Position numbers and translations under genes: made by a program. From contig WFRY01000466.1 of NCBI GenBank assembly GCA_015486315.1, forward strand, positions 7,864-71,863: a stretch of DNA of 64,000 nucleotides, given 5' to 3'. Source of the stretch: Desulfobulbaceae bacterium (GTDB lineage: Bacteria; Desulfobacterota; Desulfobulbia; Desulfobulbales; Desulfobulbaceae). Under the pieces are notes generated by a model. That model was not told where the DNA came from. It did not search any database and worked only from the letters and a program-made list of their open reading frames with translations. Positions 1 to 64,000 of the stretch are shown here, in pieces (position 1 is the first letter of the stretch; the number at the start of each line of letters is the position of its first letter).

Positions 1-283
1 GAAGAGCAATATATTTTTTTTCCACCCGGCGTTCGGCAAATTGCTTACTGAGAATACGATGTGCCTCTCCAGTAAAGGCCATGACCATCAGGCCGGAGGT
101 TGCCATATCCAGCCGGTGCACCGAGGGCTGGTTGATATGAATCGGAAATATTGTTTTTAAGCGATTAACCGCGCAGTCTTGTCTGTCAGGTCCCCGTCCT
201 GGTACAGCAAGCAATCCGCCAGGTTTCTCAATCACTGCCAGGTGTGCATCCGCATATACTATAACCAGTTCCTGCTGCGACAT
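1..283 (-). CDS. RluA-family pseudouridine synthase, N-terminal part only (gene runs off the left edge)
   Basis: Minus-strand translation from ATG at 283 reads MSQQELVIVYADAHLAVIEKPGGLLAVPGRG...SVHRLDMATSGLMVMAF. It contains the HRLD catalytic-Asp motif. An ATGA start/stop overlap joins it to the upstream ORF. Confidence 0.85.
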   Translation of the reverse strand, partial: MSQQELVIVYADAHLAVIEKPGGLLAVPGRGPDRQDCAVNRLKTIFPIHINQPSVHRLDMATSGLMVMAFTGEAHRILSKQFAERRVEKKYIAL

Positions 284-1059
284 CACCGTCTCCTTTCCTT
301 GAGACCGCAGAGCATAAATCCGAGGATCGGGTAGCATTTTCCACGACAGGAGGAATAAAATCCGCCATGTTGACGGGAACCGGAGGCTGTTGCCCTGCCC
401 CAGTAGAACTCGGCTATCCCATGGGGAGTAAGACCATGTCGGGCTGCATACTGGAGCAGCTTCGGTCCGCAACAGTCACCGGTACCGGTGGGAATGCCCA
501 TATCCGGTGGAAAAATTTCCTCCAGTCCGGCAACCTGTCCACAAAAATTCTTCAGCCGGTAGAGAGCATGAATATCAACCATCAGCCGACGGGACATATT
601 CCTCCTCAGTACAGTTAACTCTTCTCTCTGCCGTGATCCGGGTTCCCAAGCATCAATTTGTCGGCCCAGTGCCTTGATTTTTCGTTCTTCATCATCATGG
701 ACCATGCGAAAACCATCCGGATCAAACATTGGACCTACCCAGCCGGGTATCTCCCAGAAGCCGTTATACTGCCCGGAAAATGCCCGCAGGGTAACAATTT
801 TTCCTGCCTGAGTTGCAGCAACCATGACACCGAACATCTTTCCCCGGGCAGGGCCGAAGAGGTAGTCGGTGGAAAAACGGGCATCCGCCTCCTCTGCCGG
901 CAGATGCAGATCAATGCGCCCTTCAGCCTGCAGTTCAGCCATCAGGACGTGACTTGCCTGATATGCCGCTCCGGCTGGTAACTGATGTTCGCGTCCGCAC
1001 TGACGACAAAAACCAAGGCAGCAGGTCTCACAGCTGTTTAGCTCCTGATATTGCTGCAT
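283..1059 (-). CDS. Cys-rich conserved protein of unknown function, translationally coupled to the RluA-like gene
   Basis: 258-aa ORF with CETCC..C..C near the N-terminus, GKMFGVMV..LRAFSG in the middle and GDCCGPK..C..C near the C-terminus. From memory, this module is fused to the N-terminus of long RluA-family proteins in other bacteria. Confidence 0.6.
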   Translation of the reverse strand: MQQYQELNSCETCCLGFCRQCGREHQLPAGAAYQASHVLMAELQAEGRIDLHLPAEEADARFSTDYLFGPARGKMFGVMVAATQAGKIVTLRAFSGQYNGFWEIPGWVGPMFDPDGFRMVHDDEERKIKALGRQIDAWEPGSRQREELTVLRRNMSRRLMVDIHALYRLKNFCGQVAGLEEIFPPDMGIPTGTGDCCGPKLLQYAARHGLTPHGIAEFYWGRATASGSRQHGGFYSSCRGKCYPILGFMLCGLKERRR

Positions 1060-1157
1060 AAGTTAAGACCTTTCAAAAAGCAGACCTGGCGACAGGGCAG
1101 GCGGTTCAAGCTCTCCCGTCCTTTCACTGCCTGGTCCCTTTTTCCTTTTCCCTTTGC

Positions 1158-2090
1158 TCATTGTGCAGTAGTATCCTGACTCAGAAAAACACCACCAAAA
1201 ACCAGAACACAGGCAGTCAACTGCCAGCCGGTTAATCGTTCTCCCAACAGAAAAAAACCAAAAATCAGAGTCAGGACGGGAATCAGGTTGATAAAAGCTG
1301 CCGCCTGGTTGGCCGGCACGCGGCTCACACCGAAATTATACAGTCCATACGCCCCGATAGTGACAAAGGTGCCGAGGTACAGTACAGACAACAGAGCAGG
1401 TAGAGGCATACTCTCTGGAAACACCACAACAGGAAGCAGCAGAAGCGGTGCAAAAAACAACGTACCGATAAAGGCCTGCATGGCTGTTAAAAACAGAGGA
1501 GGCAAGGTCCTGCTTAACTGTTTCATTAAAATAATGTATCCTGTTGCACTGACCATGGCCAGAAACTCCAGGAAATTACCAAGCAGAGGATTCGGCGCCT
1601 GTCCGCTGACCCTGCCGGCCAGACTGAGCCATAAAGCTCCAACTGCCGCCAGGATGAAGCCTGCAACTGTCCGGCGGGTGATACGTTCGCCAAGAAACAG
1701 GCCTGAAGTCACGGCCACCAGCAGGGGAAGCATGGTGGTTATCATGGATGCCTGAGAGGCCGTGGTCCGCTGCAGGGCAGCTGCTTCAAAGAGAAAGTAA
1801 AGACAGGGTTCACAAAACCCCATTACCACCAGGGGGAGAATATGCTTCCGGGTGAGAGGCAGCCTGGAAAATGCCGGTATAAAGGGCAGAAAACACAAAG
1901 CGGCAACAGCCATCCGGCCAAAGATGACAATCAGAGGACTGAAATAACCAAAGGCGTATTTCATTGCCACAAAAGAACTGCCCCAGAGTACCATGGCTGC
2001 CAGCAGGGCAAGGGTTGAAACAATACGCTCACTGCCGGCCGGACCAGGCGGAATAAAACCGGAACAAAATCCAACTCCATTATATTTCAT
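1158..2090 (-). CDS. EamA/DMT-family transporter
   Basis: About 10 predicted TM helices with two EamA-like halves (WGSSFVAMKYAF...; LGERLTGWQL). I moved the start to the ATG at 2090 (MKYNGVG...) because the 413-aa ORF extension overlaps the divergent gene. Confidence 0.8.
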   Translation of the reverse strand: MKYNGVGFCSGFIPPGPAGSERIVSTLALLAAMVLWGSSFVAMKYAFGYFSPLIVIFGRMAVAALCFLPFIPAFSRLPLTRKHILPLVVMGFCEPCLYFLFEAAALQRTTASQASMITTMLPLLVAVTSGLFLGERITRRTVAGFILAAVGALWLSLAGRVSGQAPNPLLGNFLEFLAMVSATGYIILMKQLSRTLPPLFLTAMQAFIGTLFFAPLLLLPVVVFPESMPLPALLSVLYLGTFVTIGAYGLYNFGVSRVPANQAAAFINLIPVLTLIFGFFLLGERLTGWQLTACVLVFGGVFLSQDTTAQ

Positions 2091-2108
2091 CAACACATCA
2101 TATCTCCC

Positions 2109-4580
2109 ATGTATAAATTGCGCAAATATATCATGGCCGTACCACTTGGCCTGCTCATAGTATTTCTGCTCCACCTGCCGGCTGAGGCCGGAACAAATCC
2201 CGGCAATGCCAGCTGGCGGAAAACAGTTGAAGCCTTTATCCAAATTCCCTGCATGAACTGCGAGCAGGTAGATTACGGCAAGGAAATAATACGGGGACTC
2301 GATTACAACTCCCAGCGTATTTTTCGTAAGATGAGCCTCATGGAGGGAGCAACGTTTAAAGGTAGTGCAAAAGCATGGGAGGATCTGATCCGCCTGCACC
2401 TCTCCTATGAGCAGATGCTCACCTTTGAGGACTGGGCTGACCTGGGGGGAGCGAGCATGGAACTTGCCATCAGCGCATTACCTGAGATAAAAAGTCTCAA
2501 CTATGAGGCGGGAAAGTCTTTTCGTGCCTACCTGGCGCTTGAGGGCATCAAACCCAACTTTGCTCTGAAGACGATCCCCCTGCTCACCCGGTTTGATGAT
2601 GCCAACAACCGGGCTGTACAGAGTTTTTTTGCCGTCGGCAACATGAACGCCCAGGAGGCACTTAACAGTCTTACAGTGATAGGCAGACTGTCAAGCAAAC
2701 AGGCCTGGGCCTGTAATGCACTCGCCCGGGTCAAGGGTATGAACCGTGAAACCATGCTGGACGCCCTGCCCCTTATCCACCAGCTTCGCGATGATGATGC
2801 CTGGAATGCCCACAGCCTGTATAAGCAGGACGGGATGACAAGGGAAGCAGCCTGGAACTGGCTGGTAAGCTATTTTGCCACCCCGCCTCCGGTACAGGAA
2901 GCACAGTATTACCGGCAGGATGAAGCTGGACGAGAGCGTTTGTTACGTGCCTTTTACGATGGTGGCGAAGAACTGATCTGGAAAATAAACAATCTGCACG
3001 CAGTTACCGATCGCTTTGGCTTTGAAATTTCCGATGCCCAGCTGCACCGGATGCCGAAAAAAGAATTATACGACCGTTTCAAGCGACTCTCCCAGGAAAC
3101 GCAATACAGATACGGCAAACGATTTTACCCCGCCTACCGGGCAGGAAACAAAGCTGCGATGACCGGCCTGCTCCGTCAGGCCACTGCCGCTGACCGCAAA
3201 CAGGTGGCGGAAGATCTCACATCAGCAAATATCTACGCCCTGCTCTCCCAGGGCAGTGAACTGTATGACTCCTCATTCCGTGATATCCTGGTGCCGATTC
3301 TAAAAGATAGAATCAAGGAAAACCACAAGGACAACCTGCTGGACTTTATCAAGGCCATTGATCCTGATAACCTGCTGGTATCAAACTTTATCGTCAGCCT
3401 TGCCCAAAAAGGAAAACTGACCACCTTTTTCCCGGAAAACTCCGACGAGCAGCAACAGATCCTGGAACTGGTTGCGGCATCTGCTTTCAAGGATGAAGAC
3501 ACGATTCTCCTCTTTTCCGCGACCTTCAAGCACCTGCTGACGGTTCTTGAACCCGAAGCCAGGAGTTTCCTGATCTACAAAATGGTCACGGAGGCAGACA
3601 AGGGCACTTGTACATTTTCCACACTTATCACAGTTATCCTGCAATATTACCTCCAGGAATATCCCGAACTTCTCGGAACCCGTGACCGGGTACTCATTAC
3701 CAGAGCCATTATCCGGTTCGGTGCCGTTGACCTGGACCGTTACCTGGTCACTCCTTTTGCCGAATGGAAGGCGGATGGTCGATTAGGTTCAATTTCCGTA
3801 TTTCATCCCGACGATGACGGACGGAAATCATTTATCTCCAACAGCCGTACCCTGCTCAAAAACGGCTACAGGATGATCCTGGCCGAACAGTACACCGTCG
3901 CCTTTCTAACCCCGGCTGCACGCAGTCAGGCCACATCCATGATTGCCGGGGCAGGAAAAAATCCGGCCAATCTGTCGGCTCTCTTTTCCGCCATGCAGCG
4001 CCAACAGTTTGCCGTGGCCTTTGTCAAACAGATTAACGGGATCACAATCCGCCACTCTACCTATGTCTATGTCGGAGAAAAGGAGCAGCAGCAGTTACTC
4101 AGACGATTCCTGCAGGGCGGCGATGAAATGTTTGCCCAGCGTGGTCACTCATACTGGCGCTCGGAGCAGATAACCGATCCCCTGACGGAGTTGAAACGGG
4201 AACGAATAATTACCGATCAGGATCTAACCGCAAAACAGCGCTTCCTGAGCCTTGGTTCCTGTGGTGGAGTAAAGGCCTATACCAGGCTGACCAAAATGTT
4301 TCTGGGCCATGTTGATATCCTGGCCACCATCGGCACGGGCATGGCCATCATCAACGACCCGTACAATAAAAACTTTTTCGAGGTAGTTGCCAAAAATCCT
4401 GCCACCATAACCTGGAAGGACATGGCTGATAAATCAGCCTTTATCTTTGCCGGAGGCCGGGGGCGTGACTACCTGCAGCCCGGCTCTCTGACCGCCATTC
4501 TGCATAAAATCCTGGATGAACAACAGAAAAAGAATAAAGATAAGGCACCGGGGACGGCCTGCCCGAACAGTCGACGATAA
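2109..4580 (+). CDS. Large secreted protein of unknown function (823 aa)
   Basis: The N-terminus has a signal-peptide-like segment (MAVPLGLLIVFLLHLPAEA). The ORF is long and uninterrupted. I recognise no family, but the C-terminal region has RGHSYW ... LSLGSCGG, a possible His/Cys dyad. Confidence 0.7.
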   Translation: MYKLRKYIMAVPLGLLIVFLLHLPAEAGTNPGNASWRKTVEAFIQIPCMNCEQVDYGKEIIRGLDYNSQRIFRKMSLMEGATFKGSAKAWEDLIRLHLSYEQMLTFEDWADLGGASMELAISALPEIKSLNYEAGKSFRAYLALEGIKPNFALKTIPLLTRFDDANNRAVQSFFAVGNMNAQEALNSLTVIGRLSSKQAWACNALARVKGMNRETMLDALPLIHQLRDDDAWNAHSLYKQDGMTREAAWNWLVSYFATPPPVQEAQYYRQDEAGRERLLRAFYDGGEELIWKINNLHAVTDRFGFEISDAQLHRMPKKELYDRFKRLSQETQYRYGKRFYPAYRAGNKAAMTGLLRQATAADRKQVAEDLTSANIYALLSQGSELYDSSFRDILVPILKDRIKENHKDNLLDFIKAIDPDNLLVSNFIVSLAQKGKLTTFFPENSDEQQQILELVAASAFKDEDTILLFSATFKHLLTVLEPEARSFLIYKMVTEADKGTCTFSTLITVILQYYLQEYPELLGTRDRVLITRAIIRFGAVDLDRYLVTPFAEWKADGRLGSISVFHPDDDGRKSFISNSRTLLKNGYRMILAEQYTVAFLTPAARSQATSMIAGAGKNPANLSALFSAMQRQQFAVAFVKQINGITIRHSTYVYVGEKEQQQLLRRFLQGGDEMFAQRGHSYWRSEQITDPLTELKRERIITDQDLTAKQRFLSLGSCGGVKAYTRLTKMFLGHVDILATIGTGMAIINDPYNKNFFEVVAKNPATITWKDMADKSAFIFAGGRGRDYLQPGSLTAILHKILDEQQKKNKDKAPGTACPNSRR

Positions 4581-4724
4581 CTCAGGGCAGGGTTTTCCTT
4601 TCAGGGGTCAGGGTTCCAGGCCCTGAAAGCCTGGTACACTATTATCGTGCGATAATATTATCAGCATCGGGATACCCTGGTAAGCCGTTACAAATTTCAA
4701 TCAAGAATCATTAAACCGTATCCC

Positions 4725-6122
4725 ATGCCTGTCTACGAGCGCAATAAAATTACCAGCCTGATCAAGGAGATCAAGGCCGGGACAATCCAACCTGTATACC
4801 TGCTCTTTGGCGATCGCTTTCTCTGTCAACAGACAGCGGATCGTCTCAGCGAGGCTCTCTGTGCAGACGGCGGCACTGTACACAGCATTGACGGCGACAA
4901 TGAAGACAGCAACGCCACGCTCTCCAAGCTGCGCAGTTTCAGCCTCCTGCCGGGCAGACAGATATTCCGGGTCAACGGCACCCGCCTGTTTCACTCAAAA
5001 AAAGTGGCTAAATCCCTCTGGAACAAGGCGGTGAAGAACAGGGTTGACAAGCCGGACAGGGCTGCCGCTTATCTGCAGGCCATGATGGGGGCCGGTGGCC
5101 TGGACAGCAGTGATCCGGCAAATGATCCCGGGAGCCTTTCCCGGAGCCAGTGGAAAAAATGTTTCGGTTTTGCCAAACCCACGGAAAAAACGGACTGGAC
5201 ATTGAAGATACTCGCCGACTCAGGCGGGACAGCATCTGCGGCCCCACCTGCTTCCGCCGGAGACCCGGCGGAGCTGCTACAGGCAGTGCTGGAAACAGGA
5301 CTCCCTGCAGCTAACATTCTCATGCTGCTCGCTGAAGAGGTAGACAAACGAAAAAAACTGTTTAAATTTTTTAAAAAAAATTTTGCGGTTATCGACCTGA
5401 AGGTGGACAGCGGCTCAAGTTTCCAGGCAAAAAAAGGGCAGCAGGCTGTACTTCAAGAACAGGTTACCCGTGTCCTCAACAAAATGGGCAAGACTATGGC
5501 ACCCAACGTTGCCGGACAACTGTTTGAACGGGTCGGTTTCCACCCACTGGCAGTTGTTGTTGAAACGGAAAAGGTGGCCCTGTATGCCGGCGAGGCAACA
5601 GAAATTACCATGGCGGATCTCAATGCCGTGGTTGGACGTACCCGCCAGGAAGCATTGTTTGAGCTGACCCAGGCCATTGGCGAAAAAAATCTGGTCCAGG
5701 CCTTGCTGATTGGCTCCCGGTTACAGGAAAACATTCATGGTCTGGCAATTCTGGCAACGCTGCGCAACTATACGAGGACATTACTGCTCTTTCGCTGCCT
5801 GCAGGAGCAGGAAAAATACGGCGTTCAGGCAAACATGCCTGCAAAACTTTTCCAGCAGCAATGCCTGCCGGCCCTGCAGAAGAACGAACGATGGAAAAAA
5901 GAGCTGTCAGGACACCCCTTTGCGGTCTACATGCAGTTTAAAACCGCTTCCGCCTTTCCGCTTGCCAGGCTGAAAACCTGGCTGGGCGCCATCCTGGCGG
6001 CTGAGATGCGGCTGAAGGGTTCATCCATTGATGCTGAGACGGTATTACAACATCTTATCCTTTCCATGCTGGCACCGGACAGGAAAGGAAACTTGCAAAA
6101 TCGGCATGGCGCATTACATTAA
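4725..6122 (+). CDS. holA: DNA polymerase III subunit delta
   Basis: The N-terminus (IQPVYLLFGDRFL) and the C-terminal helical domains (EALFELTQAIGEKNLVQAL) are typical of HolA. The protein is about 100 aa longer than usual because of a low-complexity insert. Confidence 0.8.
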   Translation: MPVYERNKITSLIKEIKAGTIQPVYLLFGDRFLCQQTADRLSEALCADGGTVHSIDGDNEDSNATLSKLRSFSLLPGRQIFRVNGTRLFHSKKVAKSLWNKAVKNRVDKPDRAAAYLQAMMGAGGLDSSDPANDPGSLSRSQWKKCFGFAKPTEKTDWTLKILADSGGTASAAPPASAGDPAELLQAVLETGLPAANILMLLAEEVDKRKKLFKFFKKNFAVIDLKVDSGSSFQAKKGQQAVLQEQVTRVLNKMGKTMAPNVAGQLFERVGFHPLAVVVETEKVALYAGEATEITMADLNAVVGRTRQEALFELTQAIGEKNLVQALLIGSRLQENIHGLAILATLRNYTRTLLLFRCLQEQEKYGVQANMPAKLFQQQCLPALQKNERWKKELSGHPFAVYMQFKTASAFPLARLKTWLGAILAAEMRLKGSSIDAETVLQHLILSMLAPDRKGNLQNRHGALH

Positions 6123-6329
6123 TAGTAGTTTAAATGTAACGACTCACCCCTCAGCCTCTTGATGCGGGAAAACCTCAGGACGGTACCTGATTACAGGGTG
6201 CCGCAGATTTTTACAGCCGGCCTGGTGAAGTGTATGAATCATATGTGAACCAGACCGGCTGCGGAAAGATTCGGTGCCGGCTAAGTAGTTACGTTTAAAT
6301 CTGTCATAACAAAACCAAATTGTAACAGT

Positions 6330-6647
6330 ATGGGAAAAACAAAATCCGATCATCATCAGGAGACATTGACCAAATCCAGGGAAGACCTGCAGGAGCCCCC
6401 CCTGTTCAAGGTACTTCTCCATAATGATGATTACACAACAATGGATTTCGTGGTCACGGTGCTTGAAAACGTTTTTGGTAAAGACACGACCGAGGCAACT
6501 CGAATCATGCTCAATGTCCATCATCAGGGGCATGGCGTTGCCGGTGTCTACACCCGCGAAATCGGGGAAACCAAGGTGGCAGTGGTCCACCGGATGGCTC
6601 GAAAAAACCAATTTCCGCTTAAATGTTCATTGGAAAAAGTAAACTGA
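6330..6647 (+). CDS. clpS: ATP-dependent Clp protease adaptor ClpS
   Basis: PPLFKVLLHNDDYTTMDFVVTVLENVF...ATRIMLNVHHQGHGV is the canonical ClpS core. The gene lies directly upstream of clpA. Confidence 0.95.
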   Translation: MGKTKSDHHQETLTKSREDLQEPPLFKVLLHNDDYTTMDFVVTVLENVFGKDTTEATRIMLNVHHQGHGVAGVYTREIGETKVAVVHRMARKNQFPLKCSLEKVN

Positions 6648-6672
6648 ACCTTCCTCTGCGAGGAGAGATCAT

Positions 6673-8940
6673 ATGTTAAGTAGAGAGTTAGAACTGGCCC
6701 TGATCAAGGCCATTAAAGAGGCAAAAGTCAAAAAACATGAGTATGTGACGGTCGAGCACATGCTGTGGGGGTTGCTGCATGATGATCTGGCAACCCATAT
6801 CATTGATAAATGCGGCGGCAATCATGACACTATCCGGGAACGGCTTGAACGCTTTTTTGCCGGCGGCATGCCCATCCTGAAAGAAGGAGAAGGTGAACCG
6901 GCTCAGACCGTTGCCTTTAACCGGGTACTGCAGCGGGCAGTCAACCATGTCCAGAGTTGCGGCAAAAAACAAGTCGATACCGGTGACGTACTGGTTTCAA
7001 TATTTGCCGAACCCGATTCCCACGCAGTATATTTTCTCGGCAGCGAAGGGGTCGGCAGGATGGAGGTTGTTGAATACATCTCCCATAATCTGCCCGATAA
7101 TCTGCAGAGGGAGCCGCTGCGCAGCCCGCAGCCGGCACCGGGAAAACAGAAGAAAAAACAGAAAGAAGATGCCCTGGCAAAATTCACGGTCAACTTTGCT
7201 GTCCGGGCCGAAAAAGGCGGCATCGATCCCCTGATCGGTCGGGACAGTGAAATTGAGCGGATGATGCAGGTCCTCTGCCGACGCCGGAAAAACAATCCCC
7301 TGCTGGTGGGGGAACCAGGCGTGGGAAAAACCGCCATGGCCGAGGGCCTGGCCCTGCGTATCCATGAGGATGGAGTAACCAGAAAATCAGACAAACCTGA
7401 TGAAGAAATGCTGGTACCCGACCTGCTGCAGGGAACCGAGATCTACATGCTGGATATGGGAATGCTGGTTGCCGGTACTAAGTATCGAGGTGATTTTGAA
7501 AAGCGGCTCAAGGGCGTGGTGGCCGCCATTGAAAAAAAGGATAATGCCATTCTTTTTATCGACGAGATGCACACCATTGTCGGTGCCGGGGCCACCAGCG
7601 GCGGCTCCATGGATGCCTCCAACCTGTTGAAACCGGCGCTGCAGGCCGGCACAATTCGCTGTATCGGTTCTACAACCTATGAAGAGTATAAAAATCACAT
7701 AGAAAAGGATCGTGCCCTGTCGCGCCGATTCCAGAAAATCGACATTGAAGAACCGTCCGTGCAGGACACTTGTGCCATTCTTAAAGGCCTGCAGTCCCGT
7801 TACGAAGAGCATCACCAGGTTCACTATTCCAAAGCGGCCATCCAGACGACGGCGGAACTGGCCAACCGGTATATTAACGACCGTTTTCTGCCGGATAAGG
7901 CCATTGATGTGATGGACGAGGTGGGCGCATCTTTTCGCCTGGCCGGCAAAATCGGTAAAACCGTCAGTGTACGCGATGTTGAACATACGGTCTCCAAAAT
8001 GGCCCGGGTACCGGTAACCTCAAAAACAAATAACGATCTGGAGGGGCTGGAGAAATTATCCAACACCCTGAAGTCCGTTATTTTCGGGCAGGACGAAGCC
8101 ATTGCTGCTGTTGCCCAATCGGTCAAGCGCTCTCGGGCAGGTCTGGGAAATCCGCTTTCCCCCACTGGTTCGTTCCTCTTTGCCGGTCCCACCGGGGTGG
8201 GCAAAACCGAAGTGGCCAGGCAGCTTGCTCAGGCACTGTCCATTAACTTTGAGCGCTTTGACATGAGCGAGTATATGGAAAAACATGCCGTGGCCCGTCT
8301 CATTGGTGCCCCTCCGGGTTATATTGGTTTCGACCAGGGCGGTCTGCTCACCGATGCTATCCGCAAGCATCCCTATACGGTTTTGCTCCTTGATGAAATT
8401 GAAAAGGCGCATCCCGACGTTTTTTCCATTCTGCTGCAGGTCATGGACCATTCTACGCTTACCGATAACAGCGGCAGAAAGGCGGACTTTAGAAATGTCA
8501 TCCTGATCATGACCACCAATGCCGGGGCCCGTGAAATGAGCGAGCGGTCCATCGGTTTTCTCGGTGATTCTTCGGGCAAGGAACAGAAAGCCGTCAAAAA
8601 CCTGTTCGCACCCGAATTCAGAAACCGCCTTGATGCAACCATCACCTTCCAGGCCCTGGAAATGGATGCAGTGGAAAAAGTCGTCGGCAAGATGATCGTG
8701 GAACTGCAGGCGCAGCTGGCCGAGAGGAAAATTACCATTTCCCTGACCCCGGGTGCACGTAAATGGCTGGCAGCAGAGGGATACGATCCTGCCTATGGCG
8801 CCAGGCCCATGCGACGCCTGATCATGAAAGAGATCGGCGATGTTCTCACTGAAGAAATCCTGTTCGGTAAACTGACAAAGGGCGGCAAGGTTCGCATAGG
8901 CCGTAAAAATAAACGGATGACCTTCCGCTATCCTGAATAA
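6673..8940 (+). CDS. clpA: ATP-dependent Clp protease ATP-binding subunit ClpA
   Basis: 755 aa with two AAA+ modules (GEPGVGKTA; GPTGVGKTE), a Clp N-domain and a GAGGAG RBS 6 nt upstream. Confidence 0.95.
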
Positions 8941-8963
8941 AATTTTATCCACCTGCTTTTCTT

Positions 8964-8999
8964 CCTGTTTCAGTACCTGGTACTGAAACAGGTTTTTTT
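8964..8999 (+). terminator. Rho-independent terminator after clpA
   Basis: Perfect palindrome CCTGTTTCAGTACC/GGTACTGAAACAGG followed by TTTTTTT. Confidence 0.85.
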
Positions 9000-9404
9000 G
9001 AGGGACCATTTGCGGAAAAATTAAAAATTTTGCCCTGAATAAAAAATTAAACTCCAATCACTGCAGTTCTCCCCGTGCCCTGGCCGAACAAACATTAGCA
9101 ATCGAGATAAACCATACCGGCAACCCATTATATTTATAGCAAAAATTTAGTTATACTCATTAAAGGTTCCTGCATTCCCCCTCATGATAGACAGATCAAA
9201 ATTGTGGTACAATTTTTTTAACTTTTTTTCTGCCAACGGTTGACAAACGACTTTTAATGCGATAAAAAACAAATAATAAAGGTTTAGTTAAAAAAATTGA
9301 CTCGCATGAGATAACAAAAAAATCAGTTGAACATTTTGTTGTTTTATAAGAGAAGAAATTATTAAGAATCGGGATACATCCCAAAAAGAAGAGGAGGAAG
9401 AAGA

Positions 9405-11015
9405 ATGGTCAAGAAATTTTCCATGTTGGCTCTTGCCGGATTAATTGCACTTCCAGCAGTAGCATCTGCCAGTGCCGGTAAAGCACCATCCGACCTGAAC
9501 AGCAAAATCGAGGAGATGTCCCGTCAGCTTGAGGCCCTGAAGGCTCAGATGGCCCAGCAAAACGAATCCATTTCCGAGTACGGCGACAAAGTCGATGACA
9601 TGAACGACATGCTTGATGAGAAGTCCGAAGCATGGGACCTGGCTGCCCGCTTTAAATTCTATGGCGATTTCCGTGCCCGCATGGACTACTACAGTTCAAC
9701 AGGTGCTGATTATATCAACCCGCGAACCGGACGGATGGAGAGTGGACCGGATTTCAGTAACGATACCCTGTTCACCAACCGTTTCCGCCTGAACATGCGT
9801 GTCAAGGCCACAGAGAACGTTGAGTTCAAAGGCCGCCTGGCCATGTACAAGGTCTGGGGAATGGAAAGCTATGCCCGTAACGATCAGAACACCTGGTGGC
9901 CGCAGTTTGACGGTAACACCACCCGTACCCCGTCCGACAATGCCCTGCGTGTTGACCGTGCCTTTGTAAACTGGAACAACATCGGTGGCGCACCGGTGTG
10001 GTTCTCCATTGGTCGTCGCCCGACGACAGATGGACCACCTGCACAGATCCGCCAGGGACTTGACCAGCGTATGGCTACTCCGGTTGCCTACATGGATTAC
10101 CCATTTGACGGTATTTCCATGGGTTATGCCTATGCATGGGGTAATGACGCCATGGGTACCGGTCGTATTCGTTTCTGCTATGGTCGCGGTTTTGAAGACG
10201 GCCTGCAGTGGGATGACGCTACCTACTGGAATCAACAGAATATCTACCCGCTTGACGATACCGATTTCGCCGGATTCTCCTGGGATGTCTTGAAGAAAGA
10301 TAACCGGTTCATGAACATTCAAACCTTTGCCGTTTTGAACATGTTCACCTATCCTAACTTCCAGGATCCGATCATCAATGCCATGGCCCCTACCCAGATG
10401 GGTCCCAGGGCCACAGAGGGCAATATTTATCATACCTCTGGTGTATACCAGGATAAAGTTGCCGACTTCACCTATTTCGTAGCCGGCGGCTGGAGTCGTA
10501 CGGATCCAGGCGGCAAGGGTATGTTTAACGACTTTGCAACCGCCCTGATCCCGCAGGCCGACGGATCAATGCTGCCCAATCCTAACTGGCGCCCCAATAC
10601 CGATTCCGAAGACGGCTATTCCATTTATGCCGGTGCCCGTTACGACCTGACCGATGTCGGACTGAAATTCGGTGCCGAGTATAACTACGGCTCTCAGTAC
10701 TGGCTTGCCTTTACCCCGGGACATGATGACATGTACCTGTCCAAGCTGGGCACCCGCGGCCAGGTTGCTGAGTTGTACATGGTATATGACCTGCCCACCG
10801 GCGAGGCCATCTCCAAATATGCCAAGACCTTTGTCCGCCTGGGATATCAGCATTACTGGTTTGATTACTCAGGTACGGACTGGAATGTTAAACCGTATGA
10901 TACCGACGATGCCGGCATGATGACGGCGGCATACAGCATGGCCCTTGCAAGTGGTTCCCAGCTGCCTGTTGAGAGCGCTGATCAGGTATACCTGACTTTT
11001 GATGTATACTTCTAA
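9405..11015 (+). CDS. DUF3373-type outer-membrane (porin-like) protein with N-terminal coiled coil, copy 1
   Basis: Signal peptide (ALPAVASASA), a heptad-like segment (SKIEEMSRQLEALKAQMAQQNE), then a beta-rich body ending in the aromatic terminus TFDVYF. Strong RBS AGGAGGAAG. Confidence 0.75.
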   Translation: MVKKFSMLALAGLIALPAVASASAGKAPSDLNSKIEEMSRQLEALKAQMAQQNESISEYGDKVDDMNDMLDEKSEAWDLAARFKFYGDFRARMDYYSSTGADYINPRTGRMESGPDFSNDTLFTNRFRLNMRVKATENVEFKGRLAMYKVWGMESYARNDQNTWWPQFDGNTTRTPSDNALRVDRAFVNWNNIGGAPVWFSIGRRPTTDGPPAQIRQGLDQRMATPVAYMDYPFDGISMGYAYAWGNDAMGTGRIRFCYGRGFEDGLQWDDATYWNQQNIYPLDDTDFAGFSWDVLKKDNRFMNIQTFAVLNMFTYPNFQDPIINAMAPTQMGPRATEGNIYHTSGVYQDKVADFTYFVAGGWSRTDPGGKGMFNDFATALIPQADGSMLPNPNWRPNTDSEDGYSIYAGARYDLTDVGLKFGAEYNYGSQYWLAFTPGHDDMYLSKLGTRGQVAELYMVYDLPTGEAISKYAKTFVRLGYQHYWFDYSGTDWNVKPYDTDDAGMMTAAYSMALASGSQLPVESADQVYLTFDVYF

Positions 11016-11054
11016 ACCAGCATTTAAGTTCTCACATTAGAGCCGGTATATTTA

Positions 11055-11089
11055 AAGGGTTAGGTCCTCCAGGGCTTAACCCTTTTTTT
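11055..11089 (+). terminator. Rho-independent terminator after DUF3373 copy 1
   Basis: AAGGGTTA...TTAACCCTT stem followed by a T-run. Confidence 0.7.
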
Positions 11090-11225
11090 GTGCATCATAT
11101 ATCCTTTGGATGAATTACAAACAACCAGAGCTCAAATTGAACAGCTCAATTCAAGCCGACTTTTCCAATTCATGAAGAATATGGTGCTCTTTCCGGTATT
11201 TTTTCACCAGCTCAAGGAGAGAAAA

Positions 11226-12815
11226 ATGATCAAAAAAATCTCATTAATAGCTCTTGCCGGGTTGCTTACCCTGCCTGCAGCTGCTCTGGCCAGTGCCGGT
11301 AAAGCCCCCTCGGACCTGAGCAGTAAAATTGAGGAGATGTCCCGTCAGATCGAAGCCATGAAGGCTCAACTGGCTCAGCAGAACGAAAACATTTCCGAGT
11401 ACGGCGATAAAGTCGACGACATGACCGACCTGTTGGACGAAAAATCCGAGGCATGGGATCTTGCCGCCCGCTTCAAGTTCTACGGTGACTTCCGTGCACG
11501 CATGGACTACTACAACTCCAATGGGGCCGACTATATCAACCCCATGACCGGAATGGTTGAAAGTGGTCCTGACTTCAACAATGACACCCTGTTCACCAAC
11601 CGGTTCCGGCTTAATGTCAAGGTAAAGGCGACGGAACATGTTAATTTCCACGGCCGTCTTGCCATGTACAAGGTTTGGGGAATGGAGAGTTATTCCCGCA
11701 ATGATCAACAAAGCTGGTGGCCGCAGTTTGACGCCAACTCTACGCACACACCTTCTGATAATGCCCTGCGGGTTGACCGTGCCTTTGTCAACTGGACTGA
11801 TATCGGGGGGATGCCGATATGGTTCTCCATCGGACGCCGCCCCACAACTGAAGGTCCTCCGGCCCAGGTTCGCCTGGGGCTGGACGAACGTCTGGCAAGT
11901 CCTCTTGCCTACATGGATTATGCCTTTGACGGCTTTTCATTGGGATATGTATACCAGTGGGGCAACAGGGAGATGGGTACCGGACGTTTTCGTTTCTGCG
12001 GCGGTCGCGGCTTTGAAAACGGTCTTCAGGGTGACGATCGAGTAAACATGTATGATGATACCGATTTCTTCGGCTTTGTCTGGGATGTGATGAAAAAAGG
12101 GCCACGCACGCTTAATCTCCAGTCCTTTGCAGTATTTAATGCCTTCAATTATCCTAACTTTCAGGATCCGATTATCAACCAGATGGCACCGGAGCAGATG
12201 GGAGAACGGATAACAGAGGGAAATATCTATCACACAGCTGCTCTTTACCAGGACAGGGTTTCAAACTTTAATTATTTTGTAGCCGGCGGCTGGAGCCGTA
12301 CCGATCCGGGCGGCCAGGGAATGTTCAACGATTATGCAACTGCGATGATTCCGCAGCCCGACGGGTCCATGCTCCCTAATATGAACTGGCGTCCCAACAC
12401 CGATTCCGAGGACGGATATAACGTTTATGCAGGTGTTCGCTATGACCTGCCCGAGGTCGGGCTGAAACTGGGAGCTGAGTATAACTACGGTTCCGAGTAT
12501 TGGATCGCCTTTACACCGGCCCATGATGACATGTATCTATCCAAGCTCTCTACCCGCGGTCAGGTAGCTGAGCTGTACATGATTTATGATCTTCCGACAG
12601 GTGAGGCTATCTCCAAGTATGCAAAAACCTTTATCCGGCTTGGGTATCAGCATTACTGGTTTGATTACACAGGGGTAGACTGGAACGTAAAACCCTATGA
12701 CACGGATAATGCATCAATGATGACGGCAGCCTACAACATCGCCCTGCAAAGTGGTGCTGCCATGCCTGTAGAGAGTGCCGACCAGGTATACCTGACCTTT
12801 GATGTATACTTTTAA
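11226..12815 (+). CDS. DUF3373-type outer-membrane protein, copy 2 (tandem paralogue)
   Basis: Collinear with copy 1 along its whole length and shares the C-terminal TFDVYF. I placed the start at the ATG at 11226 (MIKKISLIALAG) behind AAGGAGAG; the ORF-track start at 11088 has no signal peptide. Confidence 0.75.
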   Translation: MIKKISLIALAGLLTLPAAALASAGKAPSDLSSKIEEMSRQIEAMKAQLAQQNENISEYGDKVDDMTDLLDEKSEAWDLAARFKFYGDFRARMDYYNSNGADYINPMTGMVESGPDFNNDTLFTNRFRLNVKVKATEHVNFHGRLAMYKVWGMESYSRNDQQSWWPQFDANSTHTPSDNALRVDRAFVNWTDIGGMPIWFSIGRRPTTEGPPAQVRLGLDERLASPLAYMDYAFDGFSLGYVYQWGNREMGTGRFRFCGGRGFENGLQGDDRVNMYDDTDFFGFVWDVMKKGPRTLNLQSFAVFNAFNYPNFQDPIINQMAPEQMGERITEGNIYHTAALYQDRVSNFNYFVAGGWSRTDPGGQGMFNDYATAMIPQPDGSMLPNMNWRPNTDSEDGYNVYAGVRYDLPEVGLKLGAEYNYGSEYWIAFTPAHDDMYLSKLSTRGQVAELYMIYDLPTGEAISKYAKTFIRLGYQHYWFDYTGVDWNVKPYDTDNASMMTAAYNIALQSGAAMPVESADQVYLTFDVYF

Positions 12816-12848
12816 ACCCGCTAATCAGCATAGTTATCCATAAAAAAA

Positions 12849-12875
12849 GGGAAAGCCTTACGGCTTTCCCTTTTT
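12849..12875. terminator. Bidirectional terminator between convergent genes
   Basis: GGGAAAGCC-TTAC-GGCTTTCCC hairpin flanked by an A-run upstream and a T-run downstream. Confidence 0.75.
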
Positions 12876-12998
12876 GCTTCCCGACAACAAGTAGCAAGCC
12901 ATGAATGCATACCCGTCGTCACAACTCAATAGGGTGCGATGTCATATAAATGAGTTCCGGATTGCCGACAGGGCCGGCAAATAGAGACACACAACATC

Positions 12999-14435
12999 TC
13001 ATGATGCTCCTCTCCCCCGCAGGACGGCAGGTATGGTCCGAAGCAGTATCTGAAAGTCCAGAGGAAGAGACCAGGTGTCGATATAGCGTAAATCAAGTTG
13101 AATCCATCTTTCAAAAGATAAATCATTCCTGCCGTCAACCTGCCAGATACAGGTCATTCCAGGGCGGACACTGAACCGACGGTTAAACCAACGCTGATCA
13201 AATCCTTCATAGTCCCTCACCGGCAACGGCCTGGGACCGACAAGGCTCATCTCTCCTTTCAGCACATTAAGCAACTGCGGTAACTCATCAATACTTGTTA
13301 TCCGCAGGAAATGGCCCACCTTTGTGATGCGTGGATCATTTTTGATTTTAAATACCGGACCATCAGCCTCGTTAAATTCTTCCAGTTCCTGCTGCCTCTT
13401 TTCCGCATCGTTAACCATGGTACGAAACTTAAAAAGGTGAAAGATTCGTTTATTCAATCCAAGTCGTTTTTGAATAAAAAACACCGGACCCGGAGAAGTT
13501 GATTTTATGATCACCGCCACAGCAAAAAACAAAGGACTCAGAATAATCAGCAGCAGCAGAGACAATACGATGTCCAATGAACGTTTAAGAAAGAGAGGAA
13601 GCCCGTCCATTGCACCTGTATAAATAGTAAGGATGGAACTGCCTTCAAAGTATTCAATCCGGGCGTGCGCAAGCTGGGAAAAAAAGAAATCAGCAAGAAC
13701 CCGGACAATCACCCCCTGTTCAACACAGGTATCTATAATGGCGGCATGCTGATTGTAGTACTCTTTTATCGGCAGACAGATCATAACCTCGTCGACCACA
13801 TTATCTCTTAAGTAATCTGCCAGGTTTTCCGGGGAAACAAGCGAGTACTTCTTTGCCAACTCACCATCATCTCCACCCACCCAGTGCGTATCAACAAAAC
13901 CTGTCAACGAGTAGCCGAGATTTGGTTTTCTTAAGACTGTTTCAGCAAACAATGCTGCCCGTTCATTTGTCCCCACCAACAGTATATTGCGCAGATTTCT
14001 GCCCCGTACTCTCACCCGGCCAAGAAAATTTCTCAGTAAAAACCGACATGAAATAGTTAAAAAACTACTGACAGCCCAGAAAACACCCAGAAAAAGAGGG
14101 GTGATCATAATCATGTTGAACAGGCTCGCCGCTATAAAAATTGCCAGCGTACCTAAAGAGGTGGCCTTAAGGATTTCAAAAACCTCTGTCCAGCGAGAGG
14201 ATAAACGCATTGAATAATACAGGCCTAAAAAGGTAAAAAGACTGTGCCAGCAGAGCATAAGCCCCAAAAAAAGTATAAAATTTGGGATGCTGACACGCAT
14301 GGCAAAAAATTGTTCCAGGCTGATCGATGAGCCGGTCTGGACTATCACCGTAGCCACTCCAAACGAAAATACTAAAATGAGGAGGTCTGCCAGTTTAAAA
14401 CTGTTCAGGAGAACACGGCGGCGAAAATGACGCAT
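12999..14435 (-). CDS. Undecaprenyl-phosphate sugar phosphotransferase (WbaP/EPS-type initiating transferase)
   Basis: N-terminal TM helices, a central Rossmann-like region and a C-terminal bacterial sugar-transferase domain (KRSLDIVLSLLLLI...GPVFFIQKRLG...FKFRTM...DELPQLLNVLKGEMSLVGPRP). Confidence 0.9.
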   Translation of the reverse strand: MRHFRRRVLLNSFKLADLLILVFSFGVATVIVQTGSSISLEQFFAMRVSIPNFILFLGLMLCWHSLFTFLGLYYSMRLSSRWTEVFEILKATSLGTLAIFIAASLFNMIMITPLFLGVFWAVSSFLTISCRFLLRNFLGRVRVRGRNLRNILLVGTNERAALFAETVLRKPNLGYSLTGFVDTHWVGGDDGELAKKYSLVSPENLADYLRDNVVDEVMICLPIKEYYNQHAAIIDTCVEQGVIVRVLADFFFSQLAHARIEYFEGSSILTIYTGAMDGLPLFLKRSLDIVLSLLLLIILSPLFFAVAVIIKSTSPGPVFFIQKRLGLNKRIFHLFKFRTMVNDAEKRQQELEEFNEADGPVFKIKNDPRITKVGHFLRITSIDELPQLLNVLKGEMSLVGPRPLPVRDYEGFDQRWFNRRFSVRPGMTCIWQVDGRNDLSFERWIQLDLRYIDTWSLPLDFQILLRTIPAVLRGRGAS

Positions 14436-14576
14436 GGTTAGCTTTCCTTATGCCGGAAACTCAATGAATTTCTTATCGAGCATAATCCGGTAGAGAAACA
14501 CATTTTGATCATATTCCATACAGTTCGGAAAAGGCAAAAGCAAAAAACAAGACATGGTTCTAAAGTGGGTTCTGCT

Positions 14577-14960
14577 TTATCGCACAAGAGCAATGGCTTC
14601 GATCTCTATGCCGGCACCCAGAGGAAGTGCCGCAACCTCAACCGTGCTGCGGGCCGGTGGATTTTCGGTAAAGAACTCGGCATAAACATCATTCATTAAC
14701 TTGAACGCCGCCATGTCCTGCAGAAAAACTGTGGTCTTCATAACTGTTTCCAATCCGGATCCTGCCGCCTCAAGCACCGCCTGCAGATTCTTCAATGACC
14801 GGCGTGTCTGGTCACCGATGTCGCCCGGCACCAGTTTACCTGTATCCGGATCCATGGGAAGCTGGCCGGCGGTAAAGACAAACTGCCCTGTTTTGGTTGC
14901 CTGGGAGTAAGGCCCTACTGCTCCCGGAGCTTTATCGGTTTGTACAACTTGACGGGTCAT
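14577..14960 (-). CDS. ridA: RidA/YjgF-family reactive-intermediate deaminase
   Basis: APGAVGPYSQA...GQLPMDP...VEVAALPLGAGIEIEAIA. The start at 14960 lies behind a GAAGGAG RBS. Confidence 0.9.
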   Translation of the reverse strand: MTRQVVQTDKAPGAVGPYSQATKTGQFVFTAGQLPMDPDTGKLVPGDIGDQTRRSLKNLQAVLEAAGSGLETVMKTTVFLQDMAAFKLMNDVYAEFFTENPPARSTVEVAALPLGAGIEIEAIALVR

Positions 14961-15147
14961 TGGTAACTCCTTCATTCATCCTGATGTTCTGCCACTCAGG
15001 CATCCTGACTATTGGCCTGGGGCACGGACTTTGCTGTCACAAATACTGACAGTCTGACCAAAGCAGGGACTGATAAGCTCAGTCCCTGCTTTTACTACAC
15101 ACATTGTATTTCAGCCACAAAATCGTGGTATGCCGGCTCCCCGGTTA

Positions 15148-15357
15148 CTATTTCTTCCGATACTTGAAAGATACTGAAACCCGGGTCCGATAGGCAATAA
15201 CCTTGCCCTTTTCAATTACCAAATCCATCTTGGTCACTTCACCAATCCGCAGGTCCTTCAAACTTTTACTCGTGGTTTCCACAGCATTTGCAGCAGCATC
15301 TTCCCAGGATTTTTTGCTGGTACCAACAAGCTCTATAATCTTGTACACACTCGCCAT
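15148..15357 (-). CDS. Dodecin-family flavin-binding protein
   Basis: MASVYKIIELVGTSKKSWEDAAANAV... matches the dodecin pattern. The ATG at 15357 lies 6 nt after AAGGAGG. Confidence 0.8.
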   Translation of the reverse strand: MASVYKIIELVGTSKKSWEDAAANAVETTSKSLKDLRIGEVTKMDLVIEKGKVIAYRTRVSVSFKYRKK

Positions 15358-15561
15358 AATCAACCTCCTTGATATAGGATAAGAACAGAAAAGAATGCTT
15401 ATGCATCCAGTTATCTAATTATATGTCTTTCTGTCGTAAGAATCCAAAAAATAAAAAAGATTAGGCTGATTACAAAATAAAATACAGGGCTATTGAGAGA
15501 AGTATGGTGCCATACCAACAAAAAAAGGACTTAAAGCCGAAGCTCTAAGTCCTTTAATTTC

Positions 15562-15638
15562 TGGTCGGAACGAGAGGATTTGAACCTCCGACCACTTGAC
15601 CCCCAGTCAAGTGCGCTACCAGACTGCGCCACGTTCCG
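15562..15638 (-). tRNA. tRNA-Pro (anticodon GGG)
   Basis: Cloverleaf CGGAACG acceptor / CGTTCCG-A-CCA, anticodon arm CTTGA-CTGGGGG-TCAAG, T-arm GGAGG-TTCAAAT-CCTCT. CCA is encoded. Confidence 0.9.
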
Positions 15639-15692
15639 AAATCGTGCTCTGTTGTAGCATCTGAAGCCTGATGCTGTCAACAGCTTCTTTAT

Positions 15693-16079
15693 CTAATCCA
15701 GTCGATGAGCTGAAGAAATTGTTTTTAATATTCCCTGCAGCTCCTGTTTAATTATTTCCAGCCTGCTGCCCTCTCCACAAAAAAAATTATCCGCTTTTGG
15801 TGAGGTATTAATATGTATGGAAGATTTCAGCAGTCTTCGTGCACCGGCAATAGTGTATCCTTCATCGTGCAGCAGGCTCTTTATACGCAGCAGGTTTTCT
15901 ACGTCTTTTCTGCGGTACAGTCGTTGCTTTGATTTAGCCCGCCTGGGTTTAATAACTTTAAATTCAGATTCCCAATAGCGCAGGACATGGGGGTCAACAC
16001 CAACAATACTGCTGACCTCTCCTATCCGGAAGTACACCCTGTCCGGTATTTCAGTTGACCTGGTATGGGTAGATTTCAC
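15693..16079 (-). CDS. MerR-family transcriptional regulator
   Basis: The HTH segment YFRIGEVSSIVGVDPHVLRYWESEF is a MerR signature. The position downstream of ihfA is typical. Confidence 0.85.
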   Translation of the reverse strand: MKSTHTRSTEIPDRVYFRIGEVSSIVGVDPHVLRYWESEFKVIKPRRAKSKQRLYRRKDVENLLRIKSLLHDEGYTIAGARRLLKSSIHINTSPKADNFFCGEGSRLEIIKQELQGILKTISSAHRLD

Positions 16080-16237
16080 GCCTGTCGTATGGCTGATTCC
16101 TTTACACGTGAGTTGCTGATACGTTCTGCAAATTCAAGTAATGGAGAGAGAACAGGTAAATATAAAAGAGTTACCGATCCCGTTAACAATGCCTGAACAT
16201 CTATTATTGTAAGCGTAATTTAACATTCCCGCAAAAC

Positions 16238-16528
16238 TTATTTGTTCAATCGTTCACGCAGACGTTTAGACGGTCTGAAGGAAACCATCCTTCTCTTGGT
16301 AATAATCATCGACTCACCGGTTCTGGGATTACGCCCGCGGCGGGGAGCTTTGTCACGTACAGACAAGGTTCCGAACTGAACCAGTTTAAGTGATTCACCA
16401 TTTATCAAGGTCTCTTTCATGGTTGCAAAAATAGTATCAACCATTTCCGCTGCATTACGCTGGGAGATCCCCAATTGCTCGTTTACAGACAGGGCCAGTT
16501 CTTTACGGGTAACATTCTTATTCTTCAT
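16238..16528 (-). CDS. ihfA: Integration host factor subunit alpha (HU/IHF family)
   Basis: LTRKELALSV...FGTLSVRDKAPRRGRNPRTGE is an IHF/HU arm. The gene directly follows pheT. Confidence 0.9.
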   Translation of the reverse strand: MKNKNVTRKELALSVNEQLGISQRNAAEMVDTIFATMKETLINGESLKLVQFGTLSVRDKAPRRGRNPRTGESMIITKRRMVSFRPSKRLRERLNK

Positions 16529-18973
16529 TTACTCTTTTCCTTCCCGATATCTGCCGTCGAAACGGGACATCAGTGACTGTACAATTTTATCATGAAAATC
16601 GTCAACCGTTTCATCATCCAGTGTCTTGTCGGTCGACTGATATGTAACTGTCAATGCAACACTTTTCCTTCCAGCTTCAATGGATTTACCACTGTAGACA
16701 TCAAAGATATCAGCATAAACAACATTTTCCATCTTATGGGCGAGAATATCATCAAGCAACGCTCCGGCAGGTACATTCTCAGGTACCAACAGGGCAATAT
16801 CACGTTTGACCGATGGATAGCGGGGCAGAGGACTGAACGCCTTATCGCTCCGCGCCAGGTCAAGCAAGGCTTCAAGATCTAATTCCAGAAAAAAGACATC
16901 CTGCTTGACGGCAAATGCCCGGGCTGCCTTTCGGGGCAATTTGCTGATTGTCCCCAACTGCTCCTCACCATCCATAATCCGGATATTAAACAGGGGCTCG
17001 GCATAGGGCTGGACATGCTCAGGGTCTGCCAAAAAACTGATGTCCCCTGACTTGCCGACAAGACGCAGAGACTTAAACAGAGTTTCGGCAGCACCTTTAA
17101 TATCAAAAATATCAGCCTTCTGTTCAGAATAATAGAGAGGGCTTGCCTCCGGATAACGACCGCCGCTCAACACTGCACAGAGCATATAGCGTTCATCAGG
17201 CTGTTCTCCCTCTGTGGTAAAGGCAAAAACTTTACCGATCTCAAAGAGGCGTATATCGGTCTGTTGAAAGTTGATGTTGCGACGAATATTCTCCAGTATT
17301 CCCGGCAGGAGCATGGTCCGCATCACCGCCTGATCTTCAGTAAGGGGGTTCAACAACCTGACAAATTGTCGACGCTTATCATCTGCTGCAAGCCCCAGCA
17401 TGTCACAATGTTTTTCCGCTGTAAACGAGTAGTTAATAGCCTCATAAAAACCTAACGACGTAAGCGTTGCACCAGCATCCTGCCTGAGTTGCCGAAGCGG
17501 GTCACGCCTTGGGTAATCCATGGCAATGGTCGGCTGTGAAACAGGAATCTCGTTATAACCATAAAGCCTGGCGACTTCCTCCACAAGATCGGCTTCCCGC
17601 TCAATATCAATACGAAACGAGGGCACTGTGACCTGAAGAACATTGTCTCCCCTGTCCTCTAACCCTATCTCAATTCCCCGCAGGTATGCAACCATCTTGT
17701 CCGCAGATAAATCAATACCCAGCAGTTCATTAACCCGCTGAACCCGGCAATCTATCTGGAGCAGATCTTTTTTACCTGGATATTCATCAACACCACCGTC
17801 AACAACCCGAGCCTCGGCCAACGCACACATCAGCTGTACAGCCCGTTCCATGGCATATGCAATACCGTCTGGGTCAACACCACGTTCAAATCGGTAGGAG
17901 GCCTCGGAGGGAAGATTCAGATTTCGGGCTGTACGCCTGATTGATACGGGATCAAAGCATGCAGACTCCAACAGTACTTCCGAGGTCATCTCCGTAACCT
18001 CGGAGTCAAGTCCGCCCATAACACCGGCCACGGCAACAGGACCCTTTCCGTCACAGATCATGAGCATCTCAGGATCCAACGTACGTTCAACCTCATCAAG
18101 AGTCGTAAAGGTTTTTTCAGTACTACGGGGACGACGTACGATTACAGAGCTTTCTGCAATCTTATTAAAATCAAAGGCATGCAGGGGCTGGCCGTACTCA
18201 AGCATGACAAAATTGGTGATATCAACAATGTTATTTATAGGACGCATACCAACAGCCATCAACTGCCGCTGCAGCCACCATGGAGATGGCTTGATAACAA
18301 CATTGGTCAACTTGCGGGCCGCATACCTCGGACAGAGGTCGGGATCCTCAATAGTTACCGAAAAATCAACGCCGGATCCATCAAGTCTGGGTGTTTCAGT
18401 AACAGGGGGAGTCATCTTCTGGTTGGTAAACCCGGCAACCTCGCGGGCAACCCCCAGAACACTTGCACAATCTGAACGATTAGGGGTCAGATCGATCTCG
18501 ATCATGGTGTCATCCAGGCTGAGTACTTCTTTCAATGACAGTCCGGACTTCAGAGTGGAATCAAGTTCCATTATCCCTGAATGATCCTCACCTATGCCCA
18601 GTTCGCGCCAGGAGCAGAGCATGCCCATGGATACTTCACCACGAACCTTTGCCTTTTTTATCTTGTGCCCATCGGGCAGGCGGACACCGGGCCTGGCAAT
18701 AGCCGTTACCAACCCGGCCCTGACGTTTGGTGCTCCACAGACAATGGGGACGGTCTCCGTACCGACCTCGACCCGGCACAGAGTGAGCCTGTCGGCGTTA
18801 GGATGTTTTTCCACGGAAAGAACTTTAGCCGTTACAATGGCATCAAGACCGACATACAGTTCCTGAACGGCGTCAACCTCAAGACCGAGCATGGTCAGAC
18901 GATCGGCCATCCGCTCCCGGGTCAGACCGTCAAGAGAAACATATTCGCTGAGCCAACTGAGGGTGAATTTCAT
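16529..18973 (-). CDS. pheT: Phenylalanine--tRNA ligase beta subunit
   Basis: 814 aa. The N-terminus MKFTLSWLSEYV, the tRNA-binding domain, B3/4, B5 and FDX-ACB domains appear in the canonical order. Confidence 0.97.
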   Translation of the reverse strand: MKFTLSWLSEYVSLDGLTRERMADRLTMLGLEVDAVQELYVGLDAIVTAKVLSVEKHPNADRLTLCRVEVGTETVPIVCGAPNVRAGLVTAIARPGVRLPDGHKIKKAKVRGEVSMGMLCSWRELGIGEDHSGIMELDSTLKSGLSLKEVLSLDDTMIEIDLTPNRSDCASVLGVAREVAGFTNQKMTPPVTETPRLDGSGVDFSVTIEDPDLCPRYAARKLTNVVIKPSPWWLQRQLMAVGMRPINNIVDITNFVMLEYGQPLHAFDFNKIAESSVIVRRPRSTEKTFTTLDEVERTLDPEMLMICDGKGPVAVAGVMGGLDSEVTEMTSEVLLESACFDPVSIRRTARNLNLPSEASYRFERGVDPDGIAYAMERAVQLMCALAEARVVDGGVDEYPGKKDLLQIDCRVQRVNELLGIDLSADKMVAYLRGIEIGLEDRGDNVLQVTVPSFRIDIEREADLVEEVARLYGYNEIPVSQPTIAMDYPRRDPLRQLRQDAGATLTSLGFYEAINYSFTAEKHCDMLGLAADDKRRQFVRLLNPLTEDQAVMRTMLLPGILENIRRNINFQQTDIRLFEIGKVFAFTTEGEQPDERYMLCAVLSGGRYPEASPLYYSEQKADIFDIKGAAETLFKSLRLVGKSGDISFLADPEHVQPYAEPLFNIRIMDGEEQLGTISKLPRKAARAFAVKQDVFFLELDLEALLDLARSDKAFSPLPRYPSVKRDIALLVPENVPAGALLDDILAHKMENVVYADIFDVYSGKSIEAGRKSVALTVTYQSTDKTLDDETVDDFHDKIVQSLMSRFDGRYREGKE

Positions 18974-19040
18974 GGATTAATTTCCTGTTAAAACAATGTC
19001 CGACCAAAAGAAATAACTATAGATCAGCTGCGGGACGGGG

Positions 19041-20048
19041 TTAGAACTGTTTGAGAAACCTGAGATCGTTTTCATAGTAGAGTCGGATATCATCTATACC
19101 GTACTTGAGCATGGCAATACGCTCTACTCCAAGACCAAAGGCAAAGCCGGAAAATTCATCAGGATCATAGCCGACCATCTTCATTACTTCAGGATCAATC
19201 AACCCTGCGCCGAGGATCTCAATCCAACCGGTACGTTTACACACCCGGCAGCCGGAACCGCCACAGATAACGCAGGCGATATCAAGTTCTGCACTGGGTT
19301 CGGTGAAAGGAAAAAAACTGGGCCGAAAGCGAATCGGCAGATCATCCTTGAATATCCTGTGGATAAAAGAGGTCAGCACCCCTTTCAAATCAGCAAAAGA
19401 CACCTTACGGTCGACAAGAAAACCTTCTACCTGATGAAACATCGGGGTATGGGTAATATCGGAGTCACAGCGATACACCTTGCCCGGTGAAATATAGCGC
19501 AGAGGCGGATCCTGATTCTCCATAATCCGGGCCTGCATGGGTGAGGTATGGGTGCGCAGCAGGATGGATTCCGAGACATAAAAGGTATCGTGCATATCCC
19601 GGGCCGGATGATGTCTGGGTATGTTAACCGCCTCAAAATTATAATGATCGGTTTCAACATCAGGTCCTTCAGCCACGGCAAAACCCATGCCCTCAAAAAC
19701 CGCACACATCTCTTCCATCACCTGGCTGATAGGATGCAGTGCAGCAAATGGCAGAGCGCGTCCGGGCAGGCTTAAATCAACCGCTTCAGCAACAGTACCA
19801 TCACCGGACTCCAGCATCTCTTTCCTGTCCCGAAAGAGTTCTTCAACACTTTTTTTAATGCTGTTTGCAAGTTGGCCAAGCCGTCGACGATCCTCTTTAG
19901 AGACCTTGCCCAACTGCTTCATCGTCGATGAAAAAAGTCCTTTCCGGCCCAGGAATTTAACCCGGAAATCTTCCAGATTTGCCTTGCTGCTGATGGCATG
20001 CAGAGCTTCCTCGGCTTCAGCCTTCAGCTTCTGCAGTTCGTTTTCCAT
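19041..20048 (-). CDS. pheS: Phenylalanine--tRNA ligase alpha subunit
   Basis: HPARDMHDTFY, class II motifs and GFAFGLGVERIAMLKYGI. Confidence 0.97.
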   Translation of the reverse strand: MENELQKLKAEAEEALHAISSKANLEDFRVKFLGRKGLFSSTMKQLGKVSKEDRRRLGQLANSIKKSVEELFRDRKEMLESGDGTVAEAVDLSLPGRALPFAALHPISQVMEEMCAVFEGMGFAVAEGPDVETDHYNFEAVNIPRHHPARDMHDTFYVSESILLRTHTSPMQARIMENQDPPLRYISPGKVYRCDSDITHTPMFHQVEGFLVDRKVSFADLKGVLTSFIHRIFKDDLPIRFRPSFFPFTEPSAELDIACVICGGSGCRVCKRTGWIEILGAGLIDPEVMKMVGYDPDEFSGFAFGLGVERIAMLKYGIDDIRLYYENDLRFLKQF

Positions 20049-20056
20049 TTCCCGGT

Positions 20057-20413
20057 CTAAGCAGTCTGAACACCGGCAGCCTTCACGACTTCAGTGAATG
20101 CCCCGGGATCTACAATGGCTAAATTGGACAATACCTTACGGTCCAGATCAATTTTGGAGACCTTCAGACCATGGATAAACTTGCTGTAGCTGACACCATT
20201 TAGATTTGCAGCTGCATTAATACGAGTGATCCACAGACGACGAAAATTTCGTTTCTTGGTTCTGCGGTCACGGTAGGCATAGCAGAGGGCACGATCTACA
20301 GCCTCGGTAGCTGTACGATACAGACGACTCTTGCCGCCCCGATAGCCCTTGGCCATCTTCAAAACTCTATTTCTTCTACGACGGGCCTTAAACCCGCGTG
20401 TTACGCGTGGCAT
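20057..20413 (-). CDS. rplT: 50S ribosomal protein L20
   Basis: [26 protein letters not shown]. Confidence 0.97.
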
Positions 20414-20447
20414 AATTGTACTCCGGTTAATTCTGTTAAATTATCGA

Positions 20448-20645
20448 CTATAAATACGGCAGCATGCGTTTAACAGCCTTGGTGTCAGCGGCGTCAATCA
20501 GGCCGGTTTTACGAAGGTTACGTTTCCGCTTGGTAGATTTCTTGGTCAAAATATGAGAGGTAAAGGCCTTGCTGCGGCGAATTTTACCAGTGCCTGTGGC
20601 CTTAAACCGTTTGGCCGCACCTCGGTTGGTTTTCATCTTGGGCAT
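20448..20645 (-). CDS. rpmI: 50S ribosomal protein L35
   Basis: [24 protein letters not shown]. The start at 20645 lies behind GAAGGAG; the 106-aa ORF-track extension is not L35-like. Confidence 0.95.
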
Positions 20646-20913
20646 TATCAAATCTCCTTCAATTAGCAGACAAAATGGCCTGCGAAAATGATTTCTAACT
20701 ATTTGGCATGGTTTGACCATTGTTTCGGCCACCATGCAATATGCACGTTGCGTCCTCCGGGATGACAACTCTTGTCATCCAGATCCAGCTATGGGGTTCA
20801 CATAAAATTTATATGAAAGTGCCTTCTCTGGCTATGATGTTTGTGGCTTCTTTCATCGTTCGTTGTGGCTGTGTCCGGAATTTTGGTCCAGCCATGCTGG
20901 TTACTTACTATGC

Positions 20914-21459
20914 TCAGGCCTTGGGACCAACAAACATAACCATCTGGCGGCCTTCCATTTTTGGTTCCTGAAGAATGACACAATCCTCGCGCAGGGCATC
21001 AGCAATTCTATTGATCGCGGCAAGACCGACCGACTGAGCATATATAATTTCCCGACCGCGAAAGCGCATCGTCACTTTTACCTTGTTCTTCTGACTCAAA
21101 AACTTCTTGATCCTCTTGATCTTGAAATTAAGATCATGGGTCTCGGTCTTGGGTCGGAATTTAATCTCTTTTGTCTCAATGACCGTTTGTTTCTTCTTTG
21201 CTTCCTGCTGCTTTTTCTTCAGCTCATACCGGTACTTGTCAAAATTCATAACCCGACAGACCGGAGGATCGGCCTTACCGGAGACCTCGACCAGGTCCAG
21301 ATTCTGATCATATGCAATATCCAGGGCTTTCTCTATGGGCACAACACCGAGCTGTTCGCCATCCGCATCAACAAGCCGGACTTCCGGGTACCTGATCGCC
21401 TCATTAACCTTAACCTTAATCTCTTGCTTCTGCGGGAGTTTTCTGCCTCTTCGTTTAAT
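20914..21459 (-). CDS. infC: Translation initiation factor IF-3
   Basis: INEAIRYPEVRLVDADGEQLGV... is IF-3. The ORF-track TTG at 21465 abuts the AGGAGG RBS, whereas an in-frame ATT at 21459 lies 7 nt after it. That fits the known non-canonical AUU start of infC. Confidence 0.9.
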   Translation of the reverse strand: MKRRGRKLPQKQEIKVKVNEAIRYPEVRLVDADGEQLGVVPIEKALDIAYDQNLDLVEVSGKADPPVCRVMNFDKYRYELKKKQQEAKKKQTVIETKEIKFRPKTETHDLNFKIKRIKKFLSQKNKVKVTMRFRGREIIYAQSVGLAAINRIADALREDCVILQEPKMEGRQMVMFVGPKA

Positions 21460-21491
21460 GTCCAATCCTCCTGAAAATCAATAACTTCAGC

Positions 21492-23420
21492 CTATCCGGC
21501 CATTCCTTCTTCACATTCCCGACGCACCATGTCTGCAAAATCCTGTGCCGACATAGGGGGCAGGTTATCTCCGTTACGCTTGCGTACCGTCACTGTACCG
21601 TCTTCTTTTTCACGCTCTCCGATAATGAGCATGTACGGAACCTTCATGAGCTGGGCTTCGCGAATTTTGTAGTTCAGCTTCTCATTGCGCAAATCCTGCT
21701 CAACCCGGACTCCGGCCTTACGCAAATCTGCAACAACCTTTTTTCCGTACTCGGCCTGATCATCAGTAATATTCATGACCCTGGCCTGCTCAGGCGCCAT
21801 CCACAACGGGAAGGCACCGGCATAATGCTCGATCAGCACCCCGATAAAACGTTCCAGTGACCCCATCAACGCCCGGTGAATCATGATAGGCTGATGTTCT
21901 CCGCCATCGGCACCGGTATAGCTCATACCAAAGCGCTCCGGTAGATTAAAATCTACCTGGATTGTGGAACACTGCCAGGAACGACCAAGCTGATCCTTAA
22001 TCTTGATATCTATCTTGGGACCATAGAATACACCTTCACCGGGATCGACTTCATAGGCAAGGCCCTTCTTTTCCATGGCCTGCTTCAAGGCCTCGGTGGA
22101 GAGTTCCCAGTGTTCATCGCTGCCCACATACTTTTCCGGTCTGGTGGACAGGTAGACATCATAGTCGGCAAATCCGAAGGTCTTCAGGATGTGCAGATTA
22201 AGGTCTATAATATTGAAAATTTCATCTTCCAGCTGTTCCGGCCGACAGAATATATGGGCATCATCCTGGGTAAACCCGCGCACCCGCATCAATCCGTGCA
22301 GGGCACCGGTACGCTCATATCGATAAACCGTACCCAACTCACACCAGCGAATCGGGAACTCCCGATAACTGTGCTTATTGGCATTATATATCCCTATGTG
22401 AAAGGGACAGTTCATTGGTTTGAGCTGGTAGGCTACGTCATCAATTTCCATGGCCGAGTACATGTTCTCGCCATAAAAATCCAGATGTCCGGAAGTCTTC
22501 CACAGATCCTGCCGGGCAATATGCGGGGTATAGAGCAGCTCATAGCCAAACCTGTAATGCTCGTCCTTCCAATAGTCTTCAATCAGCTTACGGAGCATTG
22601 CGCCGCGCGGCTGCCAGAGGATCAGTCCCGGACCGACTTCATCCTGAATGGTAAAGAGTCCCAGCTGTTTGCCGAGTTTACGATGATCACGCTTTTTGGC
22701 CTCTTCAAGACGGTTCAAATATTTTTTCAGCTCTTTTTTATCAAAAAAAGCAGTCCCGTACAGACGGGTAAGCATGGGTTTTTTTTCATCCCCGCGCCAG
22801 TATGAACCGGCCACCCGCAACAGCTTAAAACTCTTCAGCCAGGAGGTATCCGGAATATGCGGCCCCCGGCAGAGATCAATAAAATCACCCTGCTGATAAA
22901 TAGACACGCTGTCTGTGTCCATATCTTTGAGGAGTTCCACCTTATAGGGTTCACCCTGTTGCCCAAAAAACTCTATTGCCTCGGCAACCGACATTTCACG
23001 ACGCTTAAAGGGCTGCCTTGCCTTGACAATCTCAGCCATTTTTTCCTCAATGGCTGCAAAATCATCAGGTGTAAAAGAGACATTACGATCAAAATCGTAA
23101 TAATAGCCGTCCTCAATTGCAGGACCGATGGCGACTTTGACATCCTGACCAAACAACTCCTTAACCGCCTGAGCCATGATATGGGCACTGGAATGACGCA
23201 GGATGTGGAGCCCTTCCGCCGATTTCATTGTAATCGGTTCAAGAACTGCATCAGTTGTCAGAGAGGCCGAGAGATCCAGTGGTTCTCCATTGCACATGAC
23301 GGCAACCGCCTGCTTACGCTGCTTATTGGAAACCAGTTCCTTAAGTGCATCCTGTGCTGAAACACCGGCGGGGAGGATCTTGGATTCCCCTTCGGGTATG
23401 GAGACGGTAATGTCAGTCAT
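21492..23420 (-). CDS. thrS: Threonine--tRNA ligase
   Basis: 642 aa with a TGS domain, an editing domain (HSSAH), a class II core and an anticodon-binding domain. Confidence 0.97.
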   Translation of the reverse strand: MTDITVSIPEGESKILPAGVSAQDALKELVSNKQRKQAVAVMCNGEPLDLSASLTTDAVLEPITMKSAEGLHILRHSSAHIMAQAVKELFGQDVKVAIGPAIEDGYYYDFDRNVSFTPDDFAAIEEKMAEIVKARQPFKRREMSVAEAIEFFGQQGEPYKVELLKDMDTDSVSIYQQGDFIDLCRGPHIPDTSWLKSFKLLRVAGSYWRGDEKKPMLTRLYGTAFFDKKELKKYLNRLEEAKKRDHRKLGKQLGLFTIQDEVGPGLILWQPRGAMLRKLIEDYWKDEHYRFGYELLYTPHIARQDLWKTSGHLDFYGENMYSAMEIDDVAYQLKPMNCPFHIGIYNANKHSYREFPIRWCELGTVYRYERTGALHGLMRVRGFTQDDAHIFCRPEQLEDEIFNIIDLNLHILKTFGFADYDVYLSTRPEKYVGSDEHWELSTEALKQAMEKKGLAYEVDPGEGVFYGPKIDIKIKDQLGRSWQCSTIQVDFNLPERFGMSYTGADGGEHQPIMIHRALMGSLERFIGVLIEHYAGAFPLWMAPEQARVMNITDDQAEYGKKVVADLRKAGVRVEQDLRNEKLNYKIREAQLMKVPYMLIIGEREKEDGTVTVRKRNGDNLPPMSAQDFADMVRRECEEGMAG

Positions 23421-23573
23421 GTTGCCTGCTAAAAAGTAAAGGCTAACCAGCCGGGGTGCGAAAACCGACTCTTAGCCTTTATCGCTAATAACCATACAGA
23501 GATTTTGTCTGCACGGCAAAAAATGAAAACTTCCGGCTTGTAAATGAATGCAGCATGGAAGCGTTCAAAAATA

Positions 23574-23648
23574 TGGTAGGCGCGGGCGGTTTCGAACCGC
23601 CGACTTCTACCGTGTCAGGGTAGCGCTCTCCCCCTGAGCTACGCGCCT
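23574..23648 (-). tRNA. tRNA-Val (anticodon GAC)
   Basis: Acceptor AGGCGCG/CGCGCCT-A-CCA, anticodon arm CTACC-CTGACAC-GGTAG, T-arm GGCGG-TTCGAAA-CCGCC. Confidence 0.9.
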
Positions 23649-23985
23649 GTAGAAGGATATAATTCTCGCAACGAAAAATATTAAATCATATATATAAAAA
23701 ACGCAACTCAAATACCAGTAAACAGGTACCCTGTCAAGAAAAATAAGGGTTTGTCTTGCAACTCACCCTGTTCCGCCCGCCCTATGTTCTATGATTTTTA
23801 ATGAAATAATTTCAGGAAAAAGTGGGCCACGGGTTCCCTGGATCGGGATTCACCCTGATTTTACCAAACATAACTCTTTTTGTAACTCTCCGGGAGTAAG
23901 CACTTCAGGAACGCCCTGCTGCGCGTGATCAAGTCACCCGATAATCCCTCTGTTTACCTGGGGGCTTGAGCGCGGGCAACAGGGG

Positions 23986-23999
23986 GTTCATGGAGCTAC
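23986..23999 (-). repeat. Degenerate copy of the GTAAGCGCTCCATGAAC repeat family
   Basis: The reverse complement reads GTAGCTCCATGAACCCCCTG. This matches the copy at 43391 (GTAAGCGCTCCATGAACCCCCTG) apart from a 3-nt gap. Confidence 0.5.
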
Positions 24000-24042
24000 A
24001 TCCGAGATGTCCCATATACCCCCATGCGCAGTTCATGGCTGG

Positions 24043-24213
24043 TTATCTCACGTATGGTCGGTGCGTTATCATCCCCTCCTGCATTTCACCAGGTCCGGAA
24101 TAACTATAGTGAGAAGGTGTGCCGTAATAATGTCGTCCCATGCCATGCCGACTGCATCCGGTAAGGAAAAGTACTGCTGCAGCAAACAGGAGTAACAGTG
24201 TTATATTTTTCAT
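24043..24213 (-). CDS. Small lipoprotein (56 aa), His/Met/Tyr-rich, not in the ORF track
   Basis: Minus-strand translation reads MKNITLLLLFAAAVLFLTGCSRHGMGRHYYGTPSHYSYSGPGEMQEGMITHRPYVR*. Lipobox LTGC, GAGG RBS, and it lies 21 nt downstream of the multicopper oxidase stop. Confidence 0.5.
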   Translation of the reverse strand: MKNITLLLLFAAAVLFLTGCSRHGMGRHYYGTPSHYSYSGPGEMQEGMITHRPYVR

Positions 24214-24234
24214 CTTTGACCTCTATACTAAAAG

Positions 24235-25719
24235 TTAACTTATGACTTCAAACTGTCCCATCATGCCGTCGTCTTCATGTTCCAGCAAATGACAGTGATA
24301 CATATACACGCCTGTGTAATCGAGAAACCTGCTGATAATGCGTACGGTCTCGCCGGGCATAATCAAAACCGTATCTTTACGCCCCTGCTCATGCGGCGGA
24401 GGTGTCGCCCCGTTTCTCGACAGCACCTGGAACTGCACATCATGCAGGTGCATGGAATGGGGCATATTCATCATCATGGCGGACCGATTCGTAATCTCCC
24501 AGATTTCGGTAGAGCCAAGCTTGACCTGTTCATCAATCCGGTTGATATCCATTTTCTTCCCGTTGATGGTCAGCCTTTTTCCCATCATTCCCATCCCCAT
24601 TCGACCTCCGCCCATGGACATGGTTTCCATGATAAATTCTCGAATACCCGATGCCTCCGACTCAGGAATTCTATCTAATTTTCGCAGTTCCTTCGGCATG
24701 GTTGTTATTGTGCCGGGTCCTTTGACGCTTATCCGCAATGCCTCAAAAGTACTCCCCTTCATCTGATTCACAATGAGGGATGTATCCTGGCCATGGGCGG
24801 CAAAATCAACAAGGATCTCCGCCCGTTCGCCGGCTGACAAGACAATGGAATTCATGGGCACAGGTGCCTCCAGAAATCCGCCGTCCGAGGCAATGACATC
24901 AAATACACGCTGATCGGCAAAACCAATTCTGTAAATTGACGAATTTGAACCATTGAGCAGACGCAGACGAACCATACCTCCGGGAACTTCAAGCACAGGC
25001 TGCATCACACCGTTGACCAGCATGTAGTTGCCGATAACACCGTTCATGACATCATGCATGTTCCGGGTGTAAGCAAACTGTCCGTTATCTAAAAAACGGC
25101 GATCCTGGATGACCAGGGGAATATCATCCACCCCGTATGTTTTCGGGATCTCAAGTCTGTCGGAATACTCATCTTCAATATAGACAAGTCCGGCCAACCC
25201 GTGATACACCTGCTCCCCGGTCAAGCCCATGGCATGGGGATGATACCAGAGTGTTGCCGCCTGCTGTTTAATGGTGAAATCAGGGGTCCAGCGCGTTCCG
25301 GCAGGGATGGGCTGTCTGGGCCCGCCATCCCATCGGGCAGGCAGATGCATACCATGCCAGTGCAGGGTTGTGACCTGATCCAGAGTGTTGTCGACATTAA
25401 TTGTAAAACGGCGGCCATTGCGTACCCGAATAGTCGGGCCGAGAAAATTACCGTTATATCCGAGGGTCTCCGTTGGTTTTCCCGGAAAAAACTCTACTGT
25501 CCCCGGTTGCACTGTCATGGCAAAACGTGCACTTTGACCACTCTTATCCAGATTGTCCAGCAAGGGCGGGACAGGCAGGGGGGCTGAAAATCCACCTGCC
25601 TGTGCAGTTCCGATATAACCTGTCCTGCCGAGCAATGACAGGCCGGTTGAACCTGCACCGGCAAGGGCCAAAGCCGCCAGGCCGCCTTTTAAAAATGTCC
25701 GTCGTTTCATTATCTTCAT
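24235..25719 (-). CDS. Multicopper oxidase (CueO-like), Tat-exported
   Basis: Twin-arginine signal MKRRTFLKGG, copper-ligand motifs HWHG, HPH and HCHLLEHEDDGMM, and a Met-rich insert METMSMGGGRMGMGMMG. Confidence 0.9.
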   Translation of the reverse strand: MKIMKRRTFLKGGLAALALAGAGSTGLSLLGRTGYIGTAQAGGFSAPLPVPPLLDNLDKSGQSARFAMTVQPGTVEFFPGKPTETLGYNGNFLGPTIRVRNGRRFTINVDNTLDQVTTLHWHGMHLPARWDGGPRQPIPAGTRWTPDFTIKQQAATLWYHPHAMGLTGEQVYHGLAGLVYIEDEYSDRLEIPKTYGVDDIPLVIQDRRFLDNGQFAYTRNMHDVMNGVIGNYMLVNGVMQPVLEVPGGMVRLRLLNGSNSSIYRIGFADQRVFDVIASDGGFLEAPVPMNSIVLSAGERAEILVDFAAHGQDTSLIVNQMKGSTFEALRISVKGPGTITTMPKELRKLDRIPESEASGIREFIMETMSMGGGRMGMGMMGKRLTINGKKMDINRIDEQVKLGSTEIWEITNRSAMMMNMPHSMHLHDVQFQVLSRNGATPPPHEQGRKDTVLIMPGETVRIISRFLDYTGVYMYHCHLLEHEDDGMMGQFEVIS

Positions 25720-25751
25720 TATATCTCTCCCAAATCGACCTGGACGGGCCG

Positions 25752-26018
25752 TCAACTCAACTCTGTTTTCATACGGGTGTATTCCGCTTCACTGATTTCG
25801 CCTCTGGCATAACGTTCCTTGAGGGCATTAAGATGATCGCCCGGCGTTTTCCCTGTTTTTGCAAACAGAGCCCGAAACAATATCACGACCAGATAAATTA
25901 CCATTGCCCAGAACAACAGGGTGACGATCCAACCCAAAGGGCCGGGAAAAAAGGCACCCGGTCCGCAAAACCAACTTCCCCAGTGACTAAACTGATTACC
26001 AAATCCTGAATGCATCAT
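25752..26018 (-). CDS. SHOCT-domain membrane protein
   Basis: One TM helix followed by the C-terminal LKERYARGEISEAEYTRMK (SHOCT). Confidence 0.7.
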   Translation of the reverse strand: MMHSGFGNQFSHWGSWFCGPGAFFPGPLGWIVTLLFWAMVIYLVVILFRALFAKTGKTPGDHLNALKERYARGEISEAEYTRMKTELS

Positions 26019-26064
26019 GATATTCTCTCCTCTGTAAGAGTTAATTTATGTTTACTTACTGTAA

Positions 26065-26080
26065 AGCAGAGAACGTGCCA
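26065..26080 (-). promoter_or_regulatory. Sigma-54 (-24/-12) promoter upstream of the SHOCT/multicopper-oxidase operon
   Basis: The minus strand reads TGGCACGTTCTCTGCT. It has GG-N10-GC spacing with a consensus -24 TGGCAC, and it ends 47 nt upstream of the start codon. Confidence 0.6.
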
Positions 26081-26333
26081 CTTTGATACAGGCTGCCAAA
26101 CTAATCCAACTCGCTGAAATAATAATAAATTTATAATAGCGATCAATCAGAGTTCAACAGGGGGGCGGAGAAACTGTCTTATTTTTAGAGGGGAGAGAAA
26201 AGGAAAAACACGCTGAAGTGTCTACTTTCTGTACAGCACGGCGAGGTTGCTCACCTATGCTGAATCTGCAGGGCAAGGCACTCCGGGGGGAGCATTGTTG
26301 GTGAACTCGTTAGAGGTAAGCGGTGACGAATAC

Positions 26334-27710
26334 TCAGCACTGCGCACTGCCTGGTGTCCGGGGAAAGGGGATCACATCCCGGATATTTGCCATTCCGGTG
26401 ACAAACTGAACCAGTCGTTCAAATCCCAGACCGAAACCTGAATGGGGCACTGATCCAAAACGCCGCAGGTCCAGGTACCAGCGGTATTCATCAAGATCAA
26501 GACCAGCCTGCTCCATCCGGTCCGTGAGCAGTTCCAGGCGCTCTTCGCGCTGACTGCCTCCCACCAGTTCGCCGATACCCGGTACCAGGACATCCATGGC
26601 GGCAACGGTCTTGCCGTTATCGTCCATACGCATATAAAACGGTTTAATCTCTTTGGGATAACCGGTCACGATTACCGGCCTGCCAGCCAGCTTCTCACAG
26701 AGAAACCGTTCATGTTCAGCCTGCAGGTCAATCCCCCATTCGACTGGAAATTCAAATTTTTCCTCTGCCCGAAGCAACTCATCAACTGCCTCGCTGTAGG
26801 TCATTTTGACAAAAGATGTATCACGGACCGTTTCCAGCTTTCGCACCAGCCCTTTGCTGACAAAGCGATTAAACAGATCCAGATCATCTGCACACCGGGC
26901 AAGGACACCTGCTGCAAGATCCCTGATCAAATCTTCGGCCACTGCTGCGTTGCAGTCCAGATCACAGAAGGCCATTTCCGGTTCCAGCATCCAGAACTCT
27001 GCGAGGTGTCGACTGGTGTTGGAGTTTTCCGCCCGAAAAGTCGGACCAAAGGTATATACCCGGCCATGGGAGAGGGCATAGATCTCCGCCTGCAGCTGAC
27101 CGCTGACCGTGAGACCGGCCCGCCGACCGAAAAAATCGCCGGCAAAGGGATCATCTTTGGCAAATTTTCCCGGCTCAAGGGAGGTAACCGTAAACATCTC
27201 CCCTGCTCCCTCACAGTCCGAAGTCGTAATCACCGGCGTATGGACCTGAAAAAAACCGCGCTCTTTAAAAAAACGGTGAATGGTGCAGCTCAACTCGGAG
27301 CGCACCCTGACAACCGCACCAAGGGCATTGGTCCGTGACCGCAAATGCGTGATGGAACGTAGAAATTCAAAACTGTGCCTTTTTTTCTGCAAAGGATACG
27401 TTTCCGGATCTGCTGTACCGAGCAGGGTGATCTTTTCCGCCCTGACCTCAACATCCTGCCCCTTAGTCGGTGATTTCACCAGCAGGCCGCTGATATGTAC
27501 ACTTGAACCCGTGCTCAGATGTTTGACATCGGTTGCATAATTTTCAAGTTCGGATTCGGCAATCACCTGGATTCCGGCCAGACAGGAACCATCCGTTACC
27601 TCGATAAAGCTGAGACTGCCGGAATCCCTGTTTGTTTTTACCCATCCCTGCACTTCAACGGATTGCGATTCCGGGGCGGTCTGCAGAAGTTCTTTAATAG
27701 TTTTTTTCAT
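26334..27710 (-). CDS. asnS: Asparagine--tRNA ligase
   Basis: OB-fold N-domain plus class IIb core (FRAENSNTSRHLAEFWMLEPE, GGSQREER, GFGLGFERL). Confidence 0.93.
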   Translation of the reverse strand: MKKTIKELLQTAPESQSVEVQGWVKTNRDSGSLSFIEVTDGSCLAGIQVIAESELENYATDVKHLSTGSSVHISGLLVKSPTKGQDVEVRAEKITLLGTADPETYPLQKKRHSFEFLRSITHLRSRTNALGAVVRVRSELSCTIHRFFKERGFFQVHTPVITTSDCEGAGEMFTVTSLEPGKFAKDDPFAGDFFGRRAGLTVSGQLQAEIYALSHGRVYTFGPTFRAENSNTSRHLAEFWMLEPEMAFCDLDCNAAVAEDLIRDLAAGVLARCADDLDLFNRFVSKGLVRKLETVRDTSFVKMTYSEAVDELLRAEEKFEFPVEWGIDLQAEHERFLCEKLAGRPVIVTGYPKEIKPFYMRMDDNGKTVAAMDVLVPGIGELVGGSQREERLELLTDRMEQAGLDLDEYRWYLDLRRFGSVPHSGFGLGFERLVQFVTGMANIRDVIPFPRTPGSAQC

Positions 27711-27737
27711 GCATCCATCATTGAAGGTTTATATTTC

Positions 27738-27799
27738 GTAAGCGCTCCATGAACCCCGAGGTGTTATCATGTCAAGAGTGTGGTTAATGAAGCGCTTAC
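27738..27799 (+). repeat. REP/MITE-like unit of the GTAAGCGCT family with terminal inverted repeats
   Basis: GTAAGCGCTCCATGAAC...TTAATGAAGCGCTTAC. The termini GTAAGCGCT and AGCGCTTAC are reverse complements. Confidence 0.7.
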
Positions 27800-27831
27800 T
27801 ATATTTCGTGTATATGCCTGCGCTTATTTTT

Positions 27832-28003
27832 ATCTGATTACCCACAAAGCTCAACCATTAACAAATTCCTGGATCCCCGATAACAACACTCGGGGATGAC
27901 GAGGTTTACAACTCCGGGTGATGACGAGGCTTGCAACTCCGTTATATTGTAACCAATCAGAGTGCTGCCCACTACAGTCATTCCCGAAGTTTTTTATCGG
28001 GAA
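27832..28003 (+). repeat. MITE-like element, copy A (172 bp, non-coding)
   Basis: Near-identical in inverted orientation to 32506-32651. It contains the hairpins TCCCCGA-N9-TCGGGGA and TTCCCGA-N10-TCGGGAA, and it carries an internal ~25-bp duplication (GATGACGAGGTTTACAACTCCGG / GATGACGAGGCTTGCAACTCCG). Confidence 0.75.
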
Positions 28004-28010
28004 TCTATTG

Positions 28011-28026
28011 TTAATGAAGCGCTTAC
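28011..28026 (+). repeat. Right-end half-copy of the GTAAGCGCT family
   Basis: TTAATGAAGCGCTTAC followed by TATATTTC, as at 27784-27808. Confidence 0.6.
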
Positions 28027-28075
28027 TATATTTCTATAGTTTGACTGTTACCCAACACCGACAGACAGACAGGAA

Positions 28076-28969
28076 TCATCCCGCCTGTCGCATGAGCACC
28101 ATTTCACCTGTTCCCTGCAGGCTGTTGGCAGGCAGCTGCTTACACTCTGTGACATGGCGAGCCACTTCAGAGCATTTTATGGTGAACAGAAAAAAGATCG
28201 GCGCCTTTACTTCGGAAAGGGTTTCATAATTACCCATTCCTTTACTTATGATAATATCTGCCGCCTCAAAATGCTGTCTGAACTCTTCACTGCAATGGGC
28301 AAGCGGCGTACCGGGACAGCCTGTGCCGTTGCTGATGACCGGACATACCCTGTCAAGACCGGTGACCCGTGCATCTTCCAAGGTGGCGTCGTTGATGATC
28401 GGTCGATCTCGTACAGCTGCAGTTACCCGGCAGCCATGTTTGCGCAACTGACCTATCAACAGAGAATCAAAGACAATTTCGCCACAGTTGTCACAGAGAT
28501 ACAACAGATTTGTATTCGGTGCCGTATCGGCCATGACCTGTTGCAGGGCCGTGTAGTCGTCCAGCACAAACTCCTGATCAAAACAGGCATTCATGGTCTC
28601 CGCCACATCAAATACATGCTGGGCCGCATAATCAATAATGTTGCCGCCGATTGCTACCCGAATAGCCGCCCGCAGGGGATCCGGTGCACTGACAATCCGT
28701 TTTTCCATCTCTGCCAGCATGGACAGAGCGAGCTCGTTGCTCTCCTGTTTGACCCGGGCAAAGGGGTCCTCGGTCCGGAGGACGGAGGAGAACATCTGAT
28801 ACAGGGCAACGGCATTTTCCGGGGGAGACTGCTGCGGGTCCACGGTTGCCAGAAATCGACCGGCCTCTTCAATTATCCGCCGCCTGGCAACCGGATTATC
28901 GGTTGACAAAAGACCGGTTGCCCTGGCCTGGCGGACAAAACAGACCAGACAGTCAAGACTCGTCTGCAT
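28076..28969 (-). CDS. DUF89 / ARMT1-like damage-control phosphatase family protein
   Basis: LDCLVCFVRQA..., GGNIIDYA, DNCGEIVFD and IISKGMGNYETL are hallmarks of DUF89. The start is at the ATG at 28969 (MQTSLDC). Confidence 0.75.
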   Translation of the reverse strand: MQTSLDCLVCFVRQARATGLLSTDNPVARRRIIEEAGRFLATVDPQQSPPENAVALYQMFSSVLRTEDPFARVKQESNELALSMLAEMEKRIVSAPDPLRAAIRVAIGGNIIDYAAQHVFDVAETMNACFDQEFVLDDYTALQQVMADTAPNTNLLYLCDNCGEIVFDSLLIGQLRKHGCRVTAAVRDRPIINDATLEDARVTGLDRVCPVISNGTGCPGTPLAHCSEEFRQHFEAADIIISKGMGNYETLSEVKAPIFFLFTIKCSEVARHVTECKQLPANSLQGTGEMVLMRQAG

Positions 28970-29729
28970 GGGAATTCCTGGAAGATTGAAGGAGATATTC
29001 AGTTCGTACATTTCCAAGGGCGGCAAAGATATGCTCGCGACTGCCGGAAATATTATCGTAAATGTGGTTCAGTAATTCCCTGATCTCCAGACGTCTGGTC
29101 TGCCCGGAGAGTGGACATCCGGGACGTATTGTCGCCAACTGCAAGCGCCTGCCGATGGCTGAAATTTCATCTTTCCGGAGATAGGCCAGGGGACGGATCA
29201 GGGCAAGACGACCGTCAAACAGGTCCTGCCTGGGCAGCATGGTACTGATATTGCCGCTGCAGGTGAGGTTGAGGAAAAAAGTTTCTACGATATCATCACG
29301 GTGGTGCCCCAGGGCGACCGTACCATACTGATGCATACGGGCATACCCAAAGAGCTGATTTCTCCGACTGCGTGCGCAGCGGTAACAGACATCTCCGCTT
29401 TCCTCTGCAGCAGTACCGGTAGACTCCGGAGCCGGGAGATCGGCCGGGAGAACAACACAGGAAAGACCTATACTTTCAAGCTCTCCGGTAACTGTTCGGG
29501 CAACAGTTCCGGGTCCGTCACCCGCAGGTTCCATATCAACATGAACAGGTTGCAGAAAATAGTTCACCGGTGCCTTTTTCAACCAGTGACGCAGCACCCA
29601 GGCCAGAACCAGAGAATCCATACCACCGGAGACAGCAACCAGAACCCTGTCGCCATCCGCGAGCATTGCATAATCCGCCATGGCCCGACCTATGCGCCGG
29701 TTTTCTCCGGCCGATAAAACAGAACTCAC
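28953..29729 (-). CDS. ttcA: tRNA 2-thiocytidine biosynthesis protein TtcA-like PP-loop ATPase
   Basis: PP-loop VAVSGGMDS, CYRCARSRRNQL and GHHRDD. Confidence 0.8.
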   Translation of the reverse strand: MSSVLSAGENRRIGRAMADYAMLADGDRVLVAVSGGMDSLVLAWVLRHWLKKAPVNYFLQPVHVDMEPAGDGPGTVARTVTGELESIGLSCVVLPADLPAPESTGTAAEESGDVCYRCARSRRNQLFGYARMHQYGTVALGHHRDDIVETFFLNLTCSGNISTMLPRQDLFDGRLALIRPLAYLRKDEISAIGRRLQLATIRPGCPLSGQTRRLEIRELLNHIYDNISGSREHIFAALGNVRTEYLLQSSRNSHADES

Positions 29730-29781
29730 GTAACCAGCAGCATGGTACCCGGCTTTTTACCTGCAGTCACAGTTGACAGGA

Positions 29782-30426
29782 TTATTCATCGACAGCAAAA
29801 TATGAGCATTCGGCAAATCTTTCCTGCAGCCCTTCTTTCAGTAACTGTTCTGCCGTTACCCAGCTGAAGCCCCGCTCGGATGCAGTTTTAAAGTTATACA
29901 GATTCTCCATTATTGACTTCTGTACCTCATCAAAGGTACCACTGCACAACACAGTGCCGTCAGGTATGGTTATCAACCTGTAATCAAAGGCCACGGATGC
30001 CGGTTCCCGTGCAGTCAACTCTCCGCCCACCCGGTCCCGGTAACGCCTGAGGGTTGTTTCCAGGACGGTATTACAGCTGAGCCGGTCGGCAATTACCCGG
30101 GCCCGGGCCAGCGGCTGTGCAGGCAGATTCTCAGCCATACCTGAAATCTGGCTGTCACTGACCAGCCTGACATCCGTCCTGCTGATAAACTGCTGTTTCA
30201 GCAATCGATCCAGCACAGGGATACCGTCCTCGAGCTGTTTTTCCTCTGCCGCGGGTACGTTATCATCAAAATCATACGGAGTTACAGCAGGCAATACTCC
30301 AATACAGGTAACAGCATAGTCAGATACCTCGGGTACGGACGACGAGGTGGTTTTCTTACTGCAACCAATGGACAACAGTGCCAGACAGAGTAATCCTGAT
30401 GTAAAAATACGCAAAATTGAAACCAC
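29782..30426 (-). CDS. Lipoprotein of unknown function
   Basis: GTG start 6 nt after AGGAGG; signal and lipobox LALLSIGCS. Confidence 0.65.
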   Translation of the reverse strand: MVSILRIFTSGLLCLALLSIGCSKKTTSSSVPEVSDYAVTCIGVLPAVTPYDFDDNVPAAEEKQLEDGIPVLDRLLKQQFISRTDVRLVSDSQISGMAENLPAQPLARARVIADRLSCNTVLETTLRRYRDRVGGELTAREPASVAFDYRLITIPDGTVLCSGTFDEVQKSIMENLYNFKTASERGFSWVTAEQLLKEGLQERFAECSYFAVDE

Positions 30427-30451
30427 GCTGATCCTCCTGAAAGATCAAAAT

Positions 30452-31054
30452 TTATAACACACCCTTTGATGACAGGGTACCGGTAAGACCGCTGCGCAGG
30501 GAAGAGGCGTCCCCCATTGCACGACCCAGGGCCTTAAAAACCGCTTCTATAATATGATGTGCGTTTTGGCCGTGCAGCAGATCGACATGCAGGGTTAATC
30601 CGGCATGGAGCGACAAAGCCCGCAAAAATTCAGCGGCCAGGGCCGTATCAAAAGTACCTACCTTCTGATCCGTAATAACAACATCATAATGAAGAAACGG
30701 ACGGTTGGAAAAATCCACACAGACCCTGGCAAGCGTCTCGTCCATGGGGACGTAAGCATGCCCGTAACGATTTATGCCGGATTTATCCCCCAGGGCTCCG
30801 GCAAAGGCACGGCCAAGGCAGATACCGATATCTTCAACCGTGTGGTGATCATCTATGTAGGTATCGCCGTTGGCCTGAATGTTTAAATCAAAAAAACCAT
30901 GCACGGTAAAAAGGGTCAGCATATGATCCATAAAACCGACGCCGGTTATGATATCAGCCTGTCCGGAACCATCAATCTCCAGCACAACACGTATCTCAGT
31001 CTCCCGTGTCTTCCGTTCAACCTCGCCCCGGCGGGTGGAAGCAGTATTGGTCAT
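30452..31054 (-). CDS. hisB: Imidazoleglycerol-phosphate dehydratase
   Basis: RKTRETEI..., HHTVEDIGI and HHIIEAVFKALGRA. Confidence 0.95.
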   Translation of the reverse strand: MTNTASTRRGEVERKTRETEIRVVLEIDGSGQADIITGVGFMDHMLTLFTVHGFFDLNIQANGDTYIDDHHTVEDIGICLGRAFAGALGDKSGINRYGHAYVPMDETLARVCVDFSNRPFLHYDVVITDQKVGTFDTALAAEFLRALSLHAGLTLHVDLLHGQNAHHIIEAVFKALGRAMGDASSLRSGLTGTLSSKGVL

Positions 31055-31094
31055 ATCTTTCCGACTCCTGATCGGTTTATTGTATCATTTATGC

Positions 31095-31134
31095 GAAAAT
31101 AACCACAGAAGCATTGTCGAATCAGGTTATTTTC
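31095..31134 (-). promoter_or_regulatory. Conserved leader hairpin (10-bp stem, 20-nt loop) upstream of hisB
   Basis: GAAAATAACC-N20-GGTTATTTTC with the flank ATTGCTGGTTG. A second copy lies at 41534-41573 and carries a compensatory A:T to G:C change. Confidence 0.4.
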
Positions 31135-31284
31135 ATTGCTGGTTGCTCTGTTTGCCCGGCATCGTTGCTATTACACAGCAATTAGTTTATATTATTCGTA
31201 TTGGTTGAGATTGGCAACATTTCTTGTCGACATAACCGTTATTTTCAATTGTTTAGCCGATAACAGTCAGCGTATAATTTTTTA

Positions 31285-31314
31285 TTGACACAGCCGCATA
31301 AATCTTGTTATAGT
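31285..31314 (+). promoter_or_regulatory. Sigma-70-type promoter for tRNA-Gly / rplM-rpsI
   Basis: TTGACA-N18-TATAGT, ending 28 nt before the tRNA 5' end. Confidence 0.5.
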
Positions 31315-31341
31315 CTCCGGCTGTTTATGGAAAACGACTGA

Positions 31342-31416
31342 GCGGGAATAACTCAGTGGTAGAGTGTAACCTTGCCAAGGTTGAAGTCGCGAGTTCGAAT
31401 CTCGTTTCCCGCTCCA
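31342..31416 (+). tRNA. tRNA-Gly (anticodon GCC)
   Basis: GCGGGAA acceptor / TTCCCGC-T-CCA, anticodon loop TTGCCAA, T-arm GCGAG-TTCGAAT-CTCGT. Confidence 0.9.
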
Positions 31417-31426
31417 TTACATATTC

Positions 31427-31457
31427 AAGGTTCGGACACCGTTCGAACCTTTTTTTA
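31427..31457 (+). terminator. Hairpin plus T-run after tRNA-Gly
   Basis: AAGGTTCG-N9-CGAACCTT followed by TTTTTT. Confidence 0.6.
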
Positions 31458-31493
31458 TTATTTTGTTCTACTGTTTAAACTCGAGGCGCATGC

Positions 31494-31922
31494 ATGAAAA
31501 CTTATTACACCCCGGTGGATGAGATAGACCGTAAATGGTATGTTGTTGATGCCGACGGAAAAGTTCTCGGACGTATTGCCACCGAAATCGCCCGTCGACT
31601 GCGCGGAAAACATAAACCGACCTTCTGCAACTTTCAGGATAATGGTGACTTCATCGTCGTCATTAATGCTGATCGTATCCACCTGACCGGAAATAAATGG
31701 GACGACAAGGTATACTACCGTCACAGCGGTTACATGGGGGGCATTTCAGGCCAGACAGCAAAAGAAGTACTGGAGAAAAACCCTGAAGAGCTGATACGAA
31801 TGGCTGTTAAAGGTATGCTGCCCAAAAATAAACTCGGCAAAGCCCAGCTCAAAAAGCTGAAGGTGTATGCCGGTGCCGAACATCCTCACAAGGCTCAACA
31901 GCCTGAAACCCTGGACATATAA
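31494..31922 (+). CDS. rplM: 50S ribosomal protein L13
   Basis: [27 protein letters not shown]. Confidence 0.97.
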
Positions 31923-31932
31923 CGGAGCTACC

Positions 31933-32325
31933 ATGGCGCAGGAAAATACATACGCGACGGGAAAACGAAAAAGCGCTATTGCCCGGGTCTGGATCACACC
32001 CGGCAGCGGCAACATCAATGTCAACCAGAAGTCCATGGAAGAATACTTCGGTAATATCTTCTTTGAACCGAAAATCAGCAAGCCGTTTGCGGTAACCGAA
32101 ACAGTAGAAAAATTTGATGTCAAAGCCACGGTTAAAGGTGGTGGAAAATCCGCACAGGTTGATGCACTTGTACACGGTATCTCCAAGGCCCTCCAGGAAC
32201 TGAATCCTGAACTGCGAGACTCCTTGAAAAAAGCCGGACTGCTCACCCGTGATTCCCGTGCCAAGGAACGGAAAAAATACGGCCAGCGTGGTGCACGGGC
32301 CAGGTTCCAGTTCTCAAAACGTTAA
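31933..32325 (+). CDS. rpsI: 30S ribosomal protein S9
   Basis: YATGKRKSAIARVWI...RKKYGQRGARARFQFSKR. The start at the ATG at 31933 follows GGAG. Confidence 0.97.
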   Translation: MAQENTYATGKRKSAIARVWITPGSGNINVNQKSMEEYFGNIFFEPKISKPFAVTETVEKFDVKATVKGGGKSAQVDALVHGISKALQELNPELRDSLKKAGLLTRDSRAKERKKYGQRGARARFQFSKR

Positions 32326-32374
32326 TCACGCGGAATTGCTACAGATCTCTTCAATTTTTTTATATAGAGTACCG

Positions 32375-32408
32375 GGGAATAACGAACCATTCGTTATTCC
32401 CTTTTTTT
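32375..32408 (+). terminator. Rho-independent terminator after rpsI
   Basis: GGGAATAACGAA-CCAT-TCGTTATTCCC followed by TTTTTTT. Confidence 0.85.
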
Positions 32409-32505
32409 ATTCTGATTACGTATGAAACTCAGCCAACTTTCAAGTCAAGGTTACAATATTCTGTTATAAAACGAAAAAAATAATAGATCGAAGTCTGCGC
32501 TTATC

Positions 32506-32651
32506 TCCCGATAAAGAAACTCGGGAATGACCATAGTGGGCAGCACTCTGATTGGTCATAATATAACGGAGATGTAAGCTGCGTCATCCCCGAGTGTTGT
32601 TATCGGGGATCCAGAAATTTGTTAAGGGCTGAGCTTTGTGGGTAATCAGAT
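32506..32651 (-). repeat. MITE-like element, copy B (146 bp, inverted relative to copy A)
   Basis: The reverse complement aligns along its whole length with 27832-28003, minus the internal duplication. It ends 30 nt before the argC start. Confidence 0.75.
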
Positions 32652-32680
32652 TTTTATTGTTAGCGTAAAAGGAATCAGTC

Positions 32681-33718
32681 ATGTTACGTGTTGGAATTAT
32701 TGGAGCTTCCGGTTACACAGGCGTTGAACTCGCCAGAATACTCTCCACCCATCCCGAGGTAGAGCTCACCATTGCGACCTCCAGGCAGTATGCCGGCAAA
32801 CCTCTGTCCGAAGTTTTTCCCAGCCTGCGCAAACGGGTTGATCTCGTCTGTGAAAATCCGGCTGCAGATGAACTTGCCGAACGAGCGGATTTCTTTTTTA
32901 CAGCCGTTCCCCACAAGACTGCGATGGACATTGTCCCTCCCCTGCTGGCAGCAGGGAAAAAGGTCGTTGACCTGAGTGCCGACTTTCGTATCAGAGACGT
33001 TGCCGTCTATGAACAGTGGTATCAGGCCCATTCCAGTGCGAAACTCATTGATGAAGCTGCCTACGGACTGCCGGAACTGTATCGGGACCAAGTCAAAGAT
33101 GCCCGCCTTGTTGCCAACCCGGGCTGCTATCCCACCTCGATTACCCTGGGACTGGCACCTCTTCTCCGGGAAAAACTGATCGACCCATCGACCCTGGTTA
33201 TTGATTCCAAGTCCGGCACCTCGGGTGCAGGTCGCGGAGCCAGTGTCGGTTCCCTGTTCTGTGAGGTGGCTGATGGTTTCCGGGCCTACAAGGTCGGCGG
33301 TACGCACAGACATATTCCGGAAATTGAACAGGAACTGTCGGCATTGTCGAATGCTCCGGTGACGATTTCCTTTACCCCGCACCTGCTGCCCATTTCCCGT
33401 GGTATCTTAAGCAGTATGTATGCAGCCGTATCCGGAGCCGATGAACAGCAGATCCAGCAGCTGTATGAAAAAACCTATGCGGATGAGCCCTTTGTCCGGG
33501 TCTGCCCGCCGGGCAGCTTTCCTGCCACTCAGTATGTCCGGGGAAGTAACTGCTGTGATATCGGCATTAAACTTGACCCCAGGACCGGCCGGATAATTGT
33601 CCTGTCAGCCATTGACAACATCGGCAAGGGAGCTGCAGGCCAGGCCGTGCAGAACATGAACCTGATGAACGGATTTGCTGAAACCTGCGGACTGCTGGGC
33701 ACCCCGTTTTTTCCGTGA
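32681..33718 (+). CDS. argC: N-acetyl-gamma-glutamyl-phosphate reductase
   Basis: IGASGYTG..., the active-site segment ANPGCYPT, and [16 protein letters not shown]. Confidence 0.95.
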
Positions 33719-34512
33719 AGGGAAAAAACATACGACTGCTCCTTGCCTATGACGGCACCGGCTACTGCGGCTGGCAACGACAGAAAAACGGTCCCACCAT
33801 TCAGGGGGAGATTGAAAACAGGCTTGCCGTAATCACGCATGAGAAAATCGTGGTTAATGGGGCGGGCCGCACGGATGCCGGAGTACATGCCCTGGGAATG
33901 GTGGCCAATTTTTTTTCCGGTTCCGCCATGACGGCCCGGGCCTTTCAAAATGCACTCAACTCCATGCTGCCCGCTGATATTCGGATACTGAAGGCCGAAG
34001 AATCATTTCCAGAGTTTCATGCCCGGTACAGTTCAACCGGCAAGACATACCGCTATGATTTTTTCGCCGGTTCCATCCAGTCACCGGATGAACGCCTGTA
34101 TCGCACCCATATCCATCACCCATTTGAGTTACGCAAGGTCATCCCCTGCCTCGAACTCCTGACCGGCAGTCATGATTTCACAAGTTTTGAGGCTGCCGGA
34201 TCCAGGGATCTGAGTAAAACCGGCGGTAGAGGCGCGGTTCGGACCCTGCTGAACGCCGAAGGCTTTACCGATCCGACTCGGCCACAACACTATTCTTTTT
34301 CTTTTACCGGCGACGGATTTCTTCGTCATATGGTGCGAAATATTGTTGGAACCCTTTTCCTGGTCGGCTCCGGGCGTATTGATGACAACGACTTTGCCGC
34401 CATCCTCGCCGGACGAAACCGTCGACTTGCCGGACCAACCGCTCCCGCCTGCGGTCTGTTTTTAGAGCAGGTTCACTTTGAACCATTGACAGGGAACGCA
34501 CCAACGCACTGA
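33715..34512 (+). CDS. truA: tRNA pseudouridine(38-40) synthase TruA
   Basis: [12 protein letters not shown]..., [11 protein letters not shown] and [14 protein letters not shown] start overlapping the argC stop. Confidence 0.93.
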
Positions 34513-34514
34513 TC

Positions 34515-35108
34515 ATGTTTATAACCAACAAACCGATCTTCCTGGCATCGGCCTCACCGAGACGCCGTAAATTTCTGGCTGATCTGGATCTTGAGTTTAC
34601 TTGTTGCCCCGCAGATATTGACGAAACACCGTATGCCGCTGAAACTCCTGCTGCATTTGCCCTGCGGATGGCGCAGACCAAGGCCGAGGCCGTTGCCGAC
34701 CAATACCGGCAGGCTTATGTGATCGGTGCCGATACCGTTGTCACCTTTGCGGATAAAATACTTGGCAAACCCGCAGACAGTGCCCGGGCCCTGGAAATTC
34801 TCCGCAGCCTGCAGGGAAAAACCCACCGGGTTATCACCGGGTTAGCGCTTATCTGCCGAGATGAGGACTGTAATACAACGCTGACCAGGACCACGAAAGT
34901 CACCTTTCAAAGCTTTTCCGACTCCATCCTGCGTTCCTATATTAATACCGGCGACCCCATGGATAAGGCCGGAGCATACGGCATTCAGGGAAAGGGTGCT
35001 TTTCTCGTTCGAACGATTCAGGGTTCATGTTCAAATGTTATTGGATTGCCCGTGGGGCTGTGTACCTCCCTGCTCCTGCAGTACAACGTTATCAGTTCCT
35101 GTCCATGA
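34515..35108 (+). CDS. maf: Maf-like nucleoside-triphosphate pyrophosphatase
   Basis: LASASPRRRKFL..., GADTVV and DKAGAYGIQG. Confidence 0.92.
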   Translation: MFITNKPIFLASASPRRRKFLADLDLEFTCCPADIDETPYAAETPAAFALRMAQTKAEAVADQYRQAYVIGADTVVTFADKILGKPADSARALEILRSLQGKTHRVITGLALICRDEDCNTTLTRTTKVTFQSFSDSILRSYINTGDPMDKAGAYGIQGKGAFLVRTIQGSCSNVIGLPVGLCTSLLLQYNVISSCP

Positions 35109-35218
35109 ATACAGCGTAAGCACTTGACAGCATACAATCGATCATGATATTAAGAGAGTAAGTTCTTTCCTCTTTTTAGTAAGTTAACAATCTTCAGGTT
35201 ACTCATCATCAATACAAC

Positions 35219-36601
35219 ATGCCCTATATCCTGAAGAAATATTATCCTGTCCGTAATGTCCTTTTCTTCCTGGGAGAAGGCTTTCTCATCTTTCTTTCCA
35301 TCAATTGTGTTTACCTGCTCTTTTCAGGAATCGATATATTTCGCATTGAAATCCTGCAAAACAGTATCCGGGCCTTCATTGTTACCTTTGTTTTCCAACT
35401 CACTCTGTATTTTTTTGATCAGTATGATCTGAGCAGAATTCGCAGTTTCATGGATACGGCGACATCCATGCTGCAGGCATTCGGTGCCGGCTGCATTATT
35501 CTCGCCGGGGTCTATTATTCTTTTCCCCAACTCAGCATCTCGTCAACAATTTTTTTCAGCAGTTATTTTGCCATCTGCCTTGCCCTGACGGCATGGCGAA
35601 CGCTCTATTACCTGATCCTGAAAAAAAGACTCTTTGCCCAGCCGATCCTGATCATCGGCACAGGTGAACTTGCCTCGGAAATTACCCGTGAGATTGAAGA
35701 CAACAGTGATTCAGGGTATCGGGTAGCTGCTTTCATCGGAAACGACAAACCATCATATAACCCCAACAGGGTGCAGGTTGTTCCACTGGATGCGGAACTC
35801 GACGATACCTGCCGGGAAACCCGGGCGGAACATATAGTAGTGGCCCTTGACGACCGCCGGGGTACAATGCCCATTAAAAAGCTGCTGAAGTGTAAAGTAA
35901 AGGGGACACATATCCATGATGGTATCACTTTTTATGAATCCATTACCGGAAAGATCCTGGTAAAAAATGTCAATCCGGCCTGGCTTATCTTCTCAGACGG
36001 GTTCCAGACCAGCAGGCTCTCCTATTTTTTCAAGCGGATTCTTGATATTTTCCTCTCCCTTTTCGGCCTCATTGCATCCCTGCCCCTTACCCTGTTCATT
36101 GCAGTCCTGATCAAACTTGAATCACCGGGACCGGTATTCTACCTGCAGGAACGGGTCGGCGAACATGGCAATTCTTTTCAGGTCATCAAGTTCCGCTCCA
36201 TGCGTGAGGACGCTGAAAAAGAAGGGGCTGTCTGGGCATTGAAAAATGATACCCGGGTTACCAGGGTCGGAGGCTTTATCCGCAAGGTCAGGATCGACGA
36301 AATCCCCCAGATGTGGAATGTATTAAAGGGAGAGATGAGCTTTGTCGGACCAAGGCCGGAGCGACCTGTATTTGTTGATAAACTTACTGAAACCATCCCC
36401 TATTATTCGCTGCGTCACTTTGCCAAGCCCGGAATAAGCGGCTGGGCACAGGTCTGTTATCCATATGGCGCATCTGAAGAAGATGCCCTGCGTAAGCTTG
36501 AATACGATCTCTATTATATCAAAAATCAGTCTATATTTATTGACCTGCTGATAGTCTTCAGGACTATTAAAATTGTTCTCTTCCGGAAAGGATCACGTTA
36601 A
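35219..36601 (+). CDS. Polyprenyl-phosphate sugar phosphotransferase (EpsB/PEP-CTERM-system-type)
   Basis: N-terminal TM block (VRNVLFFLGEGFLIFLSI), and a C-terminal sugar-transferase domain (KRILDIFLSLFGL...GPVFYLQERVG...IKFRSM...DEIPQMWNVLKGEMSFVGPRP). Confidence 0.88.
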   Translation: MPYILKKYYPVRNVLFFLGEGFLIFLSINCVYLLFSGIDIFRIEILQNSIRAFIVTFVFQLTLYFFDQYDLSRIRSFMDTATSMLQAFGAGCIILAGVYYSFPQLSISSTIFFSSYFAICLALTAWRTLYYLILKKRLFAQPILIIGTGELASEITREIEDNSDSGYRVAAFIGNDKPSYNPNRVQVVPLDAELDDTCRETRAEHIVVALDDRRGTMPIKKLLKCKVKGTHIHDGITFYESITGKILVKNVNPAWLIFSDGFQTSRLSYFFKRILDIFLSLFGLIASLPLTLFIAVLIKLESPGPVFYLQERVGEHGNSFQVIKFRSMREDAEKEGAVWALKNDTRVTRVGGFIRKVRIDEIPQMWNVLKGEMSFVGPRPERPVFVDKLTETIPYYSLRHFAKPGISGWAQVCYPYGASEEDALRKLEYDLYYIKNQSIFIDLLIVFRTIKIVLFRKGSR

Positions 36602-36673
36602 CCCACGTAGTCAGCATGAAAACTCCTTCCGTAACCGGACAAAAACATCAGCCAAAAATGGATTGCGACCCTA

Positions 36674-38956
36674 TTGACTTCAACAACTGACAACCAGACC
36701 TCCCGATCCTCCAGACAGATCAGCGATGGTATTAATCAGCTGATCGCCGGAGATAACGGGACCCTGAAACAGATAGAAATTGCCCTTGCTGTCCCGAAGA
36801 CTATCGAGCATCTTCTTCGGGACAAAAACAGCGAAGGGGTGGATATACTCCTTGGCCGGATAGTCGCCATCCTCCAGGGGGTTGATGATGTTCTCCGGCA
36901 AAATGCTGCCATTGCCCTGGCCGGTACACTGGAGGTTCTGGTGCAGGAAGAAGAATGGCAGCGCATGGAAAGGTTACTGCCGGCAATTCAGCAATCGCTT
37001 CATATTGCAGCCGACAACGACGTTGCCATTGAACGATGTATTTCTGCTGTCACAAAACTTGCCGTGCACCTCATCCGCATTGGCCAATACAGTGCTCCCC
37101 GGATTATTCTGGTCATGATCAACGGACCGGCAACGCGGGCCGCAGCAACGGAACAGTTCAACAAACTTGCTGCACAGGCTATAGATGAGCTGGCATTACA
37201 GCCGGTCATGGACAAGCTTCTGAGGGAATACCTGCACGGGAACGAAAAACAGGAAGAAGCCGGCCGCCTTCTAGTTGCCTTTGACCGACATGCTACAGAT
37301 TTCCTTATGGATCGTCTCAGCCTGAGCGACAGCAAAAATGAACGTATCAGGCTGCTCAAGCTGATTGAGGATATTGGTGAACCGGCGATAGGTGCGCTGC
37401 GGATGATGCTGCAGCAAACAACACCATGGTATGTCACCAGAAACATCATCAGACTGCTGGGCGAAACCGGCAGTCTTGACTGCTTTAAGGATATCATTCC
37501 CTATCTTGAGCATGACGATGTTCGGGTAAAACAGGAGGTGTTGACGGCTGCTGCAAAGATCGGCGGAAGCACCAGAAAACAGTTTTTACTGAAGGCGTTG
37601 AAAACAGTGCCTCCAGAGCTTACGGGACATGTGATTTCCCTGCTCGGAGACATCCCGGATGACAGTCTGGTGGTGCCGCTTGCCGAGCTTCTGGACAGGG
37701 GATGCATCCACCAGAGTAAATGCGGAACCCAACTGCAGGTTACGACCTGTGACGCCCTGGGAAAGATAGGCTCCATCAAGGCAGTGCCTATTCTGAAAAA
37801 AATTATTGCCAACAATACCCTGCCCGGTACGGATACGGAAGATGAGGGGACAAACCCCATCCTGCAGGCTGCCCGGGATGCGCTTCAACTCATCCGGGAT
37901 GACAGCAGGCAGAAGATCCATCAGACCAGGGTCAAAAAGGTCATGGGCTTGCAGATGGCTGCCGACCATATTTCTGCCAAAGAGGCGGCAATCATCCGGA
38001 TTGCCATGACGGGAGACAAGAAAAAAGCCCTCCGTAAACTCTTTGACCTTATTCGTGAGTGCGCGGAAAACAAAGACTTCCAAAACGCGGAGCGGCTCAG
38101 GGAACGATTATATGAAATTGCCCCCATGGCACTCAATGCAATTATCCAGTCGGCAGAGGTCATAGAACAGGCCAGAACCGGCGTTGTCGGTCCCGGCTTT
38201 CTCCAGATCTGGTCGGATGTGCGCAATGAGCTCACCCGCAAGGAATTCAGTGCGATTTATCATGAACTCAAGAACCGTTCCCTGCAGGCTGAAGAGGTTC
38301 TTGTCAAACAGGGCACGAATAACAATGAACTTTTTTTTATCAACCATGGCAGTATAAAGGTCTCCTATAAACAGGATGACCGCGAAATTTTTATTAAGAG
38401 TCTTAATGCAGGTGAGATAGTAGGAGAGAATTTTTTTCACGCTTCAGTCTGGACCGTCAACCTGAGAGCCCTGACCCCCAGCCGGGTTTCCATCCTTGAA
38501 CGTTCCAGTTTCAGCCGCTGGCAGGAGGAGTTCCCCGGGCTGGCCGGCAAGCTGGAATCCTTCTGTAAACGTTCGGATAATGTGCACGATCTGCTGAATC
38601 AGAAGGGATTAAGCCGCAGGCTCTTTGAACGCTATCAGCTGTCCCGCAAAGTGGATATCCAGCTGACCGACAGGCGGGGAAAGACCATCGGCCGCGGATT
38701 CAAGGGAGAGTTATCCGATATATCAAAAGGAGGTCTTGCCCTGCTTATCAGTATGGCGGAACAGGAGAATGGTCGACTGCTGCTGGAAAGGGACATCCAG
38801 GTATTAATCCCGGTGGGCGGCAAAACAGGCTACGTGCACGTCCGTGGCCGGGTACAGGGAGTGCACCCCTCTAAACCGCAACATCACGATTTCCTGATCC
38901 ATGTCGTATTTCATGATAAACTGGAACCGGAATCCCTGCAGACTATTCTCGGCTGA
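36674..38956 (+). CDS. HEAT-repeat / cyclic-nucleotide-binding / PilZ multidomain protein
   Basis: N-terminal ~450 aa of helical HEAT-like repeats, a cNMP-binding-like segment (VLVKQGTNNNELFFINHGSIKV...GEIVGE), then PilZ motifs RRLFER...DISKGG. The start is uncertain: TTG at 36674 with no clear RBS, and the first in-frame ATG is about 98 codons in. Confidence 0.7.
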   Translation: MTSTTDNQTSRSSRQISDGINQLIAGDNGTLKQIEIALAVPKTIEHLLRDKNSEGVDILLGRIVAILQGVDDVLRQNAAIALAGTLEVLVQEEEWQRMERLLPAIQQSLHIAADNDVAIERCISAVTKLAVHLIRIGQYSAPRIILVMINGPATRAAATEQFNKLAAQAIDELALQPVMDKLLREYLHGNEKQEEAGRLLVAFDRHATDFLMDRLSLSDSKNERIRLLKLIEDIGEPAIGALRMMLQQTTPWYVTRNIIRLLGETGSLDCFKDIIPYLEHDDVRVKQEVLTAAAKIGGSTRKQFLLKALKTVPPELTGHVISLLGDIPDDSLVVPLAELLDRGCIHQSKCGTQLQVTTCDALGKIGSIKAVPILKKIIANNTLPGTDTEDEGTNPILQAARDALQLIRDDSRQKIHQTRVKKVMGLQMAADHISAKEAAIIRIAMTGDKKKALRKLFDLIRECAENKDFQNAERLRERLYEIAPMALNAIIQSAEVIEQARTGVVGPGFLQIWSDVRNELTRKEFSAIYHELKNRSLQAEEVLVKQGTNNNELFFINHGSIKVSYKQDDREIFIKSLNAGEIVGENFFHASVWTVNLRALTPSRVSILERSSFSRWQEEFPGLAGKLESFCKRSDNVHDLLNQKGLSRRLFERYQLSRKVDIQLTDRRGKTIGRGFKGELSDISKGGLALLISMAEQENGRLLLERDIQVLIPVGGKTGYVHVRGRVQGVHPSKPQHHDFLIHVVFHDKLEPESLQTILG

Positions 38957-38972
38957 TCAGCACCGGCAATTG

Positions 38973-41384
38973 CTACACCTGAGCTACACCTCTCATATCC
39001 AGTACCGGCTCCCAGACAAGCAGCAGTTCCAGGTTATAAATATCACTATGTCTCGGCGTTATATTAACCGTTTCCAGATTATAATTCTCCGGATCAAAGC
39101 GATTCGCCAGCGCTGCGAGCTTTTCCTGCAGCTCCCGGGCCAGGATATCAAGATCCTCCTGAACCAGGGCTTCGGCATCCTCGGCCCGCTGCACATCCCC
39201 CTGTTCCTTGATAACCCGTCCTGCCCCCCGCACACTGCGGACACCACGATTTGCATTGGAAACCGACAACTTTTTTCGGCTGAACAGGGCGCTGAGAATC
39301 GTCGCACCAATTGACAGAGCAGTATCAATACCTTTAGCCCTTACATCTCCTTTTTCCTTATCAACCCGTGCCGATGCCTTTTCAAGTCTTACTTCCAGCT
39401 GACGCTGTTTTTTCTCATATCGCTCTTTAATTTTATCTGCTTCGATTTCCTTTTTTTCCCGAAGCAGGTCGGCTATGCGTTTTTTAAACTGTACCGTTGT
39501 CTCCCCCGGTCTGGAAACCAGTTTAAGCGAGGCCACCTTCATCAGGGGCAGCCGCATGGTATGGTACAAAAAATCATCAAACTCTTTTTCCATGCTCCGC
39601 AGACTCTTCACCCCGATAAAGGCCTGTGAAATCGGGGCATAGCGACTTCCGAGCGGTGCCTTTTCTCTACAGTCATCCCTTTCCGGAACATACTCCAGGG
39701 CCTGCTGCCAGTCGGGTTCACCAACATCAGCAGTGGCAGGCAGGCGCAGGCAGATCTGCCTGGTCTCATCTACTCCGTGGGTTTGTTTCACAAAACGTAC
39801 CGTTGCCGCAGCCACCAGACATGGTACATAATCAACCTCTTCCAGCGGGATCTGTGGGGGCAGATAACATTGCTTAATACCTGCTGAAAGCATGGGCGGA
39901 GCAGTGCTGAACCTTGCTGTCGGCAGTGCAGGCATTGCGGGGGCAGTCTCAGGTTGCCTGCCGGTATCCTCCTGCGGGTCCGTTGCAAACATCTTTGCAA
40001 TTTCAGGTAACGAAACAGGCCCCTTCAAAAAGGACATGGCCCAGCGGGTCTCAAACAGAACAGGTTCATCCTGATGGGCGGAGTACATGAGAAAGGTTCG
40101 CCCCCGCATATCAGAGAGCATTTCCCGGATCTGTTGTTCACTGAAATCATCCGAACTGCCGGCGATTCCGGTCATGACCCGGTCCTGATCCTGCCTGGTC
40201 TGCAGACGACCGACAAACCAGGTCCCGATATTGGACAATCCTTTATAATCAAGATCCACGGGATTCTGGGTGGAGAGTACCACACCGACCCCGTAAGCCC
40301 TGGCCTGCTTCAGCAGAAGCAGCATGGGTTTCTTGGATGGCGGGTTTGCATTAGGCGGGAAATAACCAAAAATTTCATCCATATAGAGCAGACAGCGCAG
40401 CCCACTGCTCCCCTCCTGCCTGCGCATCCAGGAAATAAAACGCCCGAGAAGCATGGAAACAAAAAACATCCGTTCGTCATCACTTAGATGGGCAATGGAA
40501 AAAATTGAAACCTGCGGCTTACCGGAAGCGGCATAGAGAAAATTCTCCATGTGCAGAGGATCGCCTTTGGTCCAGCCGCTGAAGGCCGGACTAGCAAGGA
40601 TATTGTTGAGCTGCATGGCAAGGTCCATCCGTTTCTGCTGCGGAAAAAACATGTCCGTCGAAAGACTGCCTACCTTCTGAAAAGGAGGGTTCACCACCGC
40701 ACCGATCAACATTTCCAGGGATAAATCCTGCTGCTTGCGCCAGTAATAAAGGACAATGGAGGAGAGCAGAATATGCTCCCGGCTCCGCAGAGGATCCGCC
40801 TTTACCCCCACCAATGCAAGGAGAGAACCGACAGTCGAGTTGACCAGACCGGCAGCAGTCTCATTGTCCTGCAGCACCTCGGGATCCGGGGCTTCCATGC
40901 TGTCCAGTACGGAGACAGGCCGTCCTGAGCTGCTGCCCGGGGTATAGACAACAATATCAACCGAGCTACGCATCCGGGCAATACGTTCTTTATCCTGTCC
41001 CCAGGATCCAAGCCCGTCCTGCCAGGTCTCAGCTGTTTCCGCAGCCAGTTCTTCCCGGCTGATATTTTTCTGCGCTGCCAGGCCTTCGTCCACCCAGGGT
41101 TCAAAATCCTTGCCGGCAAGATCCGGAAAGGAGAGCAGCAGGTTGGTCATATCACCCTTTGGATCAATGACAATGGCAGGCAGTTTGTCAATTGCCGCCT
41201 CTTCAATCATATCGATACCCAGGCCGGTCTTGCCGCTGCCGGTCATACCGATGATCGCGGCATGGGTGGTAAGATTCTTGTTTTTGTACAACAGGGGCAG
41301 GCGGGTTGTCTCCCCGGTTACCGGGTCCAGTTTCCGTCCCAGATAAAACAGGTCCATTTTTTCAAAATCACTTGCACCGGCCAT
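38973..41384 (-). CDS. HerA/FtsK-type (DUF87/DUF853-like) P-loop NTPase, 803 aa
   Basis: Walker A GMTGSGKTG, IDPKGD, Walker B LLYMDEIFGY and VVLSTQNPVDLD.., followed by a Lys/Glu-rich coiled-coil C-terminal half. Confidence 0.75.
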   Translation of the reverse strand: MAGASDFEKMDLFYLGRKLDPVTGETTRLPLLYKNKNLTTHAAIIGMTGSGKTGLGIDMIEEAAIDKLPAIVIDPKGDMTNLLLSFPDLAGKDFEPWVDEGLAAQKNISREELAAETAETWQDGLGSWGQDKERIARMRSSVDIVVYTPGSSSGRPVSVLDSMEAPDPEVLQDNETAAGLVNSTVGSLLALVGVKADPLRSREHILLSSIVLYYWRKQQDLSLEMLIGAVVNPPFQKVGSLSTDMFFPQQKRMDLAMQLNNILASPAFSGWTKGDPLHMENFLYAASGKPQVSIFSIAHLSDDERMFFVSMLLGRFISWMRRQEGSSGLRCLLYMDEIFGYFPPNANPPSKKPMLLLLKQARAYGVGVVLSTQNPVDLDYKGLSNIGTWFVGRLQTRQDQDRVMTGIAGSSDDFSEQQIREMLSDMRGRTFLMYSAHQDEPVLFETRWAMSFLKGPVSLPEIAKMFATDPQEDTGRQPETAPAMPALPTARFSTAPPMLSAGIKQCYLPPQIPLEEVDYVPCLVAAATVRFVKQTHGVDETRQICLRLPATADVGEPDWQQALEYVPERDDCREKAPLGSRYAPISQAFIGVKSLRSMEKEFDDFLYHTMRLPLMKVASLKLVSRPGETTVQFKKRIADLLREKKEIEADKIKERYEKKQRQLEVRLEKASARVDKEKGDVRAKGIDTALSIGATILSALFSRKKLSVSNANRGVRSVRGAGRVIKEQGDVQRAEDAEALVQEDLDILARELQEKLAALANRFDPENYNLETVNITPRHSDIYNLELLLVWEPVLDMRGVAQV

Positions 41385-41456
41385 GTACTTCCTCCGAAAG
41401 AAATTGCTATTTCATTGAACTGGGTGCAGCTTTCTGCTTGAATAGATACAGATAAA

Positions 41457-41479
41457 CGTAAGCGCTCCATGAACGCTTA
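41457..41479 (+). repeat. Compact hairpin copy of the GTAAGCGCT family
   Basis: GTAAGCG-CTCCATGAA-CGCTTAC (7-bp stem) in the divergent intergenic region. Confidence 0.7.
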
Positions 41480-41533
41480 CAGGTAAACCAGCAAGGCCGG
41501 ACCATTTTTCGGGCTCCGGCCACAACCAACAAT

Positions 41534-41573
41534 GAAAATAGCCTGAATCAGCAGTACCCTTGTGGCTATTTTC
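41534..41573 (+). promoter_or_regulatory. Conserved leader hairpin (10-bp stem, 20-nt loop) upstream of the primase-helicase-like gene
   Basis: GAAAATAGCC-N20-GGCTATTTTC preceded by CAACCAACAAT. It has the same sense orientation and a similar distance to the start codon as the hisB copy. Confidence 0.4.
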
Positions 41574-41609
41574 GGATATAGCTCCAAACCTATTCAGCAG
41601 GAAACAACC

Positions 41610-43388
41610 ATGGACCACACGGATCCGGTCACTGTTTTTTACAAAGAACAATTACCAGAAGCAGAAGTGAAAAACAACATCCTTACGGCACAATGTCCAT
41701 TCTGTAAACAAAACAACAGAGAGGAACAGGGGGTACTTGTTGTTTTCCTCAACCAGGAAAGCTATTTTCATGGTTACTATCGCTGCCTGAACCACTGCTC
41801 ACCAGGCGGATTCCCTCTTCACTTTGCCAGGCAGCTCCATATTGATCTGCGTCTTGTGCCGGGCTTTGACCCGGACCGCGATTATGCAGTCTCACGGGTT
41901 GATTATCCGGTAAAAAATCTCAACCATGAACTTCTGGACTTCATGTCTAAAATGACTGATGACCTGAACAGCCGCTTTGCGGCAGCCGGTATCTCCGGGG
42001 AGATTCTCCGGCAAATGAAGGTCGGATATAACGGCCGCTATCTGGTCTATCCCTATATCCAGGAAGACGGTAACTGCTATTCTACCCGTTGTGTTCATCC
42101 AGACAGCCCCGATGATACCTTCTGGTACGGAGATGAATCCTTTTTCAGTGAGCAGTTCAGGATTTTTAATGTCGAAGAATTACTGCGTTGTGAAAACGGC
42201 AGTCTGATCATTGTCGAGGGTGAAGACAACCTGCTTACCCTTAAACAACTTGGTCTGCCTGCCATAGCCATGCCCACTGCCGCTGAATTTGTTCATCTCA
42301 AGAGGGAACGGCTGGCATGGATCAACACCGTGTTTATCAGTGTCAACCACACACCTGAATCAGAAACAGCTGCGAGAAAATTCGCCTCCCGCCTCGGTTA
42401 CAAGGTCAGGCTCATCTCCTGGCCCGACTCTGCCCCCAGGCATTATAACCTGACCCAACTGGCCCGTGAAAAAGGGGGAGAGTTCCAAAAAGAAGTTTTT
42501 TCTCTTATTCGGGCGGCCAGATCATTTTCTCCTTTCAGCTCCCCTGAACGGGAGTTCCTCCATTTTCAGGAACAGCTGGCCCTTGAGGCCGGGAAGAGCT
42601 ACCAGACCATGGCATCCGGATTTACAAAACTGGATACGGCCCTGGGCGGGATTCACGGGATCAACATTATGGGCGGCCTGCCCAAAGCGGGAAAATCCTG
42701 CTTTTTTATTCAGACCGCAACAGAAATGGCCCGTCGCAAAGTGCCGGTCATTTATTATGATTTTGAAAATGGCCGTCAGAAAATCTACCAGCGCACCCTC
42801 TGCCGCCTGAGCAGGCTGACAACCAGCCGGATTAAGAGCGGCCGGCTGACGGATGAGGAAAACAACAGACTGCAGACTGCCCGCACGGAACTCAATAACT
42901 TACTGCCCTGGTTTCGGGTGGTAACCGACCGAAAGCTGACGCCGAATCTGATGCGCAGCCATATTGACTTTCTCCGACATGAAACCAACTCCGATTATAC
43001 GCTGGTGGTTATAGACAGCCTGCATAAACTGCCGTTCAAAGATTTCTCCGAACGAAGAACCGGTATTGACGCCTGGCTGCGGCAACTCGAGGCCATACGC
43101 GATGAACTCCGCGTCTCCTTCCTGGTCATCTCGGAACTGACCCGTGGCGAAGACGGGCAGTATGACAGCCAACCGCAGCTCGGCGCCTTTAAGGGATCCG
43201 GCGACATTGAGTACTCAGCCGACAATGCCATGGTCCTGCTGCCGCAGTGGGATCCCTTCGGCAGTGATCCGGTTGACAGGCGCCATAACGACCTGTGGCT
43301 GGTGGCCAGCCGCGAACATGGTCCGGGAATGATCGGGTCCTACCGGCTTGATTACCCCTACTGGGGGTTTACCGAAGAAGAGGGATAA
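41610..43388 (+). CDS. Zn-ribbon / TOPRIM-like / RepA-DnaB-like (RecA-fold) ATPase, primase-helicase architecture
   Basis: CPFCKQ...YYRCLNHC zinc-ribbon-like segment, LIIVEGEDNLLTLKQLG (TOPRIM Glu), Walker A GGLPKAGKS, Walker B LVVIDSLH, and KGSGDIEYSADNAMVL typical of DnaB_C/AAA_25. The start is at the ATG at 41610. Confidence 0.7.
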   Translation: MDHTDPVTVFYKEQLPEAEVKNNILTAQCPFCKQNNREEQGVLVVFLNQESYFHGYYRCLNHCSPGGFPLHFARQLHIDLRLVPGFDPDRDYAVSRVDYPVKNLNHELLDFMSKMTDDLNSRFAAAGISGEILRQMKVGYNGRYLVYPYIQEDGNCYSTRCVHPDSPDDTFWYGDESFFSEQFRIFNVEELLRCENGSLIIVEGEDNLLTLKQLGLPAIAMPTAAEFVHLKRERLAWINTVFISVNHTPESETAARKFASRLGYKVRLISWPDSAPRHYNLTQLAREKGGEFQKEVFSLIRAARSFSPFSSPEREFLHFQEQLALEAGKSYQTMASGFTKLDTALGGIHGINIMGGLPKAGKSCFFIQTATEMARRKVPVIYYDFENGRQKIYQRTLCRLSRLTTSRIKSGRLTDEENNRLQTARTELNNLLPWFRVVTDRKLTPNLMRSHIDFLRHETNSDYTLVVIDSLHKLPFKDFSERRTGIDAWLRQLEAIRDELRVSFLVISELTRGEDGQYDSQPQLGAFKGSGDIEYSADNAMVLLPQWDPFGSDPVDRRHNDLWLVASREHGPGMIGSYRLDYPYWGFTEEEG

Positions 43389-43390
43389 AC

Positions 43391-43407
43391 GTAAGCGCTC
43401 CATGAAC
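43391..43407 (+). repeat. GTAAGCGCTCCATGAAC repeat copy between convergent genes
   Basis: Exact 17-mer 3 nt after the stop codon, preceded by AAAC as at 41453. Confidence 0.7.
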
Positions 43408-43414
43408 CCCCTGT

Positions 43415-43924
43415 TTACAACGTTATTGTTGCAGGATCATCCGTCATCTTAACAACTTTCCACTGCTGTTCATCAACATCAAAATCAGCAATTTTATTAA
43501 TGTCCATCCTCAGGTAACGTCCCTTTCCCTCAACAGCCGTCACGCCGCCGGGAAGGATGATCTCGCCGCTCCCCTCAAAAAACCGTTTACCATCCCCGGT
43601 TATCCGGGCAAGCACCCGGACTTCCTGATCAAGAGGGACCGGTTTTCTGAGACGCATGGAAAATTCAACGGTTACGCCCCAGATATTGTCGGCATCGGCA
43701 AGCATGATTGCCCTGCCGATCGTCTCGTCAAGAATGGTTGCTGCCAGGCCTCCATGCAGACGCCCTGGATACCCCTGATGTTCCTCTGCGGGCTGAAAGA
43801 TGCCCAGCAGCTCACCTGTTTCCAACTCATAAAACCGACTCTTCAAACCGAATCTATTTTCAAGTCCGCAGGCAAAACACATCTTTGAATTAGGCTGCTT
43901 GCCGGTCACTCTGATGTTTTTCAT
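43415..43924 (-). CDS. PaaI-family (hotdog-fold) thioesterase
   Basis: CFACG..., GYPGRLHGGLAATILDETIG. Confidence 0.85.
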   Translation of the reverse strand: MKNIRVTGKQPNSKMCFACGLENRFGLKSRFYELETGELLGIFQPAEEHQGYPGRLHGGLAATILDETIGRAIMLADADNIWGVTVEFSMRLRKPVPLDQEVRVLARITGDGKRFFEGSGEIILPGGVTAVEGKGRYLRMDINKIADFDVDEQQWKVVKMTDDPATITL

Positions 43925-43947
43925 ACCTTTGCTCCCTGTTTACCTTT

Positions 43948-44096
43948 GTAAGCGCTCCATGAACACCGAGCTGTTATCAAGTTAAGGGTACAATCAAAAA
44001 TAACTTCACATTCTGAGCAGAAATCGGGCAGGGTAAGCGAGCTCGCGAGACTCCGAAAGGCCATTTATGGACAGGCACTAATTAATGAAGCGTTTA
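43948..44096 (+). repeat. 149-bp MITE-like member of the GTAAGCGCT family
   Basis: Left end GTAAGCGCTCCATGAACACCGAGCTGTTATCAAG (compare 27738-27771) and right end TTAATGAAGCGTTTAC. Confidence 0.65.
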
Positions 44097-44178
44097 CGTT
44101 TTTCCTGTATACAGTACAGTTTACTCACTCACCTGCCACCTCACTGAGAGGTCGCGGGGTAAAACTATTCAGGTAAAA

Positions 44179-45111
44179 ATGTTAAATGTAATTGAAATTG
44201 TTTTCCCGGTATTTTTCATCATCGGGCTTGGCTTTGCTATTCGACGGAAAGGGCTTGTTGACGATATTTTTTACGAGCAGACCAACAGGCTGGTCTTTTA
44301 TGTCTGCCTTCCCCTGCTGCTGTTCTACAAGACAGGTACTGCAGATTTCAGCACCAGTTTCAACCTCAGGCTGGTGGTAACCACAGCAAGCGCTGTCGGC
44401 TGTTGTTTTCTGATCGCCTGGTTCTATGGGCGATGGCGCAACTACCCGGCACCGGTTCAAGGTAGCTTCTGCCAGGGATCATTCAGGGGCAACCTGGCCT
44501 ACATAGGACTGGCCATTATCTACAATGCCTACGGAGATGCGGGACTGTCCAGGGCGGGCGTTCTGCTGGGATTCCTGGTACCGGTTCTAAACTTCTTTGC
44601 CATCCTGGCCCTGCTCCTTCCCCAGCAGAAAAAGCGGACTGATGTGGTGGAAATCTGCACACAGGTTCTCTACAACCCTTTGATTCCGGCATCTCTGGCC
44701 GGTATTGGCTGGAGTTTTTTTCAGCTGCCGATGCCTGCCGTTATCGACCGTTCACTGAGCATTGCCACAGGCATGACACTCCCGCTGGCCCTGCTCTCCA
44801 TTGGAGGAGGTTTTTCCCTGAACAAACTGCGGGGTGATATCAAAACAACCATCATTGCCACCACAATAAAACTGGTCCTGCTCCCCGCAGTCACCGCCCT
44901 GCTGATGCTGTCGGCCGGGATAACAGGTCTGGACTTTGCCATTGGTCTGCTCATGGCCGGTGCCCCGACAGCAGTTGCCACTTTTATCATGGCGGGAAAA
45001 ATGGGGGGAGACGAAAAACTTGCAGGAAGCATTGTGATCATGGCCACAGCGTGTTCTGCAGCCGGTTACACGATTCTGCTCTACTGGTTACGGATGTCCG
45101 GGGTCAAATAA
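44179..45111 (+). CDS. AEC-family (auxin efflux carrier-like) transporter
   Basis: 310 aa with about 10 TM helices. The N-terminus IFPVFFIIGLGFAIRR is typical of this family. Confidence 0.8.
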   Translation: MLNVIEIVFPVFFIIGLGFAIRRKGLVDDIFYEQTNRLVFYVCLPLLLFYKTGTADFSTSFNLRLVVTTASAVGCCFLIAWFYGRWRNYPAPVQGSFCQGSFRGNLAYIGLAIIYNAYGDAGLSRAGVLLGFLVPVLNFFAILALLLPQQKKRTDVVEICTQVLYNPLIPASLAGIGWSFFQLPMPAVIDRSLSIATGMTLPLALLSIGGGFSLNKLRGDIKTTIIATTIKLVLLPAVTALLMLSAGITGLDFAIGLLMAGAPTAVATFIMAGKMGGDEKLAGSIVIMATACSAAGYTILLYWLRMSGVK

Positions 45112-45116
45112 AATAA

Positions 45117-45794
45117 TCAACCCGCTGCAGCTGCCGGGTTCTCTTCTTTGCCGGCAGCGTCTTTTTTATTTTTTTCTTCTTCAAGTTGGAGAATCTTATG
45201 TTCCATCTGGTCTATCAGTCCGGAAAATTTTTCATCACGAAGTATACTGCGAAACTGTTCCATATAATTACGTATCAGGCTTACCCCTTCCACAATAATA
45301 TCATAGGCCATCCACTTGTCTCCTTTTAAAATCATAATATAGGAGACCGGAATTGACTTGTTTGCATCTACAAGCTGGGTCTGGACCTCGGCCCTGTTGC
45401 CCTTGATGCGCTGTTTACCAAATTGAATTTTGGTATCAACGTAGTCCTCAACCTTACCGATATATGCATACTGTAACAGCCTGGTAAAAAGACTGACAAA
45501 CTGATCCCGCTGCTGCGCAGACAATTTTCTCCACTGCTTGCCGAGAACCCGCTTGGACATCTCATGAAAATCGAAATGTTCGGAGGCAATATCGACAATG
45601 CGCTGACACTGACGACAGGAGGGGTCATCCTTGAAATCCCTGTTCTTGAGTTCTACAACAATTTTATCAAGAAAGGGTTTAAGCTGTTCCGTAGGGTCTG
45701 GAACAACGGCCCGGGCCGTGCCATGGAAAACAAATGGCGCCATGGCCAGTACGGCAACGATAACGATCGACAATATTATACTGTTTTTCTGCAC
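45117..45794 (-). CDS. mlaC: Phospholipid-binding protein MlaC (Ttg2D family)
   Basis: Signal peptide, then FDFHEMSKRVLGKQWRKLSAQQRDQFVSLF. GTG start at 45794 behind AAGGTG. Confidence 0.8.
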   Translation of the reverse strand: MQKNSIILSIVIVAVLAMAPFVFHGTARAVVPDPTEQLKPFLDKIVVELKNRDFKDDPSCRQCQRIVDIASEHFDFHEMSKRVLGKQWRKLSAQQRDQFVSLFTRLLQYAYIGKVEDYVDTKIQFGKQRIKGNRAEVQTQLVDANKSIPVSYIMILKGDKWMAYDIIVEGVSLIRNYMEQFRSILRDEKFSGLIDQMEHKILQLEEEKNKKDAAGKEENPAAAAG

Positions 45795-45843
45795 AAATTC
45801 ACCTTTAAAGAGGACCGATACATGCCTTCGGTCACACCTGTAT

Positions 45844-46626
45844 TTATTCGTCATACACCTGGAGGTGAGAATCCCGCAGTCTCTTTCGAATCTGAAAATA
45901 ACCATTTCGAAGGGCTACATAGGGATCGAAACTCAACTTCTTCAGGTCTTCATATTCACCGAGGTGCAGGGACAACTTGTTTGTTTCCTTGCCCAGGTAA
46001 ATGGCAGCAGCGGGTTCCCAGCCATCCGCCCAATAATAGTAAGGCGACAGGGCAAGACCGTCAACCATGTCTCCGGTAAAATCACGCAGCGTTGTGGAAC
46101 CATAAAACGGTATCACCAGATAGAAACCATCCCCAACGCCCCAGACAGCAAGCGTTTCACCAAGGGTGGCATCGACGGCCTTAAACCCCAGTTCCCTGCC
46201 GGCCGGATTTCCCAGGCCGGCAACACCGCCGGTGGTATTAATAACAAAACGTATCAGAGCGGTACCGGCATCGGAAAATCTACCCTGCAGGATGGAGTTG
46301 AGGCAGCGTAACGGTTCCTGGAGGTTATAGAAAAAATTACCTATGGAACCACGGATATCGTAAGGCACCACATAACTGTAACCGGTGGCTACGGGATTAA
46401 AAAACCAGGTAAAGGTAAAATCATTGAAGTGATACATTGCCCGGTTAAAAGATTCAAGGGGATCATCGGTCTCAACAGATGCGGGTTCACTGTCATAAAA
46501 TTCGTCATCAAGAAAATCGACAGGGCCGTCGTCGGTTGCAGCCAGGCAAACTGCCCGGGGCGCCGACACCAGTGTCGCAAGAACAAGACAGATACCCAGA
46601 ATAATTATTTGAAATGATATTTTCAT
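45844..46626 (-). CDS. mlaA: MlaA/VacJ-family lipoprotein
   Basis: DPLESFNRAMYHFND...EPLRCLNSILQG...INTTGGVAG. Confidence 0.88.
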   Translation of the reverse strand: MKISFQIIILGICLVLATLVSAPRAVCLAATDDGPVDFLDDEFYDSEPASVETDDPLESFNRAMYHFNDFTFTWFFNPVATGYSYVVPYDIRGSIGNFFYNLQEPLRCLNSILQGRFSDAGTALIRFVINTTGGVAGLGNPAGRELGFKAVDATLGETLAVWGVGDGFYLVIPFYGSTTLRDFTGDMVDGLALSPYYYWADGWEPAAAIYLGKETNKLSLHLGEYEDLKKLSFDPYVALRNGYFQIRKRLRDSHLQVYDE

Positions 46627-46634
46627 GGCAAAGT

Positions 46635-47084
46635 TTATTTTACACTTCCAAAAGCAAACTTGGAAATCAATGATTCCAGATCAACTGAAGATTCCGTATC
46701 AACAATCACTTCCCCTTCCTGGTAATTTTTTTCATCACCCCCCAGGGTGATTTGAATGAGTTTATCACCGATAATCCCCTGGGATTTTACCGAGGCAATG
46801 GAATCCTTAGGAATTTTAATTTCCTTATTCAACTGCATCTCCGCCCGGGCCTGATCATCATCACTCAGCGCAAGACCGGTTACCGAACCAATGGTAACAC
46901 CAGCTATCTGGACTTCAGCACCGGATTTTACCCCTGAAATATTATCAAAATCCGCATAAACAATATATGTTTTACGGGCACTTAGCCAAGGTACTTCACC
47001 AAGCTGCATGGCCAGCCAGCCAAAGGCAAGAAAACCAAGCACCAGAAAAATACCGACAACAATCTCAACTCGAGAATTATTCAT
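46635..47084 (-). CDS. mlaD: MCE-domain protein MlaD
   Basis: N-terminal TM helix, then Y..FDNISGVKSGAEVQIAGVTIGSV. Confidence 0.88.
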   Translation of the reverse strand: MNNSRVEIVVGIFLVLGFLAFGWLAMQLGEVPWLSARKTYIVYADFDNISGVKSGAEVQIAGVTIGSVTGLALSDDDQARAEMQLNKEIKIPKDSIASVKSQGIIGDKLIQITLGGDEKNYQEGEVIVDTESSVDLESLISKFAFGSVK

Positions 47085-47172
47085 TTATCCTCCCTGACAC
47101 TCCACAACAAGGCACTGATATGTTTTGATGCCGGAACAACATATCTCCTGATTACCGGCACATATGAGTTTA

Positions 47173-47973
47173 TCAACAGCTCTGTTCGGATTCAAAAAGC
47201 TCACCCATGGTCATTTCCGCAAACTCCCGGATATAGGGTTTCTTTGAATTCCTGATCTGCTCAACACTGGTAAAGACATCAACTTCTCCTTTATTGAGTA
47301 GAATTATCTGATCGGCAAGGTCAAAAACCCTGGGTATATCATGGCTGACGATAACCGCCGTATAGCCCAGCTCCTTCTGCATTCGCTCAAAGAGCTGGTA
47401 AATTTCCCGGGTCATAACCGGATCAAGCCCTGTTGTCGGCTCATCAAAGAGGACAATCTCAGGATTGAGTTGCAAAGCGCGGGCCAGTCCGACTCTTTTT
47501 TTCATACCACCACTGAGCTGGGCTGGAAATTTTTCTTCATGACCGGAAAGTTCAAGCTCTTCCAGCGTAGCCATGACCCGTTGCCGGATCTCCTGCTCCG
47601 TATGTTTCGTCCGTTCCCTGAGCGGTAAGGCGATATTTTCAAACACGGACAGGGAATCAAACAGGGCCGAACCTTGAAAGAGCACACCAAACCTGGTCCG
47701 CAGGGAACGAAGAGCTTTTCGTCGCATTACAGTGACATCCTGTCCATCGACCAGTATACTGCCGCTGTCGGGGCGAAGCAGGCCCAGCACTAATTTAAGG
47801 GTGACACTTTTCCCCTGCCCGCTGCCGCCGGCAATGACGGTTGTCTTACCACGGGGAATGGAAAAGCTTATTTCATTCAAAACAGTATGCCGATGGACTC
47901 GCTCTCCAAAGGATTTAGTCACCTTGATAAACTCGATGGCCGGCAAATCAGCGTTGTATGTATCGGAAGTCAT
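47173..47973 (-). CDS. mlaF: ABC transporter ATP-binding protein MlaF
   Basis: Walker A GGSGQGKS, signature LSGGMKKR and Walker B VLFDEP. Confidence 0.9.
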
Positions 47974-47975
47974 TG

Positions 47976-48803
47976 CTACAGCAGTACCGCAGTGAGCAGG
48001 TAATCAAAAATTAGAACTGAAATCGAAGAGATGACCACCGCCTGGGTGGTAACCTTACTGACACTTTCCGCACCAAATCCCACTCCTCTGATCTGCTGAA
48101 CAAAATAACCTCGACCGGTACTGATCCAGACCAGCAGCAGGGCAAACACAAAAGACTTTATTATTCCAAGCCGGATATCATGATTACTCACACTCTGCAT
48201 CATCCCGTTGAAATAGGAACCGGAACTGACACCCATCAATTTGACACCAGCAAGATAGCCGCCAAAGATACCGACCACATCAAACATGGCTGTGAGCAGG
48301 GGAACAGATATAATGGTGGCAAGCAGCTTGGGTGAGATGAGATAACGGAAGGGATCAACAGCCATGCACTCAAGCGCATCAATCTGCTCGGAAATGCGCA
48401 TAATACCGATCTCGGCACACATGGCCGACCCTGCCCTTCCCGCAACCATGAGCGCCGTCAGGATCGGACCAAGTTCCATAATCAGGGTCAGAGAAACAGC
48501 TGAACCGAGCATCCCTTCCGCACCAAACTTATGTAACGAATAATACCCCTGCAGTCCGAGCACCATCCCGGAAGAGAGGGCGGTAAAAAAGATTACGGTT
48601 ACAGATCCTGCACCGATAAAGCGAAGCTGCTTCAGCAGTTCACGGCCTCGAAAGGGGTGCTTGAATACACCGGTCAGGGTTGAAAGAAGAAAAATCCCCA
48701 TCCGACCCAGATCGGTGAGCAGGTAAATAAACTGGTCTCCCAGCCCGGCAAATGGTCTGGCCCAGCTCGGGACCTCTGATTTCTGCAACTGTTCCTGTCT
48801 CAT
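47976..48803 (-). CDS. mlaE: ABC transporter permease MlaE
   Basis: The conserved MlaE block [19 protein letters not shown]...[19 protein letters not shown]. Confidence 0.9.
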
Positions 48804-48915
48804 ATTGTACTGAAAATAATTATTTTTATGGGTGCTCTCTTACCATAAAAAAGACGAATTGCATAAATATTTATACAGTTCGTCGCAGCACTTACATTAT
48901 TTGCAAAAAAAGCAA

Positions 48916-49332
48916 TCAGCAGGAGGCAGTAATGGAAGGACGCGGGAAATTATCCTGGAATTCAGTGACGACTCCAAGAGGGTCATCGGCGTAATAAAGG
49001 ATCATGGTCTGGAGAAACATATAACTGTCAACATCCATATCAACAAATTCAAGGGCCATACCGGCATTTCCGCTCCGAATCACCCGGGCACAAAACTTAA
49101 CCACCCGGCAGGTATGAGGCCCATCATCATGCAACTCAAATTCGCAGATATCACCTGCCTGCAGAGAACTTCCCCCCTGAATGGATACTCCCCCCATACT
49201 CAGATTGCTCACCTTATCAAAACGTTGCTTCCTGTCATGTACGGTTAACCAGGCACAACGATCAAAAGCAACTCTGGAAAAACGGCGCCGTTCCTGATTA
49301 TGCAGCAATAAGGCAGTGTTCTTCCCATTCAT
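48916..49332 (-). CDS. Stand-alone PilZ-domain protein
   Basis: RRRFSRV ... NLSMGG (RxxxR and D/NxSxxG motifs). Confidence 0.75.
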   Translation of the reverse strand: MNGKNTALLLHNQERRRFSRVAFDRCAWLTVHDRKQRFDKVSNLSMGGVSIQGGSSLQAGDICEFELHDDGPHTCRVVKFCARVIRSGNAGMALEFVDMDVDSYMFLQTMILYYADDPLGVVTEFQDNFPRPSITASC

Positions 49333-49481
49333 AGGCAGGCTCCATTACATGCTAATAATTTATTAAATTATACACAAAATCATTTTAAAAAACCATGCTT
49401 TTTGAAACAAAAAAATTATGGGCTGTTAACCAATTGTTTGTTGAGCACTTCAACACTCCAACCGATCTTACACTTTAATGA

Positions 49482-50084
49482 TTACTCACACTGCTCACAC
49501 CGGCGGTTTCTTCGACGCAAAACCTGAAAGCCTGCAATGAGACAGAGCACATATGTAATAAGAAAAACAGAGGTCACGTTCAGCCCGGAGATACCGAAAC
49601 TGTTGGCCGGGACAAGTACAGCAAAGGGATGGCCTGTACGGCTCAGGAGCACGGTTTCCGTAAAAACCGTATTGAGCCAGGCCAGCACCAGAAAAAGAGG
49701 GAGCATGTATACAGTTACATACCGGGCATAATGATGGGCCAGGTAGGTGTTAAAATCACTGTTCAATTCATCATCGGTTACCCTGTACAGAGCCTCGCGG
49801 CTGTATTTATCCGAGATAAGCTGCAGATCCTGCTGACGCCTGCGTTTTTCAGCAAACAGGGCGTTGAAATGCTTTACCTTCTGTTCGACATGTAACAGGT
49901 GACGGAGAAAAAAAGAAAAACAGGCCGTCAACACGCCTAAAAAAACTACATGCAGCCAGACGGGCATGTGCAGAAAGACCAGCGGCTGAATCAGAATCAG
50001 GCTGAGCAGGCGTCCGAACAGTTGGAACAGTGGGGAAATACAGTCGTAATACAACCAGTCAAGAATGTTATTTAAACCTTCCAT
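49482..50084 (-). CDS. Integral membrane protein of unknown function
   Basis: About 4 TM helices. I moved the start to the ATG at 50084 because the ORF-track GTG at 50144 lies inside the upstream terminator hairpin. Confidence 0.5.
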   Translation of the reverse strand: MEGLNNILDWLYYDCISPLFQLFGRLLSLILIQPLVFLHMPVWLHVVFLGVLTACFSFFLRHLLHVEQKVKHFNALFAEKRRRQQDLQLISDKYSREALYRVTDDELNSDFNTYLAHHYARYVTVYMLPLFLVLAWLNTVFTETVLLSRTGHPFAVLVPANSFGISGLNVTSVFLITYVLCLIAGFQVLRRRNRRCEQCE

Positions 50085-50112
50085 AGAAACCTTGCATGCA
50101 CAATCAGAAACC

Positions 50113-50147
50113 GGAAACAAAAATGGGGTGAACAAGCTGTTCACCCC
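50113..50147 (-). terminator. Rho-independent terminator after the TauE-like gene
   Basis: The minus strand reads GGGGTGAACA-GCT-TGTTCACCCC followed by ATTTTTGTTT. Confidence 0.8.
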
Positions 50148-50179
50148 ACTCTACCTTACTCCTGTTCAGGATACAAATT

Positions 50180-51871
50180 TTAACGCATGAACCAGAGCAG
50201 TCCCGTATACTTCATAAAGGTCAGGATCAGGGCAGCTGCCAGCATCCGTTTCAGGAAAATTTCCGGCAGTTTTTTCTGGATTTTAGGACCAACCACACCA
50301 CCGCACATGGCACCTGCAGCGATCAGCGCAGCCATAATCCAGTCAGGTTGATACCCGAGCATTACATACTTGGCCACAGCACCGACAGAGGTGGAAAACG
50401 TACCTGCCAGGGCAATGGGTACGGCCAGATACATCGGGTAGCCGACCATGGTGGTCATGAAGGGCATGAACATGAAACCACCGCCTACACCAAAGGAGGA
50501 AGCGATGATACCCATGATAAGACCACCGATCAACATCAGGAGGGGTTTGGCAACAAAGGTCTCACCCCAGAAGCGCATATCAAAACTGATAAAATTAAAT
50601 TTATCAAATTCAATGGAACCCATCTGCATGGCCTTACCGGATTCCTTAGCCTCTTTCACTGCTGCATTGAACTTCTGCACAATAGCCTTCATGGCCTTTT
50701 TCTTCTCAATAGCAGAGGGCATGGCCTCGGTAAACAGCTTGATACCGATGACAAGACAGATAATACCAAGATAAAATTTAAACGCTGCAAGGTTCAGGTA
50801 CTTGGCTGACAGAGGAGGTCCAATAAAAAAGGCACCGGTAACAATACCAATGGCAAAGGGAATGGCGACCGGTGTAGCAAATCGTTTTTCTTTGATAAAG
50901 GTCATCAGACCGGTGATGGGCGAACACATGGTCAGGAAGAGGTTGGTGGGTTTGATGGTATTACCGGCATTAATACCGATGGGGCCCTTGGTACCGATGA
51001 CAGTAATCTGAAAGGCAGCCGTGAACAGACCGCCGGCCGCACCCATGATGACAAACAGAATACCAATTATGAAGGCACCACCGAAAACAATCAGCGGATT
51101 CATATAGACGTTGCCTGTCTTAAAAAAGAAACCGGATTTTTCAATGGTCAGAGTATCAACTTTCTGGCCGTTGACATACACGCCCAATTGAGTACCTGGA
51201 GCAATATTTTTATACGGCTTCATGCTCATGGAAAACTTACCGGTCTGCTTATCCAGGGAGAGCGTTACATCCTTATTCCATGCCTCCGGCTGCTGCTGAG
51301 CATCGGTCAGGACCATACGGGTATTGCCTGCCTTGATGGGTGCCTCTTTGGCAACGGTGTTGATACCAAATTTTTTCTCATGGGTAAAGGTAAGGAACTT
51401 CCATTGCTCCTCTGTTTTTACCGTAGCAAGCATCCCCTTGACAGCAGGATCAATATCACCCCAATCTTTCAGCTTGTTGATCCGTACATTATACTTGAAC
51501 GGCGGAAAGGCAAAAATCCCTTTGGTCTGCCCTTTCCATGAGTCTTCAGCTGTTGCCAGTTTGTCAGGAGTATTGCTGACCACATAGTAAACGGGCGGGA
51601 TAGCGGTGTCACCAAAGGCATTTTTACCTTTCTTACCATTTTTCAGCCTCTTTTTTTCCTTGGGACCAAGTGCATCATCAGGTGAGAACATCTTCTCACT
51701 GCTGATAATCACAAAAAGATCCTGTCCGGGGGCAATGGTCCCTTCCAGGCTGATCGCACTACCTGCCTTTACAGATTTTGCGGCCAACTTTGCATCAACC
51801 GCCAGTGCACCGGAACTGACAAGCATAACGCCTGCAAGCACAATACCAAGTAATAGAGAAATTCGTTTCAT
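50180..51871 (-). CDS. TauE/SafE (TSUP) family anion exporter fused to a ~250-aa N-terminal extracytoplasmic domain
   Basis: Signal peptide, a soluble Lys-rich domain, then a TSUP membrane core (GAAGGLF...; FGVGGGFMFMPFM...; GGVVGPKIQKKLP). Confidence 0.7.
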   Translation of the reverse strand: MKRISLLLGIVLAGVMLVSSGALAVDAKLAAKSVKAGSAISLEGTIAPGQDLFVIISSEKMFSPDDALGPKEKKRLKNGKKGKNAFGDTAIPPVYYVVSNTPDKLATAEDSWKGQTKGIFAFPPFKYNVRINKLKDWGDIDPAVKGMLATVKTEEQWKFLTFTHEKKFGINTVAKEAPIKAGNTRMVLTDAQQQPEAWNKDVTLSLDKQTGKFSMSMKPYKNIAPGTQLGVYVNGQKVDTLTIEKSGFFFKTGNVYMNPLIVFGGAFIIGILFVIMGAAGGLFTAAFQITVIGTKGPIGINAGNTIKPTNLFLTMCSPITGLMTFIKEKRFATPVAIPFAIGIVTGAFFIGPPLSAKYLNLAAFKFYLGIICLVIGIKLFTEAMPSAIEKKKAMKAIVQKFNAAVKEAKESGKAMQMGSIEFDKFNFISFDMRFWGETFVAKPLLMLIGGLIMGIIASSFGVGGGFMFMPFMTTMVGYPMYLAVPIALAGTFSTSVGAVAKYVMLGYQPDWIMAALIAAGAMCGGVVGPKIQKKLPEIFLKRMLAAALILTFMKYTGLLWFMR

Positions 51872-52240
51872 ACAGCTCCTCCTGTTATTCCTTGAACAAT
51901 CTTAGCCAACCTTCATAAACAGGTGTTTAACCACCTGGAATACAACCCACAGCTTCTTCTTTATTTTCACCTCCTTTTATGAGACTCCATCGCATCATTT
52001 ACTGCAAAAAATTTTCAAGTACAATCGACAAGGTCTGCATCATCCACCTGCTCTTTACGCACAAACCCCGTCATGGTGGTCATCTATGAGCCCGTTGATT
52101 TAATGTATTTGCACCCGATCTTTGTGTTATACGAAAAAATTTATCCTCGGAATATCAGCTATATGCCTGCGGTAAATTTTTTCGTATGCCTTGATCTCGA
52201 ACGAAAATCCTATTAAATCAACAGACTCATCTATTAACAG

Positions 52241-52693
52241 TTATACCTCGGTCAAGGTGACAAATGTCAACGCATGCGTGGTGCACTTGGTGACACAGGC
52301 CGGTTTCAGTCCTTCATCAACCCGGTCAACGCAGAAATCGCATTTTACCATTTTACCGGTTAGCGGATTAAACTGCGGAACCCCCCAGGGACAGGCACCG
52401 GCACAGGCCATGCAGCCGATACATTTTTCCTGATCCAGCATAACAATGCCGTCTTCCCGTTTGGTAAGAGCCCCAACCGGGCAGATCTCGGCACAGTATG
52501 GATCATCACACTGATAACAGCTGCGAAAAGAAAATTCAGTTTTAGGGACACCCTTGATTGACTTGAGAGGCTTATGGTCAATTTCACATAAGATAGGACC
52601 AAAGGGTAAATTCTTATTGGTCTTGCAATGTACCTCGCAACCATGACAACCAATGCACCGTTTGGTATCGAGATAGATCATATATTTGTTCAT
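52241..52693 (-). CDS. 4Fe-4S ferredoxin-type subunit of a molybdopterin oxidoreductase
   Basis: Several CxxCxxCxxxC(P) clusters (CIGCHGCEVHC, CYQCDDPYCAEICP, CIGCMACAGACP). The start overlaps the stop of the catalytic subunit. Confidence 0.88.
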   Translation of the reverse strand: MNKYMIYLDTKRCIGCHGCEVHCKTNKNLPFGPILCEIDHKPLKSIKGVPKTEFSFRSCYQCDDPYCAEICPVGALTKREDGIVMLDQEKCIGCMACAGACPWGVPQFNPLTGKMVKCDFCVDRVDEGLKPACVTKCTTHALTFVTLTEV

Positions 52694-54801
52694 AATTCGA
52701 CCCTCCTCTTCATATTCCGGGCACTTCTGCGCACGGTAACAAAAGCCTCACAAAGATTGATTGCGCCCCCTGCCTTATCCCAGTTGTCAAGCATACCGAC
52801 CATCAGCTTTTGATCGCTCAAACCTGCATGATAGGATCTACTCTGCAGGGGAACCTGTTTACCAAAGCCATGTACGGTGTACACACATTCAGGATGAATA
52901 AATTCGGTAACATGTGCCTCAATCCTCTGTTTAAATCCATCCGCAGCAATAACATCTACAAGATCGCCGCTGACGACCCCCAGCTTTGCTGCCACCTTGG
53001 TATTGATCCACAGGGAATTTTTCGGCATCAACTCATAGAGCAGAATATTATTGACCGTATGCCCATGGGTATGCACGGCCGACCGACCGTAAACCAGGCG
53101 AAACTGCCCCTTGGGAGCTTTGGTAGGACTGGTGTACGGCTTCAGGGAGTCAAGCCCTGCATCGGTAAGTTTTTTGCTGATAATCTCAATTTTTCCGGAA
53201 GGGGTCTTAAACTGACCGTCAAGTTTATCCCGGTCAAACATGATCGGTTCATCCGTGAGCGACACAAATCCCTTTTCAGCAAAATCTTCTATAGTAAGGC
53301 CGGTTGGTTCCAGCTGCCATTTCCAGAGATCCTCAATGGTCTTGTACGGGAAGTGCTCATCGAGATCGAGTCTGGTGGCCAGCTGTTTAAAAATCTCCCA
53401 ACTTGGTTTGGTATCAAATACAGGATCAACCGCCTTACGACGAACAGCAAGCCGCGGCTTAAGGCCTTTCTGGAGGCAGATCGGGTTATCCCGTTCAAGA
53501 TAGGTGGATTCCGGCAGAATGACATCGGCGTACCAGCCGAACTCACTGTAATGAGTATCTATGGAAACAAGCAGATCACAGTTGTCAAAAGCACGTTTCT
53601 GGGCCTCGGGATCCGGCATGCCTGACAGGGGATCGTGGCGCATGGCGATCCACGCCTTTATCGGGTAAGGATCCTGGCTGTGCATGGTTGGAAAAAAGAG
53701 GTGCGCAAGCCCTGGTCCCTTGTCAAAGTGATTATATTTCCAGCCGACCCCATCGCCCCGTTTGATGTCTGGTTTGGGGCAGTCAAGATTCCGGATACCC
53801 TTAACGCCGCAGTCTCCCGGTCCTTTAGGAATAAGCAGGCCGCCCTCCTGCTCAATATTTCCCATTAAAATATTAAGCGTATGCAGGGCACGGCTGACAT
53901 AAAAAGAATCTTTATAGCGCGACAGATTCCAGCCCGGATGGAAGATAACTTTCGGACTGTCTTCCAGTACCTCATCAACAAATGCCTTAATCGCCTTTTC
54001 CTTAACGCCGCACTCTTTGGCAGCCCATTTGGGACTGTACTGTTCAATAAAGTAGCAAAGCTCATCAAAACCGGTGACATACTTGTCTATGAAGTCGCCG
54101 TCAAAGGCCTCTTTTTTGATAATCTCATGGATCATACCCAGGGCCAGGGCATAATCCGTGCCCGGACGGACCTGAAAAAATCGTGTCGCCTTCAGACCTG
54201 TCATGCTCTGACGAACATCTACATAGGTCAACCGCCCGCCGTTTTCCAGCATGTCCATGGTCTGGAGATTCACTGCTATCTGCAGGGAAGCAAACATATT
54301 ACGACCGAAGAGGACGAGATGCTTTGCATTTTTTATGTCATAGCTAAACCCCTTGCGTCCGACCCCGTTTATGGACAGACTGGCATGATGGGTATTACGG
54401 CCGCAGGTACAGTCATGATTGGTGTAGTTGGGAGATCCAAAACCATGACAGAAGGTCTTGTACATACCCTGCCATGGACCTCCTCTTGAGGACACGACAA
54501 GAGATTCAGGACCGTATTCCGATTTAATATTTTTTAATTTATCAGCAATATAATCGTAGGCAGTGGGCCAGCTGACCTTTTTCCAGCGACCGGCTCCACG
54601 ACCACCTTCACGAATAAGCGGCTGCTGCGGTCGTTCATCATCTTTTACAAGAGCCGTACCGGCTGATCCTTTCGCACATAGAGCACCACCTATCAGGTGC
54701 TGATTACCCTCAATCCATGTTACTTCGTTATCTTCGACCTCGACCCGAATGGGACAGCGTACGGTACACATCCCGCAGATGGAGTACACTGATTTTTTCA
54801 T
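52690..54801 (-). CDS. Molybdopterin (bis-MGD) oxidoreductase catalytic subunit, Psr/Phs-like, no Tat signal
   Basis: N-terminal Fe-S motif CGMCTVRC and DMSO-reductase-family blocks along the whole length. No RRxFLK signal. Uninterrupted ORF, so no selenocysteine TGA. Confidence 0.85.
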   Translation of the reverse strand: MKKSVYSICGMCTVRCPIRVEVEDNEVTWIEGNQHLIGGALCAKGSAGTALVKDDERPQQPLIREGGRGAGRWKKVSWPTAYDYIADKLKNIKSEYGPESLVVSSRGGPWQGMYKTFCHGFGSPNYTNHDCTCGRNTHHASLSINGVGRKGFSYDIKNAKHLVLFGRNMFASLQIAVNLQTMDMLENGGRLTYVDVRQSMTGLKATRFFQVRPGTDYALALGMIHEIIKKEAFDGDFIDKYVTGFDELCYFIEQYSPKWAAKECGVKEKAIKAFVDEVLEDSPKVIFHPGWNLSRYKDSFYVSRALHTLNILMGNIEQEGGLLIPKGPGDCGVKGIRNLDCPKPDIKRGDGVGWKYNHFDKGPGLAHLFFPTMHSQDPYPIKAWIAMRHDPLSGMPDPEAQKRAFDNCDLLVSIDTHYSEFGWYADVILPESTYLERDNPICLQKGLKPRLAVRRKAVDPVFDTKPSWEIFKQLATRLDLDEHFPYKTIEDLWKWQLEPTGLTIEDFAEKGFVSLTDEPIMFDRDKLDGQFKTPSGKIEIISKKLTDAGLDSLKPYTSPTKAPKGQFRLVYGRSAVHTHGHTVNNILLYELMPKNSLWINTKVAAKLGVVSGDLVDVIAADGFKQRIEAHVTEFIHPECVYTVHGFGKQVPLQSRSYHAGLSDQKLMVGMLDNWDKAGGAINLCEAFVTVRRSARNMKRRVEL

Positions 54802-54844
54802 GATCATTTCTCCTTACTCATAAGTTATTTTTTAACAATCAGGT

Positions 54845-55207
54845 TCATGACTTCTTTAAAACCAGTTCTACCTTCTCTTCCAGTTCATCACGATCAATTG
54901 GTTTTACGCAGTACTCGTCAGCACCAAGACTGATTGCTTCCCGGGCTGTTTCGACCGTCGGATAGCCGGTGAGCATAATTGCATGCATATCAGGCGTTGA
55001 CTCTTTCAACAGACCCAGTACCTCAACACCGCTCATCTTTTTGAGTTTTATATCAAGAATTGCCAGATCAATCCTGTTTTCCTTGGCAAAGTTAATAGCT
55101 TCATCCTCTTCAGTAAAAGTGTGTACCTTATGTCCTTTTTTTGAAAGAATTTTACCTATGAGTACGGTGGCGTCCTGTACATCATCAAGCGCTAAAATTT
55201 CAGCCAT
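54845..55207 (-). CDS. Single-domain response regulator (CheY-like receiver)
   Basis: DLAILDIKL (phospho-acceptor Asp), IMLTG and K at the expected spacing. Confidence 0.88.
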   Translation of the reverse strand: MAEILALDDVQDATVLIGKILSKKGHKVHTFTEEDEAINFAKENRIDLAILDIKLKKMSGVEVLGLLKESTPDMHAIMLTGYPTVETAREAISLGADEYCVKPIDRDELEEKVELVLKKS

Positions 55208-55277
55208 ATTTACCTCCTTACAATTTAAGTAGAGCTGTTACTCTACAAATATCTTCTGCAATGTGTTGTCGACACAT

Positions 55278-56861
55278 TCAGGCTACAGCCTGTTCTTCAC
55301 TGGCGACCGGTAAAATAATTCGGAAAACAGTCCCCTGAGTTGTTTCACCGGTCCGTTCATCTTTAACCGGACTTTCTATCTCCACTATCCCACCATGATC
55401 CTTAATGATTCCATAGGTGACGGACAGGCCGAGCCCCGTCCCCTTGCCAACAGGTTTGGTGGTAAAAAAAGGATCAAAAATCTTGGCCTTGATATCGTCG
55501 GGGATACCGTGTCCGGTGTCACATACGCTGGCTATTACATGCCCTCCTATCGAATCATAGGAGGTGCTTAAGAAAATATCTCCCCCACCCTGCTCTTCCA
55601 TGGCATGGTGAGCGTTATTCACCAGGTTGACAAAAACCTGGCGCAGTTTCTCAGCATCGCCAACAACCTCGGGAAGATTATCTTCAAGTTCCAGATGGCC
55701 CTGTATATGATCAATATTGAGGTTATGCTCGGTTACTGCAAGCACATCGGCAAGGACTTCATTCAAATTTAAATTTTCCCTGATACTACCGGTCTGACGA
55801 GAGAATTTCAGCAGATCAGCAACAATCTTACGGGAAGCCTTGGTCTGTCGCTCAATGACTTCCAGATTCTGATATGTTTCGGAATCTTCGTCAAAATCAT
55901 CTTTCATTAACTGAGAATACCCCAGGATAATTCCAAGAGGAGTATTGATTTCATGGGCAACCCCTGCCGCCATCTGCCCCACCGATGCCATTTTTTCACT
56001 TGAAACCAGCTGCTCCATCATGGTTTTAACGCGGGTAAGGTCTTTGGCTATGGCCTCACATCCGACCAGCTTTCCATAATCATCGTAAACGGCTGTTGCC
56101 GACAACAGAACAAAAATAACGGAATCATCTTTCTTTCTGAATTCAATTTCCTGATCCTGGATAAAACCATCCTTCCGGATAGTTGCAAAATAGTTATCGA
56201 CATCTGCAGCGCTGGCAAAAATCTTATCTAAACGCAACAGAGGGGCATCCGCCCGGGTGTAGCCAAGCATCTCCAGGCCGGATTCATTGATATCCATAAG
56301 GTTACGTTCGGTATCACAGAAAAAAACCATATCTTTAGAGGCCGAAAACAGGTGGCGGAATTTCTTTTCTGATTTTGAAAGTTCAGCTGTCCGCTCTTCA
56401 ACCTTCTCCTCAAGGTTGATATTCATCTCCTCAAGATGGAGATTCAGTTCCTTCATTTCCTCGGCTGCATACTCCAGCCTTCGGTTGGCAGTCTTTAAAC
56501 CCCTAGCCTTCTTTTCGATGAAATTATACGCCTGCACACCCTTATGATAAAAAATTGTGACAGAAGAGACCGATATCAGCAACAGGGTGTTGAATCCTCC
56601 CGAATAGGGAGAAATGACCTTCCACATGGCACGATTATCGGTGAGAAAAAAGAACTGCTTGACTAAATGACCGGCTGCCCTGGAGATGGAAAACGCGGCA
56701 ATAGCCATACAGATATAAAATAAATATCCCCAGAGAAAATTTTCAGGCTGTTTCTTGGTGAGAAGATAGGCATAGCGCATAGCCAGGAAGGCAAAGATGA
56801 TATCAGCCAGAGATCCGGCCATATCGGTGACAATAGTTGGAAGGAGGGGCAACCCAGTCAT
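55278..56861 (-). CDS. Membrane-bound PAS sensor histidine kinase
   Basis: N-terminal TM helices, a coiled coil, a PAS domain, H-box [10 protein letters not shown], and N and G boxes ([17 protein letters not shown]). Confidence 0.9.
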
Positions 56862-57346
56862 CTCCCTGCCTCCCCGGCATGCTTTTCAACGGAACGGTAC
56901 AGAGAACGCATTCCGATATAGAGAAAAAATAATGCTGGAACCAGAACAAAATGATCAAATTTTGCTACATAAAAAATGAACTTATGTAAATTAATAGGAC
57001 CCTGTATTGTTGCCTGCAGATAACTTGTTGATACAATCATGTTTGCATCAATATGTCCGGCAATGGCATGGCCGATAAAGGCAAGAACATTCCAGCAGAG
57101 CATAACGACACAGAATTTCTGCAGGTAACGCCACCCCTGTTCGGTAAAAGAGGAACGACGAATATCCCAGTAGAGGTAGCCAAGGGCAAGAATAAAATGG
57201 ACATGGGCCATCTGATGGACATAAAGCCCTTCCGGTGGTCCATGGGACTGAAAAGCCCATGCATTGGCAGGTATGAAGAGGTAGTAGCAACAGGCAATAA
57301 ATGCCGTCAGAAAAACTCCGCCAGATTGAAAACCATCATGTTTCAT
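56858..57346 (-). CDS. His-rich integral membrane protein of unknown function, translationally coupled to the kinase
   Basis: About 4 TM helices with conserved-looking His residues (HQMAHVHF, GHAIAGH). ATGA overlap with the kinase start. Confidence 0.55.
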   Translation of the reverse strand: MKHDGFQSGGVFLTAFIACCYYLFIPANAWAFQSHGPPEGLYVHQMAHVHFILALGYLYWDIRRSSFTEQGWRYLQKFCVVMLCWNVLAFIGHAIAGHIDANMIVSTSYLQATIQGPINLHKFIFYVAKFDHFVLVPALFFLYIGMRSLYRSVEKHAGEAGR

Positions 57347-57484
57347 ACTGTTACCTTAACCTGCAGCTAAAATGATGCATCAAATACTAAACAGGAAAAA
57401 AACACATTACTATTGACAACAACAGCGGTTTTATCCCGGCCAATCAATAACTTTTCATCATTTGAAATATCAGTGAAACTGAAT

Positions 57485-57609
57485 TACGACGTTTAACAAT
57501 TTATTGCACATTACATACCAGTTATCGCAGATCAGCTAAAAAATAAATTATTAGCACAAATTCACCTGGATACGATTATAATATATAGTGAACCCTGTTA
57601 AACGTCGTA
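57485..57609. repeat. Perfect 14-bp inverted repeat pair bracketing a sigma-54-type promoter
   Basis: TACGACGTTTAACA at 57485-57498 and TGTTAAACGTCGTA at 57596-57609, separated by a 97-nt spacer. Confidence 0.7.
57505..57520 (-). promoter_or_regulatory. Candidate sigma-54 promoter for the membrane-protein/kinase/receiver/Mo-enzyme operon
   Basis: The minus strand reads TGGTATGTAATGTGCA with GG-N10-GC spacing. It ends about 160 nt upstream of the start at 57346. Confidence 0.45.
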
Positions 57610-57798
57610 CAATGAACAAAAAAAACCTGGGCAAACTGCAACAAAATAGATGCGCCTGAAACAAATAGTTTGCATTTCAGGTTGAAAAAAACAGAAACGA
57701 ACAGAGAAATATGATGAAGGTGTTAAAAAAAATAAACGGCTATACGTTACCATGGACAGCACCGCTCTCATTTTAAGACGGAACTACAGGTAAAAGAA

Positions 57799-58962
57799 CT
57801 AATCTCCTTCACGAACATACTTCATCATTTCGTCATAATACCTTCTATTGGTTGTCTTAAGGACATGTTCAATCTTCTTCCGTCGCTTGATATCAGCGCG
57901 AAGGAGTCGTTTAAGACGAAACAGGTACGACAACAGGATGATGGTTAAAATAAATACGACAATACCGGCATTTATAAAAAGACTGTATCGATCGAAGACA
58001 TCCTTATAATTTAAATAACTGATCCGTTGATATAGCCCCAGACGCAAATCCTTTTCCAGCTCATGGATAGGCTGATAGTTGCGGACGACATCCCAACCGC
58101 TAATAGAGGCACTTCGAGCTGCATCCGAATCAGACGGCATCCGTAACAGGGCAATAGTAATATCTTTATTGAGTTGATCCGGTACGGATTTCGTTGCAAC
58201 AAAAGGCCATTCAGGATAGAGCGGGGTGCTGCGAAGGAAAGAAAATGCCTCTGTCGGGAAGTATACGTTCTGGCGCAGTACTCTGAAATCCTGGATGTTG
58301 ATCTTTCCCTCCTGCTGCATTTTTTCCAGGATATCCGTTCGTACTGTGCCGGCGTCATATTTACCATCACGGACGGAAAAAACGACGTCATCCTGGGTAC
58401 CGACAAAGGCCACGGAATTGATATCTCCAGCCGGAGTGACATGTAACTTTTTCAACTCCCGCCAGGCCATGAGCCAACCTCCGAGAGAATTTTTGCTCAC
58501 TGCAGCAAAAGAGGCGTTTTTCAGGTCTTTATAATGAAGAATATGCGAATCCGCTCTGACGAAAATGACCCCGCCAAATACGGAATACCCTTTGCCGTCC
58601 CGTAAATTTTCAAGTGTGGCAAGCGGCCTGACCCCATCTTCCGTGGACAGGGTCAGAAAGAGTGCGGGATTGGCCAGTATGAACTCAACCTTTTTTTGTT
58701 TTACTGCCCCGGATATTTCATCAAATGACAGCGGCACAATCTCGAAACGATGGCCAATGATTTCACGGGTTAAATAATCCGCTGTCGCCTTCCATTTGAG
58801 AAGGGCTGCCGTACTGCCTCTTTTTGCCAGCACTCCGATTCGATGCACTTTATTTATTTCAACTTTTGCCGACCATGCCTCGTTAAATCCAGACAGAACA
58901 AGAAAAAAGCCTACAAAAACCACATAACAAGATGCCGGCATTTTGAATCGAAATATAATCAT
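57799..58962 (-). CDS. PhnD/SsuA-like periplasmic binding domain protein with C-terminal membrane anchor
   Basis: Signal or anchor at the N-terminus, IGVLAKRG...LKWKATADYL...FEIVPLSFDEI...FILANPALF, then one TM helix (INAGIVVFILTIILLSYLF) and a short basic tail. Confidence 0.7.
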   Translation of the reverse strand: MIIFRFKMPASCYVVFVGFFLVLSGFNEAWSAKVEINKVHRIGVLAKRGSTAALLKWKATADYLTREIIGHRFEIVPLSFDEISGAVKQKKVEFILANPALFLTLSTEDGVRPLATLENLRDGKGYSVFGGVIFVRADSHILHYKDLKNASFAAVSKNSLGGWLMAWRELKKLHVTPAGDINSVAFVGTQDDVVFSVRDGKYDAGTVRTDILEKMQQEGKINIQDFRVLRQNVYFPTEAFSFLRSTPLYPEWPFVATKSVPDQLNKDITIALLRMPSDSDAARSASISGWDVVRNYQPIHELEKDLRLGLYQRISYLNYKDVFDRYSLFINAGIVVFILTIILLSYLFRLKRLLRADIKRRKKIEHVLKTTNRRYYDEMMKYVREGD

Positions 58963-59027
58963 TGACCGCCTCTATACACATATACTGAAAAGCTTTATAT
59001 ACGTCTCAGACTACCTCTTTCAAACTA

Positions 59028-59043
59028 TGCAACAATCAATCCA
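59028..59043 (-). promoter_or_regulatory. Candidate sigma-54 promoter for the PhnD-like gene
   Basis: The minus strand reads TGGATTGATTGTTGCA with GG-N10-GC spacing and a consensus -12 TTGCA. It ends 66 nt upstream of the start. Confidence 0.5.
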
Positions 59044-59281
59044 TAAAATGTACAAACGCGGCAGCTATTTATTTTATATACAATTACAGCGCGTTACAAG
59101 ATTCAAGAAAAGTTGGCAAATAAATTTATAAATGGAAAAAGAAAAATGGAACGTAAGGTGCCGCAAAACTGTTGCAGGGGAGGAGGAATTAAAAGTCGAC
59201 AGGCGTAGACTCCCCCTGGCGGGCAATTATGGTCTACCCCAAAGGATCAGTCAGCATGCCGGGTAAGCACTTCCAACTACA

Positions 59282-59340
59282 CTCTTGACATGATAACACC
59301 TCGGAATGTAAGCCTTCCAGGGTGTTCATGGAGCGCTTAC
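59282..59340 (-). repeat. GTAAGCGCT-family repeat copy (inverted) overlapping the 3' end of the YkgJ-like gene
   Basis: CTCTTGACATGATAACACCTCGG...GTTCATGGAGCGCTTAC is the reverse complement of 27738-27778 with an 18-nt insertion. Confidence 0.7.
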
Positions 59341-59739
59341 CTCCATGCCGGGGACAACCAAGTGACCAAGGCTCTTTTCTACGCGGGGCTGGATTGCGAC
59401 AAGCAGGTTATGACTCTCCAGATAGGGGCAGGATTTATCGTAGGGAAAATCGCGGCACTGTTTCGGCCGTGCCTCATGGATCAAACAGCGTTTGCACATC
59501 CGGTTGTCGGCAAGAAAAATGCAGGAGCCGTCCTCCCTGGTCTTAAAAGTATGTTTTCCTTCAAGATACCGGCTCCGGACCTCGCCATCAGTGATCTTAA
59601 AATGACGGGCGATACGATTAATATCAACCGCCATGATATAAAGGCTTGCACCTTGCAGCCGATAACAGCAGTAACCGGGACAAAAGTTACAAAACGTTTT
59701 ATTCCCGGCAAGAGAATATGGTTGCGCCTCACCACTCAT
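59326..59739 (-). CDS. YkgJ-family (CxxCxxCC) cysteine-cluster protein
   Basis: FCNFCPGYCC...GSCIFL...CKRCLIHEARPKQCRDFP. ATGA overlap with the upstream activator gene. The last 5 codons and the stop lie in the repeat. Confidence 0.75.
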   Translation of the reverse strand: MSGEAQPYSLAGNKTFCNFCPGYCCYRLQGASLYIMAVDINRIARHFKITDGEVRSRYLEGKHTFKTREDGSCIFLADNRMCKRCLIHEARPKQCRDFPYDKSCPYLESHNLLVAIQPRVEKSLGHLVVPGMEVSAP

Positions 59740-61157
59740 GGCCGAAACTCCCTGGACTGTATTTGGTGGCGTCGCATCAGACGCTGAAAGGCCTGCCGCT
59801 CCATACCGCATTGCCTGGCAGCAGCCGAAACATTGCCCTTGCTGGCGGTTAAGGCAGTTTTAAGATAGGTGCTGGTAAAATAAGTCAGTACCTCTTCTTT
59901 GGCCTTTTTATAGGGCAGATGAAGAAAACAGATCTGGTTATTCAGGGATGGCCCTTCACCATTGCCGGCAGAGGATTCATTGGTCATCAGGTCTGATGGA
60001 CTGATCTTGTTACTGTCACATAAAAGCACGGCCCTGTTAATGGTATTCTCCAACTCCCGGACATTTCCTTTCCAGGGCCGCCTCATCAGGCACTGCAGGG
60101 ATTCAGGGGCAAATTCCAGATCCGAACGATCATGCTCCTTACTGTACATTTCAAGAAAATGCTGGGCCAGCAGGGGAATATCGTTCACCATGTCACAAAG
60201 ACTCGGCATGGTGACCGTCATGACATTCAGGCGGTAAAAAAGATCTTCACGGAATTCACCCCGTTCTATTTTTCCCTCCAGATCCTGATTGGTTGAAGCC
60301 AGAATGCGGACATCAACCGGATATGTTCTGGTCTGTCCCAGGGGTTGGATTTCTTTTTCCTGCAGGACCCGCAGCAGCTTTGTCTGGATGGAGACAGGAA
60401 TATCGGCAATTTCATCAAGAAGAATAGTAGAGCCACTGGCCTTTAAAAACAGGCCTTCCTTATCCCGGTCGGCACCGGTAAAGGCCCCTTTCCGGTAGCC
60501 GAAAAGTTCACTCTCCAGGATATGCTCCGGCAAGGCTGGACAGTTGACGGTTACCATGGGCTGCTTTGCCCGTTTACTCATAAAATGCAGAGCCCGGGCA
60601 GCAAGTTCCTTACCGGTACCGGATTCGCCCCGGATCAGTACCGTGGCCCTGCTTGGGGCAAGTCGTTTCAGAAGGTCCAGTACCTGGTTCAACGTTTTTG
60701 ATCTTCCAATAAAACCAGTAACATCCTGCTGTTCCGTCAACCGGTGATGCAGTTGCAGATTTTCCCGCAGCAACATGGTTCGTTCAATAGCCCGGCTCAC
60801 CGCATGAATAATCTGATCATTATCAAACGGCTTTTCAAAAAAATCATAGGCCCCTTCTTTCAGGGACTGTACCGCCATCTCAATGGTGCCGTACCCTGTC
60901 ATGATAATTGTGGTAATCGTGGGGTCAAAACGGCTCAAACGACGTAAAAATTCAAGCCCATCCATGCCGGGCATCTTGATATCGGTGAGAACGACATCAG
61001 GCATCCATGATTCCACCATGGCAAGAGCTGCATCACCGGAATCAGCCATCTTTACCATACATCCGCACTTTCTGGTCATCACCTTACGCAGGAGCAACAG
61101 CATATCCCGCTCATCATCGACGACCAGGACCTTTTTTTCTTTTGCGGACGGCTCCAT
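59736..61157 (-). CDS. Sigma-54-dependent response regulator (NtrC family)
   Basis: Receiver domain (DVVLTDIKMPGMDG), AAA+ domain with GESGTGKE and GAFTGA, and a C-terminal Fis-type HTH. Confidence 0.93.
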   Translation of the reverse strand: MEPSAKEKKVLVVDDERDMLLLLRKVMTRKCGCMVKMADSGDAALAMVESWMPDVVLTDIKMPGMDGLEFLRRLSRFDPTITTIIMTGYGTIEMAVQSLKEGAYDFFEKPFDNDQIIHAVSRAIERTMLLRENLQLHHRLTEQQDVTGFIGRSKTLNQVLDLLKRLAPSRATVLIRGESGTGKELAARALHFMSKRAKQPMVTVNCPALPEHILESELFGYRKGAFTGADRDKEGLFLKASGSTILLDEIADIPVSIQTKLLRVLQEKEIQPLGQTRTYPVDVRILASTNQDLEGKIERGEFREDLFYRLNVMTVTMPSLCDMVNDIPLLAQHFLEMYSKEHDRSDLEFAPESLQCLMRRPWKGNVRELENTINRAVLLCDSNKISPSDLMTNESSAGNGEGPSLNNQICFLHLPYKKAKEEVLTYFTSTYLKTALTASKGNVSAAARQCGMERQAFQRLMRRHQIQSREFRP

Positions 61158-61172
61158 GTTTTTAAAGGGTAT

Positions 61173-61200
61173 AAGGTATCAGGTTAAAGGTATCAGGTTA
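61173..61200. repeat. Tandem direct repeat 2 x 14 nt (AAGGTATCAGGTTA)
   Basis: Two exact adjacent copies in the 91-nt spacer, 16 nt upstream of the activator start codon. Confidence 0.8.
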
Positions 61201-61248
61201 AACGATCCGCCTGCAGAGATGAACAAATGCATAACCTGACCACTCGAT

Positions 61249-62307
61249 TCAGGGCTTGTTTTTCAGCATGGTGTCAAAGCAGGTCTGGACAAACCTGCCC
61301 GATACCGTATCTGCCATAGTGAACTGCAAAACGCCTTTCGGGGGAAATGCCCCGGTCAAGGCGAGGTACATATTATGAGATATATTGACCAGCATGTCGG
61401 TATATTCATCCTGCTGCTTTTGGGAAAAATTACTTCCATGCCAGCGACAGCGGAAAGGTCTTCTCTCATATAAAATACATTTTCCGGCAATGGAAAGCGG
61501 GCAGACGGCCCCTGTTGCCGTATACGTTTCTGAAAAATCCTCACCGATGAGCTTTGGGTGATGAAGATGGAGCGATCTGACGGTCTTGATAATTGCCGAA
61601 CATTCCCTGGCATGCTCAAGCACCTGCTGCCGGTCATCCTGACTGAGTAAACGGTTGAAACCGGTATGTATCCATACGCTTTCGGCAAGCTGCAGTTCAA
61701 AATAGCGCCTGCAGCAGTCATCGGATTCTTTGCCGCAGTCCGGAAACTCATCCTGATCCGTCAGTTTGTTTTCAAGCTCACTGAGAACCGCCTCATATTC
61801 TTTCAGAAATGGAGAGAGATCCGGGCCGCCGGAAGATGACTCAACCTGCGGTTCCGTCAAGGTCAGGACACCTTCCTTTTTATGATACTTGCGCAGCAGT
61901 TTCCACTGTGCATAGTTGGTTGGATTTGCACGGGTATTTTTCAGAATCTTTTCTGCCTTTTTCAGGCCGAGGCCGCGACGCAGCAGGTAGGCGGAAACAA
62001 ACGTGCCGGTACGGCCATGTCCATGCCTGCAGTGTACAAGGACTTTTTTACCCAGGTAAATGGCCTCATCAAGCCATTCAAGGGCTTTTTCCATGGCCGC
62101 CATCTCAGGCGCATGTTCATCAGGGGTGGGCAGATAATAAACCTCAAATCCCGCCTTTTCCTCTATCTCGTGCAGATCGGTAAATTCGCCGCAGAGATTG
62201 ACAATGGCAACAATCCCCTCTTCCCGGATCGTCTCGAGATCTTCATAGGACATAGGTGCATAGCCGGCAGCAAGCTGACTGGTTATCCAGGTAAGTTGAT
62301 AGCTCAT
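61249..62307 (-). CDS. Dual-specificity protein-tyrosine-phosphatase domain fused to a YkgJ-like Cys-cluster domain
   Basis: The N-terminal half has the CX5R P-loop VHCRHGHGRTGT. The C-terminal half has CGKESDDCC...CPLSIAGKCILYERRPFRC. Confidence 0.75.
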   Translation of the reverse strand: MSYQLTWITSQLAAGYAPMSYEDLETIREEGIVAIVNLCGEFTDLHEIEEKAGFEVYYLPTPDEHAPEMAAMEKALEWLDEAIYLGKKVLVHCRHGHGRTGTFVSAYLLRRGLGLKKAEKILKNTRANPTNYAQWKLLRKYHKKEGVLTLTEPQVESSSGGPDLSPFLKEYEAVLSELENKLTDQDEFPDCGKESDDCCRRYFELQLAESVWIHTGFNRLLSQDDRQQVLEHARECSAIIKTVRSLHLHHPKLIGEDFSETYTATGAVCPLSIAGKCILYERRPFRCRWHGSNFSQKQQDEYTDMLVNISHNMYLALTGAFPPKGVLQFTMADTVSGRFVQTCFDTMLKNKP

Positions 62308-62310
62308 GGG

Positions 62311-64000
62311 TTATCCTGAAAAGTTATAATTTCCTGCAAAAAACTGTTCCACATAATAATTTACATCGCCCCCGTCCTTCAGCACCATATCCATCAACTT
62401 GGTTGCACCCAGCAGACGACCGAGCATATCAAGGGTGTGACATAATTCGCGGCTGCTTATATCGCCGACCCTGGCATCCAGCAAATCCGCCCGGACAGTG
62501 GTCTCCAGGCCAAGACGGGCAAGAACCGCAACCAGAAATTCAATACGCAGCGTTTTCCCCCTGTAATCCCCTCCGCCGCCGGCAAACCGGAGTTGACAGT
62601 AATTTGCTCGACTGTCCGAACCGCACAGGGCATCAACGAGAGTGAAATGATAACCAAAACGCATATTAAGATTGAGATAGTCCTTGCTGATTATAGCATA
62701 AGAGGCAAAATCTCCGGAATTTTTGGTGGCAATACCGCCGGCCAGAGCAATATCATCAAATGATTTCCAGTCAAAATGACTGTGCGCATCCCAGTCAACT
62801 CCCGGGTTACTGAGCCCCTGCCAGAGGGAAATAAAAGGTACTGAACAGATCTGTTTCAGCCCTACGCGCTCTTCAGCCCCTGTATCCGGACAGATCCCGT
62901 CTCCCACATCAAGCAGATACACTTCAAGAGGCAACTCGGTTTGAAGTTGGCGGCATTTTCCCGAACGACCGGAAACCTTGTCTCCAAGGGAGAACATGGC
63001 CTGAACTGCCATCTCATGCGTATAGCGGACAATATCATGCATGGATCGACATGAAGTTGGTTGAAAATCCGCTGCAGCCGGATCAACCAGTTTCAAGGGG
63101 GTAATAAAATCAAGTATTGTCCGCAGTTTCTTAAAATATGGAATCTCATCTTTATCAGCGCCGTCTTTACCCTGCAGCAGTACCTCTATCCGGCCTGGAT
63201 ATACAACATTATGATCAGCATCCACAGTTACCTCCTGCCCTTGGGTCAACACCGAAGTACCAGTTTCCGTGTTAACCAGCAGGGGAACCCCGAATTCCCG
63301 ACAGACCGTGGCAAAATGACCGGCTGTCGCCCCCTTGTCCGCCACCACGGCGACCAGTTTACTCAATACCCTGACCAGAGACGGCGGTGTACTGCGGACA
63401 ACCAGTACCGCCCCGTCTTCAACTCCCTGTACATCCCTGCCTTCAACAAGATACACCTTACCGAAAGCCGCGCCACCGGCCGCTTTTTTTCCACCTTCAA
63501 ACAGTGGTATGACATCTATAGACGCTCTGTCTTCAACCGCATCCTGTGACGCAACCTGCTGCTGCAGCGGACGGGCCTGGAGCAGAAACAGCGTATCATC
63601 ATCGGTCAGAGCCCACTCGATATCCTGGGGCTGACCATAGTGCTCTTCAATTTTTCGGCCCCATTCAGCCAGATCCAGAGCCCTTGCATCGCTGATGGAA
63701 AACGCAGCACGTTCATCCCGGTCAAGTTCGACTTCTTCAAGTTGACCAGCCAGGGTAACAAGTTTCTTTTGTTGCAGACCTTTCTTTTTACTCTTGATCT
63801 CGCCATCTTCCCTGTCAACGGAAAAGGTATCGGCATTAGCCGTCCCGCTGACCAGCAACTCGCCCAGCCCGTAAATACTGTGTACAATCTGTTCCTGCTC
63901 CTTTGAGTCCGTCGGATCAACGGTATATATAACACCGCTTGCTGCAGCATCAACCATGGTCAACACCAGGACGGCAATGGGAGTCTCCTCATCGCTTAAG
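62311..64000 (-). CDS. PpsA/PPDK-like phosphotransferase (ATP-grasp end, phosphohistidine swivel domain, non-canonical C-terminal domain), partial
   Basis: PQDIEWALTDDDTLFLLQARPL (end of the PPDK_N ATP-grasp) and VADKGATAGHFATVCREFGVPLLV (swivel His), followed by ~300 aa unlike the PEP-utiliser TIM barrel. The reading frame stays open to the window edge. Confidence 0.75.
   Translation of the reverse strand, partial: LSDEETPIAVLVLTMVDAAASGVIYTVDPTDSKEQEQIVHSIYGLGELLVSGTANADTFSVDREDGEIKSKKKGLQQKKLVTLAGQLEEVELDRDERAAFSISDARALDLAEWGRKIEEHYGQPQDIEWALTDDDTLFLLQARPLQQQVASQDAVEDRASIDVIPLFEGGKKAAGGAAFGKVYLVEGRDVQGVEDGAVLVVRSTPPSLVRVLSKLVAVVADKGATAGHFATVCREFGVPLLVNTETGTSVLTQGQEVTVDADHNVVYPGRIEVLLQGKDGADKDEIPYFKKLRTILDFITPLKLVDPAAADFQPTSCRSMHDIVRYTHEMAVQAMFSLGDKVSGRSGKCRQLQTELPLEVYLLDVGDGICPDTGAEERVGLKQICSVPFISLWQGLSNPGVDWDAHSHFDWKSFDDIALAGGIATKNSGDFASYAIISKDYLNLNMRFGYHFTLVDALCGSDSRANYCQLRFAGGGGDYRGKTLRIEFLVAVLARLGLETTVRADLLDARVGDISSRELCHTLDMLGRLLGATKLMDMVLKDGGDVNYYVEQFFAGNYNFSG

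Follow-up and report, generated by a model that had tools for sequence, protein, structure and literature searches.

The locus raises the question of whether two large motor-type proteins, encoded divergently in the analyzed 64,000-nucleotide stretch of a Desulfobulbaceae contig (the window), constitute a dedicated two-gene system, which an earlier note had proposed as a defence or DNA-surveillance pair, or are independent genes that happen to be neighbours. Both open reading frames described in that note were located, namely a minus-strand gene (38973-41384) for an 803-aa HerA-like protein, a standalone P-loop ATPase of the HerA/FtsK clade with a C-terminal beta domain and coiled-coil hairpin, and a plus-strand gene (41610-43388) for a 592-aa protein of the gp4/Twinkle type that combines a Zn-ribbon, a TOPRIM-fold region and a DnaB-family helicase, here abbreviated PH. 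A 225-bp spacer (41385-41609, no strand) lies between them. The PH frame, which ends at 43388, offers two possible starts at 41562 and 41610; the ATG at 41610, which yields the 592-aa product, is backed by homologues (P0001 is 592 aa long and 100% identical).

The assignment of the minus-strand protein to the FtsK/HerA-type P-loop proteins was borne out by a Pfam DUF87 match at 3.6e-8, with HerA_C matching weakly, and by Foldseek, where the top 50 hits were all HerA structures and the matches included Deinococcus HerA (7wrw, 2e-9), HerA-NurA, SIR2-HerA and DUF4297-HerA. The ATPase core (residues ~40-445; 40050-41267, minus strand) has motifs that are invariant in 20 family members (alignment A2), and the Walker A GMTGSGKTG (41223-41249), Walker B LLYMDEIF (40368-40391) and STQNPVDLD (40248-40274) motifs noted before were all verified on the minus strand at these coordinates. 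The long coiled-coil tail that had been read from the sequence appears in the AF2 model as an antiparallel helical hairpin (residues 630-762; 39099-39497, minus strand) formed by helices 630-701 and 709-762, the tip of which (residues ~686-703, within 39270-39335) is Gly/Ala-rich, hydrophobic and conserved in A2, and is modelled at low pLDDT. Both AF2 models are only of moderate quality (mean pLDDT 65 and 71), that of PH being poor across the helicase core. Standalone ATPases of the HerA clade, ~800 aa long, form a very widespread family that includes the HerA-like protein. In these proteins the ATPase core is intact, an N-terminal HAS barrel is nearly absent, and the C-terminal beta domain and coiled-coil hairpin are their own. 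By default, such a fold would make the protein a hexameric nucleic-acid translocase.

For PH, full-length Foldseek matches were obtained to T7 gp4 (5ikn, 3.8e-13) and Twinkle (7t8c, 6e-13), together with matches to the DnaG ZBD-RPD and to phage primase-helicases in BFVD; PDB DnaB hits reached 4e-17, PHROG 239 'DNA primase/helicase' covers residues 121-582 and Pfam DnaB_C residues 334-543 (7.6e-29). Each motif previously listed for this protein (CPFC...CLNHC, VEGED, GKS, VIDSLH and KGSGDIEYSADN) is present, with verified coordinates. The Cys4 zinc ribbon (C29, C32, C59 and C63; 41694-41798, plus strand) retains four of four cysteines in 121/121 family members, with C29, C32 and C59 aligning with C17, C20 and C36 of T7 gp4. 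On the same strand, the DnaB-family (SF4) helicase domain (42609-43349), supported by the DnaB_C and PDB DnaB matches, contains a Walker A GGLPKAGKS (42672-42698), a Walker B VVIDSLHK (43005-43028), FKGSGDIEYSADN (43188-43226) and an Arg-finger equivalent, R568 (within 43305-43316). K362, D469 and R568, the counterparts of T7 K318, D424 and R522, are kept in 121, 120 and 120 of 121 members, and across the family the Zn ribbon, the linker and all SF4 motifs (Walker A/B, catalytic Glu, Arg finger) are essentially invariant.

The neighbourhood of both genes is a housekeeping, non-mobile one, as the earlier note had held. A cNMP-binding/HEAT/PilZ gene assigned by Pfam (36674-38956, plus strand) precedes PH more consistently across the order than any other gene; further neighbours encode a 4HBT thioesterase, a Mem_trans transporter and, beyond these, MlaC/A/D. 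No tRNA gene lies closer than 7.6 kb, and no integrase or recombinase was detected among the Pfam-scanned neighbours (32.7-47.1 kb). The spacer contains one copy (41451-41481) of a palindromic repeat that is dispersed in, and specific to, this genome; a hairpin is present at 41457-41481, and no sigma-70-like site was found in the 225 bp. Perfect 24-nt direct repeats bracket PH (41451-41474 and 43384-43407) and, given that gp4-like genes are normally mobile-element genes, could be taken for the attachment sites of a cryptic integrated element of which PH is the leftover in this genome. We regard this as scarcely credible, since the window contains seven copies of the repeat core, at unrelated intergenic sites, and 0/171 related loci contain any, no integrase is nearby, viral contigs hold no PH member, PH evolves at a dN/dS of ~0.06, and its syntenic site is the same order-wide, an observation that refutes the cryptic-element reading.

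We then consider adjacency, which the note had itself named as the refuting test. At least 340 species encode PH; among the best 80 that were analyzed, 72 (Desulfobulbales) were informative, and the HerA-like gene adjoins PH in 23 of them and not in the other 49. In 33/72 the PilZ gene immediately precedes PH without an intervening HerA-like gene (31 within 400 bp and two at ~1.1 kb), neither gene is beside PH in 15/72, and at a single locus (1/72) the HerA-like gene is 3.5 kb away. All adjacent cases fall in a single synteny block of one order, argC-truA-maf-PilZ-[HerA]-PH, and in all sampled cable-bacteria genomes PH has neither a HerA-like nor a PilZ neighbour. From the other side, a HerA-centred scan of 80 loci from diverse metagenomes returned one with a PH neighbour, which is that same Desulfobulbales block; histidine kinases, UvrA and a DMT transporter recur among the neighbours, and no recurrent partner emerged, the largest neighbour cluster covering at most 14/80 loci. 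In the complete genomes of two Desulfocapsaceae, Desulfopila and Desulforhopalus, the HerA-like orthologue is found next to nqrA-F and no PH gene lies less than 10 kb away; the orthologue of an 'Acidobacteria' MAG likewise lacks a nearby PH. Thus, PH and the HerA-like gene are most likely independent chromosomal genes that are neighbours by local gene order and form no dedicated two-gene system, although where they are divergent, in about a third of species, a lineage-specific functional link through co-regulation could exist.

The proposed two-gene anti-phage or DNA-surveillance module, in which the HerA-like and TOPRIM/RecA-fold proteins would share a divergent promoter region, consequently fails on co-conservation, the lack of which largely refutes it, and we judge it very unlikely. 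It draws on the divergent adjacency in the window and in 23 other species, on a HerA fold common to the motors of SIR2-HerA and DUF4297-HerA, and on PADLOC matches to HerA and mad8 that are weak and partial. Against it stand, besides the separation of the orthologues, a score of 27.7 bits for the HerA-like protein against the NCBIfam antiphage-HerA model (cut-off 800), the failure of either protein to reach a curated defence-family threshold, and the lack of any SIR2, DUF4297 or nuclease effector or defence island around the pair; among neighbours out to 51.9 kb no defence model matched beyond generic ABC-ATPase similarity. Both genes are also inherited vertically, unlike typical defence cargo, PH is equally conserved where no HerA-like gene adjoins it, and the spacer varies in length among relatives from 54 bp (L088) to ~390 bp.

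A variant in which the HerA-like protein acts alone, as a single-gene defence or DNA-translocation system that comes and goes from the slot between PilZ and PH and uses its own C-terminal domain as effector or anchor, is likewise distinctly unlikely. Its variable presence in that slot, its fold and the hydrophobic-tipped coiled coil of its C-terminal domain would all accord with such a role, as would ATPase-core relatives on four viral contigs; these relatives, however, are 470-540 aa long and lack the tail. Moreover, divergence of the HerA-like protein follows that of PH (r = 0.91) at a dN/dS of ~0.11-0.17, its contexts are housekeeping ones in every genome examined, and no curated defence model scores it above cut-off.

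PH, by comparison with its neighbours in the block, is about as conserved as ArgC and TruA, mean identities to the window proteins being 64% for PH, 75% for ArgC, 56% for TruA, 54% for Maf and 39% for PilZ. Its dN/dS against the two closest orthologues is ~0.064-0.067 overall (~0.067 for the N-terminal domain and ~0.05 for the helicase domain), values that are rough with dS near saturation and that indicate strong purifying selection on both halves. No PH member was found in 2.9 million viral contigs, and no full-length phage or plasmid relative was found. A domesticated replication module, which was also raised previously, fits the PH gene on its own. Such domestication has precedents, phage-derived replication factors having been adopted repeatedly in bacteria, e.g. 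dnaC and dnaI (PMC5109545). Taken further, this precedent, the order-wide, housekeeping-level conservation of PH and its retention even in rearranged cable-bacteria genomes might suggest that PH is the main replicative helicase of Desulfobulbales in place of DnaB, or an essential second fork helicase. This is highly improbable: PH scores 93 bits against the DnaB equivalog (cut-off 385), and its NCBI label is only 'DnaB-like helicase C-terminal domain-containing protein'. DnaB is regarded as universal among bacteria. We note that canonical DnaB/DnaG numbered zero in 2.3 Mb scanned, a set uninformative on genome content.

The catalytic metals of the T7 primase are liganded by D207, D209 and D237, and gp4 needs its Zn ribbon for template recognition. 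In the TOPRIM-fold region of PH (42192-42479, plus strand; an AF2 beta-alpha repeat at residues 198-268), alignment with T7 gp4 and sister groups places a retained EGE at 42216-42224, N246-H247-T248 at the DxD position (42345-42353) and N280, within YNLTQ (42444-42458), at the D237 position, so that three of the four acidic residues of T7 gp4 and the sisters are lost. Asp occupies the D207, D209 and D237 equivalents in 19/121, 0/121 and 1/121 PH members, the residues varying among N, S, T, C, H and K and being non-acidic in nearly all, whereas in the mobile-element sister proteins every aligned position is Asp. Pfam recognizes zf-CHC2 and Toprim_2 domains in these sisters but finds neither, nor any other Toprim domain, in PH. 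Of the primase-helicase architecture claimed earlier, the ribbon, the TOPRIM Glu and the RecA-fold ATPase are thus present, but two elements, the DxD and the final acidic motif, are missing.

These substitutions suggest that PH is primase-dead. Altered catalytic activity of the N-terminal domain is possible, given the retained E203/E205 and Zn ribbon and the strong constraint. That PH is still a bifunctional primase-helicase, with E203, E205 and other conserved polar residues as non-canonical TOPRIM ligands, is unlikely: the invariant ribbon, the conserved glutamates and N-terminal selection as strong as on the helicase domain would favour it, yet the variation at the three Asp sites does not resemble what a re-tuned metal site would show, and the sisters keep all three. 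Metazoan Twinkle, a helicase-only gp4 homologue with comparable motif IV/V losses, has no primase activity (PMC3610141).

We therefore consider it probable that the locus holds an exapted, primase-dead gp4/Twinkle-like helicase beside an unrelated standalone HerA-family ATPase. PH would trace back to a mobile-element primase-helicase of the T7-gp4/Twinkle type, because the sister genes adjoin AbiEi/AbiEii or sit among resolvase, HNH, integrase, excisionase-type HTH and ThsB-TIR genes, and would then have been fixed as a vertical core gene 3' of argC-truA-maf-PilZ. The HerA-like gene occupies the PilZ-PH slot in some Desulfobulbaceae and is elsewhere or absent from it in other lineages. PH may assemble as a DnaB/gp4-like ring that moves 5'->3' on single-stranded DNA with NTP hydrolysis at subunit interfaces, would no longer make primers and, least certainly, might serve as an accessory helicase for replication, restart or repair, working next to canonical DnaB and DnaG. 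Its retained Zn-ribbon/TOPRIM-fold collar could bind DNA or a partner, as in metazoan Twinkle. PH is the more interesting gene of the two, a phage-type primase-helicase apparently kept across an order of sulfur bacteria, cable bacteria included, after loss of its primase active site, a course paralleled by Twinkle in animal mitochondria.

Two divergent open reading frames (ORFs) lie where the earlier note had placed them, and every motif it had listed for the two proteins was found at verified coordinates. The gene for an 803-aa HerA-clade ATPase (HerA-like) occupies 38973-41384 on the minus strand, and the gene for a zinc-ribbon/TOPRIM-fold/DnaB-type protein (PH) ends at 43388 on the plus strand, with candidate starts at a GTG (41562) and an ATG (41610). 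Because the ATG is the start used by homologues of PH, one of them a 592-aa protein with 100% identity, PH is taken to be 592 aa long and the divergent spacer 225 bp. A promoter scan found no sigma-70-like site in this spacer and is silent on co-regulation. ArgC, TruA, Maf, a sugar transferase and a cNMP-binding/HEAT/PilZ protein are encoded on one flank, and a 4HBT thioesterase, a Mem_trans transporter and MlaC/A/D on the other. GC content across the locus is unremarkable, and each of the three tRNA genes in the window is at least 7.6 kb from it.

Pfam recognizes only DnaB_C (residues 334-543) and AAA_25 in PH and detects neither Toprim nor zf-CHC2, while PHROG 239 ('DNA primase/helicase') spans residues 121-582. 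Against the PDB, a full-length PH profile matched DnaB C-domains only, and a profile of the N-terminal region only (A3) returned nothing meaningful, even at E ≤ 10. The AF2 model of PH is of moderate confidence (mean pLDDT 65, the N-terminal 300 residues mostly at 70-89), and in Foldseek it aligned over its full length with T7 gp4 (5ikn, 3.8e-13, 500 columns; 6n9x was also matched) and with human Twinkle (7t8c, 6e-13, 619 columns), followed by DnaB and the Aquifex DnaG ZBD-RPD; the best matches in a viral structure library were phage DnaG/Twinkle-type primase-helicases. The primase ancestry of PH is thus visible only through the fold, the PHROG profile and an alignment with its nearest relatives outside the family, the mobile-element gp4-like primase-helicases that we call sisters. 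PH carries a zinc ribbon of the gp4/Twinkle type, a TOPRIM-fold domain between this ribbon and the helicase that is recognized through fold and profile only, and a DnaB-family helicase domain with Walker A and B motifs, a catalytic Glu and an Arg finger, so that the architecture read earlier for this protein, like that for HerA-like, was right. The C-terminal RecA-type helicase is closest in sequence to DnaB (DnaB_C, 7.6e-29; PDB DnaB, 4e-17), but PH is not a canonical DnaB: Pfam finds no DnaB N-terminal domain, the place of that helical domain being taken by the Zn-ribbon/TOPRIM-fold module, and PH scores 92.7 bits with TIGR00665 against a cut-off of 385.

T7 gp4, the top full-length structural match, shares with PH the order of a Cys4 ribbon, a TOPRIM-fold RNA-polymerase domain, a linker and an SF4 helicase, but the two are only ~19% identical and no sequence-level PDB match to gp4 was obtained. 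To compare their active sites we counted residues in 121 PH family members and nine sister proteins aligned with T7 gp4. Of the acidic residues that form the catalytic TOPRIM set (the EGxxD Glu, the DxD pair and a distal Asp), the Glu alone is retained: T7 E157 corresponds to E203 of the window protein and is Glu in 116/121 members, whereas D207 corresponds to N246 (Asp in 19/121), D209 to T248 (Asp in 0/121) and D237 to N280 (Asp in 1/121). The sisters keep all four (9/9 for E157, D207 and D209, and 7/7 aligned proteins for D237). In alignments with T7 gp4, the sisters and gp4-like proteins of greater distance, the T7 stretch 'FDMDEAG' faces 'VNHTPES' in the window protein, and 'KDANE' faces 'YNLTQ'. 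We take D207, D209 and D237 to be metal ligands of the T7 primase, and PH is without equivalents of all three. The helicase residues are kept nearly throughout: K318 of Walker A (K362 in the window protein) in 121/121 members, D424 of Walker B (D469) in 120/121 and the Arg finger R522 (R568) in 120/121, each also in 9/9 sisters, together with the catalytic Glu E386 (121/121). E205 is likewise present in 121/121, as is each of the zinc-ribbon cysteines C29, C32, C59 and C63, three of which align with T7 C17, C20 and C36. By these counts the primase centre of PH appears degraded and its helicase intact. The Cys4 ribbon (CPFC...C...C), encoded at 41694-41798 on the plus strand, resembles that of T7 gp4, with a longer insert separating the two Cys pairs in the PH family; the nearest sisters carry a DnaG-type C-H-C-C finger.

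Judged by its fold and motifs, PH would assemble into a ring of the DnaB/gp4 type and move 5'->3' along ssDNA, hydrolysing NTP at the subunit interfaces through K362, E386, D469 and R568. With three of the four acidic ligands gone, primer synthesis has probably been lost. An alternative is that PH is a still-active non-canonical primase, which would have to operate with the conserved ribbon and the EGxxD Glu, minus the remaining acidic set; we regard this as unlikely. For a PH that no longer synthesizes primers, the conservation of the N-terminal part suggests that the Zn-ribbon/TOPRIM-fold collar may serve as a non-catalytic DNA- or protein-binding module. In the two closest orthologues dN/dS is ~0.064-0.067 overall, with ~0.067 for the N-terminal part and ~0.05 for the helicase (rough values, as dS is >1); the N-terminal domain is thus constrained like the helicase domain, which argues that it has been retained for function and is not decaying.

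The distribution of PH was examined in a scan with one genome per species. Relatives were found in 340 species, and the best 80 of these, which we analysed, all belong to the Desulfobulbales (Desulfobulbaceae, Ca. Electrothrix and Electronema, and Desulfocapsaceae). At the same loci, mean identity to the window protein is 64% for PH, compared with 75% for ArgC, 56% for TruA, 54% for Maf and 39% for the PilZ protein. A HMMER search of 1.84 billion cluster representatives recovered the full-length family as four clusters at 50% identity (550-842 bits), and every named member in them comes from Desulfobulbales or from a 'Deltaproteobacteria' MAG; below these, scores fall sharply to the sister clusters at 188-297 bits. 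No member of the family was found among 2.9 million viral contigs in IMG/VR, and tblastn yielded no full-length phage or plasmid relative, only distant partial ones at 20-28% identity. The earlier statement that the locus has no mobile-element context is therefore sustained by its housekeeping neighbours and by the absence of PH from these viral contigs, and we conclude that PH, whose counterpart gp4 is a phage gene, is a vertically inherited core chromosomal gene of these bacteria rather than mobile cargo. A search of 2.3 Mb of Desulfobulbales DNA, covering parts of genomes, with 11 DnaB-like representatives matched PH genes alone, a result that holds for this DNA only. That PH has replaced DnaB is a proposal that we rate as highly improbable for a protein so far below the DnaB family cut-off; PH presumably coexists with DnaB. 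Its role might then be that of an accessory helicase at forks, in restart or in repair, next to the canonical DnaB and DnaG, an assignment that we make with low confidence.

The sisters (clusters P0257, P0394, P0253, P0258 and P0268; Pfam zf-CHC2 + Toprim_2 + DnaB_C) are 27-30% identical to PH, align with it from about residue 100 to the C-terminus and have the motifs PVIYYDFENG and IDSLQKLP in common with it. They differ in keeping the DNDxAG and D(I/L)ND TOPRIM motifs and the CHC2 zinc finger, and also in being rare, the two examined lying in integrative-element or toxin-antitoxin settings. One of these (L089, 500-4143) adjoins an AbiEi/AbiEii pair. The other (L090, 1-16100), whose primase-like and helicase parts are encoded by two different ORFs, lies among genes for a resolvase, an HNH protein, an excisionase-type HTH protein, a phage integrase, two ThsB-TIR proteins, a caspase-like peptidase and a methylase. 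Defence cargo thus accompanies these mobile relatives, unlike chromosomal PH.

The immediate surroundings of PH also contain a short repeat. A 17-nt core, GTAAGCGCTCCATGAAC, occurs seven times in the window, where none would be expected by chance, at 27738-27754 (+), 27783-27799 (-), 28010-28026 (-), 41458-41474 (+), 43391-43407 (+), 43948-43964 (+) and 59324-59340 (-). Six of the seven copies lie between long ORFs and the one at 59324 amid overlapping short ORFs; some form inverted pairs (e.g. 27738/27783), and extended versions of the core flank the PH gene on both sides as perfect 24-nt direct repeats. Such repeats might be read as the attachment sites of a cryptic integrated element that carries PH. 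We rejected them as attachment sites, given the seven dispersed intergenic copies, the absence of the core from all related loci (0/171) and the order-wide synteny of PH, and a cryptic element is barely conceivable to us for a gene that is syntenic across the order and bordered by dispersed, genome-specific copies. Since it is missing from 171/171 related loci, GTAAGCGCTCCATGAAC resembles a dispersed REP- or MITE-like repeat peculiar to this genome, or else a shared operator.

PH is best described, as far as sequence and predicted fold allow, as an apparently new variant of the gp4/Twinkle kind, fixed in the chromosome and degenerate in its primase; a literature search found nothing specific on the family or on replication genes of cable bacteria or Desulfobulbales. 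As a tentative account of its history, which we consider possible but doubtful, the ancestor of the Desulfobulbales, cable bacteria included, may have acquired a gp4-type primase-helicase from a mobile element and fixed it at a housekeeping locus, where it would have lost the primase metal site, kept the zinc ribbon and become a second helicase of the replicative type, important or even essential at chromosomal forks or for their restart or repair, a prokaryotic replay of Twinkle. In metazoan Twinkle the zinc finger and motifs IV and V of the primase are gone; the protein has no primase activity and works as a helicase (PMC3610141). Like PH, Twinkle is a homologue of gp4 that a cellular lineage took over, keeping the helicase and letting the primase-like N-terminal domain degenerate (PMC3610141), and it is the second-best structural match of PH (7t8c). 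The two differ in that the zinc-finger cysteines of Twinkle are lost (PMC3610141) whereas the Cys4 ribbon of PH is invariant, and in that mtDNA has no replicative helicase other than Twinkle whereas PH would share the cell with DnaB; the recruitment of PH would also be an independent event, bacterial rather than eukaryotic. Another precedent is the repeated domestication of phage dnaC/dnaI, which replaced dciA, became fixed across entire orders or phyla and was then inherited vertically under purifying selection (PMC5109545). Those genes, however, encode AAA+ loaders that kept their original activity, whereas PH has seemingly discarded one of two activities. If confirmed, PH would represent a clean bacterial exaptation of a phage replication enzyme, parallel to Twinkle in animal mitochondria, and would raise the question of why these bacteria have a second DnaB-family motor. 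They include the cable bacteria, which are centimetre-long and highly polyploid. This proposed exaptation, for PH alone and with the defence pair unsupported, is the moderately interesting outcome of the analysis.

The pair itself had been proposed as a defence or DNA-surveillance module, since a HerA-type ATPase next to a primase-helicase resembles a new defence system. We searched the 80 best PH loci with the window proteins by tblastn, and 72 had enough upstream DNA; these tallies of 72 and 80 loci are samples, not censuses. HerA-like was adjacent and divergent in 23/72 and lay 3.5 kb away in 1/72. In 33/72 the PilZ gene stood directly upstream of PH on the same strand with no HerA-like gene between them, at a gap of 11-400 bp in 31 of the 33 and of ~1.1 kb in the other two. 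Neither gene was present in 15/72, a set that includes every cable-bacteria locus sampled, and PH of Ca. Electrothrix YB6 has no HerA-like partner. Where present in these loci, HerA-like always sits within an argC-truA-maf-(sugar transferase)-PilZ-[HerA-like]-PH block, and its adjacency to PH is therefore inseparable from plain synteny. Across the 16 loci with both genes, the divergence of PH and of HerA-like from the window copies is correlated (r = 0.91), which indicates that both are vertically inherited, and relocation or loss accounts better for the patchy occupancy of the HerA-like slot than a horizontally transferred cassette would.

Two further observations concern the neighbours of PH. 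The cNMP-binding/HEAT/PilZ gene (36674-38956, plus strand), the most constant neighbour of PH, is also found in related loci L088 (12481-16761) and L002 (4312-7083), and its product evolves fast, with a mean identity of 39% and a length that ranges between 760 and 1426 aa. In Ca. Electrothrix sp. YB6, PH is directly preceded by a DDE-transposase (ISAZ013-type) fragment (L001, 9747-10046) and sits in a rearranged region near gyrA, in keeping with cable bacteria having lost the argC-PilZ-PH synteny of their ancestors.

Desulfopila IMCC35008 and Desulforhopalus 52FAK, whose genomes are complete, encode HerA-like orthologues that are 54-55% identical, have no PH within 10 kb and are divergent to nqrA-F, the genes for Na+-translocating NADH:quinone reductase (L086, 8310-12403; L087, 8230-12406), and a 52%-identical orthologue in an 'Acidobacteria' MAG likewise has no PH nearby. 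In a HerA-centred sample of 80 loci, of which 53 extend for 2 kb or more upstream and 50 for 2 kb or more downstream, PH was a neighbour in 1/80, and that locus shows the whole Desulfobulbales synteny. Clustering of the flanking ORFs of these 80 loci revealed no recurrent partner, the top families (PAS/GAF histidine kinases, UvrA and a DMT transporter) reaching at most 14 loci. Conserved adjacency across unrelated genomes, which the earlier note had named as a check of the pair, thus failed to appear, with orthologues of either gene occurring without the partner nearby. Nor was a defence island found: PADLOC on 10 neighbours was negative except for a generic ABC-ATPase similarity of the Mla ATPase, and no SIR2 or DUF4297 effector gene lies beside HerA-like in the window or in the related loci examined. 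A dedicated pair is unsupported by an adjacency seen in 23/72 loci of one order's synteny block and in 1/80 HerA-like loci, and we judge it very unlikely that the two genes truly form a defence module. Their pairing is a matter of gene order in this lineage, and a false lead is thereby removed. At the nqr location HerA-like is followed downstream by genes for CMD, TPM-phosphatase and LemA, a second conserved location of the gene.

HerA-like on its own matches DUF87 of Pfam above the cut-off and HerA_C weakly. Its AF2 model, of moderate confidence (mean pLDDT 71), begins with an ATPase core (~40-445) and a disordered linker; after these come a beta domain (~505-617) and a long hairpin of two helices (630-701 and 709-762). 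All top 50 Foldseek matches are HerA structures (Deinococcus HerA, HerA-NurA, SIR2-HerA and DUF4297-HerA) at 12-17% identity, with E-values of 2e-9 to 1e-6 over ~500 aligned columns, and the ATPase motifs are invariant in the family (alignment A2). HerA-like thus has a HerA/FtsK-clade ATPase core, with the fold and the Walker A and B motifs of the HerA-NurA, SIR2-HerA and DUF4297-HerA proteins, and by default would be a hexameric nucleic-acid translocase. It differs from those systems in having neither a full HAS barrel nor a NurA, SIR2 or DUF4297 neighbour and in its unique 350-aa C-terminal beta domain and hairpin. Walker A begins at residue 46 and merely short beta strands precede it; with only ~45 residues ahead of Walker A, next to nothing is left of the HAS barrel that classical HerA has. 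PilZ and PH, and not NurA, are encoded alongside, and no nuclease partner recurs in the 80 loci. Profile scores are low: 20 bits with NCBIfam helicase_HerA (cut-off 970), 27.7 bits with the anti-phage HerA model NF042943 (cut-off 800), and at most 47 bits, over partial stretches only, with the PADLOC HerA models. HerA-like therefore belongs to the HerA clade by fold and stands outside the HerA-NurA system of DNA end resection and the anti-phage systems SIR2-HerA (Nezha) and DUF4297-HerA. A partnerless protein with such a fold could still act as a single-gene defence ATPase, which we think quite improbable at these scores.

In a metagenome sample, HerA-like has at least 80 full-length relatives, which share 39-56% identity with the window protein and lie on contigs whose GC content spans 25-72%, and the family, ~800 aa long with a coiled-coil tail and no partner, is a widespread uncharacterised ATPase for which a default annotation as a defence HerA is unwarranted. 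The coiled-coil hairpin with its apolar tip suggests an anchoring or partner-contact device. Its tip (residues 684-705; 39270-39335, minus strand) is a conserved Gly/Ala-rich apolar stretch with the consensus DTALSFGVAxxGALFGRK. We dismissed the tip as a transmembrane helix because its ~15 consecutive apolar or small residues are too few for a classical span; it could be a membrane-dipping or partner-docking loop, in a part of the model where AF2 confidence is low. Viral contigs of IMG/VR (L172, 7986-9404; L174, 7941-9572) encode ~470-540 aa proteins that are 41-45% identical to the HerA-like ATPase core and are without the C-terminal beta domain and coiled-coil tail.
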